Assembly (NCBI GenBank): GCA_044507735.1
Contig: JBIQJB010000001.1
Coordinates: 160,001 to 224,000, forward strand
Direction of reading: 5' to 3'
DNA from: Nitrosopumilales archaeon
GTDB taxonomy: Archaea; Thermoproteota; Nitrososphaeria; Nitrososphaerales; Nitrososphaeraceae
DNA length: 64,000 nt
The first letter of the stretch is position 1. Every line of letters starts with the position of its first letter. A program made the translations under genes and the position numbers. A model generated the notes under the pieces. The model saw only the letters and a list, made by a program, of their open reading frames with translations, searched no databases and was not told the DNA's origin. Shown here piece after piece: positions 1-64,000 of the stretch.

Positions 1-241
1 CATGACGAGCGAAGGCAAGACGGTCGAGTTTTCGAATACAAAAAACAACAGGATGTTTGAAGAGGTCGTAAGAAGAGCAAGGGTACTCAGCACACTGCTA
101 AAGGATGGCAAGGTTCCAATAGTCGAACCATCTGAACTGTGCATTGACTGCAAGTATTATGAAAGATGCTACGCAAAGAAGCAGGTAAAAGACCAAAGCT
201 CAGGCTTTATCCTTGAAGAATTATTCAAGCCCAAGAAATAA
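1..241 (+). CDS. C-terminal part of a Cas4-like / PD-(D/E)XK Fe-S nuclease (5' truncated by window edge)
   Basis: P-x5-C-x2-C-x5-C motif (PIVEPSELCIDCKYYERC) typical of the Cas4/DUF83 C-terminus. Confidence 0.6.
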   Translation, partial: MTSEGKTVEFSNTKNNRMFEEVVRRARVLSTLLKDGKVPIVEPSELCIDCKYYERCYAKKQVKDQSSGFILEELFKPKK

Positions 242-260
242 TAAAAAAGGTTGACGCCGG

Positions 261-401
261 CTACCCTTCGTGACTTTCGGCGTGACCTTCTGCCCCTGAG
301 TAACCTAAACTATACCTTCTTGCCCTCGCGCCAAAAACAACGGCCGCCAGGAACACAAAGATACCTGTAGTCACCGCGAACATCATAGTTCCGTCTGCCA
401 T
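261..401 (-). CDS. Small single-TM membrane protein (46 aa)
   Basis: ATG at 401 preceded by an AT-rich TATA-like element; MADGTMMFAVTTGIFVFLAAVVFGARARR is a hydrophobic helix followed by basic residues. Confidence 0.6.
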   Translation of the reverse strand: MADGTMMFAVTTGIFVFLAAVVFGARARRYSLGYSGAEGHAESHEG

Positions 402-479
402 ACTACCACAGAGCCTCGCTCGAAACTTAATATCCTTATTGCATGGCAAATACCTAAGCAGGGATATTATCACAAAATC

Positions 480-1055
480 TTAGGGGAATGTCAGGCTGAA
501 CACGCCTTCACCCGGAGTCGTCTCAAAGTTGCCGCCCGTAACCCTGTAGATGTAGCTGCCCTCAACTAGGTATTGCGCGTTTCCTGCGACCATACTATCC
601 CAGGCATCAGCTACTAGGTTGTTCCTTTCTGTGACCCTAGTGTCTTTGAGTGTGATTGTGCTATTACCGACTATTGTGAACGTGCCTGCTTGGGACCCGA
701 CAAATCCTTCGGGGCTGACACCAATGTCGCCGGATGTCATGACGAAGTTGCCTACATGCAGCGTGTAATGAATCGTTTCAAGTATCATAGTTCCTCTGTT
801 CGGATTGTGGGCCGTAAAGACGACCTGTACGTTTGCGTTTCTGTCATCCGTCTTGCGTACAATGACATCTTGCAGGTTCAATTGCAGCTCTGCCGTCTGG
901 ACAGAAGGTGCTGAATTCTGCTGCTGCCCGCCCGGGAGCCCGATGTTCCCTGAACCCAAGACGAAAAAAATCACTATTGCAGCGACCCCGATACCGCCGC
1001 CTGCCACGTAAAGGGCCTTTGTATTCACGATATTTTTTCTCACCTTCATCCGCAC
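480..1055 (-). CDS. Membrane-anchored hypothetical protein, LEA_2/WHy-like beta fold
   Basis: N-terminal TM helix, then beta-rich domain with an NPN motif (AHNPNRG); true start may be near 1028. Confidence 0.7.
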   Translation of the reverse strand: MRMKVRKNIVNTKALYVAGGGIGVAAIVIFFVLGSGNIGLPGGQQQNSAPSVQTAELQLNLQDVIVRKTDDRNANVQVVFTAHNPNRGTMILETIHYTLHVGNFVMTSGDIGVSPEGFVGSQAGTFTIVGNSTITLKDTRVTERNNLVADAWDSMVAGNAQYLVEGSYIYRVTGGNFETTPGEGVFSLTFP

Positions 1056-1482
1056 TTTAAATCTGTCGATTAGAGTAGTGTTCAGAAGGGCTTGTCATTA
1101 TATCCGCTCTCTTTCCACGACAAGGCTCATGACCGCGCAAATGATAACTTGTGTTGGTCCATTAGGGGAATTCGAAGGAGGATGGGGAGGGAAGATGGAG
1201 TATTGTCATGCGACCTATTTGACTGCTGAAATGAGATTACCCACCCGCAAAAGATCGACGTTTGACGAATGCAGATTGAGGACCTGTCCGGTTGGGAAAA
1301 ACTTTATACAAATGAGCCGCTTGGCGAACCGTCAATCTACAGCTGCAAAAACAACATCTGCATCGTCAGCGTGGGCGTTGTTCCTATTCCGAGATTCGAT
1401 CAATGTCTTTTCATATCTCCATTGTTACTCTGTGAAGATTGAAGCAAATGCTTATACTATCTGGTCTTGAATTTGCTGTTGT

Positions 1483-1800
1483 TTGCAGTATCACAAGGCA
1501 GCACACATTGGGCAAGAGCGGGCCAGAAAGGCTCAGATGCGGCTGTTTGACTATACTGGCTTTGCGATGCTAACCTACACGATAAAGCAGGGAAAAGCTG
1601 GATTCGATCCGGTTGGTGAGGAAGATCTGGCGGGCAAGATGACGAGGGGAAGCGAGTCGATGCTCTTTATCTGTGACAAGGACGGCTATGCCAAGGCCCA
1701 ATCAAGGCCGATGCCGATCGAGCAGGGTGAAGCGATTTTCAAAAAGATGCTTGCAGATGGCATGCCAGAATATACTGGTGAAATCAAGACCGTCTCTTAG
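1483..1800 (+). CDS. Hypothetical protein
   Basis: 105-aa ORF with natural composition, TTG start, AT-rich element ~30 nt upstream. Confidence 0.7.
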   Translation: MQYHKAAHIGQERARKAQMRLFDYTGFAMLTYTIKQGKAGFDPVGEEDLAGKMTRGSESMLFICDKDGYAKAQSRPMPIEQGEAIFKKMLADGMPEYTGEIKTVS

Positions 1801-2108
1801 GGACCTCACTTGAGCATTTTGATGGGATGAACACACAACATCAATCTGATAAGTACACTATCAGCGATCATTATGCACGGGCCGCTTATCAGAAACCGCT
1901 ACGCCGCGTATGCACAACCTATCTAAAAAGAACAGTCGTCAAAGGAAATGGGTGCATGAATTACTCGTACCGTGAATTGTTCCTCCTAAAACAGGATTGA
2001 GATATAGTTCAAGGTTCCCGCTGCGAGGCCGCATAATGAAAAGATTGGCAGAATTCTCATATCGCCCTGCTGCCGGCCACCGAATGAAACCTCGATTTCC
2101 TGCGATGT

Positions 2109-2804
2109 CTATACTAGGATTCTCGTCCCTGTGACACTCCCCTCTATTGCGTTCTTGATGGTTGTCGGCTCTGACCTTAGCACAACTGTTGGTATCTTGC
2201 TCCGCTCTATGACCTTGAGCGCGACAATGTCCATAAGGTCGTAGGCACCGGCCGCCGAGTTCTCAGAGCTCAGGAGCTCCAGGCACTCTTTCACAGTGAT
2301 CTCTGTGAACATCTTGGCGTCCTTGTTCGCATTCGGGTCAGAATCGTAGATGCCATTGACGTCAGTCGCGTTCAGGAACATCCTTGCCTTGATTTTTTCG
2401 GCTATGAGGGCGGCGGTCGCGTTGGTGCTCTGTCCGGGGTGCAGGCCGCCGGTAACCAGTATCTTGCCGCCATCTGCTTCTGCAACAGCTCTGGCCACCT
2501 GCTCCAAGTCTGTCGGAACTATTGGATACGCGTGGTCTCCAAGTGCCGCCATCAGCAACTTGGCGTTGAGCCTGGATACCTCGATGCCCATTATGTCAAG
2601 CGATGCCTCATCAGACCCAAAACCTCTCGCAATGCCTATGTAGTGGCGGGCCACCTTGCCGCCGCCAGCAACTACCACAGGTTGCACCTGGTGTCCAACA
2701 ACGTCAAGCAACATGCGTGCATATTCTTTCAACTGGTAAGCAGCATCGTCTCCAAAGACCCTTCCTGAAAGTTTGATTACAACGCGATCTCTTTTAGTGG
2801 CCAA
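2109..2804 (-). CDS. pyrH: UMP kinase
   Basis: VIKLSG, VAGGG, GGLHPGQSTNA and ATDVNGIYDSDP motifs; TTG start at 2804 overlaps the upstream stop. Confidence 0.95.
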   Translation of the reverse strand: MATKRDRVVIKLSGRVFGDDAAYQLKEYARMLLDVVGHQVQPVVVAGGGKVARHYIGIARGFGSDEASLDIMGIEVSRLNAKLLMAALGDHAYPIVPTDLEQVARAVAEADGGKILVTGGLHPGQSTNATAALIAEKIKARMFLNATDVNGIYDSDPNANKDAKMFTEITVKECLELLSSENSAAGAYDLMDIVALKVIERSKIPTVVLRSEPTTIKNAIEGSVTGTRILV

Positions 2805-4056
2805 GCTTGCCCGCTCCCATGTACAATGTTTCCTGTTCTCCAAGCACCTTTTTAACGGATCGCTCGACTCTCTCGCGGTTCTCCGCGGTCGTGTAGACTC
2901 GGAGCATGTCAAAGAACCCTGAAATCGATTCCACAAGCGGAATCTCTGACACTGGCAGGTCGTATGCTCGACCCTTGTCAACCACAAGAATTGAATACAT
3001 CTCGTCCTTGCTAGGAGTCAGGGGCATCGAAGGTGCACGCGAGGCATCTACAAACACTTGATTCCTGTCAATTCCAGCAGCGTCAGCTACACGCGAAGCA
3101 GTAATTTGAAGTGCCTTTCTGTCCATCTTTTGCCTGTCGCGCTTGTGAAGAAATTTTTCATACACGCTCTTTAGCAGCCGCCTGTCGCGGTAGTTCTGGG
3201 CCAACTTGGCCGAAAATTCGTGCTTGGCATCAAGAGAGCAGAGACGTTCCAGCGTCGCCTCGTCTGTAAGTGAAAGATAGTCTGAAAGGGAAATATCATT
3301 CAACCCCAGTGCCTCACTGGCTGCAGTCATTGATCGGATAAGCATCACTTCGGCGGCACGCACGGTCTTGTGAAAGTATACCGCCTTGAACATTTCATAC
3401 CTGGAGATGAGCATAGACTCTAGCGAGTTGAGCGCCGACCTGTTGATTGCGAGCCTGTTCTTGTAAACTTCAAGCGAACTCACCAGCCTGTGATAGTCCA
3501 CCTTGGCGTATTCGGCGCCGGTGAAGAGCCCGTCGCGGGGCAAATAGTCCATGATGTCTGCAGACAAAGCGCCGGAAACGATCTCGTTCATGAAGTTCAC
3601 CTTTGACTGCCCAAACGATAGCTTGCAAATAACCTCTGCGCTGTGGCCATGCGAATTCAAAATGTCCACAATTTCTGTTCCCATGATTATCCTTCTTCCC
3701 ATTTCTTCGTGGCTCGTATTACAGCCGTATTCAAGCACTTCTTCAAAGAGGTGAGAAAACGGGCCATGACCTATGTCGTGGAGTAAAGCAGCCAGCCTGA
3801 GGTCCTGCACTTCTTCTGCATGGTCGATGTAACCCTTTGCAAGCAGCGCTTCTCCCGCAAGACCTGCCACGTGCATTGCCCCCAGCGAGTGTTCAAAGCG
3901 AGAGTGCTGGGCGCTAGGGTATACTAGGTGCGCGCCTGCAAGCTGGCGTATCCTGCGAAGGCGCTGGAATGCTGGGGTGTCTATAATGTCTTTCTCAACC
4001 GGCGAGAACCTGATGTACCGGTGCACTGGGTCGGTTATCTCGCCTGCAAACTCCAT
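2794..4056 (-). CDS. HD-domain phosphohydrolase (dNTP triphosphohydrolase/YwfO-like)
   Basis: FQRLRRIRQL, HSRFEHSLG, LLHDIGHGPFSH, DYLPRD and VYFHK motifs. Confidence 0.92.
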   Translation of the reverse strand: MEFAGEITDPVHRYIRFSPVEKDIIDTPAFQRLRRIRQLAGAHLVYPSAQHSRFEHSLGAMHVAGLAGEALLAKGYIDHAEEVQDLRLAALLHDIGHGPFSHLFEEVLEYGCNTSHEEMGRRIIMGTEIVDILNSHGHSAEVICKLSFGQSKVNFMNEIVSGALSADIMDYLPRDGLFTGAEYAKVDYHRLVSSLEVYKNRLAINRSALNSLESMLISRYEMFKAVYFHKTVRAAEVMLIRSMTAASEALGLNDISLSDYLSLTDEATLERLCSLDAKHEFSAKLAQNYRDRRLLKSVYEKFLHKRDRQKMDRKALQITASRVADAAGIDRNQVFVDASRAPSMPLTPSKDEMYSILVVDKGRAYDLPVSEIPLVESISGFFDMLRVYTTAENRERVERSVKKVLGEQETLYMGAGKLGH

Positions 4057-4082
4057 TGCCTTATCACTGCGTGGAAGAGGAC

Positions 4083-4676
4083 TTAAACTTTCAGCTCTTT
4101 TCTAACTATCTTCATGATTTCCTGGTGAACCTGTTCTTTGCTCTTTGAGCCGTCTATTACCTTCCATCTGAACTTCTTTGCAAATTTCAAATAATTCTTG
4201 TACGCCTTGGCTGCAAGCTGCTTATCTGACTCAAACGCATCAAGATTTTCTGCTCTCTCTACTGACATCTCCGGCCTTACCAGAATGACTATTACCAGAT
4301 CCTCCTTTGGCAGTCCCTTGTCAAGCTTTAGCAGCCAGCTTGCATCCATGCCATTTGAAGCTCCGTACACTAGGTTCGACTGCCAGTAGCGGTTCATAAC
4401 GACGATTGTGCCGCTCTCAACCATGCTTTCGATCTCCTTCTTTTTCTCCCACCTGTTTGCCGAGAAGAGCAGGTGCTTTGTTTCCGGGGGGTAGTCGCGC
4501 TTGCCATCAAGGAAGGCCTTTATCTCTGTCCCAATTGGCGTACTATAATCAGGAAAATCGACGACCACGGAAACCTTGCCAAGCGCCTTGACGGCTTCTG
4601 CGAGCATGCGGGACTGGGTTGTCTTCCCGGCTTTGTCGGTGCCTTCCAGCACTATTATCTTGCCCTTTGCTGCCAC
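4083..4676 (-). CDS. tmk: Thymidylate kinase
   Basis: EGTDKAGKTTQ P-loop, LLFSANRWE, NRYWQSNLVYG. Confidence 0.95.
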   Translation of the reverse strand: MAAKGKIIVLEGTDKAGKTTQSRMLAEAVKALGKVSVVVDFPDYSTPIGTEIKAFLDGKRDYPPETKHLLFSANRWEKKKEIESMVESGTIVVMNRYWQSNLVYGASNGMDASWLLKLDKGLPKEDLVIVILVRPEMSVERAENLDAFESDKQLAAKAYKNYLKFAKKFRWKVIDGSKSKEQVHQEIMKIVRKELKV

Positions 4677-5208
4677 CGTCGGGGGTTAATGAAAGCGTCA
4701 ATAAAAAGACATTGTTTGTCGGCAGCAGGTATGGCCCACCAAGAGTTGACGTCTTGTGAAAATACCGTCCTCCTGTGTCACCAGATGTGTGCTGAATCTC
4801 TGTTTTATCATGTGCCTTGGGAAATGCGTGGTTCTCCATGCTGTGCACTTTCTTTGGAGGTTCCTGCTGCTATTCTCTCCGTATTAGAGACGGTTCTCTT
4901 GGACACATTTGTGCGTGCATCTGATTGGTCAGCGCTGCTCAGCTTCCCGAAAAGCTTTGTCAAAATGGCAAACTGTGATCGTTTCTTTTCTATACAACCA
5001 AGCTGGTCTTCCAGCAGCATCAAATACTCCACCGCAGCTAGCCACGCGGTGGCTGAACTGGAGCCTCGCTGCTCTTGGCATACAATGAAAACAGCATCTA
5101 TCTTTCAGGGATATGATGTTGACCGATAGGTCACACACGTTACAAGAAGAAGTGTCGTCGGTGTCTTGGGCAGGGAGTTGCGTGACAGTCAGTGAATATT
5201 TTCCACGG

Positions 5209-5609
5209 CTATTCGCTGGCCCCTGGGGGCAATATCTTCGAGCCTCTGATGTGCTTGACGATAGTATGAATCAGTTCGTCCTTGCGCACCGGCTTGAGGA
5301 TAAAGTCATCGACCTGCTGTTTGGCAACACTTTGTCAACCTCTGACTTGTGGATCTCAAATGACGACATCAACACAACCTTGACGTCAGGATTAACCTGT
5401 CGCACACGCCTTGTAACTTCAAAGCCGGATATTCCCGGCATGCGTATGTCAGAGAGAACAAGGCCGTACTCTGTCGAGTACTGCCGCCAGTGGTCAAGCG
5501 CGGTCGCAGGACTTGTAAAGGCACTTACATTCATGTTGTTGCGAATTAGAATCTGCTTGATTACACGTGCCGTATCTTGATCATCGTCTATCACCAAAAT
5601 TCTTGTCAT
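5209..5609 (-). pseudogene. Stand-alone response-regulator receiver with a frameshift near 5318
   Basis: ILVIDDD...LSDIRMPGISG in one frame; the expected ending QVDDFILKPVRKDELIHTIVKHIRGSKILPPGASE* lies in another frame (stop at 5209). Confidence 0.8.
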
Positions 5610-5651
5610 TGGCCTTTTTGTGCTGGGTATATGGACTCCCCCGCCTACTGG

Positions 5652-6206
5652 CTACAGCAGCCTTCTGAAATGACTCGCTGCCATTGCCTGCTTTTGCTCC
5701 TCGGTCAAGGTGGCGTAGTCTCTGGCATGATATGCGCAAAACGCCTTTATCCTAACTCTCGGCTTTGGTGTTACCGAACTCTCGTATTGAAGCATTTCAG
5801 ATATCTTGCCATACATGAAAAATGAACCCATGTCGCCAAATGAGCAGACGCCTGCCTTGCCTTCTCTCTCTGCCCTTGTGACGAGAGACTTGCTAAGGTT
5901 GATGGTGCCTGAATGATCTTTGTCGCTCTGATAGCCCTTTACGGCATCGATAATCACAAGTGAGCCTTCTCTTTCATACCTGTCCACATCGACACCGTAG
6001 CTGCGCAGGTTATCTCTAACTCTATCTATTGGTTCGTAGTGAGACGCGATAAGCACAATTTCATCATATTTTGGATGGAGATGCTGCCTGACATACATGC
6101 AGTACATCTCGCGAAAAGCATCAAGGTCAGGATAGACCAGCAGATTGTGCTCATGAAAGCCTGAAGCCTCGATCATGATCTTTGCATCATCGCTCAAAGA
6201 TGTCAC
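5652..6206 (-). CDS. MEDS (DcmR sensory) domain protein
   Basis: HNLLVY...GVDVDRYEREGSLVIID...GDMGSF...YE...CAYH pattern of MEDS domains. Confidence 0.85.
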   Translation of the reverse strand: MTSLSDDAKIMIEASGFHEHNLLVYPDLDAFREMYCMYVRQHLHPKYDEIVLIASHYEPIDRVRDNLRSYGVDVDRYEREGSLVIIDAVKGYQSDKDHSGTINLSKSLVTRAEREGKAGVCSFGDMGSFFMYGKISEMLQYESSVTPKPRVRIKAFCAYHARDYATLTEEQKQAMAASHFRRLL

Positions 6207-6653
6207 GAGCGAAACAGTGACTTTACTGGCATATCAAGGTTGAGAGATTTCTCTTACAGAACGTGTATCGGTGTGATGGATGTTGGAGGAGCGGAGTCTC
6301 GGCCATTTTTTCTCGCGGCTTAAAATAATGATAGTATTAGTTGTTCCTTCCCTCAACTGGCTGGCTGGCTGCCTACATTAACCAGAAGCCATCTCCCTTT
6401 TATTATGTGCGCCATCTTTTCTTAGCTGCCCAATGATCATACTTTTCCTAGTTCATTATTGATGTCGATGTGCGCGTGGATGTATTGATGCCCATTGACA
6501 TGCTCATCCAAAAGATCTTGAGCATTATTTAGGATTGAGGAAGGTTCATGCCATTTTACGCGGTCTGGTGAGAGAGAATTTAATGCCAAAAACCAACAAA
6601 TTAAAATATTAACAGACTCTGTTAGGTCTAGTCTTGCGGAAGGTGTTTGCAGG

Positions 6654-7331
6654 TTGAAAGACGATAGATCGACTATTGCCATATTTGACACTTTTAAGAC
6701 CCGCAAGAACAAGTTTACCGGCGAGGCTAAGAGGCAGAGGGGCATCATTGCGCATCTGGCTACAGAGCAGAGCCCAGAGCTCCGCACAAGGACGTCCATA
6801 GCCCACTCAATAGCCAAGCAGCATGGCATCTTGTGGCAGAATATCTATTCGGGCATTTTCCGCGACCTTGACGAGGTACTGATACCGGCTGGTGTAGTGA
6901 AGGAAGGGGGCAGGCTGCCGTTGAGAAGGGGTCCAAAAGCGCTACAGCTTGAAGGTGTGCCCTTCTACGAGCTGACGGATGCTGGCATTCTGGTGGCGTC
7001 AGCAGTCGAAGAACTAGGAGATAAGCGTATGAAGCTTTTAGAGTCTTACGTCTCTTCCCTGCCGGCGAGCGACGCAGGCTCAACTGCAATGAAGGAAGGC
7101 CTGCTTCTCCTGATACCCGCCGCTCCGTCCTTTGTGACCAAGATAATCCGCGAATACATTTACGCCTACAGCACAGGCGAGATAGATAGCATTGCTCCGC
7201 TTGACGCCCGGAAGCTGAAATCGGTCATTGCCGAGCAGATAACCGTGGAAAAAGAGCTGGTGGAGGCCTTCATGATCATGAAGGCAAGCGACAAAGACTT
7301 GGTTACGAACTTTTTCAAAGTTCTGACCTAG
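6654..7331 (+). CDS. Hypothetical protein, putative winged-helix DNA-binding
   Basis: Helical N-half ending in a wing-like FYELTDAGILVA motif. Confidence 0.7.
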   Translation: MKDDRSTIAIFDTFKTRKNKFTGEAKRQRGIIAHLATEQSPELRTRTSIAHSIAKQHGILWQNIYSGIFRDLDEVLIPAGVVKEGGRLPLRRGPKALQLEGVPFYELTDAGILVASAVEELGDKRMKLLESYVSSLPASDAGSTAMKEGLLLLIPAAPSFVTKIIREYIYAYSTGEIDSIAPLDARKLKSVIAEQITVEKELVEAFMIMKASDKDLVTNFFKVLT

Positions 7332-7489
7332 CGGCCTTCTCCTCCGCATGAAGGGCAACGGTACTTTTTCTGCTTCCCCTTGCAGCCTTCACACCGCCAT
7401 ATGCGGGCGCTTCTGCACTTTGGACAGCTGAAACTTTCGGACAGCTCTCCCGGCCTTACTTCCTTTCCACAGGCGTTGCAGTTGGGCAT
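7328..7489 (-). CDS. Small zinc-finger protein (DUF1610/HVO_2753-like)
   Basis: Four CxxC motifs in 53 aa: CNAC, FSCPKC, RCEGC, YRCPSCGGEG. Confidence 0.85.
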   Translation of the reverse strand: MPNCNACGKEVRPGELSESFSCPKCRSARIWRCEGCKGKQKKYRCPSCGGEGR

Positions 7490-7783
7490 GTCATACGAAC
7501 CGGCATACATCTTGCTTGCGGCATATCCCTTGCCGGAGTATTTTTACTTTTATAAAATGCGAAGCCATCGCTAGCTTGCTGTCTGCGAATTGTTAATTAT
7601 TTGCGAGTGTACAAATGTGACTCTCCACTATCCCTGCTCTCTGAATTGACAAGAAAGAGCGCCAGTTTTTTCTCTGGAATTCTCTGGAATAATGAATATC
7701 ATGAGAATGTGTCGAATTTGATTAAAGCCATTGGCTTGAAATTCGTGTCACCGCATGCCCTTGATCCCACTCGACGAACGTAG

Positions 7784-7918
7784 GACATCGGTTGTTGTAG
7801 AGGACAAACGAAGCGATGGGATAGCAACCCCCAGTCCTCATGCAAGGATGGTCGTTGCATCAGAACTAGTCCACAGCCAGTTCCTGTTTGTCCTGACTGT
7901 CGACTACAAGCCAACGCC
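7784..7918 (-). ncRNA. Candidate structured non-coding RNA of unknown family
   Basis: Three nested long-range helices closing three internal hairpins; G-U pairs favour the minus strand; TATA element ~20-25 nt upstream. Confidence 0.45.
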
Positions 7919-7924
7919 ATCTAG

Positions 7925-7946
7925 CGAAAAATAAAGGATTTATAGC
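7925..7946. promoter_or_regulatory. TATA element, possibly bidirectional (hsp20 and divergent RNA candidate)
   Basis: gaaaaataaaggaTTTATAgc lies 22-27 nt before the hsp20 ATG; the reverse strand reads TATAAAT ~20 nt before 7918. Confidence 0.5.
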
Positions 7947-7965
7947 ATCTAGCGCAAGTTATGGC

Positions 7966-8352
7966 ATGGGCATTGGAGGATACATGGCAAGAGGTTTGGC
8001 GAAAGAGCTCGACAACAGGTCGAGGGAATTTTACGAGTTTGTGATGCCTGCCATAGATATGGTCGAAGACGGAAGCGATCTCGTCGTTACAATCGATCTC
8101 CCGGGATTTGACAAGAAGGATATTAACCTGAGGATAATCGGTAACGTCCTTTCGATAAGCGCCAAGAGAGCACAGGAAGAGGGCTTTGGCACCGTCTATT
8201 ACAAGCACAGACCAAACAAGATAGACAAGAAAGTGTGGCTGCCGATTTCTGTAAAGGATGAGGACAAGATTGTGGGCAAGGCCACATACGAAAACGGCGT
8301 GGTGACTCTGAGAGTACCAATACCAAAATCGACCAACATTCCGATAACGTAA
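7966..8352 (+). CDS. hsp20: Small heat-shock protein (Hsp20/alpha-crystallin)
   Basis: IDLPGFDKKDI and ATYENGVVTLRVP motifs. Confidence 0.93.
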   Translation: MGIGGYMARGLAKELDNRSREFYEFVMPAIDMVEDGSDLVVTIDLPGFDKKDINLRIIGNVLSISAKRAQEEGFGTVYYKHRPNKIDKKVWLPISVKDEDKIVGKATYENGVVTLRVPIPKSTNIPIT

Positions 8353-8691
8353 AAAAGTTGCCGGAACTGTATCCGGTTTTATTGCTTCTGGAGCCGGCAC
8401 TATCCTTCAAGCTCAAAGCGCGAGCTTGTGCATATGGCGACGGAGGTATGATTTTGGCTACACAGTGAAGCAACGATTCGTTCATGTTTTTCATCCCAAA
8501 CCGGCTGTTTTTTCTGCCATACGCCTGAGTCTCGTGCCAGCTTGGCCCTCAATGAGCAAGCATCACTTGATATTTCTGGAGTTGTTGCATAATTTTGGAT
8601 CTACAATTGATGTCAGATGTCGACCACTCGATCTAACTGCGCAATTCCTCACACTACTCTGCCGATGTTCGCGGGTTTCCTCGCGCTATTT

Positions 8692-10314
8692 CTATGTCTT
8701 CTTTTTCAGCGCGACAACAACAGCTGCAGCAGCTGCTGCAAAGCCACCATAAGACAGGTACGCATTGTACGGCAGCATTACTGCAGATCCTACAAACAGC
8801 GCTGACGCAATTATGCTTGAAGCCAGCACGCTACCGTTCCTGTCATGCCTCCAGCCATACGGTCCCTCTCCTCCCATCTCCAGGTACATTTTCAAAAGAG
8901 GAGCCACGTTCACTGAGTCCTGTATGCCTTTTGCAAACCTTTTCGCAGAGACCTTGATTTCCTCAATGTAGGCATCTCTTACCAACTCCTCCTCCTCAAG
9001 CAGGTTGGCAAGAACTCTGACAAATTGGAATGGCACCTTGTGGTGCTGGTAGATCCCTTCGAGGATAGAAGCCATGCGCATGTAGAGCGCCAAGTTCTTT
9101 GGCAGCTTGAATGGAAAGCGGCTCATCGTCTTGTTTGCAAGGTCTACAAGCGCCCTTACCTCCATCCTGTCGACCTCTTTGCCATGCATCGACTGGATCG
9201 AAAGCGCGATTCCGCGTTCGACTATATAGCGGTTCACTGTGGGCTCTAGCGTCCCAAGCTCTATCAGGACGTTGACCGTCCTTTCCGGATCCTTGTCTAA
9301 CAGGCCAAGGTAGAGTCGGATGAGTCTGATGCGCGTTTCCTGGTCGAGCTTGCCGACCATTCCAAAATCGTACAGGATAAGCCTGCCGTCGTCTGCAACT
9401 GATATGTTACCCGGGTGCGGGTCAGCGTGAAAAAGGCTGTGGCGCAATAGCATTTTGAAGAACAGCCTGTGAATGCGCACTACCAGCTTTTCCCTGTCGA
9501 TTCCCTTTTCTTCTAGCCTTGCAATGTCTGTTATCTTTATCCCTGGAATGTATTGCATCGTAAGGACATGCCGACTGGTACGTTCCATGAACACGTCTGG
9601 TATTACAACTGATGAGTCGTCGGCTAGGTTGCGCTTTATGGTGAGCAGGTTGTTGGCCTCAACTCTGTAATCCATCTCCTCGTGTATAGTCTCGATGAAC
9701 TGCGCCAGCATGCCCTCGGCAGAGAAGCGAAGGTTGGGGTCGATAAAGCGCGTTGCAAGCGGCATTATCTTTTTGAGAACGTAAATGTCGTCCTCGATTA
9801 TTCGCTCGATATTTGGCCTGCCGACCTTGACTATCACCTGCCTTCCAGCATACTTTGCTACGTACACCTGTCCAAGCGATGCACCGGAAAGCGGGGCAGT
9901 ATCAAATTCTTCAAACACATCCTCGATCTTGCCCAGCTCCGCCTCTATTATCGGCCTTATCTCGTCGAAAGGCGCAGGTGGCACCTCATCCTGTAGTTTC
10001 GCAAGTACCTCCAGGTAGGGTTGTGGCAATATATCTACACGGGTTGATAGCCACTGGCCCAGCTTGATGTATGACGGTCCGAGATCAATGAATGTCTTGA
10101 GCGCCTTGCGGGCGTGGCGGCGGTATTTCTCTTCGTCAACATTCTTACCCTCCTTCTTGACCCACTCTCTCCTGTCCTTCCTGAAGTTAATTACAATGGG
10201 CAACAGCTTTAGCATCACTTTTGCAACGTGTAGCTTGGAAGGGTGGGGAAAAGAAGTCTCCTTCTGCTGCTTTTCATCGACACCCTCCTTTCCCAGTTGC
10301 ACAGGATGCTCCAT
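8692..10314 (-). CDS. ABC1/UbiB family atypical kinase
   Basis: LGPSYIKLGQWLSTR, ASLGQVY, FHADPHPGN, YDFGM; C-terminal TM segments. Confidence 0.93.
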   Translation of the reverse strand: MEHPVQLGKEGVDEKQQKETSFPHPSKLHVAKVMLKLLPIVINFRKDRREWVKKEGKNVDEEKYRRHARKALKTFIDLGPSYIKLGQWLSTRVDILPQPYLEVLAKLQDEVPPAPFDEIRPIIEAELGKIEDVFEEFDTAPLSGASLGQVYVAKYAGRQVIVKVGRPNIERIIEDDIYVLKKIMPLATRFIDPNLRFSAEGMLAQFIETIHEEMDYRVEANNLLTIKRNLADDSSVVIPDVFMERTSRHVLTMQYIPGIKITDIARLEEKGIDREKLVVRIHRLFFKMLLRHSLFHADPHPGNISVADDGRLILYDFGMVGKLDQETRIRLIRLYLGLLDKDPERTVNVLIELGTLEPTVNRYIVERGIALSIQSMHGKEVDRMEVRALVDLANKTMSRFPFKLPKNLALYMRMASILEGIYQHHKVPFQFVRVLANLLEEEELVRDAYIEEIKVSAKRFAKGIQDSVNVAPLLKMYLEMGGEGPYGWRHDRNGSVLASSIIASALFVGSAVMLPYNAYLSYGGFAAAAAAVVVALKKKT

Positions 10315-10319
10315 GTTCT

Positions 10320-10733
10320 TTACTTGCGCCCCTTTATCGAATTTACAGCCTTGAATGCAAGGCTCCCCGCAGAAGAGCCAGCAAGGTAACCTGCAATCGC
10401 GGCATCGATAGCTGCATCTCGCATGCTCTTGCCTTCATGTTTCCGCTTCCTGTAAACAGATGTGCCCACCCGTCTGCCAACGATCAACGCAGCAGCAGCG
10501 CCGGCGATGTATTCCGGCGCATCGACAAGCAGGTGCCCCAGAGGGTTTGTCAGCGGGTCCACTTTGTCCATGTGCACAGTATAATGGGTTTCATAGTCGC
10601 GGATGTGGAGGTTGCCGGAACGGTATTGCCTCTTGGCTCCCTTTTTGCTTCCAAGGGCTGTCTCTTTGAGGTCAATTATTGGCCTGACGGCCTTGGGCAC
10701 AATGATGTTGCCGTCGCCGTCAATAAATTCCAC
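10320..10733 (-). CDS. Conserved archaeal hypothetical protein
   Basis: GAKRQYR...HIRDY...HMDKVDP...PLGHL motif; co-oriented 5 nt upstream of the UbiB gene. Confidence 0.75.
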   Translation of the reverse strand: MEFIDGDGNIIVPKAVRPIIDLKETALGSKKGAKRQYRSGNLHIRDYETHYTVHMDKVDPLTNPLGHLLVDAPEYIAGAAAALIVGRRVGTSVYRKRKHEGKSMRDAAIDAAIAGYLAGSSAGSLAFKAVNSIKGRK

Positions 10734-10803
10734 GCCCGGAAAAGACCATAAATTGAATATAAAATTAGCGAATAGGTTTAATCCCTAGTCTAATGTTGTA
10801 GAG

Positions 10804-11337
10804 GTGGTGGGACGAAAGGTAAAGACAATTGAAAGTGCCAGAATCTACTCTGGCGGGGTGAACCTCCGGAAGGACCGGTTTTCGCTCAACGGCAGAGTTA
10901 TTGAAAAAGATATTGTAGAACACCGAAACTCGGTCGGGATAGTGCCGGTGAGTGGAAGTGATGTCATACTTGTGACGCAGTATCGGAGGGCCGCCGACAG
11001 GACATTGCTAGAGATTCCTGCGGGCAAGATCGAGAACGGCGAAACTCCAAGGCAAGCTGCAATCCGCGAGATGGCTGAAGAAATAGGCTACTCTGGCAGG
11101 CTGAAGCCACTTCTAAAATGGTACCTCGCTCCGGGCTACTCTACCGAGCTGATGCACGTGTTTGTCGCCACAGACCTGAGAAAGATAAAACGGGGCCCAC
11201 TTGACGACGATGAGAATATCCGGATAAGGAAAATAAAGCTTGCAGCCGCCATCAAGAAATGCCTGAACGGGGAGATCCTAGACAGCAAGACTATTGCATC
11301 TCTTCTAGCCTACAGCCAGTCCGACTGCACTGGCTGA
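10804..11337 (+). CDS. NUDIX hydrolase (ADP-ribose pyrophosphatase-like)
   Basis: Nudix box GKIENGETPRQAAIREMAEEIG; QYR and LEIPAG motifs. Confidence 0.92.
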   Translation: MVGRKVKTIESARIYSGGVNLRKDRFSLNGRVIEKDIVEHRNSVGIVPVSGSDVILVTQYRRAADRTLLEIPAGKIENGETPRQAAIREMAEEIGYSGRLKPLLKWYLAPGYSTELMHVFVATDLRKIKRGPLDDDENIRIRKIKLAAAIKKCLNGEILDSKTIASLLAYSQSDCTG

Positions 11338-12296
11338 TACACCTTTTTTCTCGCGTCGTCGAGGCTGTTTCTCTCGATTATTAGGCCCTGGCGCTTGAGA
11401 TCCTCGACTGCGGCCTGCACAGTCCTCCTGGGCAGATGGCTCATGGAGACAAGCTCGGTTTGGTCTATCGGGTGTTTTGTCCTGATCACAAAATAGATGA
11501 ACTTTGCGGCAGGACCTCCCTCTGGATTTCTGCGCAGATATGATACGCCAAACGCTGACTTTGAGAGAAAGCCTCTGCGCTGCGACTCCACGGACGCGAC
11601 TGCGTCAGGGTGAACCTCTGCAAGGTTGACCCGCTGGCCAAACTCTGCAATGAGCGCAGACTGCTGTGACTCTAGTGGTGCTTCAAAGATGAATGTACTT
11701 GGAGGGTAATCGTTTGTTATCGCCCCAACAAAGCTCCACTTTACAAGCGCCTTTTCGTCATAGATTCCAACATTGACGCCTTCGTTTGCCTCAAGCACGA
11801 TTTTCTTTGACCCAATTTTTACTGCCTCCTCTATCTTTGCAAGCGTGTCGTCGATGGTGAGCTGGTGCCTTGGATCCTTCTTCCCCACCTTCCACTGAAA
11901 CTCTAATCCTGCCGACTTGATCGTGTCGCTGATCTTTCTCTTTTGATCAAATGAAAGGTCGATGCTGTTCTCCCCAACTTCGACAATGTCAAAGCCGACT
12001 GTTGCGGCCTCTCTGACAAACTTTTCCAGCGAATTCTCGGAGATGGCAAACTCTGTTATTGTACTGCCTGTCGAAACCTGTACCCCGAAGTCATGGTAGA
12101 ACTTGATCTTTTTCTTGAGGTTCTCCTCTGACATGAGCATGGGGAGCACGCCATAGATCTTGACCACGTCGATAAATTGCGCAATGGTCGAAAAGTTGTC
12201 CTTGTCAATACCTTGCAGTTTGTCCACAGTGCATGTCAGCCCCTCCTTGCGGGGCTTCTTTGCATCTACTCTATTCTTTACGAAGTCGTCAAGCAT
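11310..12296 (-). CDS. ComA (phosphosulfolactate synthase)-like TIM barrel fused to a C-terminal winged HTH
   Basis: KPRKEGLT, VGKKD, IFEAP..SQQ and FGQRVNLA ComA motifs; C-terminal DQTELVSMSHLPRRTVQAAVEDLKRQGLI...DARKKVY is a MarR-like wHTH. Confidence 0.88.
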   Translation of the reverse strand: MLDDFVKNRVDAKKPRKEGLTCTVDKLQGIDKDNFSTIAQFIDVVKIYGVLPMLMSEENLKKKIKFYHDFGVQVSTGSTITEFAISENSLEKFVREAATVGFDIVEVGENSIDLSFDQKRKISDTIKSAGLEFQWKVGKKDPRHQLTIDDTLAKIEEAVKIGSKKIVLEANEGVNVGIYDEKALVKWSFVGAITNDYPPSTFIFEAPLESQQSALIAEFGQRVNLAEVHPDAVASVESQRRGFLSKSAFGVSYLRRNPEGGPAAKFIYFVIRTKHPIDQTELVSMSHLPRRTVQAAVEDLKRQGLIIERNSLDDARKKVYQPVQSDWL

Positions 12297-12309
12297 GAAT
12301 TAGCGTGAT

Positions 12310-12330
12310 ATATGCAGATTTTGCGCATAT
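12310..12330. promoter_or_regulatory. Candidate operator between the TATA box and start of the comA-HTH gene
   Basis: ATATGCAGATTTTGCGCATAT, an imperfect palindrome; similar site at 14885-14899. Confidence 0.4.
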
Positions 12331-12367
12331 TTTAATCTGCATGTCCTAGTCCTCATCAATCAAACGA

Positions 12368-13186
12368 TTATTCGTTGTGCTGGTCCAGTCCCCATCGAGC
12401 GCTAATCTTGTCTTCGATCTTGCGGAAAATGACTCTGTCAAATACTACACCTATGACAAAGATCGTAATCATTGTGGCAATGATGTCCTCCATACTGTTG
12501 AATTCCCTTCCGATCATCAGTATGTGCCCGAGGCCATACAGCGTGGTTATCAACATCTCTGCACCAATGAGCGCGTGCCATGCGAAGGACCATGCCTGTC
12601 GGATTCCGAGTACGAGCGATGGTGTAGCTGCGGGGATCATTACGTGGCGGAACAATGCGAACCCCTTTGCACCCATGTTGCGCGCTGCTCGAAGGTATAT
12701 CGGCGGTATATTGCGGATCGAGCTGTAGGTCGTTATCATCACAGAAAACACGGAGGCCATGATGACTACGAATAATATTCCGAGATCGTTGAAACCAAAG
12801 AATATGATGGCGAATGGCACCCATGCTATGCTTGGGAATGTCAGGAGACCGACTGCGAACGAGCTCATCGTCTTGCCAAAGCCTCGAAACTTGACCATTA
12901 CAAGCCCGGCGGCTACCCCAATGCCAAGCGAGATCACAAAGCCAGCACCAAGCCTTGCCATCGTCGTCGCAATGCCGATCGGCAATGAGGAATTTGCCAC
13001 AAGGTCTCCTATTGCAGAGACGACCATCGCCGGTGAAGGCAGTAGGAACGTTGGCCAGATCCCTAGTAGGAATACAAGCTGCCATATGCCGACGAACGCC
13101 GCCAGGAACAGCGCGACATTGGCAGCGTCACTTACGTCAAAGCCACGCTTCATGGACTGCTTCCGTGCGCGTTTCTCTTCTAGCAA
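12368..13186 (-). CDS. Sulfonate/nitrate/taurine-type ABC permease (SsuC/TauC)
   Basis: LLPSP, PSIAWVP, EAA-like loop AARNMGA...VMIPAATP, LIGAEML; start TTG 13186 or ATG 13153. Confidence 0.92.
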   Translation of the reverse strand: MLEEKRARKQSMKRGFDVSDAANVALFLAAFVGIWQLVFLLGIWPTFLLPSPAMVVSAIGDLVANSSLPIGIATTMARLGAGFVISLGIGVAAGLVMVKFRGFGKTMSSFAVGLLTFPSIAWVPFAIIFFGFNDLGILFVVIMASVFSVMITTYSSIRNIPPIYLRAARNMGAKGFALFRHVMIPAATPSLVLGIRQAWSFAWHALIGAEMLITTLYGLGHILMIGREFNSMEDIIATMITIFVIGVVFDRVIFRKIEDKISARWGLDQHNE

Positions 13187-13650
13187 ATCAGAAACCCTCC
13201 GCAAGTTCTTTCTGTATTAGCATCTTGACTGTTGTGAATTTCTGTACTGCCGCAATCCCGGGTTAGTGGAAGATTTGTCGAAAACTCCCCATTGCTCTCA
13301 TTCATACTTGTAGACAGCAGCGTAGTCTTGTCTCGAAGTGAGATTTCTTCGTTGATGTTGCCAGTGGCGAGTGGGATCGTCTCCTTGACGGCCTTGTATA
13401 TCCGTATGAGTTGGTTGTGCAACAGTTCTCTTGCCTGTTGGGCAAGCGTGAATGACTCATACATCAACAGCCGTCCAGCTACCATTTTGGACGATGTGCT
13501 GTTTCGCTTGTCAGGCACACCCGCGGTCACCAAAAGCTCTCCAGCATTGACACTCGTGTTGACGATGTTCCGGACTATGGACTGCTGCTGAGACACAGGA
13601 CTTGCATGATGGAAAGCCTCGGGGATTCCGCTTACCTCCAATACTGACAT
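13180..13650 (-). pseudogene. Decayed ABC ATPase (SsuB/TauB-like)
   Basis: Eroded Walker A (GELLVTAGVPDKRNSTSSKMVAG) joined directly to an eroded Walker B (LLMYES) and H-loop (LATGNINEEI); signature region missing; natural-looking C-terminus TVKMLIQKELAEGF* in another frame. Confidence 0.7.
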
Positions 13651-13762
13651 CCTAGCCTGTCGATACCTGGTTGTCGTCAAGTTTTGCCACACTCGATTCT
13701 ATTGCACAGCATATAATCTACCCTATAGGTGCAATTGTCGCCATGTAGATGCAACTTTTGCA

Positions 13763-14824
13763 TCATTGTATCTGCTCCAATCCCTTCTTGGCAAGGACCT
13801 CATTCAGCAACCTCAAGTCGTAAATGTTTGACAGATCAGGCCTCTTGTCAAAGAATCCTATGTCAAACGCGTCATTGGCCGACTTGATCAGCGATTCCTG
13901 TACAGGATCCCATGTCAGGGTCATCCTGGAGAGTCCTTCTTTGAACTCATCTTCGGGTATGGTCTTTCCTGTGAGTCTTTCTAGCTGTGCATTAAACACA
14001 GCGATTGCTTCGTCTTGGTTTTCGTTTATCCATTGGGTTTCTGCAACATGCGCTTCCAACAGCTTGCTGATTATTTCGGGGTTCTTTTCCAGATATTCAG
14101 TCCTGGCAATAACATGTGCGGTAACAAATTCGCCTTCGGGCCAGAGCTCTCTCTCATCTAGGAAGATCCGGCCATTAGCTTCGTTGACCAGCTTTGCTCC
14201 CCAAGGCTCTGGGACCCATGCACCGTGGATCTCTTTCTTTGTCATGAGGGTGACTATGTCGCTATTTTTTGCTGGAAGTACTTCGATATTGCCACCGTTT
14301 TCTTTTGTGTTAAGGCCATTTTCAAGCAGATACTTTCTCAATGCAACATCCTGCGTGTTTCCAAGCTGGGGGGATGATAGCTTCTTGTTGGCCAAATCCT
14401 CGACCGAATTGATACCAGCGTCGTTCCTGACTACAAACACCGCGCCTCCGCTAGTTGCGCCGGAAATGATTCTGAGAGCCTTGCCGCCCGACTGCACATA
14501 GCCGTTGATCGCGGGGTTTGGACCGATGTAAGTCACGTCGATCTGATTAGCAAATAACGCCTCGATGGCAGAAGGGCCCGCATTGAATACCTGAGTTCTC
14601 ACTTCAATGTCGTCGCCAAGAGCTTTTTGAAAGTCGCCATTACCAAGGCCAATGACCGCCTGTGCATGATTGATGTTTGGGAAATATCCAATCCTCAGAA
14701 CTTTTGATTTTGCTTCTGAACCGCCGTTGCTTCCAGCAAGCGATAATCCTAGTGTAGGTATTGAAGTCAAAATGACTGCGATGATTATTGCTGCAGTAAT
14801 CCCTACCTTGATCCTATTATCCAT
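13763..14824 (-). CDS. Aliphatic sulfonate-type ABC substrate-binding protein (SsuA-like)
   Basis: N-terminal anchor; LRIGYFPNINHAQA, FNAGP, YIGPNPAING, PQLGNTQDVALR, WVPEPW. Confidence 0.93.
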   Translation of the reverse strand: MDNRIKVGITAAIIIAVILTSIPTLGLSLAGSNGGSEAKSKVLRIGYFPNINHAQAVIGLGNGDFQKALGDDIEVRTQVFNAGPSAIEALFANQIDVTYIGPNPAINGYVQSGGKALRIISGATSGGAVFVVRNDAGINSVEDLANKKLSSPQLGNTQDVALRKYLLENGLNTKENGGNIEVLPAKNSDIVTLMTKKEIHGAWVPEPWGAKLVNEANGRIFLDERELWPEGEFVTAHVIARTEYLEKNPEIISKLLEAHVAETQWINENQDEAIAVFNAQLERLTGKTIPEDEFKEGLSRMTLTWDPVQESLIKSANDAFDIGFFDKRPDLSNIYDLRLLNEVLAKKGLEQIQ

Positions 14825-14882
14825 GGCGGATGTGATACATGCGCTATTTAATACTGCTTTTAATCATGCAAAAAACGGGTAT

Positions 14883-14900
14883 TATGTGCAAAATGCGCAA
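14883..14900. promoter_or_regulatory. Candidate operator upstream of the ssuA-like gene
   Basis: TGTGCA-AAA-TGCGCA near-palindrome ~60 nt upstream of the start; resembles the 12310-12330 site. Confidence 0.35.
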
Positions 14901-15104
14901 GGAACCACTACTACAAGACGCAACAATAGCATATGACATGAAATGGGCCTGAAGCTGTTGCAAGTTTACATATCATGATTGCGAGTGTCATGCAGGCACC
15001 GCACAATACGTCCGACTTGTATCGTACATTCAAACGATCTGTCCAATGAACCATGCAGAATACCTTGGACTTTCTGAAAATCGTACAGGGCTATGGTTTG
15101 AACA

Positions 15105-16898
15105 TCATGCCGTTTCTGTGTCATGTGAGTGAACCTTTCTCAGGACATCGTGTACCTGATTGCGGAAGAGTGTGAGCCCGATTCTGCGTGCATATGGCTG
15201 GCCTTTCGCGAACGATTCTGCGAGGTTGGTTACAAAATCCATTTCGACCTTTGGAGGCATCGGGGGCTCGAACGGATCCACATACGCTTCTATTATCGTG
15301 GGTTTTTTCTCCCGCATAGCTTGGCTTATTACTGTCCTCACTTCTGCTGGATCATTTACCGAGTAACCTCTGCCACCACAACTTTCAGCAAATGCAGAGA
15401 AGTCTATCGGGGTAAATTCGACACCGTATTCTGGATTGCCGAGGAATGCCATCTGCTCCCACCTGATCATTCCAAGCGTATTATTCTTGATTATCACAAC
15501 TTTTATCGGTAGGTTATATTGCACGGCCGTTGCAAATTCGGCCATCAGCATGGAAAAGCCGCCGTCGCCTACAAACGCAATGCATTGCTTGTCTGGGTAC
15601 GCAATCTGGGCTGCTATTGCGTACGGCAGACCGCAGGCCATGCTTGCAAGCGTGCCAGAGAGCGAAAACTTCATGCCACGGCGTAGCTGAATGTATTGCG
15701 CGGCCCAGATTGTGTTTGTACCGCTGTCCACTGAAATTATCGCATTGTCCTGCAGTTCTTCAGATACTGCGGCTGCGATCACCTGTGGTTTGATCGGCTT
15801 GTCAGTTCTGCTGCTGCGCTCCCTGAGGAGGCCCATCCAGTCTTTCATGGCTCTTTGTCTTGACTGCAAAAAATCGCGGTTTTCCTTGTGCTTCAGCAGC
15901 GGGAGAAGCATGGACAACGTGGTTTTAGAGTCGCCTACCAGGCCAGTTTCTACAGGATATCGCAGACCAATTTTCTCGGGCAGGAGGTCAATCTGGACTC
16001 CTCTTGCTTGGCCGGGTTTGGGCAGGTAGTCAATGTAAGGAAACGAAGTTCCCACCATCAATAGCGTATCTGCCTGCTCCATAGCGTCGGTAGCCGGCTC
16101 CGTCCCCAGCATCCCTATGCCTCCAAGATTGTTTGGGTGGTCGTCAGAAACTACCGCCTTTCCTAGCAGTGCCTTGACTATTGGCGCACCCAGCCTCTCA
16201 GACACCGCCTCGACTTCTGCGCCAGCTCTCAGTGCACCCTGTCCGACAAGCATTACCACCCTTTCGCCTGCATTGAGGATATCCGCTGCTTTCTTTACCA
16301 TCACAGGATCGGGTACAACACAGGACGCAAATACATCTGAGGTATGACCTGCGACCTTGTGCCGCGAGTACCTGCCACTCAACCTCTTTTCCTGAACGTC
16401 TATTGGGATGGTCAGGTGGCTTACACCGCGCCTAGAAATTGCAGTCCGGCATGCAATGTCGACGGCCATCTCTGCATGCTCTGGGCTGTTTATCATATTG
16501 TTATAAACAGAAACGTCTGAAAAGAGATGAACAAGGTTGACGTCCTGCTGGTAGTTTGAGCCTATCATGTCAGAGTATGTGGTACCTGTTATGGCAATAA
16601 CAGGCGTGTTGTCGGCCTTGGCATCGTATAGACCTGTCAGAAGATGTATGGCACCCGGTCCCGATGTTGCTACACATGCCCCCAGCTTGCCTGTGTATTT
16701 TGCATAGGCACATGCCATGAACGCAGCTGATTCCTCGTGGCGAACCAGCACAAATTTTATCTTGTCCTTACGGCGTCTGAGCGCCTCGATAAATCCATTG
16801 ATACCGTCTCCTGGGAGCCCGAACATTACTTCCACTCCCCAATCGAGCAGCGATTCTGCTACAATGTCAGCCGTGCTAGCTCCTTCATCTACAACCAT
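15105..16898 (-). CDS. TPP-dependent enzyme, pyruvate oxidase/PoxB-like
   Basis: FGLPGDGIN, VRHEESAAF, TSGPGAIHLLTGLYDA and the TPP motif GDGGFSM...NN. Confidence 0.9.
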   Translation of the reverse strand: MVVDEGASTADIVAESLLDWGVEVMFGLPGDGINGFIEALRRRKDKIKFVLVRHEESAAFMACAYAKYTGKLGACVATSGPGAIHLLTGLYDAKADNTPVIAITGTTYSDMIGSNYQQDVNLVHLFSDVSVYNNMINSPEHAEMAVDIACRTAISRRGVSHLTIPIDVQEKRLSGRYSRHKVAGHTSDVFASCVVPDPVMVKKAADILNAGERVVMLVGQGALRAGAEVEAVSERLGAPIVKALLGKAVVSDDHPNNLGGIGMLGTEPATDAMEQADTLLMVGTSFPYIDYLPKPGQARGVQIDLLPEKIGLRYPVETGLVGDSKTTLSMLLPLLKHKENRDFLQSRQRAMKDWMGLLRERSSRTDKPIKPQVIAAAVSEELQDNAIISVDSGTNTIWAAQYIQLRRGMKFSLSGTLASMACGLPYAIAAQIAYPDKQCIAFVGDGGFSMLMAEFATAVQYNLPIKVVIIKNNTLGMIRWEQMAFLGNPEYGVEFTPIDFSAFAESCGGRGYSVNDPAEVRTVISQAMREKKPTIIEAYVDPFEPPMPPKVEMDFVTNLAESFAKGQPYARRIGLTLFRNQVHDVLRKVHSHDTETA

Positions 16899-16970
16899 TG
16901 CGATATTATTTGCAGGATTACAAGTAAGCGGATTGAAAGAATGTTATAGAGAATCTGTTGCAGCAGGTAT

Positions 16971-17279
16971 TCAGACGTCTGCGAGCTTGTCTATGGTTTT
17001 TGCAAGCCTGATGTCGTAATTGCTGATGCCGCCGACATCGTGCGTGACCAAGTCGATCTTGACTTTGTTGTACACATTGAACCATTCTGGATGATGGTTC
17101 ATCTTTTCGGCCTCTATGGCGACCATTGTCATAAAGCCAAACGCATGTACGAAATCGTCGAATTCAAAGGTCTTGCTTACCTTGCCATCTACAACTTTCC
17201 AGCCCCTGAGATTGACTGTCTGCTCATGTATCTCCTTTTCAGATAGCTTCCTATAGTCCTCTTCCACTTCATTGGACAT
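16971..17279 (-). CDS. Pterin-4-alpha-carbinolamine dehydratase
   Basis: [10 protein letters not shown] and THDVGGIS motifs. Confidence 0.93.
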
Positions 17280-17314
17280 GTGCAAATACGCTACTCAGGT
17301 CTTGCGCAGCGTAC

Positions 17315-18694
17315 CTAATACGTCTTCCCAAGCAGCGATGTCCTCTTGGCTGCGATCACTCCGCCAATAGCAAGAGCGGCAACAATAGCTGCAATGCTTG
17401 CAGGGAACTCTGGAACCACTGTAACACTCGACTGGATTGATTCGCTGGTTCCTCTTATCTTGTCCACTCTGACAGTAAACGACCCTGTCGTATTGAAAGT
17501 GACGTCCTGTGATGAGACGCCTTCCGGTGTAGTTACTCCACCTGCGCGGATGATTTCGCCGCCGTTCTCATCCATTATGACAAACTCATACGTCGCTGCG
17601 TTCAACGGCTGGTCAGCGTTGTCAGTTATTCTGATGCCAAACGTTACTGGCTGTTGGGGCAATATTTGCTCTGGCCATGTGAACGCCACCTTGTAGTTTT
17701 CAGAGTTTGCAGCAATCTGAGCTACTCTCACTTCGCTGGTCGGCGGGCTCAATGAAAATACAGCCTTGTCTGGCGTCCTTCCTTCAGATACGACTCTTTC
17801 AGCTATGTTCTGGAGGTTGTTCTTTGAGATCGTAAAGTGCACTATTGTGGCCTCTGGTGTGTATGTGTCGACTGCCACTGGCACGCTTATGCCGTTCACA
17901 GTTGCATTGAGTGACTGCTTGTTAAAGTCGGAAAGCGCCTTTGGTATGAATACTTCTGTATGGAGCATACCTATTCTGCTCGGTAGGTCAGAGGACCAGT
18001 CAAATGGCATCGAAAACTCGATGGTCTTGGTTTGCTCATTGTAGCTGTGGTTATCGATAGCGCCATAGTAGTTCCTGACCTTGACCTGCTGGCCTTCTGC
18101 ATCTATCACTTCTTCGCGGCCAGGGGTGACCCAGACATCGTACTGAAGCACCGGAGCAACCTGAGTTCTTGTGGTGCCCACCGTGTGAATTTCCACAAAG
18201 AGATTGTATAGCCCGGGCTCATTGAAAATTGGTCCTTCGATGGTCACAGGCCCGCCTCTGTTCCATATGCCTCCGAACTGCGGCTCTGACTCTCCCCTTG
18301 CCACCGCATTTTCAGCGTCCTTTGGAACCACCTTGATTCGCAGGTTACCTTCTGGATCGTAGAAAAATCCTTGACCTCCGAACTGTCCACCTTCAGTCAG
18401 GATCGGGATTTCGTTTCCGTCTTTCTTGAAAAAGACCCTGTAAGTCACTTCCCTAAAGTTCTCATTAGTATTTTCATCAAAGAACCTAGCGTTGATATAG
18501 ACAGGATCGGCAGAAGTGGTCACTACTAGAGGCTCGAGCGAAACAAAGAGGCTGGCCTTCTTGCCCCCGAAATCGGCGGGAGGGGGCTGGTGCCCACCGT
18601 GAGCAAATGCGCTGGGCAGTGCAGGTGCAGAAATCATCACTGTGACAAGAAACGCGAGTAACAAGATGGAACCGAGAATTCTTCTCTCCGGCAT
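17315..18694 (-). CDS. Exported protein with PEF-CTERM-type sorting signal
   Basis: Signal peptide ending AFA-HGGH; C-terminal VVPEFP followed by a TM helix and basic tail. Confidence 0.85.
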   Translation of the reverse strand: MPERRILGSILLLAFLVTVMISAPALPSAFAHGGHQPPPADFGGKKASLFVSLEPLVVTTSADPVYINARFFDENTNENFREVTYRVFFKKDGNEIPILTEGGQFGGQGFFYDPEGNLRIKVVPKDAENAVARGESEPQFGGIWNRGGPVTIEGPIFNEPGLYNLFVEIHTVGTTRTQVAPVLQYDVWVTPGREEVIDAEGQQVKVRNYYGAIDNHSYNEQTKTIEFSMPFDWSSDLPSRIGMLHTEVFIPKALSDFNKQSLNATVNGISVPVAVDTYTPEATIVHFTISKNNLQNIAERVVSEGRTPDKAVFSLSPPTSEVRVAQIAANSENYKVAFTWPEQILPQQPVTFGIRITDNADQPLNAATYEFVIMDENGGEIIRAGGVTTPEGVSSQDVTFNTTGSFTVRVDKIRGTSESIQSSVTVVPEFPASIAAIVAALAIGGVIAAKRTSLLGKTY

Positions 18695-18784
18695 TTCCTA
18701 ATCTGAAAATCGTATTACGGTATATATTGGTTATTTTCAACTTCCAATACTATTAATACTCGCTACGTTCGTGCATTTTTTGCT

Positions 18785-18859
18785 GGATGGGTAGTCTAGT
18801 CTGGTTAGGATACCTGTCTCACACACAGGTGGTCGAGAGTTCAAATCTCTCCCCATCCA
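18785..18859 (+). tRNA. tRNA-Val(CAC)
   Basis: GGATGGG/CCCATCC acceptor, CCTGT-CTCACAC-ACAGG anticodon arm, GAGAG-TTCAAAT-CTCTC T arm; T-run downstream. Confidence 0.97.
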
Positions 18860-18963
18860 CTTTTTCATTCATTCTCGGTGCGTTACATGTGCTATGGAAG
18901 TTCGACAGTATCCTGACAATGCCAAGTTCCAATCCCGCATGTCGCGGTTTGTAGCGTCGGCAT

Positions 18964-19440
18964 CTATTTCCTGCGCTCAAACTTCGCCCGTTTGCGTTCT
19001 AGGAATGATTCTGTCTCTGATAGCATCTCGTTGACTTTCTGCACGACCGCCTCGGCAGTTATGGGTTTCATGACCACTACGTCTGCGCCAACTTTCATTG
19101 CCATTGCCCTTGCATTGTCTTCTTCAACAACTACCATTATTTTCTGATCAGGCTTTGCCCGCCTGACGCTGATTATCACAGACACACCAGCGTCTCCGGC
19201 CATCGCGCCATTCATCAAGATAATGTCTGGCTTGGGCTCCATGACTTTGAATAGGGAGATGCATTCGTGCGCTGTCATTGCCGTCTTAACTTCAAAATTT
19301 GCCAGCTCAAACGCCCCCGCAATGTGAGTAAGGATAAAGGGAGAGGTATCTGCTAGCAGAATAATTGGCTTTGGGTCCGCTGCTATTCTCTCGTTGTTTT
19401 CTTCGTCCTTCTTGGACACCAATGGTAAGCGGAATAACAT
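18964..19440 (-). CDS. Atypical receiver-domain protein (phospho-acceptor Asp replaced by Asn)
   Basis: ILLADTS...PDIILMNG...GADVVVMKP. Confidence 0.82.
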   Translation of the reverse strand: MLFRLPLVSKKDEENNERIAADPKPIILLADTSPFILTHIAGAFELANFEVKTAMTAHECISLFKVMEPKPDIILMNGAMAGDAGVSVIISVRRAKPDQKIMVVVEEDNARAMAMKVGADVVVMKPITAEAVVQKVNEMLSETESFLERKRAKFERRK

Positions 19441-19804
19441 GGTGTTTAACGGCTATAGAACTAGAGAGTTCGATTTGTCACCCGATAATGACTCAAAGAA
19501 GCCAGAACACTGGTCATTTCCGGCATTTCCGGCACATTGGCAGGTTCGTCACCTTGCCAGAGAAAACCATCGCTTTCCCATTGGAGAGCTGTGGTTAACC
19601 ACTGCCTGGCCAGAATCATCCTGGTCACAACAAGGCCTGTTCCTTCGAAGCAGGAAGATGGTTGACTGCCCGCGAAACGATTTCCGTTCCGACATTTCAA
19701 GTGAACGAAGGAGTGTGAACTGTGTCTGATGTCACGATTGCTACACTGGCACGTCGTCACGATACAAATCAAGGATCGAGGATGTGAATTTCGCAATTTC
19801 CTAG

Positions 19805-21040
19805 CTACGCGCTAGCAGGATTGGAGTCATTGATAGGTTCCGGTAGGTCTTTTCGGTATGCAATCTTTAGCCAAACTGGTGTGATGATGGTGGTAGCGGC
19901 TATCATGATGATGATAGTGGTATAGATGTCGTTAGTCAGCGCCCCTGACGACACACCCACGCCTGCGACTATCAGCCCTACTTCTCCCCTAGAGATCATG
20001 CCTATGCCAACCCGCATTGACCTTGACTTTTCCCTGAGGAAAATGAGTGCAGGAAGACCTGTTCCAACAAGTTTTGTTACGACTGCTACAGCTATCATTA
20101 TGCCTGCAAGATAGAGAACATCGAGATTGACGCCTCGTAGGTCTACCTGCGCACCGATAATGGCGAAGAACAGGGGCGCAAAAATAATTTGCAACTTTTC
20201 GACATATCCATGAACTTGCTCAATGACTCTAGTGCTTGCGACTGCCATACCAATGGCAAATGCTCCTACGATTGGCGACAAGCCGAAGAATGCTGCAATA
20301 CCTGCCGCTGCAAAGAAGGCGGCGGTAACAATCCCCTCTATGCTCCCTTTAGACTTCCAGAGCCTCTCTGTATGAAGTATCTTTGGGATAACCAATACCG
20401 ACACGATCAGTATTGCGGCAAAGGTGCCCAGCACCTGCATTACCAGGAATGTAATGTCCAATATTGCGGGTTCGGTATTTCCTGTCTGTACCATTGTGAC
20501 AACGACTGACAAGGCAGCGATTGCCAAGATGTCGTCAACTATTGCAGCACCTAGAATAAGGCGAGCCTCCTTTGAGTGCATCTTGCCGAGCTCGGTCAGC
20601 ACTTGAATTGAAATTGCGATGCTTGTTGCCGTCAGCGCGGTGGCTATGAGAATAGATTGCAGCGCCTCGACTCCAAACGCAGAGAATGTATAGTATCCTA
20701 CGAAAAACGGAACAATGACCCCCAGCGATCCAACGGTAAAGGCAGCAGCTCCTCCCTTTAGAAACTCTCTTGGGGTTATTTCTAATCCTGCAATGAATAA
20801 TATAACAACTGCTGCAATCTCTCCAAAATGCCTTACAGTTTCGTCCAGAACTACCAGCGGCTCCCCATTTACTAGAGGCAGTGCGCCGAGTGCAAAAGGA
20901 CCGACAATGATTCCGGCAAGCAGCTCTCCCAGTACTATTGGAAGTCTAATCCGATGAAACAGTTCTGCCATCATTTTGGCTGCAAAGAGCAGAACGCCAA
21001 GTGAGATTATCACGTGAAGAAATGTGCCCTCTACTGCCAT
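19805..21040 (-). CDS. Cation:proton antiporter (CPA2/NapA-Kef family)
   Basis: GELLAGIIVGP, TATSIAI, GAAIVDD, RGEVGLI; about 12 TM helices. Confidence 0.92.
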   Translation of the reverse strand: MAVEGTFLHVIISLGVLLFAAKMMAELFHRIRLPIVLGELLAGIIVGPFALGALPLVNGEPLVVLDETVRHFGEIAAVVILFIAGLEITPREFLKGGAAAFTVGSLGVIVPFFVGYYTFSAFGVEALQSILIATALTATSIAISIQVLTELGKMHSKEARLILGAAIVDDILAIAALSVVVTMVQTGNTEPAILDITFLVMQVLGTFAAILIVSVLVIPKILHTERLWKSKGSIEGIVTAAFFAAAGIAAFFGLSPIVGAFAIGMAVASTRVIEQVHGYVEKLQIIFAPLFFAIIGAQVDLRGVNLDVLYLAGIMIAVAVVTKLVGTGLPALIFLREKSRSMRVGIGMISRGEVGLIVAGVGVSSGALTNDIYTTIIIMIAATTIITPVWLKIAYRKDLPEPINDSNPASA

Positions 21041-21335
21041 TGTGCAACTCTTGTCACACAAACAAACGCAATAAAAATGAACGCTTTCTATCCACAAAAC
21101 AACGATCAGTGCCGAGTGATCGGGATGGTGGACAAGGCATCTGTTGGCACCGCCACCACTGAATGCTAGTTCTGCGGATGCTCATTCAGCAGAGGTATCG
21201 AATTGATTGTATAGCCAGTAGGTGCAATTGTTGTGTTCTCGAAGACATATTCGCAGTCATCACAAGCCTTGGGCCGGACTTGGAAATCGCATATGAAGAT
21301 GAGTTCTAGGGAAATACAAGTATTGCTTGGTGAAA

Positions 21336-21785
21336 TCACCGAGAGTCTGATTCATTACTGGTTGCGACCTCGTTCTGCAATATGTCCCGGACGATTTTCT
21401 GCAGTGTTGACAGCGCGACAGGTTTCTTGATGAAGGCGCGAACATCGTGCTGTGGAAAGACCTTTTGATACTCCTCCGGATAGATCTCAAATGCAGTCAT
21501 GAAACACACGGGCAGGGTTGGATCTTTTTCTCTGAGCTTTCGATAGAGTTGGAATCCATTCATGACGGGCATCCTGATATCCAATAGTGATAGCTGATAA
21601 TAACTGGGCTTGAATTGCGACAGAGCATCATCTGGGTGGTGAAACGTGTCTACTACAAATCCTTCTTTAGATAATCCAATTGACAAGAAGATAGCGATAT
21701 CAGGTTCATCATCGACAATCAATATTTTGGCACTATGCGATGTCGCAAATGTTCCTTGGTTGCTACTGATGTCTCCAGAATTCAT
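21336..21785 (-). CDS. Stand-alone response-regulator receiver
   Basis: ILIVDDEPD, LLDIRMP, FMTA, FIKKP. Confidence 0.9.
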   Translation of the reverse strand: MNSGDISSNQGTFATSHSAKILIVDDEPDIAIFLSIGLSKEGFVVDTFHHPDDALSQFKPSYYQLSLLDIRMPVMNGFQLYRKLREKDPTLPVCFMTAFEIYPEEYQKVFPQHDVRAFIKKPVALSTLQKIVRDILQNEVATSNESDSR

Positions 21786-22534
21786 ATTTAAGTTTCAGAT
21801 TCATGATATTTAATTGCCCGGGAATAATCTTCCACTGAAAATGCATTACGCAACGAAATTCCAAAATCACACTTCAAGAATTTTCTTCTTTCTTCCGTAA
21901 TATCTATGCCTTTTCAAGTAGCGTGATATGTTGGCAGATATCTAGCGTTCAATTCTGACAGATTTTGCTTGTTGTCCATTTATCGCAAGGGATGCCGCCT
22001 GACAGCTGATTAACCGCCCTCTGAGGATTTCTTGCATCACATCTGTTTCCCGCGCCGTTCTAACGATCCTAATATCGCTTTGGAAATAAAGTGTCCAAAA
22101 TAGGGAACAAAGATAGTCATAGTCGTGGGGCGGCAGATATCCTATTCAATAGAAACCATCATTCTTGATCACGCGCGAGCGCACGCAATCGACCTATCAT
22201 TCTCTTTCGACTTGCCGCATTTGTCGCATCCATAATATTGGTACAAGTTCTAGCTGGCAACTCCTGTGTCACTTACTCTAGTCTCTGACGAGTCGCCAAA
22301 GGCGGTTTTACTATTTTCTATTCCAAGAGCGCTATCGTCGATGCCGCATGTCTGTTACACAGTTCTCGGACCACAAATCTTCAACCATGATATGGAAACA
22401 GCCATGCGAGTTGGAGGCTCGCATATCTCCTCCCTTTCGCCTTTTCCCAACAAGTATGCCTTCATCTAGCTAGGATGAATGAAATTGCCGCAGAACGTCA
22501 TTAGCATCTGGCTAGATCTCGTCTAGCTGGATAA

Positions 22535-22690
22535 CTAACTTCTTCTCCTATACCATTTGTAGATGAAATAAGCCGCAGCAATTATCGCTACCACCACGAT
22601 CAGGGGCCATAGAAAATAGATTACAAGAGCTGCTATTATTATCAGCGCCGCGACGATCAACCAGTCTAAAATACCCATCGGACGAGCCAT
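22535..22690 (-). CDS. Small hydrophobic membrane protein (51 aa; not in ORF track)
   Basis: MARPMGILDWLIVAALIIIAALVIYFLWPLIVVVAIIAAAYFIYKWYRRRS*; hairpin immediately downstream (22507-22530). Confidence 0.65.
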   Translation of the reverse strand: MARPMGILDWLIVAALIIIAALVIYFLWPLIVVVAIIAAAYFIYKWYRRRS

Positions 22691-22951
22691 GTAAATGGAA
22701 GTACACTATTGCTTTTGAAGATTTGAGAAGTTTCTCGACGATTGGAAACTAATAAGACTTTGTGGTATCAGTTTACGCAAATACATGTGAATGATGGAAA
22801 GTGTGGTCCTTGGCAATGACAAAAGCATGAAAAGATCTTGGCGCAGCAGATAGTGTAAAGTAATAGTTGCTGCTCAATATGCAACTGACAACAAAATAAT
22901 GAACACGGATAAAAAGGGTATGTGTAGTTATGCTCCGCTCCAAACAGCAAG

Positions 22952-23341
22952 TCAGATTTTCAATTGCCTCTTTACGGCCGTGCAAATCTGGACTAGCTTG
23001 AAAGGCTTCTGAATGATCTCGTCACTCTTGATAGTTGGCAGTTTAGGCTGCAGATCTTCTGCAACTATTTCAAATGCAGTCATCATGATGATCTTGATGT
23101 CTGGCTTTGTCTTTCGCATCAATGCTGCAAGCATGATGCCACTCATCTCTGGCATCCTGAAATCGATCAGGCAGAGCGCGTATGCGTCTGGGTCCTGCCT
23201 GAAGCGCTGAAACGCAATCGCAGGGTTACTAAAGTCTTCTACTCTGAACCCCCACTTTTCGAGATACCGCCGAACGACATGCAAAATGTCAAGCTCGTCG
23301 TCGACTATCATTATTGTCTTGTTCCTGGAAAAGCCTGACAT
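22952..23341 (-). CDS. Stand-alone response-regulator receiver
   Basis: IMIVDDE, LIDFRMPEMSG, MMTA, IQKP. Confidence 0.92.
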   Translation of the reverse strand: MSGFSRNKTIMIVDDELDILHVVRRYLEKWGFRVEDFSNPAIAFQRFRQDPDAYALCLIDFRMPEMSGIMLAALMRKTKPDIKIIMMTAFEIVAEDLQPKLPTIKSDEIIQKPFKLVQICTAVKRQLKI

Positions 23342-23421
23342 CTGTTGGAAGGATAGTTCGACAACATAATAAAACTAGCTAGAACTCTATTCCTAGCTCT
23401 CATCCCGCGGAAGAATTGCCT

Positions 23422-24777
23422 CTAGCCTGCAAATCTCTCCATTATCCTGCCGATGCACTTCGTGGTCTTGTTCAAGAGATCGATTCTTGCAAACTCGTTT
23501 GGAGAGTGGATGCGGGCGAATATGTACGTGCTGCCGATTGAAATGCAGGGAGCCTTGAGTACCTTGATAAACGAGTACATCGGTCCCGTTCCGGCAGACG
23601 AAACGCTAGTGATTGCAGAGCCAAAGGTTTCCTTTGCAGCCAGTTGCACCAGCCTCACAAACGGGTCTCTTATTGGTGTTCTGGCAGCCGCTTCTCCGTG
23701 GATGAGCTTTACCTCGATGTCCCCAAAGCCGTGCAGCTTTAGGTGCCTCTTGAGCCGCTCCAGCTGCTTTTCCGGCACCATGTCTGGAACGAGCCTAAAG
23801 TCGATCTTGGCTGTTGCTTGAGCGGGAAGGACCGTCTTGGCACCTTCGCCAATATAGCCGGAGTTAAAGCCGGCGATGTTGCAGGTGGGCATCCCAACAA
23901 GAGCCTTTTTCACGTCTCTTCCTTTTGCATTCTTGACGAACCTTTCTGTGCCATATTCCTGCTTGAACTCTTTTTCATCAAAGGGCTCCTTTGAGATTAC
24001 TCCAATTTCTTCTCGAGTAAACGGTCTGACCTCTTTGTACCAGTCCTTTATCAATATCCTGCCATTATGGTCACGCATTGTAGCAAGCGCGGACACCAGC
24101 CTCCATGCAGGATTCTCTATTAGTACCGCCAGGCTAGAATGAGCGTCCCTTGTAGGCCCCCTTGCTATCAGCTCAACATACAACAACCCCTTCATGCCGA
24201 GACTGATTATGGGTCTGTCCTTTGCATCGACATAACCAAACTCCCAGATAACGCCGTCGCATGCAAGCCTATCGCGGTATTTTGTCAGGTATTGCTCTAC
24301 ATGCACACTGCCTATTTCCTCTTCTCCTTCCACCATGAACTTGATATTGCACGGAACATCTCCTGTCTTCTTGAGGAAGTATTCTACTGCCTTGATACGG
24401 GTGATGAGTTCCCCCTTGTCATCAGCAGAGCCTCTGCCAAAAACATAATTTCCCTCTACCTTACCACTGAACGGATTGTCATTCCAAAGCTCCACGGGTT
24501 CCTCAGGCTGGACGTCATAGTGGTTATAGAAAAGCAGAGTCTTGTCTGGGTTTGAACGCGACAACACTTCGCCGTAGACGATCGGCGGGATGCTCTTGTC
24601 ATCAAGATACAATACCTCTGAAGCAATACCGGATTTGCGCATTATCTCGGCAACGAGGTTTGCACACTCTACTAGACCTTGCTTTTTAGCAGACACACTT
24701 GGCTGCCTTATGAGCGTCTGGAGGTCGGAGACCAGTCCGGGCATTTCGGCATCCACGATAGAGTTTATTGCACTCAA
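23422..24777 (-). CDS. M20 family metallopeptidase/deacylase (DapE/ArgE-like)
   Basis: YNHYDVQP, GRGSADDKG, EGEEEIGS, HSPNE. Confidence 0.93.
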   Translation of the reverse strand: MSAINSIVDAEMPGLVSDLQTLIRQPSVSAKKQGLVECANLVAEIMRKSGIASEVLYLDDKSIPPIVYGEVLSRSNPDKTLLFYNHYDVQPEEPVELWNDNPFSGKVEGNYVFGRGSADDKGELITRIKAVEYFLKKTGDVPCNIKFMVEGEEEIGSVHVEQYLTKYRDRLACDGVIWEFGYVDAKDRPIISLGMKGLLYVELIARGPTRDAHSSLAVLIENPAWRLVSALATMRDHNGRILIKDWYKEVRPFTREEIGVISKEPFDEKEFKQEYGTERFVKNAKGRDVKKALVGMPTCNIAGFNSGYIGEGAKTVLPAQATAKIDFRLVPDMVPEKQLERLKRHLKLHGFGDIEVKLIHGEAAARTPIRDPFVRLVQLAAKETFGSAITSVSSAGTGPMYSFIKVLKAPCISIGSTYIFARIHSPNEFARIDLLNKTTKCIGRIMERFAG

Positions 24778-24918
24778 TATGTCTGTAGAGGGTTTTCAAT
24801 GTGAAAATAAAGGTTGCCTTTCTTCATCCAGAGCAGCATGCCTACCTGTGAAAATATTTCTAGAATTCTCTATCTATGGGTATTATATGGGTGTAGAGCC
24901 GCGCATTCTTGTCAGTAG

Positions 24919-26133
24919 GTGAGAATGTTAGGGGATAGCCGAGATGAGGGGACTGGCATTGAAGTCATTCGAGACCGAAATGCTATCCAGCGTCTATACT
25001 CCTCCCTTGTCCAATCGGCCAGGAGTGAGATCCAGCTCTTTCTCCCGACCACAAGCGCCTTCTTGAGGGAGGAAAAGATGGGGATCGTTCAGTCTCTCCT
25101 CGACGCGGCTAAGCGTGGAGTCAAGATTCGCTTTCTGACAGTGGCCAACGAAACGATTACCTTAAAGATGAAGGCAATGCTGACGAACAGCAGCCCTAAC
25201 ATCGAGGTAAGGCGGATTAGACACGCTGCAACATCGGGCGATCCTCATGAAGCTAGGACCAAGATCCTCGTAATAGATCAGCGAGAGTATCTGATAGTAG
25301 AGCTGAGCGATGACTCGAAGGAAACGTTTGTCGAAGCTGTGCGATCTGCAATCCATTCTACAACCAGATCTACTGTCAGGTCGTACCTTACTCTGTTTGA
25401 CAACCTATGGGAGCAATCAGATCTATATGAAAAACTGGAGGCGCACGAAAAGATGCAGAAGGAATTCATCAATATCGCGGCTCACGAGCTTAGAACTCCG
25501 ATCCAGCCAATACTTGGTCTGGCAGAGATGCTGGAGGAAGAATTTTCATCTGGAGCTGAAGTATCAACGATCAAGAAGGAAGATTTGGCTCTGCTTGTGC
25601 GCAACGCAAGAAGACTGGAATATCTGGCCCAGTCAATTCTCGAGGTCTCTAGAATCGAGAGCAATTCTTTCAGCCTGAACAAGGAAAAGTTTGACATCCG
25701 TGAAAAGATAAGGAACTTGATTGCAGACGTGAAGATACTGACCGCGATGAGCGAGCACGTGAAAATTGAAGTCGCAATTCCTGAACCGATTCTTGTGGAG
25801 GCCGACAGGACAAGGATATACGAAGTCATATCAAACCTTGTACGAAACGCGATAAAGTTTACAGATGAAGGAACGATTATCGTAACTGCGCAAAAGCACG
25901 ACGATGAAGTGGTCATTGAAGTAAAGGACTTTGGAAAGGGAATCGATGCCGACATTATGCCAAAGCTGTTCTCAAAGTTTGCCACAAAGTCGAATCAGGG
26001 AACAGGCCTTGGCCTTTTCGTATCCAAGAAAATAGTGGAGGCGCACGGTGGCAGGATTTGGGCAGAGAACAACAGGGATGGAAAGGGCGCTACTTTTTCA
26101 TTCACTCTGCCATTACCTGAGTGCAAAAACTAA
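24919..26133 (+). CDS. Cytoplasmic sensor histidine kinase with an N-terminal TrmB/PLD-like domain
   Basis: H-box AAHELRTP, N-box NLVRNAIKF, DFGKG, GTGLGL; no TM segment. Confidence 0.93.
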   Translation: MRMLGDSRDEGTGIEVIRDRNAIQRLYSSLVQSARSEIQLFLPTTSAFLREEKMGIVQSLLDAAKRGVKIRFLTVANETITLKMKAMLTNSSPNIEVRRIRHAATSGDPHEARTKILVIDQREYLIVELSDDSKETFVEAVRSAIHSTTRSTVRSYLTLFDNLWEQSDLYEKLEAHEKMQKEFINIAAHELRTPIQPILGLAEMLEEEFSSGAEVSTIKKEDLALLVRNARRLEYLAQSILEVSRIESNSFSLNKEKFDIREKIRNLIADVKILTAMSEHVKIEVAIPEPILVEADRTRIYEVISNLVRNAIKFTDEGTIIVTAQKHDDEVVIEVKDFGKGIDADIMPKLFSKFATKSNQGTGLGLFVSKKIVEAHGGRIWAENNRDGKGATFSFTLPLPECKN

Positions 26134-26143
26134 GTACTGGACA

Positions 26144-26311
26144 TCATTGAGATGGGTCGACAAAGATCCTTATCCTGTCGCGACCTGTAATCATGAAAGA
26201 CGAGTCTTCACGCTCTGAAACATCCACGATGATGCTGTACAGGACCCAAGCACTAAAGACCAATGCGATTATCGCAGGGATTACAAGCAAGACCCAAATT
26301 CCAGCTGCCAT
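26144..26311 (-). CDS. Small single-TM protein (55 aa; not in ORF track)
   Basis: MAAGIWVLLVIPAIIALVFSAWVLYSIIVDVSERED...; TTTTTAT element ~30 nt upstream on the minus strand. Confidence 0.5.
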   Translation of the reverse strand: MAAGIWVLLVIPAIIALVFSAWVLYSIIVDVSEREDSSFMITGRDRIRIFVDPSQ

Positions 26312-26399
26312 GTGTTCTGTAGTTAGTTAGGGCTGTTCGGGATAAAAAACCAATCTCCGGATGGAGCATTTATAACCATCCTGAAGCGTTTTTCACTTC

Positions 26400-28502
26400 A
26401 TGTCAAACTCGATCTTCTTTGCTCCAAAGTCAATAGCGGTCATTGGGGCTTCTGAGAAGCCCGGTGTAGGCAAGACCATCTTTACCAATATTGCAAAGCA
26501 CTTCAAGGGCGAGATCTACCCTGTTACGCCGTCGAACCCGACGGTAGGGGGTCGGACCGCCTACAAGAGTGTATTGGACATCCCGGAAAGTGTGGACCTT
26601 GCCGTGGTCGCAGCCCCGAGCAGGTTTACTCCTGCCGTCATGGAAGAAGTGGGCAAGAAGGGGATCAAGGGGGCAATCATTGTCTCTGCTGGCTTTAAGG
26701 AGGTTGACGAGGCAGGGGCCAAGCTGGAAAAAGAAGTAGGCGAGATCGCTAAGAAATATGGCATTAGGGTAATTGGGCCGAATTGCCTCGGGATCATGAG
26801 CCTATCGCAGAACAACATTATGAATTCTACTTTTCTAAAGGTCACTCCAAAGTATGGTGGCATTGCGCTAGTCTCGCAAAGTGGAGCAATCTGCGCGGCC
26901 ACTGTAGAGGACGCCGAGGCGCAGAACATTGGATTTTCAAAAGTCATCAGCATGGGCAACAAAGTCGACATGGACGAAAGTGACGTGCTAGAGCTTTTGG
27001 CTGAAGATGCTGATACACGGGTGATTGTGATGTACCTCGAAGACATTCGCAATGCAAGACGCTTCATGGAAATTGCAAGAAGGATAACAACAGAGAAGAA
27101 AAAGCCTATTATCGTGCTCAAATCAGGCAGAACTGCTGAAGGTGCCAAAGCAGCAGCCTCGCACACTGGAGCATTAGGAGGTTCAGACGCAAACTACGAG
27201 GCAGCATTTGCCCAGTGCGGAGTTATCCGCGTCGACACGATGGGCGAGCTGTTTGACCTTGCCACTGCATTTTCAAAGCAGCCTTTGCCCAACGGAGGAG
27301 TGGTGATCGTTTCGAACGCTGGCGGCCCTGCCATCATTTCTACTGATGCCTGTTCCAGGTACGGATTAGAAATGGCAGACATCTCGTCAATCCGAGACGA
27401 CATTGCCAAGGTCATTCCGCCTTACGGTTCTCCAAGGAACCCTGTGGACATTGTGGGTGATGCTGATTTCGTCAGGTTTGAGAATGTGCTGAACCTCGTT
27501 CTCTCTCACAGGAATGTCGGCTCGGTGGTGACAATGTGCACGCCATCGGCTACGCTGAATTATGATGACTTGGCCAGAGTGCTCGTAAAGATGTCCAAGA
27601 AATTCCCTGACAAGACAATACTGGCGTCGCTCATGGGACTCGCAGAAGGTGTGGAGAATAGGACGATAATGTCGGAGGGTGGAGTGCCTTATTACCTGTA
27701 TGCAGAGCCGGCGATAAGGACACTGAAGGCAATGTATGAATTCAAGAAATGGGTTGATACATCTGCGACAAAGGCTCCTACACTGCAGTTTGCCAAGGAT
27801 AAGGACAAGGTCAGCTCCATTTTTGAAAATGTAAAGAGGCAAGGAAGAAACAACCTGCTTGAAGAGGAAGGCTACGAAGTGCTTAGGGCTTATGGCTTTC
27901 CGACTCCAAAGAGCATACTTGGCGCGACAGAGGACGAGTGCATCAAGGCTGCAAAGGAGATAGGTTATCCTGTCGTCATGAAGATCGCATCGCCTGACAT
28001 TATTCACAAGTCTGATGCTGGCGGAGTCAAGGTGGGAGTCAAGAACGATGACGAGCTGCGGGCCGCATTCAGATCCATAATAGATGGCGCCAAAAAGTAC
28101 AAGGCCGATGCCAAGATAAAGGGCGTGCTTGTGCAGGAAATGGTCACAGGAGCGAAGGAGACGATACTCGGTGCAAGTCAGGATCCCACGTTTGGACCGG
28201 TAATAATGTTTGGTCTCGGCGGCATCTATGTCGAGGTGCTCAAGGACGTGGTGTTCCGTGTCGCGCCGATCGATGAGCGCGAAGCCACGAAAATGGTGGA
28301 ATCAATCAAGACAATCAAGTTACTAAAAGGAGTCAGAGGTGAAAAGCCCTCCGACCTGAAGGCAATTGCAGATTCGCTGCAAAGGCTGTCACAGCTTGTG
28401 GTCGACTTTCCAGAAATAAAGGAGTTTGACATCAATCCGCTCCTTGTGCTCGAAGAAGGCAAGGGCGCACGCGTGGTAGATGCCAGAATTATACTGAAAT
28501 AG
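26400..28502 (+). CDS. ADP-forming acyl-CoA synthetase, probably 4-hydroxybutyrate--CoA ligase of the thaumarchaeal 3HP/4HB cycle
   Basis: CoA-binding domain first (PKSIAVIGAS, GPNCLG, SHTGAL), ATP-grasp last (HKSDAGGV); MNSTFLKVTPK and SQSGAICAA match my recollection of Nmar_0206. Confidence 0.85.
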   Translation: MSNSIFFAPKSIAVIGASEKPGVGKTIFTNIAKHFKGEIYPVTPSNPTVGGRTAYKSVLDIPESVDLAVVAAPSRFTPAVMEEVGKKGIKGAIIVSAGFKEVDEAGAKLEKEVGEIAKKYGIRVIGPNCLGIMSLSQNNIMNSTFLKVTPKYGGIALVSQSGAICAATVEDAEAQNIGFSKVISMGNKVDMDESDVLELLAEDADTRVIVMYLEDIRNARRFMEIARRITTEKKKPIIVLKSGRTAEGAKAAASHTGALGGSDANYEAAFAQCGVIRVDTMGELFDLATAFSKQPLPNGGVVIVSNAGGPAIISTDACSRYGLEMADISSIRDDIAKVIPPYGSPRNPVDIVGDADFVRFENVLNLVLSHRNVGSVVTMCTPSATLNYDDLARVLVKMSKKFPDKTILASLMGLAEGVENRTIMSEGGVPYYLYAEPAIRTLKAMYEFKKWVDTSATKAPTLQFAKDKDKVSSIFENVKRQGRNNLLEEEGYEVLRAYGFPTPKSILGATEDECIKAAKEIGYPVVMKIASPDIIHKSDAGGVKVGVKNDDELRAAFRSIIDGAKKYKADAKIKGVLVQEMVTGAKETILGASQDPTFGPVIMFGLGGIYVEVLKDVVFRVAPIDEREATKMVESIKTIKLLKGVRGEKPSDLKAIADSLQRLSQLVVDFPEIKEFDINPLLVLEEGKGARVVDARIILK

Positions 28503-28514
28503 ACAAGAAATCCG

Positions 28515-29249
28515 TCAGAGCCTGCTTCCGCACTCCGCGCAGAATGCAGAGCCGGCTTCATTCTGGTAGCCACATGCGTGGCACCTTCCACCACTTGACG
28601 TGTGCGATGGTCCTTCAGATTTTAGAAGGACTATATCTCCTATCTTTGAAACACCATCCCATGGAATTTCCTTGCCGCCAATCCTGAGCACGATCTTGGC
28701 TGTCCCTGCTTCTCTCTGCAATCCGACTTCTTCTACCTTCCCTATTAGCAAAGCCTCGCTATCATAAGCTGCCATTCCAATAATTGATTGCAGGCTGACA
28801 AATCCGCCGTGGCCATGTGGGGCAGTAGTCGGAGCGACAGCGATGTCTGGAGTGGTAGTTGTGGTTTCTGTTGTCGGTTCTGACCTTGGTTCGTCAGAAA
28901 CCATCGCTGGTTGTGGTTGCTCCTGAGCTGGCGCGTCAAACTTGCGGTACTGAGCAATGGTGGAATTGCATGTCTTGCACTTGTATTCCCCCTTTTCAAC
29001 AAGAGTGACGCCTTCGCCCAACTCCTCATTTGGATTATCATATTGTATCGCAGGCGCCCCTTCGTACTCTTTTTCGCAGTTGTTGCAATAATATTTTACA
29101 AATCTGTCGTCTTCTAACCTCCCAATGCCTGCCAGAAACAGCTCCGGTCCTCCGAGGTTGCCTCTCTTCTGCTCCTCATCGGTTACTCTTGCAATCGCAT
29201 ATCCGCCGGAGCCACGCAGCTTCTTTTGCCCCATGTCTTCAGCCATCAT
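28515..29249 (-). CDS. Zinc-ribbon / PRC-barrel / zinc-ribbon protein
   Basis: CNNC...CKTC, Pro/Thr linker, PRC barrel (SIIGMAAYDSEALLIGKVEEV...IPWDGVSKIGDIVLLK), C-terminal CHACG...FCAECG. Confidence 0.8.
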   Translation of the reverse strand: MMAEDMGQKKLRGSGGYAIARVTDEEQKRGNLGGPELFLAGIGRLEDDRFVKYYCNNCEKEYEGAPAIQYDNPNEELGEGVTLVEKGEYKCKTCNSTIAQYRKFDAPAQEQPQPAMVSDEPRSEPTTETTTTTPDIAVAPTTAPHGHGGFVSLQSIIGMAAYDSEALLIGKVEEVGLQREAGTAKIVLRIGGKEIPWDGVSKIGDIVLLKSEGPSHTSSGGRCHACGYQNEAGSAFCAECGSRL

Positions 29250-29864
29250 ATGATATCCCTAGTCTATCCGTTGCAAGTTATTTAAATCATGTCAAATCGC
29301 CGCACTGTCTCTAATGTCAGTTGCTCCTCCTAGGTGAACAAGACCTTGTCGACGATCCCATCGATGTGGACGATGTTGATATCCGTGTCATGAATCTCTC
29401 GGTATCCAGCCGAATCCTTGTACCGCGCTGATCGTCTTCCCCATCCTGGTTTGGCTACATGCGTCATACCCAAGTGCGATTTTTCGCGGAAACGAACTTG
29501 TGGTCAAGTTCATCCCAAGAGTCGATTGCCCTCATGTTGCCGGAAGAAATTTCTGCCGGCACTCCTGATTTCTCGTCGCAAAGTCCAGATAAGTTTACTG
29601 CGACCGACTAGTCAAAGTCATATTGTAACTAGGATAAATTAGCAAGCTCGCAATTCTGGGGCGTGTCTGTCAGATAGATTGCCACCCATGCTCTAGGTGC
29701 TACATGAACAACAATTCCAATCTCCATCCAGCAGGCAGGCATGTGGTCAAGGCTGTTGTTACCTTTTGTATGGGCTAGTGCCGGAAAGATGTTATGAAAA
29801 TATTTTCTGCATGGCAAGTCTGTTCAGCTCGGCAGGCTCCAATAAGGATCTGCCCTAGAGATTA

Positions 29865-30671
29865 TTGATTAATATACTGCGCCACCGCCAAGATGCGTTG
29901 CACGTGAACTCGGTTGCCATACTGCTGTACAGAAACCTAGTGGCATCAGTTGACAAGGTTTTTCTGATCTGGCAAGTGGTTTTCCCAATCATCTACATAT
30001 TTGTCGCCGGATATTCTTATTCTGCCCTGCTTGGTGAAGGGGGAATTACTATAGGCTCTACGAGCGTCGCATATCCCGCATTCCTGACAGCTGGTATGAT
30101 CGGCTTTAACATGATGAACAGCAGCACGATTGCCGGCAGCATAGTGTGGAACGACAGGCGCAACGGCATGTTCCAGCAGATATTGGTGATGCCATTTGCA
30201 AGAATGGAGTATGTGGCAGGTAGCATCATTACCATAATGCTTATGGGGCTTGCAAGCGCCGGCCTCATTCTGGTCGCCGGCTCGCCCACGCTTGTTGGAG
30301 TCGCTGTGCCGACCTTAGTTGGTTCTCTCTACGTGCTATATGCTCTGATAACCGGCGCGATATTCTTTGGATCTATCGCGATAATAATATCAACTCGTCT
30401 GCGGAGCAACGAGGGCTTTAACGTCATCGTCAACAGCGTATTCCTGTTCTTTTCATTCGTCAGCACTGCATTCTATCCTGGAGGAGGCGTGCCTGAAGGA
30501 TTGCGTACTGCATTTTACATCAACCCGCTCACCTACATCGTAGACGTTACTAGGGCCGGCATCTTTAACCAGCTCGACCCCTTTGTCAACATCGAGGTGG
30601 GCGTAATTGCGGCGTTTACGGTGTCTGCGTTCCTGCTTGCCACCCTGTCGATGATGAGGATGAAGGTCTAG
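29865..30671 (+). CDS. ABC-2 type exporter permease
   Basis: Six TM helices, DRRNGMFQQILVMP, NPLTYIVD; true start may be near 29898. Confidence 0.9.
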   Translation: MINILRHRQDALHVNSVAILLYRNLVASVDKVFLIWQVVFPIIYIFVAGYSYSALLGEGGITIGSTSVAYPAFLTAGMIGFNMMNSSTIAGSIVWNDRRNGMFQQILVMPFARMEYVAGSIITIMLMGLASAGLILVAGSPTLVGVAVPTLVGSLYVLYALITGAIFFGSIAIIISTRLRSNEGFNVIVNSVFLFFSFVSTAFYPGGGVPEGLRTAFYINPLTYIVDVTRAGIFNQLDPFVNIEVGVIAAFTVSAFLLATLSMMRMKV

Positions 30672-31618
30672 GCCTGCTGTTGCCTGCCGATTACCGAAAG
30701 GAAGACTTCTTCAAGCGTCGGCGGGTTGATGGACACATTCTCTATCTGAACTGAATTCTTGGATAACAATGCGATTATTCTTACGAGCATTTCTTGTGCA
30801 TCGGTGGAGCTTACCCTTATCGTGTCTGCTGCTGGTGTCTCCACTAGGGTACCGTCAGCTATATCTCGCCTGATGGCTGGCATGATCGACTGTGCAGTTG
30901 AATCCCTTAGCTTTATCTCCACAGACTTGACTCCCCCGTACTTTTGTTTCAGGCCTGCCGGCGTATCGGTCGCAACTATTTTGCCGTGATTTATGATCGC
31001 AATCTCATCGCACAGGTATTCTGCTTCCTCCATGATGTGTGTCGTGAAAAATACTGTCAAACCGCCATGCACGTGCTTTTTCACATAATCCAGAAGAGTG
31101 CGCCTTGCAGCCGGGTCAAGCCCTACAGTCGGTTCGTCAAGAAACAGCAAGTCCATGTCGTGCATGAACTCTCTGGCCACCTGGACACGCCTGCGCTGGC
31201 CGATCGACAGCTCGTCGTTCTTCATGTTCTTGAAGGAATCTAGGTCAAATTTCTCTAAAAGCTCTCGAGCTCTGTCGCGCCTCTTTTCAGGTGGCACGCC
31301 CCACATGAGGCCATACAGCTCTAGGGCCTTCTCTACGGTCAGGTTAGCTTCGAAGCTCGGCTCCTGGAGGACCACGCCTATCTTCCTTCTTATCTCGCGA
31401 TGGTGCTTCACGATATCTTTGCCGAATATCTGCACCGTGCCTGAAGTAGGGTGGATGAGAGTTGTAAGCACCCTCATGGTAGTTGTCTTGCCGGCACCGT
31501 TTGGCCCAAGGAAACCAAACACCTTGCCATATTCCACGTCAAATGAAATGCCATCTACTGCGTGCACCTGCCCGTAGCTCTTTCGCAAGTTTAAGACGTG
31601 GATGCAAGGTCCGTTCAT
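30668..31618 (-). CDS. ABC-2 (DrrA-like) ATP-binding protein
   Basis: GPNGAGKTT, LSIGQ, LFLDEPTVGLD, TTH, TLEEVFL. Confidence 0.93.
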   Translation of the reverse strand: MNGPCIHVLNLRKSYGQVHAVDGISFDVEYGKVFGFLGPNGAGKTTTMRVLTTLIHPTSGTVQIFGKDIVKHHREIRRKIGVVLQEPSFEANLTVEKALELYGLMWGVPPEKRRDRARELLEKFDLDSFKNMKNDELSIGQRRRVQVAREFMHDMDLLFLDEPTVGLDPAARRTLLDYVKKHVHGGLTVFFTTHIMEEAEYLCDEIAIINHGKIVATDTPAGLKQKYGGVKSVEIKLRDSTAQSIMPAIRRDIADGTLVETPAADTIRVSSTDAQEMLVRIIALLSKNSVQIENVSINPPTLEEVFLSVIGRQQQA

Positions 31619-31655
31619 ACGGAAGGTCAGAGTCTGTTACTCTATTTTTGCATTA

Positions 31656-33017
31656 TCAAAACTCAGCTGCGGCACGAGCAACCACTTCGGAAAGCGCGGG
31701 GTGAATGTGGATCGTCCTAGCAAGGCTGCGTATGTCGGCTCCAATCTTCATCGCCACCAACACTTCGTGGATAAGAATTGATGCATGGCTGCCAATAATG
31801 TGGCACCCAAGGATCTTACCCTCCCTTGATGCAAGAAGCTTGACAAACCCGTCCCTGTCTTCTATCGCCTCGCCCATCGCCGTCTTGATGTACGGGTAGA
31901 TTGCCTTTGTGTAGTGGATTTTTTCTGCCTTTAGCTGCTGCTCGGTGTAGCCTGCACCGGCAATCTGGGGTGAGGTGAAAATGGCATGGGGCATGGCTGT
32001 ATAGTCCACAGGGATTTTGCTCCCGCCGTGCGTCAGGTTATAATATGCATACTGTGCCTCGTGGTTGGCGGCGTGCTTGAAAAGGTAGCGGCCTACTGCA
32101 TCGCCCAGTGCAAAGACCCCTTTGACGTTTGTTTCAAGGTATTCGTCCACCACGATAAAGCCTCTGCTATCCGTTGCCACTCCCGTCTTTTCTAGATCAA
32201 GAGTGTCAGAGTTTGGAATTCTGCCGGTTGCGACCAAAAGCTGGTCCGACTCTAGCTCGATCTGCTTGCCGGTGTGATTCTTGGAGACAACGGTAAAAGT
32301 ATCGCCGTTCCTGCTTACCGATTCGGTATCGTATCCCAGATAGACATTGTATTTTTTCGAGAAAATTTCGGTGAACTTGTCTGCAATTTCCTCATCTTCG
32401 CTTGGCAAGAGAACGTCACGACGCTGTACAATGTTTATCTTTGTACCAAGCGAGCCAAAGAAGTGTGCCAGTTCTGCTGCAATGTATCCCCCACCGATTA
32501 TGGTCAGCACTTGCGGCTGCTTTTTGAGCCTGAGCGCTTGGTCGCTTGTCAAGAATCCTGTTCCTTCAAGGCCTTTTATCGTGGGTATTTCAGGGCGCGT
32601 CCCTGACGCTATCAGGATCCTGTCTGCTCTGATAGTTTCGCCTCCCACAGAAAGAGTCTTCTCGCCTACAAAGCTGCATTTTGCCGCAAACAGCCTTGGA
32701 TTGTCGATTTCAGAAAATGCCTCCATTATGCTGTCAGAATCTGAATCTATGATACCGTTGGTCCTGTTGACTATTCCTTCAAAATCTACAGAAATCCCAT
32801 TGTTGACATTGATGCCAAACTGGGCCGCGTTCTTGATTGTCTCTGCAACGTCTGCACTATGTATCAGCAGCTTTGACGGTATACAGCCGCGGTTGAGGCA
32901 TGTCCCGCCCATTCTGTCCTTTTCGACAATCGCGACGCGCAGGCCAGATTGGGCTGCGTAGTTTGCCACGTCCAGACCTGAGCCGCTCCCGATGACTATG
33001 AGGTCGAATTCCTGCAT
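31656..33017 (-). CDS. Class I pyridine nucleotide-disulfide oxidoreductase (dihydrolipoamide dehydrogenase / mycothione reductase-like)
   Basis: GSGSG, GGTCLNRGCIPSK, GGGYIAAE, HIHPALSE. Confidence 0.9.
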   Translation of the reverse strand: MQEFDLIVIGSGSGLDVANYAAQSGLRVAIVEKDRMGGTCLNRGCIPSKLLIHSADVAETIKNAAQFGINVNNGISVDFEGIVNRTNGIIDSDSDSIMEAFSEIDNPRLFAAKCSFVGEKTLSVGGETIRADRILIASGTRPEIPTIKGLEGTGFLTSDQALRLKKQPQVLTIIGGGYIAAELAHFFGSLGTKINIVQRRDVLLPSEDEEIADKFTEIFSKKYNVYLGYDTESVSRNGDTFTVVSKNHTGKQIELESDQLLVATGRIPNSDTLDLEKTGVATDSRGFIVVDEYLETNVKGVFALGDAVGRYLFKHAANHEAQYAYYNLTHGGSKIPVDYTAMPHAIFTSPQIAGAGYTEQQLKAEKIHYTKAIYPYIKTAMGEAIEDRDGFVKLLASREGKILGCHIIGSHASILIHEVLVAMKIGADIRSLARTIHIHPALSEVVARAAAEF

Positions 33018-33134
33018 GAACCCTTATCCATGATATTTCAGATAAGTGTGATCGTGCTGTTGCGTCGCTATCAAAGATATATTAGCAAGTAACTGGTAAT
33101 GGTCTTTTCATAAGCGGAGGCTTGAAGAAAAAGC

Positions 33135-34586
33135 TTGTCATCGTCACCGTCCCATGATTTCAAGGGGATGCTGGAAATAATGCTCAGCCAAAGGCCCGAG
33201 CTCACCCCGGAACAGGTGAGGGACATGATAGACGAAAAAAAGCGAAAGGTGGGTGCAGGCTACCTTACGGATCAGGGTGCTCTGTTTCTGGTAGCTGCCG
33301 ACCTCGGGATATCATTTGAAAACGTGCCAAAGAGTCAATCAGGCCTCAAGGACATTTACATAGGAGCAAAAGAAGTTACGGTCGTAGGTAGAATAATGAA
33401 TGTCTACCCTGTGCACACGTTTACAAAGAGGGAGAGCAACGAACAGGCAGTAACCCGGACACTTGTAGTCTACGACAAGGATGCAAGGGTGAAAGTGAAA
33501 TTGTGGGACAAGCAAGTTGCGGTGCCCGACGAGATGGGGCTGCGGGCGGGCGACGTCATCAAGATAGTCAAGGGCTATGTGAGGGCGGGACTCGATGGCA
33601 AGCCGGTGATCAACTTGGGCAGTTATAGCGCAATCGAGACTGTGCCGGACGACACCGCCATACCAAATATCGAGTCGCTCGAAACTACGGTCGACGCTAT
33701 CGACGGGCCGCAGGATAGCGCTGTTATTAATGGCGTCATTGCAAGCAATCCCCGGATCAGCGAGTTTGTTAACCTCCGAGGAGAGATAAGCAAGTCGCTC
33801 CAGCTGCAGGTATCAAACGACTCTGGCAGCCGCACCCTCCGAGCCGTGATCTGGAATGTTGACGAAACAAGGCTGCCGAAGGTCTTCAAGCCAGGTGCCA
33901 AGGTGCGCATGATAGGTGTTCGTGTGAAGCAGGGTAACCCGCAGTACGGCAACGGAGACTTTGAAATACACGGAGACGAAGGCACAATACTGCAGTTCTC
34001 TGAAACGCAGGAGGATGTCGAGGTCATGCCACTCAGAATCGTTTCTGTAGGCGAGGAAACCGGCAGGGGCAGCTTTCTATGTCTTGCGGTAGACAGGGCC
34101 GGCAGATCTCTTATTTTGACAGTCGATAACACTCTCACTAGCTCTGATTCGCTAGGTCCAGGTACAATGATCGAATGTGTTCCCTCCCGAATTTTCGGTA
34201 ACTCAGTCGTGCTGTCAAAGGATGATTCATACATCAGGATTACTGATGATGACAAGTCTTTTCCAAAGCTGGAGAAGTTTGAGAAAAAGATCAAGGACAT
34301 TCAGGCGTCGCAAGATACTTGTATTGTTGAAGCTATCGTGTTGCAGGCTCCAGAGACTACAGACGTCAACACAAAGACAGGAGAAACAGTGTCCGTCGCG
34401 TCAACATTGCTGGGCGATGACACTGGCGAAATCCGGCTGGTTGGCTGGCGCAACCAAAGCGCCGCAGTCGCCAAACTGAACGTTGGCGACAGGATCAAAT
34501 TCTCTGGAGTTACTGCTGCAAATGGCCGCGATGGTAAAGCTGAGCTGACGCTCAGACCTTATTCGTCCGTGACAAAGTTAACCTAA
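33135..34586 (+). CDS. rpa: Replication protein A / multi-OB-fold ssDNA-binding protein
   Basis: N-terminal GYLTDQGALFLVAADLG; repeated OB folds (VKVKLWD, RAVIWN, DDTGEIRLVGW). Confidence 0.85.
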   Translation: MSSSPSHDFKGMLEIMLSQRPELTPEQVRDMIDEKKRKVGAGYLTDQGALFLVAADLGISFENVPKSQSGLKDIYIGAKEVTVVGRIMNVYPVHTFTKRESNEQAVTRTLVVYDKDARVKVKLWDKQVAVPDEMGLRAGDVIKIVKGYVRAGLDGKPVINLGSYSAIETVPDDTAIPNIESLETTVDAIDGPQDSAVINGVIASNPRISEFVNLRGEISKSLQLQVSNDSGSRTLRAVIWNVDETRLPKVFKPGAKVRMIGVRVKQGNPQYGNGDFEIHGDEGTILQFSETQEDVEVMPLRIVSVGEETGRGSFLCLAVDRAGRSLILTVDNTLTSSDSLGPGTMIECVPSRIFGNSVVLSKDDSYIRITDDDKSFPKLEKFEKKIKDIQASQDTCIVEAIVLQAPETTDVNTKTGETVSVASTLLGDDTGEIRLVGWRNQSAAVAKLNVGDRIKFSGVTAANGRDGKAELTLRPYSSVTKLT

Positions 34587-34615
34587 ATTAGCCGCAGGCT
34601 GCTCTTCTCGTAATA

Positions 34616-35872
34616 TTGGTAGGAGTAGGCTCAGTGGAGACGAGTATCGAGCGGCAGGCAAGCGAACTGAAAGCAATGGTTCGCAATCAATCTTCTAGAA
34701 CTGACGAAAACTTCAAAGTCGGAGTTGAAATTGAGATCTGTCTAATCGATGCTAATGGCATGCCCGTCAATGCCAAACCAGCGATCGAGCGGCTCCGAAA
34801 GTACCATGATGTAGATTATGAATACGGAAAATGCCAGATGGAATACAAGACCGAGCCTGTTTCCTTTGACAGGCTAATTCGCCTCAATTCGCAGTTTGAG
34901 GAGTTTATAGAACACCTTGACATGGTCGTGAACAAGGTATACCAACGCGATGTTATTCCTGTGTTCCTTGGGGCAAACCCCTCCCCATATGTCCTTGAGG
35001 ATGGCTTGATAACGAAAAAACCACGCTACCTGCAGCTGGCAAGGTGGCAGAAAAAGATGCATGATGTTGAAATCGATGGTCAAAAGATCAAGGCACTCCA
35101 CGCCGCTGCAGCGATACAGGGATTCCATCTGCATCTTCAAGGCAAGAACCCCAAGTTTACGGCTCAGATGTTCAATCACATTTTGAACCTAATTCCCGCT
35201 GCCATACTTCTTGGAGCCAACAGTAGGCTTTTTGCAGGTAGGGTGTACTCGATGCACGAACCTCGGATTTATCTCTACGATCAAACAGAGCAGCAAAACT
35301 CGGGCTTTCCCGGCATAACGAGATACCTTGAAGGCGTCGAGGACTATATTGACTATATCGCATCGAGAGAGCCCGTTATTGCCAAGGACTATTTTGGGCT
35401 TGTAAAGGAGAGACACGACGATGCTCGCATCCGTTTGAACACTGGGTTTTACCGAGTGGAGACAAGGGTCATGTCAGTCCAGCCCACGCCCCGGACAATG
35501 ATGGCACTCATCGAGTTCTTTGCGGGCTACCTTCACCGGGCAATCCATGATGAGAGGGCACTGCGGCCGCTGGCATCTGTAAGGGAGGAGCGGCAAGCCG
35601 TGGTGAGATCGGGCTATAACGCCAAGACACACTTTAACATCGTTGAGACGGTAAGGAACCAGCTCGATTACGCTAGGAAGGGGCTTGCAGATCTTGGCAC
35701 AAAGCCTGACTTTCTTAACATCCTTGAAAAGAGGCTTGAAAACAGGACGACGGCAGGTGAATACGTTGCAAAGCTGTGGCAATCAAAATACAATGGCGAC
35801 GTGGAGCGCACACTGCAGGAAGTTGTATGGTACGTATGGCAAAAATCAAAGATCAATAGCCCCTTTGTGTAG
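34616..35872 (+). CDS. Glutamate-cysteine ligase family 2 (GCS2/YbdK-like)
   Basis: VGVEIE, QMEYKT, GFHLHLQ, ANSRLFAG, RVETRV. Confidence 0.82.
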   Translation: MVGVGSVETSIERQASELKAMVRNQSSRTDENFKVGVEIEICLIDANGMPVNAKPAIERLRKYHDVDYEYGKCQMEYKTEPVSFDRLIRLNSQFEEFIEHLDMVVNKVYQRDVIPVFLGANPSPYVLEDGLITKKPRYLQLARWQKKMHDVEIDGQKIKALHAAAAIQGFHLHLQGKNPKFTAQMFNHILNLIPAAILLGANSRLFAGRVYSMHEPRIYLYDQTEQQNSGFPGITRYLEGVEDYIDYIASREPVIAKDYFGLVKERHDDARIRLNTGFYRVETRVMSVQPTPRTMMALIEFFAGYLHRAIHDERALRPLASVREERQAVVRSGYNAKTHFNIVETVRNQLDYARKGLADLGTKPDFLNILEKRLENRTTAGEYVAKLWQSKYNGDVERTLQEVVWYVWQKSKINSPFV

Positions 35873-35937
35873 CCGTGGTTTATGCAATGCCCTGGCAATA
35901 TTGTTCCTTTTAACCAGAACGACTCTGTGTGTCTGGG

Positions 35938-38745
35938 CTAGTCTGCCCAAAAGCCCCTGGTGATAACATACTGCCTTTCCGCTTCGTAAATGCTCTTGTA
36001 CGCCTGTTCTTCATCAACATAATTGCGCAGGATTCTTGCGGCAGTATCAGCACCGACACCATGACCCGACAGGACGACGATCGCCTTCTTGCCAAAGTTG
36101 TTGACAAGAGACGCAACCTTCCACGCTCGCTCAAACTTGTGGTTCTGCTCTGGCGTGAGCTTGCCCCCTGCAAGCCTGGTACGAATTATTCTGGACATAT
36201 CGTCGTCAGACCAGAAAGTCGCTGTGATGAGGCGGGACCTGCAATATGGACATGAGATCTCCTCCGGCACATCCTTTGTTTCCATCACCCGCTCCCACTT
36301 GCCACACCTGATGCATACCAGCCGGTGCTTTGTCTTCTCCAACCGCTCCTTTACGAGTTCAATAACACCTCTTTCAAGACTGAGCGGCATTGCGCCGGCC
36401 ATTTTGCCGGAATGCTCTATTATCGTCTTTGCAAGGTCGGAAAATTCGCGCACTTCAATCCAGTGAATCCTGATTTTTTTCTCCTTGATGTCATCAAGCA
36501 CCTGTTGCGTCTGATGTATATCGTACTTGTCATGAACCAGCTCCCTTATCGATTCCGAGCTAACCGGTGTCTTGGCATACCTATCGTAAATCATGCGTGC
36601 AACCTTCTTGTCATACACTGCTTCCTTGCTTATCATGCCAAAGCGCTTGGCAACCGTCCAGACCTTCCAGTTGATGTTGTGTGTACCGGTCAGGGCTGCA
36701 ATTATCACGGGCTCAAGATCGTAAACGTCATTCAATGCGGCTTCCAGCCTGCCCTGTACAATCCTGGCGCTTGAGGTAAGCATTATCCGGTAGGCGTCCG
36801 ATCTCGATTCGACGACATAGCCAAGCTGAGAGGACAAGATAGTTGACAATAGCGATGCGATTGTATTGTTCACCTTTGATCCAAATACAGAATGAATTAC
36901 GAGCACGTTGCGAGCGATATTGCTTTCAACAACAACGTTCTTTGAATCCGGGATTACATTGAGCGCCTTCTTTGTTTCTTCAATTACCGGCGTAGACAAC
37001 CTTATTTGCCCACTTGCCGCCTGAGCGCGTATCTCTCCAACTTCTTCAGCTGTCTTGTAGTCAACGGGAATCATTTCTCCAACCCAGTACGGAATATTGA
37101 TGGCCGCCCCGCGCAAGGGCTCGACATTCATTACCAGCCTCCCTTCGTCTACAGAGAGCACGCGCCACTGTGATCCCTTGAGCACAAAGACGTTCCCCTT
37201 TTCACCATAATCGCCGACAAACTGCTGGTCAAGCGTACCTATCCTTCGCTTGCTAATCGAGTCAATGACTTCGAATTTCAATACGTGCGGAATCATGGAG
37301 AGGTTTTCAAAATAATACTTGTACGCCTTAATCTTTCGGGCGTATGTGCGGTTTTCTCGATCGTATTTTATGATGTTGTGGCCTGCTAGAATTTCAAGAC
37401 AGCTCTCGACATCAAACAGGCTTATGTTGCGGAAAGGGTATGCACGCGTCACTAGATCGTGTGCATAATCTACTCTGATAGGATCACGGGTCTGCATTGC
37501 AAGTCCGACAAGGTGGTGGGCCATTGCGTCCAGTGCCCCCTCGTGCATTTTTTGTTCCTCTATGGATCTCTTTTTCATTCTTCGAATGATGGCAAGCGCC
37601 TCGATTTCGTCATCAGGGTTGTTGACAACCACAAGACCTTTGGCAAAAGTCCTCTGGCTGTGCCTGCTCCTGCCAATTCTCTGCATGAGCTTTGACACCT
37701 GCCTGGGCGATCCATAATGAATAACGAGATCGACAGAGCCAATGTCAAGACCGAGTTCAAGCGAGCTAGTACAAACCACGATGCCAGCCTCACCAGAGCG
37801 CAATGTATGCTCTGTTTCTTCTCGCATTTCTTTAGAGAGTGAACCGTGGTGAACGTCTACCTTGATCTCGTCCTGGTTTTTCAGTATTGTGCCAAGATAC
37901 TCTGCCTCGTCGCGGGTGTTTGTAAACAACAGGATCGAGCCTTCGACCTTTTCCTTCTTTACATATTCAAGAATGAAATGTGCAACATTGTTGAGTGATC
38001 CCTTGACGAAATGGACGTCAATGTCATACCCCCTGCTCGCTGTGTCTACCAACACTGCGCTTTTCCTGTCTGTACCTGAAACAAACTGTGCTGCCTGCTT
38101 CAAGTTACCTACAGTGGCTGAGAGCCCGATCCTTGCTACATTTTGTGTTGATGCAGCTTGCAGGCGCTCAAGGCTCAGAGACAGATGCGCGCCCCGTTCG
38201 TTTGCCACAAGCTCGTGCACTTCGTCAACGATGACCCACTGCAAGCCTTTCAGGGCCGCGAGCATCTTTTCGTTTGTGAGCACTACAGCTAGCGACTCGG
38301 GTGTTGTGATCAGGACATCAGGTGGGTCTTCAACTATTTTCTTTCGTGCCGCGGCAGTAGTGTCCCCGTGGCGGATCTCCACTCGCAGGCCTTCAGAATG
38401 TGCATAGCGCACTACCCTTCTCAGCACATCGTTGTTGAGGGCTCGAAGAGGCGTGATGTATATTGCCCTTATATTGCCCGGGCTCTTGTGGTGTGCAAGC
38501 ATCGTGAAAACTGGCAAGACAGCCGCTTCGGTCTTGCCTGAACCAGTAGGGGCTACAAGCAGACAGTTTACCCTTCTGGCAATGACCGGAAGAGCCTTGT
38601 ACTGAATGGTGGTTAGGGATGTAAAGCCTTCCTTACGGAATTTTTCAATTACAAGCTGCTCTTCGGCGTGGTCACTTTTCAGTGTCTGCAGCTGTTCTGG
38701 ATTGATGCTGCTGCTCTCGTTTTTGCTTCTGAGCTGATCTTTCAT
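35938..38745 (-). CDS. lhr: Lhr-like DEAD/H helicase
   Basis: APTGSGKT, TPLRALNND, DEVHEL, HHGSLS, QRIGRS; C-terminal CxxC...CPxC. Confidence 0.93.
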   Translation of the reverse strand: MKDQLRSKNESSSINPEQLQTLKSDHAEEQLVIEKFRKEGFTSLTTIQYKALPVIARRVNCLLVAPTGSGKTEAAVLPVFTMLAHHKSPGNIRAIYITPLRALNNDVLRRVVRYAHSEGLRVEIRHGDTTAAARKKIVEDPPDVLITTPESLAVVLTNEKMLAALKGLQWVIVDEVHELVANERGAHLSLSLERLQAASTQNVARIGLSATVGNLKQAAQFVSGTDRKSAVLVDTASRGYDIDVHFVKGSLNNVAHFILEYVKKEKVEGSILLFTNTRDEAEYLGTILKNQDEIKVDVHHGSLSKEMREETEHTLRSGEAGIVVCTSSLELGLDIGSVDLVIHYGSPRQVSKLMQRIGRSRHSQRTFAKGLVVVNNPDDEIEALAIIRRMKKRSIEEQKMHEGALDAMAHHLVGLAMQTRDPIRVDYAHDLVTRAYPFRNISLFDVESCLEILAGHNIIKYDRENRTYARKIKAYKYYFENLSMIPHVLKFEVIDSISKRRIGTLDQQFVGDYGEKGNVFVLKGSQWRVLSVDEGRLVMNVEPLRGAAINIPYWVGEMIPVDYKTAEEVGEIRAQAASGQIRLSTPVIEETKKALNVIPDSKNVVVESNIARNVLVIHSVFGSKVNNTIASLLSTILSSQLGYVVESRSDAYRIMLTSSARIVQGRLEAALNDVYDLEPVIIAALTGTHNINWKVWTVAKRFGMISKEAVYDKKVARMIYDRYAKTPVSSESIRELVHDKYDIHQTQQVLDDIKEKKIRIHWIEVREFSDLAKTIIEHSGKMAGAMPLSLERGVIELVKERLEKTKHRLVCIRCGKWERVMETKDVPEEISCPYCRSRLITATFWSDDDMSRIIRTRLAGGKLTPEQNHKFERAWKVASLVNNFGKKAIVVLSGHGVGADTAARILRNYVDEEQAYKSIYEAERQYVITRGFWAD

Positions 38746-38830
38746 AAACCATTACTGCAAACAGGCCAGCGATAAACAGCCCAACCGCGACGAGCGCGTA
38801 GCTGTCGAAGTTCGCGATTTCTCCTGCCAT
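38672..38830 (-). CDS. Small single-TM protein (52 aa) overlapping the 5' end of lhr (not in ORF track)
   Basis: MAGEIANFDSYALVAVGLFIAGLFAVMVYERSAQKQKREQQHQSRTAADTEK*; TATATTTAT ~25-30 nt upstream. Confidence 0.5.
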   Translation of the reverse strand: MAGEIANFDSYALVAVGLFIAGLFAVMVYERSAQKQKREQQHQSRTAADTEK

Positions 38831-39096
38831 TTGCTGTTAGTCAATATATGTCAAATAAATATATATCCTTGCACCATCCGTTCCGCGGTTTTTCACCCTT
38901 TTATTGAGAGTGGGCTAGGATGGTACGAGGAGAAATTAATCGCCCTGCCAGAGCGTGACTCCAGCACGTGTAGCAGGAGCGACTATGTGTATGTTCGTCC
39001 GTATAGGGATACGAAAGTGGGTCTGGTCTTCGACTTAAAACTGTAGATCGCATACATTGCTAAAAGCCTCGTGGATCTATGGTCTAGCTGGAAACT

Positions 39097-39285
39097 CTAT
39101 CCCGCTTCTTCCAAGTCCTGCTTGGTCAGGCGCTGTGGCCACTTTGATTCAGCCAGCTGCTTCAGCTTTTGGCTTCGGGCCATAATGAAGATAATAATGC
39201 CCATCAAGAATATGGTTACTGCGAGCACCAGTAGGCCTACGACCAGAAATTCCATGGTGTCTGCCGTAACATCCGCCAGCATCAT
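39097..39285 (-). CDS. Small single-TM protein (62 aa)
   Basis: MMLADVTADTMEFLVVGLLVLAVTIFLMGIIIFIMARSQKLK... Confidence 0.55.
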   Translation of the reverse strand: MMLADVTADTMEFLVVGLLVLAVTIFLMGIIIFIMARSQKLKQLAESKWPQRLTKQDLEEAG

Positions 39286-39382
39286 ATTTAGGAGGTTTTG
39301 CGGAAGGTAATGGCTAGTCCCGCGGAAGGTTACGCATTGGTTATATCTATTTATGAGGAGCCCCCCGCAAGAAATATGCACC

Positions 39383-39862
39383 ATGCGTCAGAGGACATTG
39401 CTCATCGCGGGGCTTGCTGCCGTTGGGGTGGCTATTGCAATAGCCGTGCCGATGGCGATACTGGCCATGCAGAGTTCGCATCAACTAAGATTCGAGTATG
39501 TCAAGTCTGGCGGCATCGCAGGAATCACTGAAAGGCTTGCTTTTGATTCGGGAAATGGCACGACAATTTCGTTCTATCAAAGCACCATGAACACTACTGA
39601 AGAGAGGCTGCTGTCTGAATCTCAGGTGCAGGAACTGAGGCAGACAATAGCAGGCAGCGGTTTCTTTACGTTTGACAGCGCTTATACTGCAAGGCAAGGT
39701 CCGGCAGACTATTTCTCCTACACGCTCAACATTACAATGGACGGAAGGACGCATTCGGTTTCTTGGGTCGATGACTTTGCTGCGGCGGAGCCAGTTCCTG
39801 AGGGCCTGAAGAACATCGTGAGCGAAATGGAGCAGACGTTCTCTGCTGCACAACCAGCTTGA
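39383..39862 (+). CDS. Membrane-anchored emfourin-like (protealysin inhibitor) protein
   Basis: SGGIAGI...ADYFSYTLNITMDGRTHSVSW.D...VPEGL pattern after an N-terminal TM/signal segment. Confidence 0.7.
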   Translation: MRQRTLLIAGLAAVGVAIAIAVPMAILAMQSSHQLRFEYVKSGGIAGITERLAFDSGNGTTISFYQSTMNTTEERLLSESQVQELRQTIAGSGFFTFDSAYTARQGPADYFSYTLNITMDGRTHSVSWVDDFAAAEPVPEGLKNIVSEMEQTFSAAQPA

Positions 39863-40348
39863 ATGGCAGATTATTGGTGATTATCAGGCTGCGCAGGTTG
39901 CTCGCTTATTATTAACACTCCAGAGTCTCTTGTAGTAGTAATTGTTCCCATTCTGCTTTTCGCGAGTGGGTCATATGCCCATTGCCACGCCATCATTGCG
40001 CTATCACTCCCAATGTTCCGGTCGGATGTGAGCATCGTCAACGTCCTGCTGACATATCCATCCCAAAACATGCTTACCCTGACAGTCCCGGATTGACCAT
40101 ATTATTCTCCACTCTAGTGATGAAATTGTATGCGTGGTCAAGCTAGATCGGTCCAACGCGCCGCCGATTCGCCCATCACAGCTTGTGCCACGGCAGACTA
40201 CAAATAGGCCTCTACGGTGATGATAAGAGGCTCGCAGCTGCTGACCGATCCCCCCCCTTTGAGAGGAATCTGGAACGATCTGGGTGGGCAATACCATAGC
40301 GCTGTAGGAATGCGAATTTGCAACTTGCTTTTCAAGCAGCCTGCACAG

Positions 40349-41734
40349 CTAGCCGGCGCCCAGAATATTGTCCTTAGAGAGAGCTTTGTCGAGCTGCTCC
40401 TTTGTCATCAGCTTTTTCTCTAGCACCAGCTCGCGGATGCTCTTGTTGGTCTTGAGCGACTCTTTGTAGATCTCAGCGGCTTTGAGATACCCTATGTATG
40501 GATTGAGCAGCGTAACAAGGACAGGGCTCTTTTCGATGTATGATGCCAGCTTGTCCTTGTTAGCCTCTATCCCGTCTATCATGTTAGCAGCGAATATTGG
40601 CAGGAAATTCTTTAGCATGTCTGTCGAATCTAGCACGCATTTGAGCATGCCGGGCAACATCACATTCAGCTCGAACTGTCCTGCCTGCGCGGCCATCGCC
40701 ACCGAAACATCGTTTCCAATCACGTTAAAGCAGACCATGTTGAGGCACTCGGCGAGCGACGGGTTAACTTTGCCGGGCATTATTGACGAGCCTGCGTGCA
40801 CCGCAGGTATCAGAATCTCTGCAAGCCCTGCTGTTGGACCAGACGCCATAAGTCGAATGTCATTTGCCATTTTTGAAAGCTCGATGGCGAGGTTTCGGAG
40901 AGCCGATGAGCAAGCAGCTACGTCGTACTTGCTCTGGAGGGAGTAAAACATATTCGGTGATGGCTTTAGCCTAAGCCCTGATATTTTTGACAGATTCTTT
41001 ATCGCCAGTTGCCTGTAACCCTTTGGCGTATTGGCGCCTGTACCCACGGCTGTGCCTCCAAGACCAACATAACTTAGACCTGCCATTGATTGAACAAGCA
41101 TTGCCCTGGCCTGCTTGAGCGAGTAAACATATTGCTCGAATTCTGCCCCAAGCGTAACTGGTATAGCATCCATGAGGTGAGTTCTGCCAATCTTGACGAC
41201 ATCTGAGAATTGTCTTGCCTTCCTTTGCAGCGATGCTATCAGCTTGTCAAGCGACGCCACTGTCTCCTTCATATTCAGCAGGATAGCAACGTGCATTGCA
41301 GTTGGGAATGTGTCGTTGCTTGACTGTGACATATTTACATGGTCGTTTGGGCTCAGTATCTCGTATTTTCCCCTCTTCTCGCCCAATATCTCCAAAGCTC
41401 TATTTGCAATGACTTCATTGCTGTTCATGTTAAACGCGGTGCCGGCGCCAGAATTGATCGCTTCAACCACAAATTGGTCCAGAAGCTTGCCCGCAAGAAT
41501 TTCGTCGCATGCTTTGACTATCGCCCTGGCCTTTTCTGCGTCAAGTGCCTTGAGCTCTTTGTTTGCAAGCGCGGCAGAGCGCTTGATCATGACATACGCC
41601 CTCACGAGATTGATGTGAGCTCTTTGCCCAGTCACCTTATACTGGTTGATTGCACGCGCAGTAAACGGTCCATAGTACGCTGTAGATGGAACCTTGATCT
41701 TGCCAAGCGAATCTTTGTCAATTCTGAATGCCAT
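40349..41734 (-). CDS. fumC: Class II fumarate hydratase / aspartate ammonia-lyase
   Basis: SQSSNDTFPTA, KIGRTHLMDA, GGTAVGTG, GSSIMPGKVNP. Confidence 0.85.
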   Translation of the reverse strand: MAFRIDKDSLGKIKVPSTAYYGPFTARAINQYKVTGQRAHINLVRAYVMIKRSAALANKELKALDAEKARAIVKACDEILAGKLLDQFVVEAINSGAGTAFNMNSNEVIANRALEILGEKRGKYEILSPNDHVNMSQSSNDTFPTAMHVAILLNMKETVASLDKLIASLQRKARQFSDVVKIGRTHLMDAIPVTLGAEFEQYVYSLKQARAMLVQSMAGLSYVGLGGTAVGTGANTPKGYRQLAIKNLSKISGLRLKPSPNMFYSLQSKYDVAACSSALRNLAIELSKMANDIRLMASGPTAGLAEILIPAVHAGSSIMPGKVNPSLAECLNMVCFNVIGNDVSVAMAAQAGQFELNVMLPGMLKCVLDSTDMLKNFLPIFAANMIDGIEANKDKLASYIEKSPVLVTLLNPYIGYLKAAEIYKESLKTNKSIRELVLEKKLMTKEQLDKALSKDNILGAG

Positions 41735-41798
41735 TGCCGGATGGCACTAGTGAGGGGGCCGTAATAAATTAATCGTCAGCCTGTAGCGATACAATATG

Positions 41799-42197
41799 TC
41801 ATACTATTATCTTGCCGGCGGCCAATTCTTCTATCTTTGCTGCATCATCGCTGGACAGTCTTGCTCCGTGCAGTGCAAGTGGGTTTTGATTCGCAGCTGG
41901 GGTATCACGTACTGGCACTGGTGGTACATAGCGCGTCAGCCTTGAAAACACTATCTTGCCGTACCAGTTGTTTTCAATACACAGCTTGTTCTCTTCTCCT
42001 TCATTCATTTCATCCAATTCTACAAACCTATCAACCACGCCCGAACCGAGAAACATTTCTTTTTTGACAAACAACACTGCCATACCGCGCGACCATCCGC
42101 GACTGATGTTGACGTAAAAAGTGTGCTTGGCAAACAGCTGTTTTTCAAGCTCATCCCTTTGCAACTTGAGGATATAGCGTGGAGGTTGCTCGGACAC
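41799..42197 (-). CDS. Hypothetical protein (possibly EVE/PUA-like)
   Basis: 132-aa ORF with TATA upstream; G..VLF...FLGSGVV...F.RLTRY.PPVP pattern. Confidence 0.6.
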   Translation of the reverse strand: MSEQPPRYILKLQRDELEKQLFAKHTFYVNISRGWSRGMAVLFVKKEMFLGSGVVDRFVELDEMNEGEENKLCIENNWYGKIVFSRLTRYVPPVPVRDTPAANQNPLALHGARLSSDDAAKIEELAAGKIIV

Positions 42198-42776
42198 TAG
42201 GCCATCTGGCCTCGCGTAATTATAAAATCATTCTTCTCTGTGTTGTTGCCCTAGCCGTTTGTGGCGGTCAAGCGCCGTCACGATTGAATCCGCATCAATC
42301 CAACTGACCTTGGTCTCGGCTTTGCTGACTCCGAAACTCTCTGATAGTTAACACTGTGCACGTCGCCATCAGCCCAATGGCGAATCTTTGACATCCGATT
42401 ATTACTCCATGAGAACCTCTCTCCCCGACCATGACCATCAAGTGGTACGCTGCCATTTCTAACATTTGATGACAGAAGATGAAAACCATATCCTCCGTGT
42501 CTTACTATGAGCCGGGGACAGATGCCCTTGGTCTTGCCGGAGATCATCTCGGTCAGCGTCAAGTTTGGGGAGTAAGGGACATACTGCTACACGCGGAGAA
42601 CGCATTCCTGGATGGCTTGAATGACAATCATAAGCTAAGCAAGAATTCTGATCCTCTCTCACATACTTTGCTCAGTTACCTTGCCCCTAGTCGCCGTGCA
42701 CTTTGATACTCGTTTATTTTGCATCTCTTGCCAATACATGGATAATATTATATTACTACTGGATTTTTCAAGCCAT

Positions 42777-43709
42777 ATGCAAGTCAGCGGCAAGGTGCTC
42801 GTCTGCGACTCTATTGACCAGACAGGCATTGACAGCATGAAGCGGGCAGGGCTTAACGTCGACTACAAACCCGAGATCAAACCCGCGGAGCTAGTCTCTT
42901 CAGTTAAGGATTATGAAGTCATAGTTGTAAGGAGCAGAACCAAGGTTACAAAGGAGGTCATTGATGCGGCGGCAAACGCCAAGATAATCGCTCGCGTCGG
43001 AGTTGGTCTGGATAACGTGGATGTGAAGGCCGCCGAGGCACGAAAGATCAAAGTCATCAACGCTCCTGAAGCAGCATCTGTCGCTGTAGCAGAGCTCGCC
43101 ATCGGACTCATGATTTCGCTTGCAAGGAGCATACCCCGGGCCGACGCAGAGGGCAAGCGCGGCAACTGGATCAAGAAGGAGCTCATGGGAACGCAACTCT
43201 CTGGCAAGTACCTCGGCATAGTCGGTGTGGGCAACATTGGCAGGAATGTAGGCAGGATGGCAAAGGCACTCCGGATGAACCTGATCGGCTATGATCCTTA
43301 CCCCATAAACCGCGATTTCATTTCAGAGACTGGAATGATAGTAACCGACTTGAACACGCTTTTGGAAAGTGCAGACTTTGTTACTTGCCACGTGCCGGCC
43401 ACTCCAGAGACGAGGCACATGTTTAATGCCGAGCGTTTTGCAAAGATGAAGCCGACAGCCTATCTGGTCAATACTTCAAGGGGGGAGATAATAGATGAGA
43501 ATGCCCTGTACGAGGCGCTGAAGAATGGCACGATTGCAGGCGCAGCCCTTGATGTCTTTGAAGTCGAGCCGCCTACCAACAAGGAATTGCTTGGCCTTCC
43601 AAATCTTATCTGCACGCCACACATTGGAGCACAGACAAAGGAGGCACAGGAGCTTGCTTCCACGGTTATTGCAGAAAAGATAATCCAGATCCTGCGCGGC
43701 GTAATATAG
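42777..43709 (+). CDS. serA: D-3-phosphoglycerate dehydrogenase (short form, no ACT domain)
   Basis: RVGVGLDNVD, GVGNIG, NTSRG, LDVFEVEP, TPHIGAQT. Confidence 0.88.
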   Translation: MQVSGKVLVCDSIDQTGIDSMKRAGLNVDYKPEIKPAELVSSVKDYEVIVVRSRTKVTKEVIDAAANAKIIARVGVGLDNVDVKAAEARKIKVINAPEAASVAVAELAIGLMISLARSIPRADAEGKRGNWIKKELMGTQLSGKYLGIVGVGNIGRNVGRMAKALRMNLIGYDPYPINRDFISETGMIVTDLNTLLESADFVTCHVPATPETRHMFNAERFAKMKPTAYLVNTSRGEIIDENALYEALKNGTIAGAALDVFEVEPPTNKELLGLPNLICTPHIGAQTKEAQELASTVIAEKIIQILRGVI

Positions 43710-43743
43710 ATTATAAAAGGGTAACAGACAGGAGAGGGTTAGT

Positions 43744-44202
43744 ATGCACAGCTATATGACCCAGACATGGCTTCGGATGTGGAAGGAAAACTCTGACGCA
43801 CTCAAGTCAAAGGCGGTAGTCTGGAGGTCGGAGCCAACCATCCATAGGATAGAGAGGCCAAGCAGGCTCGATAGGGCCAGAAGGCTGGGTTACAAGGCAA
43901 AACAAGGCATTGTCGTAGTCCGAGCCCGTGTGGGAAGGGGCGGCATGCGCAAGCAGCGTCCTGTGGCTGGAAGGAGGCCAAAGCACATCGGCGTCGTACA
44001 CATCAAACAAGGCATCAGCATGCGCAAGGTTGCAGAGCGTAGGGTAAACGAGAAATTCCCGAACCTCGAAGTGCTCGGCTCATACTATCTTCACAAGGAT
44101 GGCATGAACATCTGGTATGAAGTGATTCTGGCCGACCCGTCACACCCTGCGATTTCGAAGGACAGAGAAATGCGCGGCAAGCTCAAAGCATTCGCAAAGT
44201 AG
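43744..44202 (+). CDS. rpl15e: 50S ribosomal protein L15e
   Basis: RLDRARRLGYKAKQG, GRRPK, PNLEVLGSY, WYEVILADP. Confidence 0.97.
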   Translation: MHSYMTQTWLRMWKENSDALKSKAVVWRSEPTIHRIERPSRLDRARRLGYKAKQGIVVVRARVGRGGMRKQRPVAGRRPKHIGVVHIKQGISMRKVAERRVNEKFPNLEVLGSYYLHKDGMNIWYEVILADPSHPAISKDREMRGKLKAFAK

Positions 44203-44224
44203 CAATAATGCCGCCAGCTGCGGC

Positions 44225-44590
44225 TTAGCTGGCTTTTTTCACCAGTTCTCTGTGCTTTCTTAACTCATTAACTGTGGTTACAATGAGTGCCGACTGCAGA
44301 ACATAGCCGCCAAGTATCAGCAAGACTGCATTGAATGGCTTTGAGAATGTAGTCATTATCTGAACATGTGGTGGCGCAAGTGAGTTGCCGATCATCACAA
44401 TCACTGCTAGAGGTATACATACATAGAGTGCCTTTCGGAATCCCTTGTAAGTGAGAACAGTTAGGGCGATGAAGGATAGTTCTAACGCGATCGCCCTATC
44501 GATAAACTGCGGGTCACCAAATGGTATTGCAATTGCACCTACCGCACTAATTAACGCTAGTACTACCACTACCGGGCTGAGAGACATCAC
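44225..44590 (-). CDS. Hypothetical membrane protein (about 4 TM)
   Basis: Four hydrophobic segments. Confidence 0.7.
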   Translation of the reverse strand: MMSLSPVVVVLALISAVGAIAIPFGDPQFIDRAIALELSFIALTVLTYKGFRKALYVCIPLAVIVMIGNSLAPPHVQIMTTFSKPFNAVLLILGGYVLQSALIVTTVNELRKHRELVKKAS

Positions 44591-44666
44591 TCGTTTTTTG
44601 TCTGAATTTCAATTAAAGCGTTTCACAATGTAACTATTAATAACGAGCGGAGTACTCTGACGATGT

Positions 44667-45719
44667 ATGAAGGCTGCACGCATAATCAAGACAAAGGAGC
44701 CGCTTGAGATCAAGGACATTGACGTTCCGAAACCAAGGAACGACCAAGTGCTTGTAAAGGTTGAGAGCGCGGGCGTATGTCATAGTGATCTGCATCTGTG
44801 GGAAGGCGGTTACGCCGGTCCTCAGGGCGTTTTTATGAAGGTTGAAGACCGAGGAGTAAAGTTTCCACTTACCCCAGGCCATGAAGTCGCTGGCACCATT
44901 GAAGAGATGGGCGAATCTGTCACCGGCTTTTCCAAGGGCGACAAGGTTCTGGTTTATCCATGGATTGGCGAGGGCACATGTCCTGCGTGCAGAGTAGGTG
45001 AAGAGAACATCTGTGATGCTCCACGCAGCCTCGGCGTGTACCAAGACGGCGGTTATTCTGAATTCGTCCTAGTGCCAAGTCACAAATATCTCGTAAAGTT
45101 GCGAGGGCTTGACCCCGACTCCACCGCATCTCTTGCTTGCTCTGGTCTCACTGCATATACTGCAGTCAAGAAGGCACAATCTCAGCCCGGAGACACTCTT
45201 GTAATAGTGGGCGCAGGCGGCCTGGGGCTCATGGCCGTCCAGATCGCAAAGGCAATTAGCAATGCCAGGATTGCAATCGTGGATATCGATGACAAAAAGC
45301 TAGCGGAGGCCAAAAGGCTAGGGGCAGATGAAGTCATTAACTCTGGGACAGGCGACCCTGTCAAAGGAATCAAGGACGTTACAAACAACTTGGGAGCAGA
45401 GGCAGTAATAGACTTTGTAAACAATGCCAAGACCGCCCCCAACTCTCTCAACATGCTGAGGAAGAGAGGCAGACTCGTCATGGTTGGACTGTTCGGAGGT
45501 TCGCTCGAGTTGAACCTGCCACTTGTCCCGCTACGGGCGTTTAATATAACTGGCGCCTACACCGGCAAGTACGCCGATCTTGTAGAGATGGTAGAGCTTG
45601 CAAGGATGAACAAGATCCAATCAGTCGTGTCAAGAAAGTTCACACTGGATCAGGCAAATCACGCACTGGAAGAGCTGAAGGCCGGAAAGATAATCGGAAG
45701 GGCAGTCATCAATCCATAG
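44667..45719 (+). CDS. adh: Zn-dependent alcohol dehydrogenase (MDR family)
   Basis: GVCHSDLH, GHE, structural Zn site EGTCPACRVGEENIC, GAGGLG. Confidence 0.92.
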   Translation: MKAARIIKTKEPLEIKDIDVPKPRNDQVLVKVESAGVCHSDLHLWEGGYAGPQGVFMKVEDRGVKFPLTPGHEVAGTIEEMGESVTGFSKGDKVLVYPWIGEGTCPACRVGEENICDAPRSLGVYQDGGYSEFVLVPSHKYLVKLRGLDPDSTASLACSGLTAYTAVKKAQSQPGDTLVIVGAGGLGLMAVQIAKAISNARIAIVDIDDKKLAEAKRLGADEVINSGTGDPVKGIKDVTNNLGAEAVIDFVNNAKTAPNSLNMLRKRGRLVMVGLFGGSLELNLPLVPLRAFNITGAYTGKYADLVEMVELARMNKIQSVVSRKFTLDQANHALEELKAGKIIGRAVINP

Positions 45720-45743
45720 GCTGCCCTTACTGGTGCAGTTGCG

Positions 45744-46079
45744 CTACTGCCTCCTGCCAGCATGGAATGCATTCCACACCTTCACGCCGTCGTTTCGCTT
45801 GATGTCTTCAAGGACTGGAGCATAGCCCGGACCGGCAGCCTTTTCCAGTAGCTTCCTCACCTGCTCTTCTCCCTTGAACATTCCGACCCATTCGTCATAC
45901 ACGACCCTTGGGTCTGAGAAGAGCATTGCAAAGGGACTGCGCCCCCTCTTTTTCATGAAATAGTACTCGGCCATTGTAATAAAGCCAGGACCAAATACCG
46001 AGTCGCCTGCTTCAATGAATCTTCTTCTGACCGCCTTGTATGTATCAAGCACGGCTTCAGACCTCTCGTGTGCCTCCAT
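45744..46079 (-). CDS. Hypothetical protein
   Basis: 111-aa ORF; TTAATAATA upstream. Confidence 0.65.
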   Translation of the reverse strand: MEAHERSEAVLDTYKAVRRRFIEAGDSVFGPGFITMAEYYFMKKRGRSPFAMLFSDPRVVYDEWVGMFKGEEQVRKLLEKAAGPGYAPVLEDIKRNDGVKVWNAFHAGRRQ

Positions 46080-46201
46080 GCCGCTGCAGACACGGCTTTA
46101 TTATTAACAAGGTCTCATGTTTTTTATTCTACATACTTCTAGCACGGGAACGTCTCAGCAATTTCTGAACCTCTTATAAGGCTTAGAAGACGAGATCAAC
46201 T

Positions 46202-46729
46202 GTGGCAAACGAGGATAAGAGTAATGATGCTACTTATGAAGAGACTGTAGACAGGACTACCTCGGAATCTCCAGCTGGAGTTACAGTTAGAGAAGAGAGG
46301 ACGATAACAACGGCAACCTCGCCGCCGTCCAGCGATGTTGAGAAATACGAGGTTGAATCCATTGAGGCGCCTGAAGTCCCAGAGGAAGAGTCCGTTTCTG
46401 CTAGGGCAAGAGAGGCAGGTAGATCCCTGAAAGACCTTGTCTATTCTCTTGGCAGAAAGACGAGAGAAGTCACAGAAGAAAAGGCCAAAGAGCTAAAGGC
46501 ACAATCAGTCAACGCTGGAGCTTCCACTGACGCAAGGGACATCCAGCACCTAGGCAGCAACGTGGAAGGCTTGATCACAGTTTTCGAGGACACCATGACT
46601 GAGATACGGAAAGAGCCGTACGATGAGCAGGAAAAGCTGCTGGTAGGCTACAAGAAGCTCTTGGAAGAGCAGATTAATGTTATCAATGCAAGGCTTGCAA
46701 TGGCCAAGCGCCTAAAGCCGGGTGCCTGA
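46202..46729 (+). CDS. Hypothetical acidic/coiled-coil protein
   Basis: 175-aa ORF; CTTATAA ~25 nt upstream. Confidence 0.7.
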   Translation: MANEDKSNDATYEETVDRTTSESPAGVTVREERTITTATSPPSSDVEKYEVESIEAPEVPEEESVSARAREAGRSLKDLVYSLGRKTREVTEEKAKELKAQSVNAGASTDARDIQHLGSNVEGLITVFEDTMTEIRKEPYDEQEKLLVGYKKLLEEQINVINARLAMAKRLKPGA

Positions 46730-46759
46730 CTTTACCAACTATTATTTTGTCAGTTCTTG

Positions 46760-48151
46760 TTATTCGACCAGCAGCTTGCTGGTAATGTCCTTAACCATCA
46801 CAGATTTTATGTTGACGAATTCCTTGATGCCAAATTCTGACAACTCTCTGCCTATGCCTGATTTCTTGATGCCGCCGAAGGGAAGGCGCGGGTCTGACTT
46901 GACCATTTCGTTGACAGACACTATTCCGCTTTCTATCTGACGCGCCAGCCTAATTCCGCGATCAATGTCGGTAGTCCAGATGCTCGCCCCAAGACCAAAT
47001 TCTGAGTTGTTGGCTTCCCTTATCGCCTCCTGCTCATCGTTCACGATAATGATTGGGGCGGCAGGTCCAAATACCTCTTCCCTGACCACTTCCATATCGT
47101 GGTTAACATTTGAGATTATTGTTGGCTCGTAAAAAAAGCCATCACGGTTCACTGGCCGGCCGCCTGTCAGCACCTTGCCTCCTTTGGCCCTTGCATCCTC
47201 AACCTGCTTGGAAAGTGCCTTCCGCTGATTGTCTCTGACAAGAGGACCGACGGTTGTCTTTGGATCAAGCGGGTCTCCCAGGACTTCTGCCTTCGTATTT
47301 TCCACGAACAATCTTGTGAATTTGTCAGCCACTTCTTTTACAACGATAAAACGCTTCGCTGCTATGCAACTCTGACCCGTGTTCAGCAGCCTAGACTGGG
47401 TCGCCATGTGTGCAGTCTGATTCAGCTCTGCATCTTCCAGCACAATGAAAGGGTCACTTCCGCCAAGCTCTAACACAAATTTCTTCAGGCCGCTTGAAGC
47501 AAGCTCGGCCACGCGCCTGCCCGTGTTGACACTGCCAGTAACGGAGACTGCATCGATGCCTGCCTGCACGAGGGCTTCGCCTGCGCGATAGTCGCCGATC
47601 ACTGCCTGAAAAACATTCTCTGGAAAGCCCGCGTCTGCAAAGGCTTCTTCTAACTTGATCGCACTCCCAAGGCATATGCTTGAGTGCTTTAGCACAGCCA
47701 CATTGCCAGCAGTAAGGGCAGGCACTGCAAACCTCATCACCTGCCAGAATGGAAAGTTCCAGGGCATGATGCAGGCCACCACGCCAAGTGGTTCAAATGA
47801 AACAAAGCTCTTGCGAAACTCTGTTGGAATTATTTCATCGCGCAAAAAGACCTCTGCATGCTCCGCATAATAGTCACAAACCCACGCGCACTTTTCGATC
47901 TCGGCGATCGACTGCCTTATCGGCTTGCCCATTTCCTCCGTGATCAGCCGAGCGTATTCTTCACGGTTTTTCCTCATGACTCTGCCAAGCCTGCGCATGT
48001 ATTCGGCCCGCACTGCAAGATCCAAATTTTTCCATTTTGGAAAGGCAGCTCTGGCATCCTTGACCTGTCTGCTGACATCCTCGGGCGTTGCGTTGTCATA
48101 GGATGCAATAACCTTCCCTGTGGCGGGATTGATTGTTTCGATCTTGGGCAT
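46760..48151 (-). CDS. NAD(P)-dependent succinate-semialdehyde dehydrogenase (Sad/GabD-like)
   Basis: MPWNFPFWQVMRFA, LELGGSDP, GQSCIAAKR, EEVFGP. Confidence 0.9.
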   Translation of the reverse strand: MPKIETINPATGKVIASYDNATPEDVSRQVKDARAAFPKWKNLDLAVRAEYMRRLGRVMRKNREEYARLITEEMGKPIRQSIAEIEKCAWVCDYYAEHAEVFLRDEIIPTEFRKSFVSFEPLGVVACIMPWNFPFWQVMRFAVPALTAGNVAVLKHSSICLGSAIKLEEAFADAGFPENVFQAVIGDYRAGEALVQAGIDAVSVTGSVNTGRRVAELASSGLKKFVLELGGSDPFIVLEDAELNQTAHMATQSRLLNTGQSCIAAKRFIVVKEVADKFTRLFVENTKAEVLGDPLDPKTTVGPLVRDNQRKALSKQVEDARAKGGKVLTGGRPVNRDGFFYEPTIISNVNHDMEVVREEVFGPAAPIIIVNDEQEAIREANNSEFGLGASIWTTDIDRGIRLARQIESGIVSVNEMVKSDPRLPFGGIKKSGIGRELSEFGIKEFVNIKSVMVKDITSKLLVE

Positions 48152-48193
48152 AGAAGAACTACGCACCTACATGCTAATAAATAAACCAAAAAG

Positions 48194-48357
48194 TCCCGCG
48201 GGCAGGATTTGCCCCAAAAACGGCTTGCTGCCGGTTTTGTTTGAGCCTGCGACTCTTCGGTTACTGCGTTGTGTGCCCGATAGGCTGCTTCACGTGGTCA
48301 GCTACTGAGAAGCCGACATCTACAGCCGAAAGCTCTACCAGGCTGAGCTACCGCGGG
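48194..48357 (-). tRNA. tRNA-Tyr(GTA) with two introns (37/38: 48262-48319; 58/59: 48209-48240)
   Basis: C1-G72 acceptor CCCGCGG/CCGCGGG-A; TTCGG-CTGTAG^A-CCGAA; GCAGG-CTCAA^AT-CCTGC; 4-bp central helices with 3-nt bulges at both junctions. Confidence 0.92.
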
Positions 48358-48397
48358 ACATTTTCGTTTGTTGTAGGAATGATATATAATCGTGGCG

Positions 48398-49357
48398 TCA
48401 GAGATAATTGGTGGCGACGTCGAGCGCAAAGTAAGAGATAATCCTATCCGCACCTGCCCTCCTTATTGATGCGATCGACGATACCTTCCAGTCTTCTTCG
48501 TCTATCATGCCCTTCATCGCTGCAGCCTTTATCATGGCGTATTCGCCACTAACGTTCTGGACTGCAACAGGAACGCGGCATTTGTCTTTTATCATCCTCA
48601 CAAGGTCCAGATATGCGAGCGCAGGCTTTATCATGACCATGTCCGCTCCTTCGTTGATGTCCGTCTCAATTTCCCTAATCACCTGGCGGGGGTTTGAGTA
48701 CGAAACTTGGTATGGCGACTTGTCAAGCTGCGATTTTGCCGCCTTTACAAAAGCCGCGGACCTGAACGGGGTATAGAGCGAAGAGGAATGCTTGGCAGAA
48801 TACGAGAGTATTGAAGCCTTCAGGCCGCGCGCAGCGAGTGCGCTTCTTATCGCATGTACCTGTCCGTCCATCATTGACGACGGAGCGACGACATCTGCTC
48901 CGGCGTTTGCGTGGCTTACTGCGATCTTGGAGAGTACCTCAAGTGTTGCATCATTGTCCACCACGCTACTTCTGTCTGCAATGATGCCGCAGTGTCCTGT
49001 CAGGTTATATTGACAGACGCAAACGTCTGTCACAACTTCTACCGAGCTTCCGAATCCTGACTTGATTGCCCTGGTAGCCTGCTGCACGACGCCATTATCG
49101 TAAAACGCCTGGGACCCTTGGTGGTTTCTGTTTTTTGGTATGCCAAAGACAATAATGGAAGAGATACCAGCATCCAAGACTGACTGGACGTGGCGCTCTA
49201 TCTTGTCGACTGGGGTAACCGACATGCCTGGCATAGAATCTATCTTGTCAGGTCTCTCTGAAACGAATACTGGAAAGATCAGGTGGCTCTTGCGTAGTCC
49301 CGTCGAGGCAAATATCTCCCGGTACCATTCTTTCCGGTCACGTTCGAGCCGTTGCAA
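48398..49357 (-). CDS. hemB: Porphobilinogen synthase
   Basis: DVCVCQYNLTGHCG, APSSMMDGQV, MVMIKPALAYLD, VSGEYAMIKAA. Confidence 0.95.
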   Translation of the reverse strand: MQRLERDRKEWYREIFASTGLRKSHLIFPVFVSERPDKIDSMPGMSVTPVDKIERHVQSVLDAGISSIIVFGIPKNRNHQGSQAFYDNGVVQQATRAIKSGFGSSVEVVTDVCVCQYNLTGHCGIIADRSSVVDNDATLEVLSKIAVSHANAGADVVAPSSMMDGQVHAIRSALAARGLKASILSYSAKHSSSLYTPFRSAAFVKAAKSQLDKSPYQVSYSNPRQVIREIETDINEGADMVMIKPALAYLDLVRMIKDKCRVPVAVQNVSGEYAMIKAAAMKGMIDEEDWKVSSIASIRRAGADRIISYFALDVATNYL

Positions 49358-49449
49358 TGAGTGTTGGTAATGCGTGAATGCGAATATATGTTTTCAATGC
49401 AAAAATCAACCACAAAATTCATAACGTATTCTTGAGCGGAAACTGGTGC

Positions 49450-50343
49450 ATGCACAGGGTAACTGTCGGCATCCCTGCCTACAACGAGGAACAGAACATT
49501 ATCAACCTTCTCAGGTCTCTTGAGGAACAGCGCTCATTGATTTCCGAAGTGATTGTTTCTGACGACTCTTCCGACAGGACACCCAATCTTGTGCGCGACT
49601 TTGCCGATCACTCGGAACTGAAGATCACTCTCTTACACCATGAAGTAAGGAGGGGCGCAGCTGCTGCATGGAATGAAATTTTCCAAAGGGCTTCTGGTGA
49701 TGTTATTGTGCTCTATGACGCAGATACAATTCCACACCCTTCATGCACTGAACAACTAGCATCGCGGATTTCTGGAAAAACTGCACTATGTGCGTCAAAC
49801 TCGCAGCCAGTGCAGGCAACCGGCATTGCCGGCAGGGCGTCTGTGTTTATCGCAAACTGGCTGAGATCGGTAAGACAGGCGGGACTTTCGCAGTACACCG
49901 TAATGGGAAGGGCACTCGCAATAGGCTCAACCGTAGCAAAAAAAATCCAGATACTGTCAGACATTATCGCAATAGATCTTTACTTGCAATGCAGAGTCCT
50001 TGAAATGGGGCTTGATGTAGTCTACAATGACGATGCCGTAGTGTATTTCAGGCCGGCAAACAGCCTGCCTGACATGGCGTCACAGGTGGTGAGAGCGGTC
50101 AACGGCCACAATCAGATAAGGAAGAACATTGAATCGCTTCGAATCGGAATGCCTCGTCATGTTGGAATCGGGGCTGCGTTGAAAAATACTATCTCCGATC
50201 CTGTAGGGGCAATCTCGACTGCCATAGGATATTGTTTGATGCCGTACTATAGGTCAAAGCTCAAGAGCGTAGACTCTGCGAAATGGCATACTGCTGACAG
50301 CTCAAAAGCAATAGACTATCAGCGGCTCAAAGCTAGATTTTGA
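49450..50343 (+). CDS. Glycosyltransferase family 2
   Basis: IPAYNEE, DDSSDRT, LYDAD. Confidence 0.9.
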   Translation: MHRVTVGIPAYNEEQNIINLLRSLEEQRSLISEVIVSDDSSDRTPNLVRDFADHSELKITLLHHEVRRGAAAAWNEIFQRASGDVIVLYDADTIPHPSCTEQLASRISGKTALCASNSQPVQATGIAGRASVFIANWLRSVRQAGLSQYTVMGRALAIGSTVAKKIQILSDIIAIDLYLQCRVLEMGLDVVYNDDAVVYFRPANSLPDMASQVVRAVNGHNQIRKNIESLRIGMPRHVGIGAALKNTISDPVGAISTAIGYCLMPYYRSKLKSVDSAKWHTADSSKAIDYQRLKARF

Positions 50344-50405
50344 CTTGAACACTTTTTTATAACGGCATATTGTGTAAGCAGACTAAAGCAGGTGAAGCCC
50401 GAGAA

Positions 50406-51368
50406 ATGTCAGAGCCGGAAAGGCGTTTTGAGACAATATCTAACAACGACGTAGTGTGGCTGAACATGCAAAAGCCCACCTTTTCTGACATGACTGCACT
50501 TGGGCAGAAATATCCTTTCCAGAGGCTCAACCTCGAGGACTCGCTTTCAAAGATCCAGATACCAAAGATAGACCGGTATGCTGACCACATCTTTGTCATC
50601 CTGCATTTTCCAACTCCTGACAAGGAAAAGGGCTTTCTCTTTAGCCAGCTTGCAATCTTTATGGGCACTGACTATTTGGTGACTATACATCAGGGTGACT
50701 TGAAGCCGCTTGACGAATTGTTCAACATGTGCAAGAGCGATGAACGACAACGCCAACTGACCATGGGAAAATCCGCCGGCTTTTTGCTCCACAAGATAAT
50801 AGATACTCTGGTGGACGACCTGCTGCACATACTCATGAAAGTTGTGGGAAATATCGACGATGTCGAAGACAGCGTTTTCGACGAGCGAATATCAATCCCG
50901 CGTCAAATCTCCCTCTTGCGCAGGGAAATTACCACGCTCAGGAGAATAGTAACCCCGCTTCGAAGGACCGTAGTCGAACTGTCCAAAGAAGTTCAGCGTT
51001 TTTCAAAAGAGGATCTCACAATCTACTTTAACGACGTTCAGGACCACATCGAGAAGGTGTACGAGACGCTTGAGGAGGCAAAAGAGACTGTCGAAATCTA
51101 CAAAGATACCGACTACATGCTCAGCCAAGAAAAGACTAACAAGATTCTTGCAGTCCTCACCATCATCTTCACTCTATCAATCCCAGCCACCGTTGTTGGG
51201 GCATTTTATGGTATGAATATCAACCTTCCTGGCGGTGTCGAGACCGGTCCCTGGACACAGCTTGGCCCATACACTACCCTGATATTCGTCATAATCGTTT
51301 CTTCATTTTCTGCCCTTCTTATGGTATTTTACTTCAGAAGGCTCGGATGGATGGGACCGTCAATGTAA
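50406..51368 (+). CDS. corA: CorA Mg2+/Co2+ transporter
   Basis: YGMN signature between two C-terminal TM helices. Confidence 0.93.
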   Translation: MSEPERRFETISNNDVVWLNMQKPTFSDMTALGQKYPFQRLNLEDSLSKIQIPKIDRYADHIFVILHFPTPDKEKGFLFSQLAIFMGTDYLVTIHQGDLKPLDELFNMCKSDERQRQLTMGKSAGFLLHKIIDTLVDDLLHILMKVVGNIDDVEDSVFDERISIPRQISLLRREITTLRRIVTPLRRTVVELSKEVQRFSKEDLTIYFNDVQDHIEKVYETLEEAKETVEIYKDTDYMLSQEKTNKILAVLTIIFTLSIPATVVGAFYGMNINLPGGVETGPWTQLGPYTTLIFVIIVSSFSALLMVFYFRRLGWMGPSM

Positions 51369-51428
51369 CTTGGAATGGTTGTGTACATAAGAGGATAAAT
51401 ACTCGCACAATTACAATCTTGTCTGGAA

Positions 51429-52034
51429 TTGGCGGGGACAAGCGGAGGAGACGTGCATGGCTATGTGTGCACTCCTCACGATAAACAGTCCGGCTCTCTG
51501 CTCGCAAGCTGGAAGAAAAGCGATAATGTAGTTGACATCTATTTTGCTACCGCGACCTTTTCAGAAGAGAGCATTCCCTATTTTCCAAACAAGGCCAATC
51601 ACTACCTGCTTGCGTCCTTCAAGGACATGAATGCGATACTGGAAGATATCCAGAAATCCAACATGGATCGCTTGTCATTTATGTTCAGTTTTTCAGGCCC
51701 CCTCTTTGAGCGCAGTGGCGACAGGCTCAACTATGTTTCTCTATACTTTACAAAATATACTAGCGGAGATCCTGCGTTGAGCGACCTTGCAAACGCGATT
51801 GCCCGGCGCGACCGGGTAAAGAAGGCAAGCCTTGCACAAATGCAGCTTTTGGCGGCAGAGCAGCCCAAGTTCGCATTCCCGTATTCGAAGAATCTGGTCA
51901 TTCTCGAAGTCGAGGGCGAAGCTACTCACCAAACCGACCAGAAATACTGCGAGCGCACAAGGCGCGACGTAGCGAGGAAGGGTATTGCACTCAACAACCT
52001 TGTCAGCTTCTCCATCCTTGAAAAGCTCAAGTGA
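51429..52034 (+). CDS. Hypothetical protein
   Basis: 201-aa ORF with natural composition; TAAATA upstream. Confidence 0.7.
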   Translation: MAGTSGGDVHGYVCTPHDKQSGSLLASWKKSDNVVDIYFATATFSEESIPYFPNKANHYLLASFKDMNAILEDIQKSNMDRLSFMFSFSGPLFERSGDRLNYVSLYFTKYTSGDPALSDLANAIARRDRVKKASLAQMQLLAAEQPKFAFPYSKNLVILEVEGEATHQTDQKYCERTRRDVARKGIALNNLVSFSILEKLK

Positions 52035-52494
52035 ACGTCTGCTTCTCTTTAGTTGATTCTACCTGCATTAATCAAATCGCTCAACCATATGTTTGCAACA
52101 ACTAACTAATAGCAAGAAAAAGATCGTATGACTTGGTCCACATGGCGTCATCTTTTTTGCAGTCGGTGATCTGGGATGCCGCCGGCCCCGTGCCGACGCG
52201 AATCACACGCTCTTTCTAACCCTTCTTGTTCATATCCTGTCTCACATGTGCTCCGGCGTTTGTGCTTTCGTTATGGATTCGCTATTTCATCTGCAGTCAG
52301 AGCTCTGTTCTTCATGCAATTATTCTCTTGACAATGCTGGCCATGTGTTTTCCTGCCACCTCAGCTGACTGTGGACTCCCTTAGGCCACTGCCTACAAAG
52401 CCTGTTGATAGTCAAATGTTGATTCCTCAAGCTAACCGGGCGTGTAAGCTAGCTCAAAGCTTAAATATGCAATATTTTCTCTAGCCATTGATTT

Positions 52495-52899
52495 ATGAGC
52501 AAGCCGATGGATCTTGGTGCACTCAAGGTTGGTTCGTACATTGTCATCGACGGCGAACCATGCAGAATTGTTTCATACGATCACAGCAAACCGGGCAAAC
52601 ACGGTTCTGCAAAAGCAAGGATTACGGCCGTGGGAGTCTTTGACGGCAGACCGCATCCATTCGTGGGTCCTGTGTCAACCAAGGTCGAAGTACCACTAAT
52701 TGATAAGCGCAACGGCCAGATCATTTCGAAACAAGGTGACACTCTCCAGATAATGGATCTTGAAACGTTTGAGACCTTTGAGACATCCTCAGTCGAGGAC
52801 GAGATCAAGGAGAAGCTGGCTCAGGGCGACATCCAGGGCCGCGAAGTAGAATACTGGAAGGTCCTTGAGAGGATAAAAATCGTCAGAGTCAAGGGATAA
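52495..52899 (+). CDS. eif5a: Translation factor aIF5A
   Basis: Hypusine motif SKPGKHGSAK. Confidence 0.97.
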   Translation: MSKPMDLGALKVGSYIVIDGEPCRIVSYDHSKPGKHGSAKARITAVGVFDGRPHPFVGPVSTKVEVPLIDKRNGQIISKQGDTLQIMDLETFETFETSSVEDEIKEKLAQGDIQGREVEYWKVLERIKIVRVKG

Positions 52900-53021
52900 A
52901 AGTTCATACAATAGACCAACAGATCGTCCCTTGTGGATGCTGATGAGGTGAAGGAAGAGCCGGCTGACACATCAGTTGATGAGGATTATGAGTCCCGAGG
53001 CATCCATTTCTCTTTTCTCAA

Positions 53022-54422
53022 TCACATCTTTCTCGACCGTGGGTTCAGCATGGTATCAAGGGCGTTTCCGATAAGAACGAATCCAAGGCCGGTTATGGCA
53101 ATCATTACTCCGGGTGGAATTATCCACCACCAAAGGCCCCGCGAGGCTGCACTGGAAGAGTTGGCATCGTGCAGAATCTGACCCCATGTGGGTATCGATG
53201 GGTCACCAAGTCCCAGAAAGCTCACTGCTGATTCTGCAAGGATTGCGCTGGGCACTGCTATGGCAATGCTGGCAAATGTGAGTGGCAGCAGCTGCGGGAT
53301 GATGTGCTTGAAGATTATCTTTGTGTCAGACTGGCCCATCAGCTTTGCAGCCTCGACATATTGCATGTTTTTTAACTGAAGTGCAAGGCTTCTGCTTATT
53401 TTTGCCATCCCGACCCAGCTAAAGATGACAAGGAAACCTGTGATGAGGAAGATGCTTCTGCCGACTGTGACTGACAGTATGATTAGCAGCGGAAGTGTAG
53501 GAAGCGAGTAAAAGATGTCGTTTATGCGCATCAGCCCTTCATCCGTGCGGTTGCCCTTGTAGCCTGCATAGACACCATAAATTAGACCAATCAGGATGGC
53601 TACAACCGATACTGTGATTCCGATAAAAAGCGCGACAGGCGCACCCCACAAGATGCCTATCGCAAGGTCACGCCGGTGCTCATCCGTGCCCATAAGGCCA
53701 TAGACCTTTCCCCCTAGAATTACGCCAGAATTTGTCACGGTGTCCTGTGGATCAAACAGGTAGAACGTTTCTCTGATCGTATATGTTCCCTTTAGCACCT
53801 TGTTTTCATTAGCATCTGAAAAAATCATCACCTGCGGCCTTGATTGGTCTTGCGTGTACGAAAAGATGCTCCTGTAGGGACCCAAGTTCTGCGCTATTGT
53901 CCTGTCTGTTGCAAACACTCGTCCCGAGAACTCGCTTCCGCCCTGCTGGGCGGGCGGCAAAGAGGCGAAATATATCCGAAACTCGTTTCCATCTGGCCGT
54001 ACGACATCAATCTGGAGTACCGGTTGGGTGCTGCCATATTTTGCAGAGTAGAGCAACATAAAGTCGCTCGGGAATGCATCATAGTTGAAGTTGATGTTGT
54101 ATGAATGAGTTACAGTCCGCATGCCGTCTTGCACTGCATTTGTTACCACGGCGTCGCTTGATGTCATGACTATGTGCTCGGGCACCTTCGGTCCAAATCC
54201 GATGTTTGTCCAAGCCGGCGCAGCCGCTCTGGGCAGGTCGATCCAGAAATTTGGGTTGTTCCATTGCCTAAAAGATTCCAGTGGAACCGCCAAGGCAGAG
54301 TAAATAGTCATTGCGATGAGCCCCAGAAGCATGATTGCCCCTGCAGTCCCGCTCTTTGATTTGCGAAACTCTCGGAGTATTTCGTACTTTGAAATTGCCC
54401 TAGCAAAAGTTGCTTTTGTCAT
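53022..54422 (-). CDS. Peptide ABC permease (DppC/OppC)
   Basis: LMGTDEHRRD, YVEAAKLMG, LGLGDP...WG. Confidence 0.92.
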   Translation of the reverse strand: MTKATFARAISKYEILREFRKSKSGTAGAIMLLGLIAMTIYSALAVPLESFRQWNNPNFWIDLPRAAAPAWTNIGFGPKVPEHIVMTSSDAVVTNAVQDGMRTVTHSYNINFNYDAFPSDFMLLYSAKYGSTQPVLQIDVVRPDGNEFRIYFASLPPAQQGGSEFSGRVFATDRTIAQNLGPYRSIFSYTQDQSRPQVMIFSDANENKVLKGTYTIRETFYLFDPQDTVTNSGVILGGKVYGLMGTDEHRRDLAIGILWGAPVALFIGITVSVVAILIGLIYGVYAGYKGNRTDEGLMRINDIFYSLPTLPLLIILSVTVGRSIFLITGFLVIFSWVGMAKISRSLALQLKNMQYVEAAKLMGQSDTKIIFKHIIPQLLPLTFASIAIAVPSAILAESAVSFLGLGDPSIPTWGQILHDANSSSAASRGLWWWIIPPGVMIAITGLGFVLIGNALDTMLNPRSRKM

Positions 54423-55468
54423 GCAGTGACTTTCACTCTCGGGTCAAAGTAGGCGTAAATGATGTCCGTGGCAAAAACGGTGATCACAAAGATTACTGTA
54501 GAGACATACGTCAGACCAATGATGACAGGCACATCCATGAAACTAATCGCCTTGTAATACAGGCTACCCATCCCGGGCCAGTCGAATACTGCCTCTATGG
54601 TTATCGCCCCGCTGAACGATCCAGCAAGGCTCAGCGCGATAACGGTCACTATGGGTGGGGCGGCGTTTTTCAATGCATGGGAGTAGAGGATCTTTCTTTC
54701 TGGTATCCCTGCAGTCTTTTTTGCCGCTATATAGTCCTCGGCAAGCACTCCCACCAAAAAGTACCGCACGGTATAGGCCCACGAACCAAAGCTTACGAGC
54801 ACAATTGTTATCAGGGGCAGCACCATGTGCCAGAGAAGGTCGAGAACATAAGCAGGATCGGACGGCGGAGTCAGTGGAGTAGACCGAGCAGGAAATATGT
54901 GATAGGTGAAGGCAAATGCAAAGATCATTAGCATCCCTACCCACCATGTGGGGAAGCTTCCTGAAAAAACTGCAAATGCGGAGTTTAGCCTGTCCGGAAG
55001 CGAGCCCGCCCTGTTGGCCACATACGCCCCGAGGTAGATCCCGATAACGGTCACTATTAGCGTAGTTGTTGTAAACAGAAGTACTGTTTTGGGCAGCCTT
55101 TCAAGGATGATGTCTCGCACATTCTGCGAGCCGCTGTCGCTTGTGAGAAAGCTCGACTTGCCAAGGTCAAGCACCATTACCTTGAGTACGGTATTGGTGA
55201 ATCGCTTTGGAGAATACCACGGTTCGTCAAGTCCAAGGTACTGAGTCTGGCGTTCGACCTCTGCATCGATGTATTTCTGCCTGTCGGCGGTATTTTGAAA
55301 CTTGATATCCTTGTGGATGATTTCTTCAGTGACATAGTACTTTACGGCGTCCACTAGTATGCGGTCCATCGTCGGTCCGAGGAGGGCAATGGTGAGGACG
55401 AGGGTGGCAAAGAGGACTACTATCATGTTTATTGAACGCTTTATTAGAAAGCGACCAAAGCCACCCAA
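54419..55468 (-). CDS. Peptide ABC permease (DppB/OppB)
   Basis: DLGKS, HALKNA, EAVFDWPGMG, FDPRVK. Confidence 0.92.
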   Translation of the reverse strand: MGGFGRFLIKRSINMIVVLFATLVLTIALLGPTMDRILVDAVKYYVTEEIIHKDIKFQNTADRQKYIDAEVERQTQYLGLDEPWYSPKRFTNTVLKVMVLDLGKSSFLTSDSGSQNVRDIILERLPKTVLLFTTTTLIVTVIGIYLGAYVANRAGSLPDRLNSAFAVFSGSFPTWWVGMLMIFAFAFTYHIFPARSTPLTPPSDPAYVLDLLWHMVLPLITIVLVSFGSWAYTVRYFLVGVLAEDYIAAKKTAGIPERKILYSHALKNAAPPIVTVIALSLAGSFSGAITIEAVFDWPGMGSLYYKAISFMDVPVIIGLTYVSTVIFVITVFATDIIYAYFDPRVKVTA

Positions 55469-55509
55469 TGTGATGTATCCTGCCCCTGGGTACAGTGTAC
55501 TTTTTTCTA

Positions 55510-58500
55510 TTAATATCTGCTTGTACTATTGATTTTCTTGTAGGCGGCCCTGACAAGCCTACCGGAGGCAACTGCCGAAGCACTTGCTATCGAGATGACA
55601 AAGAGGGATGTGCCTATGGACAGCAGCATTGTGGAACCGCCAGCCATGCCTATTGCAATGAGGATGGCAGCTGCAGCCACCGCCATCAGGGCTATCTTGA
55701 CAGCGATCCTGAACCTGTCCTGGAGCCTGGAAGAGAGTGTTACAGGCCACAGATAGACTGCCCCTATTAGTGAGCTTGCAGTGACGCCTGCAATTATCGA
55801 GCCGAGCTCGCCACCAGCTATTGAAAATGATCTTTCAGCTGCGGTCAATATCCCAAACAGAGGATACAATAATGATCTCACAGTTGCCTGCAGCCACGGC
55901 TGCTCTCTTTCATAATCTGCAACCTGTGGGCTGAATGAGTAATATACAGAGTTGAATGCATTCATGAATGCAGCGCCTGATGCAGTCGACAGTATGTACT
56001 GTTCTCTAAAATTGCGCAGGTACTGAACCTGCGGGGTGAGCTCAGAGCCAAACGCTGCTGTTGCGATAAGACATCCGGATGGTTGCTGCTCGGGCTGCTG
56101 TTGTTGCTGTTGCTGCTGGTCGCCACTCTGGTTTTGCATCTGGCCGCCGCTGGTGATCGTTGTTGCCAGGATTGTATTTTCCGTGATATCGGGGCGCAAT
56201 GCGTCATAGCTGTTGGCAAATACGCGCAACTTGGTTGGACCTGGTGAAAGTCTAGATGTCTCTTCGCCAGATATGTTGATGAGGAATTCGCCCGCGTTGC
56301 TGGAGGACGCTTCGGACTTGCCCTTGATCGCAATCTTGCCGTCCTTGTCAAAAATGAAATAGTCTACCGTCGCGTTGCTGTTTGGCTCGCCGCTGATTTC
56401 CACGTTGACTGTCATGGAAACTGGTTGGCCTATTGATATGGGACTTGTATTGACCGATACAATTTCCGCCAGTCTGGGCGTCTCATATTCTGTAAAAGCA
56501 CCAACTTCAAATGGATATGAGTCGTCCCTGAATGCCTTAATTGTAATTACTTTTCCTGCCGCGTTGTAGCTGTCAAGGTAGAACGCACCGTTGCCAATCA
56601 CCGCATTGCGATGCTGGTTGATCCAGGCGATGCTTGCATCATATCGTCTCACGGCCTCCTCTGCACTGACAATGCCTTGAAGGGCAGGAGGGACAAAGTT
56701 TTCATTTTTCATCTTTTGGAGCTCGGCCTTGATTGCATCCGCATGTTCTGGAAGTATCGGGTCAAGCCACTTGGCATCCTTTGCAGTCGCCTGACTGCGC
56801 GAAAACGCAAATTCACCAGACTTGACCAGTCTTTCAGAAGCGGCCATTATTTCCCACGGCTCCGTGGCCCAAATAGTGGCCGAGTCCGCGATCTCTTTCT
56901 CATCGTAGTGCCACTGATCTAAATAACTCTCCACTGTATCATTGTCAATGAATCTGATTCCCTTAACGAGCGGGATCGCTACCTGTGCCTGTGTTGTGAA
57001 CTCTGGATCTACTGTCAAGTCGCCAGGGCCAGAGTTGGTTCCCCATTCGAACATAAAGTATTCTACGTACCAGAGGTCAGATCTGTCCATCGGAATGCCG
57101 TGGTGCCAATTGGAAAATAGCAGGTCGAATGTTACTTTGCTCATGGATCGGCCACTTCTTTCTTGCTTCCACTCTTGAGACTCGGGATCCCAGACTAGCG
57201 CGTCTTTGGGAACGTCAAGCCGGTCGGTTGGCCCTTTTGTCTCTACCGAGGTCCATTTTGCCCTCTGGGGGATTACTTCTCCTGTGTGAGGGTGCCGGAA
57301 CGTCGCAGTGTCTACCAGAGAATAATAAATGTCAGTGCTGTATGCGTCGTTAAGACCTGCTACGGGGTTCCAGGAACCTTGGTGGATGAGTTTGACTCCA
57401 ACCTTGAGCGAATTTCCACCGGGGATCCGGGCATTGAGCGCCGAGTACTTGCTCGTTATTCCGGCGCCAAAGTCATTGACCAGGCCCTCTACATCCGAAG
57501 CCGCCACAAGCGGCTCGGTCTTTTGTGCAACGAAAATCCTTACAGATTCTTGTATGCCTGCCTGCACGCCCCGTTTCAACAGATCGTTTCGCTCCTCCTC
57601 TGAGGTAAAGTTAAAGAAGACTACTCTCTGGGTTACCTCGTCAAGCGTCGAATTCTGGTAGTTCCAGAAAGCGGGGTTCTGGGATCCGGGCATCCTGCCG
57701 AACCACGGGGCATACATTTGGGCAACAATTATGGGATTGTACTTCGCGAAAGCAGAAGACCCTGCAAAACCTTCTGTGTAAATGTGCCACTGAAGATCTG
57801 CCGGATTGGACCCATACACGACAGTAGTGGCCTTGTTGAGGTCTCCATAATCTTTCTGGATGGTAAAGCCGATCTCTTCAAGCAGGGACGAGAGCAACTC
57901 GCCCATTGCGGCTCTTGACGCGTCGTCCTGCCTTATCATGATCTTAATAGTTATCGGGTTGCCCTTGTACATCCATTTGCCGTTTTCCTTGGTTGCGCCA
58001 GCAGCAGTCAAAGCCTCGGTTATCATGCTCTCCGCAAGAACTGGATTGTGCCTGAAGCCAAATGATTCTACGGTGTCTATTACATTTAGATATTCTGGCG
58101 AATATGTTCCATATGGGTCAACCATTGGGCTTCCGTAGCCCTTCAGCACTTCGTCTACCACAAAGTCGCGATCCACCAGGTAGTTCAGCGCGTACCTCAC
58201 TTCTCTGAACTGGAATGGGTTGAGAATGTTGTCATTCGCTGCAGGTGCTGGATTGACAAATAGCCCCATTGATCCGGCGGTCCTCTCATAGACATTCAGC
58301 CTCGGATCATTCTTGGCGTCGTCTGCAGCTTCAAGCGGGATCCTGAAATAATACACGTCAAGTGCGCCTGATCTGACTTCCTGTAGCGCAAGATCCTCGT
58401 TCTCGCGCTCGATAAACTGCACTTGGTTGACATACGAACCCTTCTCCTCTCCTGCAGCTTGGCTGAACGAGGGCAGGGAAGTAACTGTGACTGTGGTAGA

Positions 58501-58614
58501 AATGAGTAAAATGATGGCAACTATTGCTGAAACCCGCGTTATTGGTGCTCTGTGCACTGTTGAGTGTGTTCTAGCTGGTGCTAATATAGTTTTCAGTGAA
58601 GCTAGCTGCCTCAT
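55510..58614 (-). CDS. Peptide ABC substrate-binding protein with C-terminal CFI-box-CTERM domain
   Basis: SBP family 5 (NPFQFREVRYALNYLVDR); poly-Q linker; GCLIATAAFGSELTPQVQYLRNFR followed by TM helices. Confidence 0.9.
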   Translation of the reverse strand: MRQLASLKTILAPARTHSTVHRAPITRVSAIVAIILLISTTVTVTSLPSFSQAAGEEKGSYVNQVQFIERENEDLALQEVRSGALDVYYFRIPLEAADDAKNDPRLNVYERTAGSMGLFVNPAPAANDNILNPFQFREVRYALNYLVDRDFVVDEVLKGYGSPMVDPYGTYSPEYLNVIDTVESFGFRHNPVLAESMITEALTAAGATKENGKWMYKGNPITIKIMIRQDDASRAAMGELLSSLLEEIGFTIQKDYGDLNKATTVVYGSNPADLQWHIYTEGFAGSSAFAKYNPIIVAQMYAPWFGRMPGSQNPAFWNYQNSTLDEVTQRVVFFNFTSEEERNDLLKRGVQAGIQESVRIFVAQKTEPLVAASDVEGLVNDFGAGITSKYSALNARIPGGNSLKVGVKLIHQGSWNPVAGLNDAYSTDIYYSLVDTATFRHPHTGEVIPQRAKWTSVETKGPTDRLDVPKDALVWDPESQEWKQERSGRSMSKVTFDLLFSNWHHGIPMDRSDLWYVEYFMFEWGTNSGPGDLTVDPEFTTQAQVAIPLVKGIRFIDNDTVESYLDQWHYDEKEIADSATIWATEPWEIMAASERLVKSGEFAFSRSQATAKDAKWLDPILPEHADAIKAELQKMKNENFVPPALQGIVSAEEAVRRYDASIAWINQHRNAVIGNGAFYLDSYNAAGKVITIKAFRDDSYPFEVGAFTEYETPRLAEIVSVNTSPISIGQPVSMTVNVEISGEPNSNATVDYFIFDKDGKIAIKGKSEASSSNAGEFLINISGEETSRLSPGPTKLRVFANSYDALRPDITENTILATTITSGGQMQNQSGDQQQQQQQQPEQQPSGCLIATAAFGSELTPQVQYLRNFREQYILSTASGAAFMNAFNSVYYSFSPQVADYEREQPWLQATVRSLLYPLFGILTAAERSFSIAGGELGSIIAGVTASSLIGAVYLWPVTLSSRLQDRFRIAVKIALMAVAAAAILIAIGMAGGSTMLLSIGTSLFVISIASASAVASGRLVRAAYKKINSTSRY
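56095..56118 (-). repeat. CAG/CAA tract encoding Q8 linker
   Basis: ctgctgttgttgctgttgctgctg on the + strand. Confidence 0.7.
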
Positions 58615-59421
58615 TCATGAAGGAGGCTCTGGTATGGCCGAGATAAGGTTCTTAGTATATGGGTGGTACGGGTCTGATAGAACTCTATCTATGGGGCCCA
58701 TCTCGACTATCTTGCCTGATCTCATGATTGCAATCTCGTCGCCCACATATCGGGCGGTTGATAGATCGTGCGTTATGTAAATGTAAGATATGTCAAACCT
58801 CTCCTTCAGATCCTCCATAAGCTCAAGTATTTCGCCCCTCACAGACACGTCCAACATCGACACGGGTTCGTCCGCAACTATTAGCCTAGGGCGGAGGACG
58901 AGAGCTCTTGCTATTGCGACTCTCTGCCTCTGCCCACCAGACAACATGTGCGGCAGCCTGCCAGCGATCTCTTCTGCTTCTAGCCTAACTTCGCGGAGAG
59001 CCGCATATACTCTCTCCATTTTTTGCTCCTTTGAGCTCGCCTTGTCGTGTATGTTGACTGGCTCCATTATAATGTCTAATATCTTCATTCGAGGGTTGAG
59101 TGACGCGTACGGATCCTGGTAGACCATCTGGACTTTGGTCCTAAAGTCCTTCAACTGCCTACCTGTGAAATGTGTAACATCTTGACCTTCAAAGATTATC
59201 GAGCCACTATCCGGGTCAGTTGCCCGCATGACCAGTCTTGCGACCGTAGTCTTGCCAGATCCAGACTCGCCTGCCAGCACTAGCACCTTTCCCTTCTCCA
59301 GTGCGAAGCTGACATCGTCGACAGCTCTGACAAAGTCCTCACCAGGACTCTTCTGCAAAAGCTGGCGGAGGCTCTTCTTGACTGGGAAGTATTTTCGGAG
59401 GTTTCTGGCCTCGAGTAGCAT
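58615..59421 (-). CDS. Peptide ABC ATP-binding protein (DppF/OppF)
   Basis: GESGSGKTT, LSGGQRQR, ADEPVSMLD, HPYT. Confidence 0.93.
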   Translation of the reverse strand: MLLEARNLRKYFPVKKSLRQLLQKSPGEDFVRAVDDVSFALEKGKVLVLAGESGSGKTTVARLVMRATDPDSGSIIFEGQDVTHFTGRQLKDFRTKVQMVYQDPYASLNPRMKILDIIMEPVNIHDKASSKEQKMERVYAALREVRLEAEEIAGRLPHMLSGGQRQRVAIARALVLRPRLIVADEPVSMLDVSVRGEILELMEDLKERFDISYIYITHDLSTARYVGDEIAIMRSGKIVEMGPIDRVLSDPYHPYTKNLISAIPEPPS

Positions 59422-59683
59422 GGCATTCAAATTGCTCTGCAGCCTCAAGTTGTCACACTGGAGATATAAACAGTGGGCTAGCATGTTTAGTTGCAATAAC
59501 CTGAATTAAGCAAGTAGAGTCAGAGGGAACGCGCCAAGAGTCCATAGTTCGGAAACTTGTCTCGCGATTCCGGTGCTTGAAACATTCAGCAATAGCGATG
59601 CTTTAGAGTCAAGCCGCGAAGCAGCTAGCGAGCATGCACACACACAAAGTTGGTTAATATTAAGCGGAATTGCCAGTTCTGTT

Positions 59684-60370
59684 GTGAGGCTGGCAGCGCT
59701 CTATTCCGGGGGCAAGGACAGCACATTTGCAATTTTCCGCGCAAAGGAAATGAAACATCAGATCGCCTGCCTGATTGCCATGCATCCTGACTCAGACGAC
59801 AGCTTGCTCTTTCACTATCCAAATAGCTGGGTAACAAGGTTCCTTGCAGAGGCAATGCAGCTCCCAGTTGTGGAATTTGAGATTAAAGGAAAGTCAAGGG
59901 AGGATGAAGTAGAAGCGCTACGAGAGGCAACGGCGCAGGCAAAATCCCGCTATGGCATCCAGGGGGTTGTTTACGGCGGTATTGCAAGCAACTTTCAAAA
60001 GCGCGCCTTTGAAGAGGCATGCAGCATGCACGGACTTGCCGCAGTAGCCCCTCTGTGGAACATCGAGCCAGAAGGGTACATGAAAGAACTGATCCAGTTG
60101 GGCTTTGATGTTCTAATAGTCGGGGTGTCCGCTATGGGGCTTGACAAAGAGTGGCTTGGCCAGCAGCTCAACGAGACGTCTCTAGCCAGGCTGATCGCCC
60201 TTTCCAAAAAATACGGCTTTAATCTCACGTTTGAAGGAGGCGAGGCCGAGACTCTGGTAGTCGATTGCCCACTTTATAGCAAGAAGCTGAGAATAAACGC
60301 GGCCAACACCCACTGGGACGGGCAGAGGGGAATATTTGAAATACAGGACGTGTCATTAGTAGGCAAGTAG
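59684..60370 (+). CDS. dph6: Diphthine--ammonia ligase (Dph6)
   Basis: LYSGGKDS PP-loop, APLW, EGGEAETLVVDCP. Confidence 0.9.
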   Translation: MRLAALYSGGKDSTFAIFRAKEMKHQIACLIAMHPDSDDSLLFHYPNSWVTRFLAEAMQLPVVEFEIKGKSREDEVEALREATAQAKSRYGIQGVVYGGIASNFQKRAFEEACSMHGLAAVAPLWNIEPEGYMKELIQLGFDVLIVGVSAMGLDKEWLGQQLNETSLARLIALSKKYGFNLTFEGGEAETLVVDCPLYSKKLRINAANTHWDGQRGIFEIQDVSLVGK

Positions 60371-60375
60371 CGGTA

Positions 60376-61749
60376 ATGTTTGATAACTTACGCGAAGGCC
60401 TTAGGGGAGCCCTGAAAAAGATAGTAGGTGCGTCTGATATCAACGAAGAGCTCATAGATTCGCTCTGCAGGGATGTCCAGCGTGCGCTCTTGCAGTCGGA
60501 CGTCAACGTGAGGCTGGTGCTTTCCATAACCCAAAACCTTAAGCAGAGGGCGCTACAGGAGCAACCACCAAAGGGGCTTTCAAGAAAGGATCACATCGTC
60601 ACTATCTTGTATGGCGAGCTTGCCAAGATGCTCGGCTACTCCGGAGAGGTCATACAGACAATAGACAAGGCCAAGGAAGACGAGCGTGCGCTTGCGACCT
60701 CTTTCTTTAACCCTGGCAAGCAGAATGTCGTCCTTATGCTGGGTATTCAGGGAAGTGGCAAGACCACCGTTACCGCCAAACTGGCAAGATGGCTCACAAA
60801 GCATGGCTACAGGGTGGGAGTAGTGGGAGCAGACACATGGCGTCCCGGCGCGCTGACACAGCTAAAGATGAACTGCAGCAAGATCAACGTCGAGGTTTAC
60901 GGGGAGGAGGATAACAAAGATGCGGTCGCTATTGCGAAAAACGGTCTCGAGCACTTCAAGGATCAAAAACTCGACGTTGTAATAATTGATACTGCTGGGA
61001 GACACAAGGAGGAAGAAGGCCTGCTGCAGGAAATGAGCGACATGTACCGGGTCGCAACTCCTGATCTGGTGCTGCTTGTCATCGACGGCACCATAGGTCA
61101 GGGCGCGTTCAAACAGGCCGAAGCATTCCACAAGGCGGCGCCTGTAGGGGGCATTGTGATCACAAAGCTGGACGGCACCGCCAAAGGAGGTGGCGCACTG
61201 GCTGCATCGGCTGCGACAGGCGCAAAGGTGATGTTCATCGGCACTGGAGAGCGTATTGACGATCTTGAACAGTTCTCGCCAACGGGATTTGTTGGCAGAT
61301 TGCTTGGTATGGGCGATATCAAAGCGCTTTTGGAGATGGCAAGAGGACTTGAGCTTCAGGCAGATGAAAACCAAGTGAAGCGCTTGATGAGTGGCAAGAT
61401 GACAATAGAGGACTTTTACTCCCAGATGGAGCAGGTGAGCAAGATGGGATTTAGGAATGTGATAGAAAACCTGCCGGGGCTCTCAGGCATGGTCAAAGAA
61501 GATCAGCTTGATGCCATGCAGGTAAGAATGGAAAGATGGCGGTTTATCATACAATCTATGACAAAAGAGGAAAAGAAAGACCCCGATATCATCAACGAGT
61601 CGAGAAGAAAGCGCATAGCAAGAGGCTGTGGATTGCCAGAGAGCGAGATCAAGGCCATGATCAAACAATATAACGATTCTAAGACGATGATGAAGCAATC
61701 AAAGGGGAGACAGATGCAGGGGCTCTTGAGGAGATTTGGTCTTGGTTGA
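60376..61749 (+). CDS. srp54: Signal recognition particle protein SRP54
   Basis: GIQGSGKTT, DTAGRH, TKLDGTAKGGG, Met-rich M domain. Confidence 0.97.
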   Translation: MFDNLREGLRGALKKIVGASDINEELIDSLCRDVQRALLQSDVNVRLVLSITQNLKQRALQEQPPKGLSRKDHIVTILYGELAKMLGYSGEVIQTIDKAKEDERALATSFFNPGKQNVVLMLGIQGSGKTTVTAKLARWLTKHGYRVGVVGADTWRPGALTQLKMNCSKINVEVYGEEDNKDAVAIAKNGLEHFKDQKLDVVIIDTAGRHKEEEGLLQEMSDMYRVATPDLVLLVIDGTIGQGAFKQAEAFHKAAPVGGIVITKLDGTAKGGGALAASAATGAKVMFIGTGERIDDLEQFSPTGFVGRLLGMGDIKALLEMARGLELQADENQVKRLMSGKMTIEDFYSQMEQVSKMGFRNVIENLPGLSGMVKEDQLDAMQVRMERWRFIIQSMTKEEKKDPDIINESRRKRIARGCGLPESEIKAMIKQYNDSKTMMKQSKGRQMQGLLRRFGLG

Positions 61750-62836
61750 TGCCCGGACCATTTTATCGCTAAAGAAGCATTACAAGCTCTGCAAGCAATG
61801 TTCTGAAAGACATGGCTTCGCGGGAGCACGATCCGAGGATCAATGCTACATATGCCGCGGCCTCATGGATGACATTGACTCAATTGCAAAAAAGATACTC
61901 CGCGCTATGAAGGGGTATGAATTTGATACCTTCCTTATCGGTGCGACTTTGCCAACCCAGATATATGAGCGGGAGGATGCTCTGAGGGCTCGCCTGAAAA
62001 TACGCGGTGTGGAGAGTGCCAAGAACCAGCTAACACGCGAGCTTGGGATGCGGCTCAGCCGGCTTTTGAGAAAAAGAGTGGATTATTTGAAACCAGATGT
62101 TACGGTAAACTTGGCAATAGACAAGGAAAATAACATAGACATTGCAATCAAGTCAAGGCCTCTTGCAATTGCTGGCAAGTATGTCAAGACTGTGCGCGGC
62201 ATCTCTCAAAAGCAAGACAGATGCCCAAGTTGCGAAGGCAGAGGTTGCGATTCCTGCAAGTATTCCGGGCTGTCTGGCTTTGACAGCATTGAAGGCGCAA
62301 TTGCTGATGGGCTGATCGAAATGACCGGCGGCCAGACGCCGAAATTCTCTTGGATCGGAAGCGAAGATCAGGGCAGCTTGGTCCTCGGAAGCGGCAGGCC
62401 ATTTTACGCCCGAGTATTCAACCCAAAGAAAAGGAATCTGAAAAAGAAACAGATTAGAAAAGCAGGAATCATGCGGGCCACGATCTCTGTCCTCAAAGAA
62501 GAGCCAAAGCTCCAGCCTCGCTTCAGGGTCAGGACAAGGATTCACGCAAGATGCGAAAGAGAAATAACAAAAGGGGACATCAAGAAGCTTGGTGCACTCG
62601 CTGGCGCAGAAGTGAACTTTGAGAACAAATTCAAGACGGCGACCAAAAAGATCTATTCAGCCCGCGCTCGCAAAATCGACGACAAACAATTCATGCTTGC
62701 TATAGTAGCTGATGGAGGCCTGATGATAAAACAGTTTGTCGGAGGCGAAGAATACATGAAGCCAAACGTTTCGGAGATCGTTGGCGCCAAGTGCGAATGC
62801 ATCTCATTCGACGTTCTTGACGTTTCGCTTCAGTAA
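61736..62836 (+). CDS. pus10: Pus10-like tRNA pseudouridine synthase (divergent active site)
   Basis: N-terminal CxxC/CxxC, THUMP-like region, GKYVK..RGISQ, GSED...LGSGRPF, KPNVSE. Confidence 0.85.
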   Translation: MVLVDARTILSLKKHYKLCKQCSERHGFAGARSEDQCYICRGLMDDIDSIAKKILRAMKGYEFDTFLIGATLPTQIYEREDALRARLKIRGVESAKNQLTRELGMRLSRLLRKRVDYLKPDVTVNLAIDKENNIDIAIKSRPLAIAGKYVKTVRGISQKQDRCPSCEGRGCDSCKYSGLSGFDSIEGAIADGLIEMTGGQTPKFSWIGSEDQGSLVLGSGRPFYARVFNPKKRNLKKKQIRKAGIMRATISVLKEEPKLQPRFRVRTRIHARCEREITKGDIKKLGALAGAEVNFENKFKTATKKIYSARARKIDDKQFMLAIVADGGLMIKQFVGGEEYMKPNVSEIVGAKCECISFDVLDVSLQ

Positions 62837-62877
62837 CGTTTTTGTTTCAGAGGGGCAACATCTGTCAGCGGCAGCAG

Positions 62878-63600
62878 ATGAGCAATTTTGATCCGCTCTA
62901 CAAGGTTCACGACGCATTCAAATCGGGCCAGATCCAAAAAAAGATCTACGACCTTGTAGTCGAAAGGTTCCCCCTCGTTCTGGAAGGCATAAAGAGGGTG
63001 GAAGAAGCATCCGGCTTGAAATATCCATATTATTATGTTGAGCCGAGTCTTGTGGTTTCAACATCGGCAGTTGAGTTTACCCAGATGGGGATTTTGTTTG
63101 CAAGGACGATACCCGTCGTTGGTGATGATAACCTGCTGCGCGTGGTTGTCCAGATTACCGCTCCGCTCATCGCGCATGGTCTCAAGGGAACGATACATGC
63201 AATACTCGCTCACGAGTTCATGCACTATCTGGAGCTTGTGAGCAGGATAGTCAAGATGAAGGTAATATCAGATGAGGTATCCGGCACACTTTTCGAAGGG
63301 ACGTATGCAGATTCCTCCAGACTGCTTGACGAGCGCGCAGTGTTCAAGTCGGATCCTACTCTGATACGGCATATTACCGCCCGGTTCCCGGAGGGGTTCA
63401 GGGACATCAAGCTTGAGGACAAAGTGATCAAGATGTGGATGAATAAGGGTCTGCCTACAACAAAGGTTCCGATCGATGCAAACGTGATCAAGATCCCGAT
63501 TGAGGCCATGGCAAGGCTGCAGGTAGAGCAGGTGGTGAAAGATAAGATTACCGAGTTTGAAAGCGTGAAACTGCGAAAGAAAAAGACAGGTTATGTCTAG
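62878..63600 (+). CDS. Hypothetical protein with HExxH zincin-like motif
   Basis: AILAHEFMHYLE. Confidence 0.75.
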   Translation: MSNFDPLYKVHDAFKSGQIQKKIYDLVVERFPLVLEGIKRVEEASGLKYPYYYVEPSLVVSTSAVEFTQMGILFARTIPVVGDDNLLRVVVQITAPLIAHGLKGTIHAILAHEFMHYLELVSRIVKMKVISDEVSGTLFEGTYADSSRLLDERAVFKSDPTLIRHITARFPEGFRDIKLEDKVIKMWMNKGLPTTKVPIDANVIKIPIEAMARLQVEQVVKDKITEFESVKLRKKKTGYV

Positions 63601-64000
63601 TATTTCGCCTCAAGAACTTCAAGTCATCAGACAGTGCATCGGCAAAGTTGCAAAGAGACACATCGTTTCAGCCTTGTGCATTTACGGATCCCGTGTAGCA
63701 GGCTATGCCAGGCCTGACAGTGATATCGACATACTTGCTGTACTCGAAAATTATCCCTATATTGTCAAGTACGCCTACTTTACCGAGGAAGGAACAAAGC
63801 TATCAGTCCTCGCAGTTGACAAGAAGGCCCTAGAACGCGATGCAAGGACCGGCTTTCTTGGAGAATTTGTTGTAGGCCGGTTGCTACACATTTACGAGCC
63901 TATTGTCAATGCAGAATTTCTTGCAGCGATCGAGCGGGTCTACAAGCGGCGAGTCATCCTCGAAGAGGTACAGGACATTGTCAGTTCCGCTGGCGTTCTG
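63593..64000 (+). CDS. Nucleotidyltransferase (Pol-beta/MNT) domain protein, 3' truncated by window edge (not in ORF track)
   Basis: MSSISPQELQVIRQCIGKVAKRHIVSALCIYGSRVAGYARPDSDIDILAV: GS...DxD motif; start overlaps the upstream stop. Confidence 0.85.
   Translation, partial: MSSISPQELQVIRQCIGKVAKRHIVSALCIYGSRVAGYARPDSDIDILAVLENYPYIVKYAYFTEEGTKLSVLAVDKKALERDARTGFLGEFVVGRLLHIYEPIVNAEFLAAIERVYKRRVILEEVQDIVSSAGVL

Follow-up and report, generated by a model that had tools for sequence, protein, structure and literature searches.

Trigger enzymes described so far include BirA, NadR and PutA. A described system close to the one studied here is RbkR, which occurs in archaea, including Thaumarchaeota, and in which a winged helix-turn-helix (wHTH) is joined to a riboflavin kinase; as outlined in its source, it regulates biosynthesis, transporters and itself (PMC5397151). 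The ComA family includes M. jannaschii ComA (PDB 1qwg), B. subtilis YitD (1u83) and bacterial XcbB, for which an activity is reported (PMC9457059). Plant HSA32, a ComA homologue, is described as having a non-enzymatic role outside coenzyme M (CoM) synthesis.

In the window, a 64,000-nt stretch of DNA from a Nitrosopumilales archaeon, a minus-strand ORF (11310-12296) encodes a 328-aa protein in which a ComA-type barrel is fused to a C-terminal wHTH. Like RbkR, it joins a wHTH to a metabolic enzyme domain that would serve as sensor, and its predicted regulon consists of itself and an uptake system. The domain order is reversed in RbkR, which is outlined as a dimer with a different fold, whereas the sensor here is a TIM barrel, probably trimeric according to the model. 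The catalytic signature is lost in the window's clade, known from sequence and models only, whereas RbkR, as far as its source outlines, retains substrate residues and activity. The role proposed below resembles that of HSA32 in lying outside CoM synthesis, but HSA32 works with HSP101 and is not known to have a DNA-binding domain. That the 328-aa protein is an enzyme-derived, trigger-enzyme-like sensor of a sulfur metabolite, controlling a transporter and itself, is the reading we favour at slightly better than even chances; if true, transporter expression would be coupled to sulfur status.

Domain architecture of the fusion protein

The barrel (residues 12-244; 11565-12263, minus strand) matches PF02679 (E 5e-69, 232.9 bits) and is the only match to this family in the whole genome. 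It is modelled by AF2 with a pLDDT of 91, its top Foldseek match is 1qwg (E 6.3e-21, TMt 0.85), and the HMMER alignment of the fusion protein to 1qwg gives 32% identity (E 9.6e-33). Like ComA, YitD and XcbB, it thus has the Pfam family, the (beta/alpha)8 fold and many strand-end residues. A flexible linker follows (residues about 245-261; 11514-11564, minus strand), in which the pLDDT drops to 64-66, and below 50 at residues 249-254. Relatives with the full 328-aa length were found by sequence search down to 68% identity.

The C-terminal domain (residues 262-322; 11331-11513, minus strand) is modelled as a MarR-type wHTH with a pLDDT of 93 and the topology H-b-H-H-b-b. Foldseek returned 24 matches at E <= 0.001, including DNA-bound MepR and ST1710, and the matches MepR-DNA 5fb2, 4mnu, 3bpv and ST1710 reach TMq 0.65-0.85; a profile match to 4mnu has E 3.9e-5. 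Across 21 sequences sharing 42-97% identity, the recognition-helix block LPRRTVQ varies little or not at all. DNA binding by this domain is predicted from these models. The likeness to MarR/SlyA-family repressors lies in the DNA-reading unit (rmsd 0.9-1.7 A, TMq up to 0.85), in a gene divergent from its likely target and in an inverted repeat in the gene's own promoter. The sequence match is weak, with a MarR_2-like stretch at residues 267-316 scoring 24.2 bits, under the Pfam cut-off of 27 bits. Unlike these repressors, the fusion's wHTH lacks the N- and C-terminal MarR dimerisation helices, and the ligand would be sensed by a separate barrel of 250 aa. Altogether, the ORF, the PF02679 match and the AF2 and Foldseek results agree with the earlier note, which had described a ComA-fold protein with a C-terminal MarR-like wHTH, downstream of co-oriented SsuA- and SsuC-like genes. 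Comparable winged helices are also found in RNA polymerase III subunits, an observation that weighs against a regulator.

A remodelled pocket in a trimer model

The alignment to 1qwg confirms every motif pair quoted in the earlier note: KFGWGT/KIYGVL, PGGT/TGST, EISDG/EVGEN, TEVGKK/WKVGKK, EGRESG/EANEG and LRGDT/FLSKS, each given as 1qwg/fusion. Seven signature positions were considered, namely 78, 108, 136, 171, 227, 244 and 248, which are near-invariant in ComA. They read SGKNELA in the fusion versus the canonical GSERNRT, and by DSSP each lies either at the end of a strand or in the C-terminal tail. All seven are thus replaced in the window protein, as had been claimed for the active site, while 48 of 67 plain ComA rows keep the full set and none shows more than four changes. 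The replacements at positions 78, 108, 136, 171 and 227 are fixed in 132-137 of the 137 members of the window's clade, S78, K136, N171 and E227 being invariant in 137/137, and positions 244 and 248 vary.

The earlier note went further and suggested that the domain may be catalytically dead, which is unsupported as stated. Indeed, about 15 other conserved residues of the catalytic face are kept and invariant (K14, R16, D25, D43, K46, E82, E106, K140, E169, E205, Q212, R240 and others), and the new residues have become fixed as well. This points to a pocket that was re-specified, not to one in decay, and some reaction could still take place there. Moreover, the canonical set is complete in 8 of the 21 fused representatives, so that fusion by itself is no proof of activity loss, and, to judge from these sequences, the fusion arose while the canonical set was intact. 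A dead-sensor state, if real, would then be a later step inside a clade of probable trigger enzymes. Loss of synthase activity is something we infer from the replacements. A fixed pocket is as compatible with catalysis as with sensing.

These observations bear on the main rival explanation, which we consider unlikely but to be taken seriously: a bifunctional trigger enzyme of altered chemistry would still catalyse C-S bond chemistry on a compound akin to the imports of the SsuA system, and its wHTH would feed enzyme occupancy back to gene expression, with RbkR, BirA and PutA as parallels. Candidate reactions are the ComA reaction in reverse, in which a C3 sulfonate, free or phosphorylated, would lose sulfite, and the addition of sulfite to another enol. 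Such a role would suit both the fixed pocket replacements and the invariant residues retained at strand ends, including K46, E82, E106, K140, E169, E172 and E205, and RbkR provides the precedent of an active enzyme with a wHTH. On the other hand, the conserved arginines 171 and 244, glutamate 136 (94% conserved) and asparagine 227 are all replaced, which makes it less likely that the anionic substrates and the metal site are unchanged, and no evident kinase or phosphatase partner adjoins the gene.

The model of three copies bears on how a ligand might act in the sensor that we favour. The trimer scored 0.85 versus 0.00 for the best control, on a scale whose mark is met by 20 of 30 proteins solved as same-chain pairs and by 1 of 23 solved as single chains, a calibration that differs from a three-copy job. 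The runs share at least 73% of contacts, with a partner pLDDT of at least 82; since the model possibly remembers the solved ComA trimer, the pass indicates likeness only. Tail residues 243-247 and 249 lie within the modelled interface, in which residues 243-249 contact residues 79-80, 140-141 and 171-172 of the next copy. The barrel would form a ComA-like trimer whose ligand pockets lie between subunits, and the C-terminal tail of the adjoining subunit would close each pocket. The linker directly follows the tail that reaches the neighbouring pocket, and because this tail continues straight into the linker and wHTH, pocket occupancy would shift the wHTH. This coupling of trimer to wHTH is proposed on the basis of the model. 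A three-fold symmetric sensor fits an inverted-repeat operator poorly, which counts against a regulator.

The protein is annotated at the source as phosphosulfolactate synthase, and the strong PF02679 match, the ComA fold and the trimer-like model would all suit an ordinary synthase that makes phosphosulfolactate or sulfolactate for an unspecified use and whose extra domain is non-regulatory, for instance a protein-protein or localisation module. We regard this as highly improbable. The TIGR03849 score is 169 bits versus an equivalog cut-off of 280 bits, all seven signature residues are changed, and the additional 80 aa model well as a MarR-type wHTH, in which the recognition helix is invariant. 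The ComB, ComC and ComD families have no match in the 97.1%-complete genome, which extends to the whole genome the earlier remark that the window holds no CoM genes; among the order's 151 genomes, a match to ComB turned up in 1. Unlike ComA, the fusion is linked to a transporter rather than to this pathway, and an ordinary synthase would account neither for fusion genes that stand divergent from the transporter nor for a motif common to both promoters.

Transporter genes and distribution of the fusion

The SsuA-family periplasmic binding protein (353 aa; 13763-14824, minus strand) scores 201 bits with TIGR01728, above the cut-off of 163.5, and matches NMT1_2 (E 2.2e-32); its gene is the sole copy in the genome at E <= 1e-5. 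The 278-aa SsuC/SaoP-like permease (12368-13204, minus strand; PF00528, E 2.6e-14) scores 134 bits with NF040733 (SaoP) and 101 bits with NF008470 (SsuC), both under the equivalog cut-offs. Between these genes stands an ABC ATPase remnant that the earlier note had overlooked, a 170-aa frame (13180-13692, minus strand) with no Pfam match. Two stretches of it can be aligned with an intact 274-aa relative, one to residues 174-252 (43% identity, E 5e-15) and the other, weakly, to residues 35-72; the approximately 100 aa in between are absent, and GVPDKRNST takes the place of the relative's GTSGCGKST. Contigs from other studies span this stretch gap-free, and the ATPase is intact (279 aa) in the orthologous locus L022. 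Since the transporter's own ATPase is a remnant here, the regulated uptake system may be impaired in this genome.

TauD and a true SsuD are absent from the genome, in which the best SsuD score is 71.8 bits versus a 518-bit cut-off. A sulfonate-type binding protein without either enzyme leaves the desulfonating activity unaccounted for, a gap that a bifunctional fusion protein might fill. Sulfite reductase and ATP sulfurylase are present, and sulfite is on this basis an internal intermediate.

The NitT/TauT family also transports nitrate, bicarbonate and vitamin precursors. A regulator whose main targets or signal are unrelated to sulfur, with a non-sulfonate transporter substrate and a barrel that may sense PEP or another central metabolite, is improbable in our view. 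It would accommodate the lack of detected desulfonation enzymes in the genome, a permease below the SsuC and SaoP cut-offs, an SsuA-family call resting on a broad subfamily model, and nearest solved relatives that are only taurine-binding TauA (6ssy, E 1.1e-6) and NrtA (E 2e-4). Against it stand the TIGR01728 cut-off passed by the binding protein, the descent of the sensor from a sulfite-using enzyme, and one fusion copy that lies, without SsuA, divergent from an operon for ATP sulfurylase, phosphodiesterase and APS kinase.

Within the ComA family, the fusion makes up a single clade. Of the 151 Nitrososphaerales genomes, 37 carry a full-length copy, against 0 of 300 genomes sampled elsewhere in the phylum. 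A tally by hand over the order sample places a match to SsuA within 5 kb of 26 of the 45 full-length copies, often head to head; the other 19, some of them on short contigs, have none within that distance. Among 20 fetched loci, SsuA/SsuC adjoin the fusion in 15, with SsuA head to head in 10. A divergent layout is typical of a regulator and its target gene. The linkage to SsuABC-type genes thus holds over deep divergence: L039, a 43%-identical member of another family, also lies beside SsuA/SsuC, and its canonical residues, combined with this pairing, would also suit a bifunctional enzyme. Conversely, SsuABC is common without the fusion protein, which argues against that enzyme. In family f13, 23 of 23 genomes have SsuA homologues and lack the fusion, which, like the 19 copies with no SsuA within 5 kb, counts against a regulator of the transporter.

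Promoters and proposed mechanism

The earlier proposal of a one-component regulator derived from ComA stands in part: the wHTH, the SsuABC linkage, a shared promoter element, the missing CoM pathway and the replaced residues favour it, and the loss of all catalysis is not borne out. In the mechanism we propose, the protein would be a one-component transcription factor with a ComA TIM barrel as sensor and a MarR-type winged helix as output. The ligand, like the sign of regulation, we infer: it would be a small anionic sulfur or C3 metabolite that repositions the wHTH on binding; sulfite, sulfolactate or another sulfonate, and PEP or phosphosulfolactate are the candidates. The clade would have started as a probable trigger enzyme, an active ComA with a wHTH, and the pocket would have been re-specified later, in the Nitrososphaeraceae branch.

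The wHTH is predicted to read TGCR-N5-TGCR, a motif that recurs in the promoters of both the fusion gene and the SsuA gene. In its own promoter (12297-12367), it would do so between the TATA-like box and the start, at a TGCA-N5-TGCG site (12313-12325). For the SsuA-(ATPase)-SsuC uptake genes, whose promoter region spans 14825-15104, the predicted sites are 14887-14899 and 14991-15003. Nine divergent intergenic regions, 1,186 bp in all, contain the motif 13 times; the remaining 126,823 bp of these loci contain it 56 times, and the 13,991 bp of non-coding DNA outside those regions 11 times. Among 128 like patterns it takes first place. These figures are to be read with a motif picked post hoc and loci related to one another in mind. 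A genome-wide scan for the motif gave no additional convincing targets.

A repeat search also found, in the fusion promoter, a 9-nt perfect inverted repeat, ATGCAGATT/AATCTGCAT, at 12312-12320 and 12334-12342, which flanks the AT-rich TATA-like box. Between this box and the start codon, a block ATATGCAG-N4/5-TGCGCATATTTT is kept in 10 loci; such a conserved block could partly be plain core promoter. Ahead of the SsuA start codon, the window has a conserved TTTTTTGCATGATTAAAAGCAGTATTAA block in common with the loci L022, L023, L025 and L028.

Domain composition and fold of the fusion protein

The 328-aa fusion protein, encoded on the minus strand at 11310-12296, combines a ComA barrel with a C-terminal MarR-type winged helix-turn-helix (wHTH) domain. 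Indeed, Pfam ComA (PF02679) covers residues 12-244 with 232.9 bits against a cut-off of 25.2 (E 5e-69), and the archaeal ComA equivalog TIGR03849 is not reached (169 bits for a cut-off of 280). The AlphaFold2 model, based on a 97-row alignment, has a pLDDT of 91, residues 241-260 forming a linker of low confidence, and its best Foldseek match is 1qwg, the solved ComA of M. jannaschii (E 6.3e-21, TMt 0.85), after which come a ComA-based designed particle and YitD from B. subtilis. As modelled, the (beta/alpha)8 barrel is a feature in common with 1qwg. The motifs by which the earlier note had opposed this protein to canonical ComA were read correctly, every pair being recovered in the HMMER alignment to 1qwg (E 9.6e-33). 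A search of the ESM Atlas returned the protein's own family cluster alone.

The C-terminal part is only faintly recognized by Pfam, as a MarR_2/TrmB-like stretch at residues 267-324 that remains under the gathering scores (24.2 for 27 with MarR_2, 14.5 for 24.6 with MarR). Modelled alone from 21 sequences, the last 74 residues reach a pLDDT of 93 with an H-b-H-H-b-b topology, and Foldseek matches the domain to the DNA-reading domains of the MarR family, including DNA-bound MepR and ST1710 (TMq 0.65-0.85), the matches covering the wHTH part alone of the MarR chains (TMt 0.36-0.47). A profile of the domain also finds a SlyA-like regulator (E 3.9e-5), and a third-helix block, L-P-R-R-T-V-Q, is invariant or nearly so in sequences 42-97% identical. 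The earlier note had made its proposal depend on this domain modelling as a wHTH; given the confident model and the MarR-family matches, the domain does so, and the proposal is not refuted on that ground. As modelled, the winged helix-turn-helix fold is shared with the MarR family, whereas the flanking dimerisation helices of that family are absent from the fusion, which has just about 74 aa after the barrel.

A rebuilt pocket in a modelled trimer

The pocket was compared column by column in 71 unfused and 21 fused rows, using positions picked by family conservation and placed by DSSP strand ends rather than by ligand contacts. In plain, unfused ComA, seven positions are near-invariant, namely 78, 108, 136, 171, 227, 244 and 248 in the numbering of the window's protein, occupied by G, S, E, R, N, R and T. 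All seven are kept in 48 of the 67 plain ComA rows outside the fusion clade, with at most four changed in any row. Among the 21 fused rows, eight keep the complete signature and three have one position changed. The window's protein and its two nearest representatives have all seven changed, to S, G, K, N, E, L/P and A, so that the window's protein reads SGKNELA with none of the family residues kept; it further departs from the family at positions 27, 50, 51, 110 and 239.

The replacing residues are themselves conserved. Throughout the window's subclade, represented by 137 sequences with 51-100% identity, S78, K136, N171 and E227 are invariant, and G108 is found in 132 of these sequences. The same invariance applies to retained family residues (K14, R16, D25, D43, K46, G77, T79, E82, E106, G138, E169, E205, Q212 and R240), K140 being kept in 134 of the 137. 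According to DSSP, replaced and retained positions all stand at the C-terminal strand ends or in the tail that follows the last helix. The C-terminal strand-end face is the substrate-binding face of TIM-barrel enzymes. On these alignments, the ComA site has been rebuilt and then kept constant rather than abandoned.

A model with three copies scored 0.85, whereas none of three controls exceeded 0.00; the score is to be taken as a likeness only, since the solved ComA trimer may already be known to the prediction model. The trimer runs agree in at least 73% of contacts with a partner pLDDT of at least 82; the oligomer score was calibrated with two copies, not three, its mark being reached by 20 of 30 solved same-chain pairs and by 1 of 23 single chains. 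In the trimer model, residues 230-249 of one copy contact residues 26-31, 48-57, 79-80, 140-141 and 171-172 of the next, with tail residues 243-247 and 249 among the modelled inter-copy contacts. The replaced positions 27, 50, 51, 171 and 244 would therefore be located in or at the interface. The wHTH stays outside every modelled interface, and the tail leads directly into the linker and the wHTH. Such an arrangement suggests a possible route by which pocket occupancy might be converted into a movement of the DNA-binding domains.

Transporter locus, distribution and pathway context

The minus strand of the window carries four co-directional features, of which the fusion gene is the last. The first is a gene for an SsuA-family binding protein (13763-14824), with 201.2 bits for TIGR01728 and a cut-off of 163.5. 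It is followed by a 170-aa open frame (13180-13692) without any Pfam match and by an SsuC/SaoP-like permease gene (12368-13204), which scores below the cut-offs of both NF008470 (100.9 bits for 347) and SaoP (134 for 295) and from which the fusion gene is separated by a 71-bp gap. The earlier note's observation of a ComA-fold protein with a C-terminal wHTH downstream of SsuA- and SsuC-like genes is confirmed by domain, fold and alignment evidence.

The 170-aa frame, missed in that first reading, is, from its alignments, what remains of the transporter's ATPase. When set against an intact relative of 274 aa, the frame matches residues 174-252 (43% identity, E 5e-15) and, faintly, residues 35-72 of that protein; about 100 residues between both stretches are gone, and the P-loop is lost (GVPDKRNST for GTSGCGKST in the relative). 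An intact 279-aa ATPase is present at the orthologous locus L022, whose fusion protein is 92% identical to that of the window, and SsuA and SsuC follow each other without any ATPase between them at the orthologous loci L024, L026 and L027. An assembly artefact was ruled out because contigs from other studies' runs (X6 record 25, X10 record 7) span the remnant stretch without gaps, which makes the remnant a real allele. Two orphan SsuB-like ATPase genes located elsewhere in the window's genome (G000:C55:4384-5313, adjoining a cation-efflux gene, and G000:C46:2056-2853) could serve the transporter in trans.

Two other genes border the locus. A NUDIX hydrolase gene on the plus strand (10804-11337) converges on the fusion gene with a 28-bp overlap of the 3' ends, a pairing kept in 5 of 20 fetched loci; two database entries among the matches listed call the fusion protein 'MutT', probably by mix-up with this neighbour. 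Immediately upstream of the SsuA promoter, the minus strand encodes a 597-aa thiamine-diphosphate enzyme of the pyruvate oxidase/acetolactate synthase type with three TPP_enzyme domains (15105-16898), which adjoins the locus only in the window and in its closest relative L022 among the 20 fetched loci.

A word-index search yielded 960 relatives, and 119 of the 120 among the matches listed are full-length, with 68-100% identity. A gene-calling artefact is ruled out by the 328-aa frame itself, by these full-length relatives and by the matches of at least 300 residues, which by hand count occupy 45 places in 37 of 151 genomes of the order, eight genomes having two copies. The fusion occurs in 18 of 23 other sampled genomes of the window's family, Nitrososphaeraceae, and in several other families of the order at 28-45% identity. 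The fused forms retrieved by an exhaustive HMMER search measure 304-340 aa, with identities as low as 27%. In a sample of 301 genomes from the phylum, matches at E <= 1e-8 were confined to the window's genome and to one unfused homologue of 265 aa, and in this phylum sample the family f13 gave no fusion-protein match in 43 genomes. In a barrel-only tree of 92 rows, a single clade (SH-aLRT 99) contains 20 of the 21 fused rows together with four short ones, which suggests that the fusion arose once, long ago, within the family.

Genes for SsuA and SsuC adjoin the fusion gene in 15 of 20 loci fetched from 13 genomes. In ten of these 15, the fusion gene and SsuA stand head to head, 100-330 bp apart; a position downstream of SsuC is found instead in the window and in its closest relative. 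The head-to-head layout is also found at L039, a locus from another family (43% identity) with intact SsuA-SsuB-SsuC and the canonical signature. In hand-combined tables of the order, an SsuA match (E <= 1e-30) lies within 5 kb of 26 of the 45 full-length copies, and several of the 19 copies without nearby SsuA are second copies or stand on short contigs. At 3116-6280 of the locus L040 (on G054:C6; 42% identity, E136 replaced by A), the copy is without SsuA and is divergent from an operon with ATP sulfurylase, type I phosphodiesterase and APS kinase, a layout that, as far as gene order can tell, is another link of the fusion to sulfur metabolism. Of the 151 genomes of the order, 76 have SsuA homologues, among them all 23 from f13, a family without the fusion. 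SsuA being far commoner, the fusion is taken as an accessory of the transporter and not as a required subunit.

Some copies have other surroundings. In the genus g2 (loci L033, L035 and L037), the fusion gene belongs to a co-oriented array of duplicated transporter genes with two SsuA and one or two SsuC matches, and a second paralogue is found elsewhere beside small genes labelled by eye as glyoxalase-like and SRPBCC-like. In another sampled genome, G137, a fragment at C10:13086-13343 matches fusion residues 233-318 with two in-frame stops, about 1.5 kb from an SsuA gene, and seems to be the remains of a copy that stood at a transporter locus; an intact copy is on another contig of this genome.

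The usual database name among the matches listed, including an entry from Candidatus Nitrososphaera gargensis, is phosphosulfolactate synthase. This name wrongly suggests coenzyme M or sulfolactate synthesis, and the annotation is corrected here. The window's genome is 97.1% complete and has a single ComA family member, and searches for ComB (PF04029), the ComC family (PF02615) and ComD (TIGR03845) gave no match in it, so that these further members of the pathway were not found. ComB occurs in 1 of 151 genomes of the order, which is without the fusion. A plain phosphosulfolactate synthase, the activity implied by the name, is very improbable.

The main rival explanation is enzymatic as well, the barrel still catalysing an altered C-S reaction and perhaps freeing sulfite from imported sulfonate. 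It is proposed because no other desulfonating enzyme was seen in the genome: TauD has no match, and the best SsuD score is 71.8 bits for a cut-off of 518.2, corresponding to distant SsuD-like proteins only. We hold this rival to be rather unlikely. The genome includes sulfite reductase and ATP sulfurylase, the latter adjoining a putative PAPS-reductase-like frame, and sulfite is hence an internal intermediate.

Candidate operator and regulatory readings

The 71 bp upstream of the fusion gene contain a perfect 9-nt inverted repeat, ATGCAGATT-N13-AATCTGCAT, flanking an AT-rich box. A block ATATGCAG-N4/5-TGCGCATATTTT is kept in 10 loci with the same spacing to the start codon, part of which may be core promoter. 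The motif TGCR-N5-TGCR also occurs upstream of SsuA, the window sites starting at 12313, 14887 and 14991. Nine divergent intergenic regions, 1,186 bp in total, contain 13 copies, eight of the nine having at least one; the remaining 126,823 bp of these loci have 56 copies, and their other non-coding DNA (13,991 bp) has 11. Among 128 patterns built in this way the motif comes first, having been picked after inspection and the loci being kin. The pattern TGCANNNNNTGCR gives 22 matches across the window for 9 expected, palindromes counted twice, and is too loose alone. Genome-wide, 783 core TGCR-N5-TGCR sites are found, with one cluster of at least three, apparently coding. A stricter pattern gives 14 sites in the whole genome, none convincingly upstream of a sulfur gene, and no site is found in the upstream region of either the PAPS-reductase-like/ATP-sulfurylase locus or the sulfite reductase locus. 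The motif is thus proposed as a candidate operator, and the putative regulon is confined to the fusion-transporter locus.

The reading that we favour, with a confidence a little above even, is that of an enzyme-derived one-component regulator whose rebuilt ComA pocket senses a sulfur-related small molecule, the protein controlling the SsuA operon and its own promoter. The small molecule would occupy the rebuilt pocket, and the candidate regulator would act on both promoters. The reading of the fusion as a regulator of something outside sulfur metabolism is regarded as improbable. Among known systems, RbkR comes nearest: in this archaeal protein a riboflavin kinase is joined to a wHTH, it regulates riboflavin genes, transporters and itself, and its authors group it with BirA, NadR and PutA as 'trigger enzymes' (PMC5397151). 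The regulon of such trigger enzymes, which includes their own gene and a transporter or pathway of the same metabolite, may have a counterpart here, to judge from gene linkage and from the motif shared with SsuA-SsuC. RbkR retains its substrate residues and activity, whereas the window's clade has the seven signature residues replaced, and the complete signature persists in eight fused representatives.

A more specific mechanism is possible and is put forward tentatively, namely that the ComA TIM barrel, as a trimer, senses sulfite or a sulfonate allosterically and that the tail between its subunits brings three winged helices onto TGCR-N5-TGCR repeats; such proteins would constitute an undescribed class of archaeal transcription factors. 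Enzyme-derived sensors are already known; a ComA-barrel sensor, probably trimeric, is undescribed in the literature searched, from which subscription journals were mostly absent. Within that coverage, no paper on the fusion was found, including with phosphosulfolactate synthase and Nitrososphaera as terms, and nothing on it appeared under PF02679, sulfolactate in ammonia-oxidising archaea, or Nitrososphaera and coenzyme M biosynthesis.

To our knowledge, very little is known of how ammonia-oxidising archaea regulate their genes, and routine genetics is lacking for them. The fusion family offers for these organisms a specific candidate regulator, operator and target set and, if the more specific mechanism is true, the first sulfur-responsive regulator known in them. 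The ComA barrel would be one more of the few enzyme folds that have been recruited as transcription-factor sensors. The whole route from an active trigger enzyme, with canonical residues, to a sensor whose pocket is re-specified would also be preserved within one clade, its signature-keeping and signature-replacing members forming a natural series from trigger enzyme to pure sensor.

A wHTH homologous to that of the fusion is found at the C-terminus of a 335-aa NAD kinase encoded outside the window (locus L044, 3742-4749, minus strand, on contig C24 of the window's genome), which matches PF20143 (E 1.8e-24) and PF01513. Most genomes of the order, also in families that do not have the ComA fusion, contain frames of about 340 aa that match the wHTH alone, and this NAD kinase may represent a second, wider family of enzymes joined to a wHTH in these archaea. 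A plain NAD-kinase-like frame of 286 aa is also present in the window's genome.
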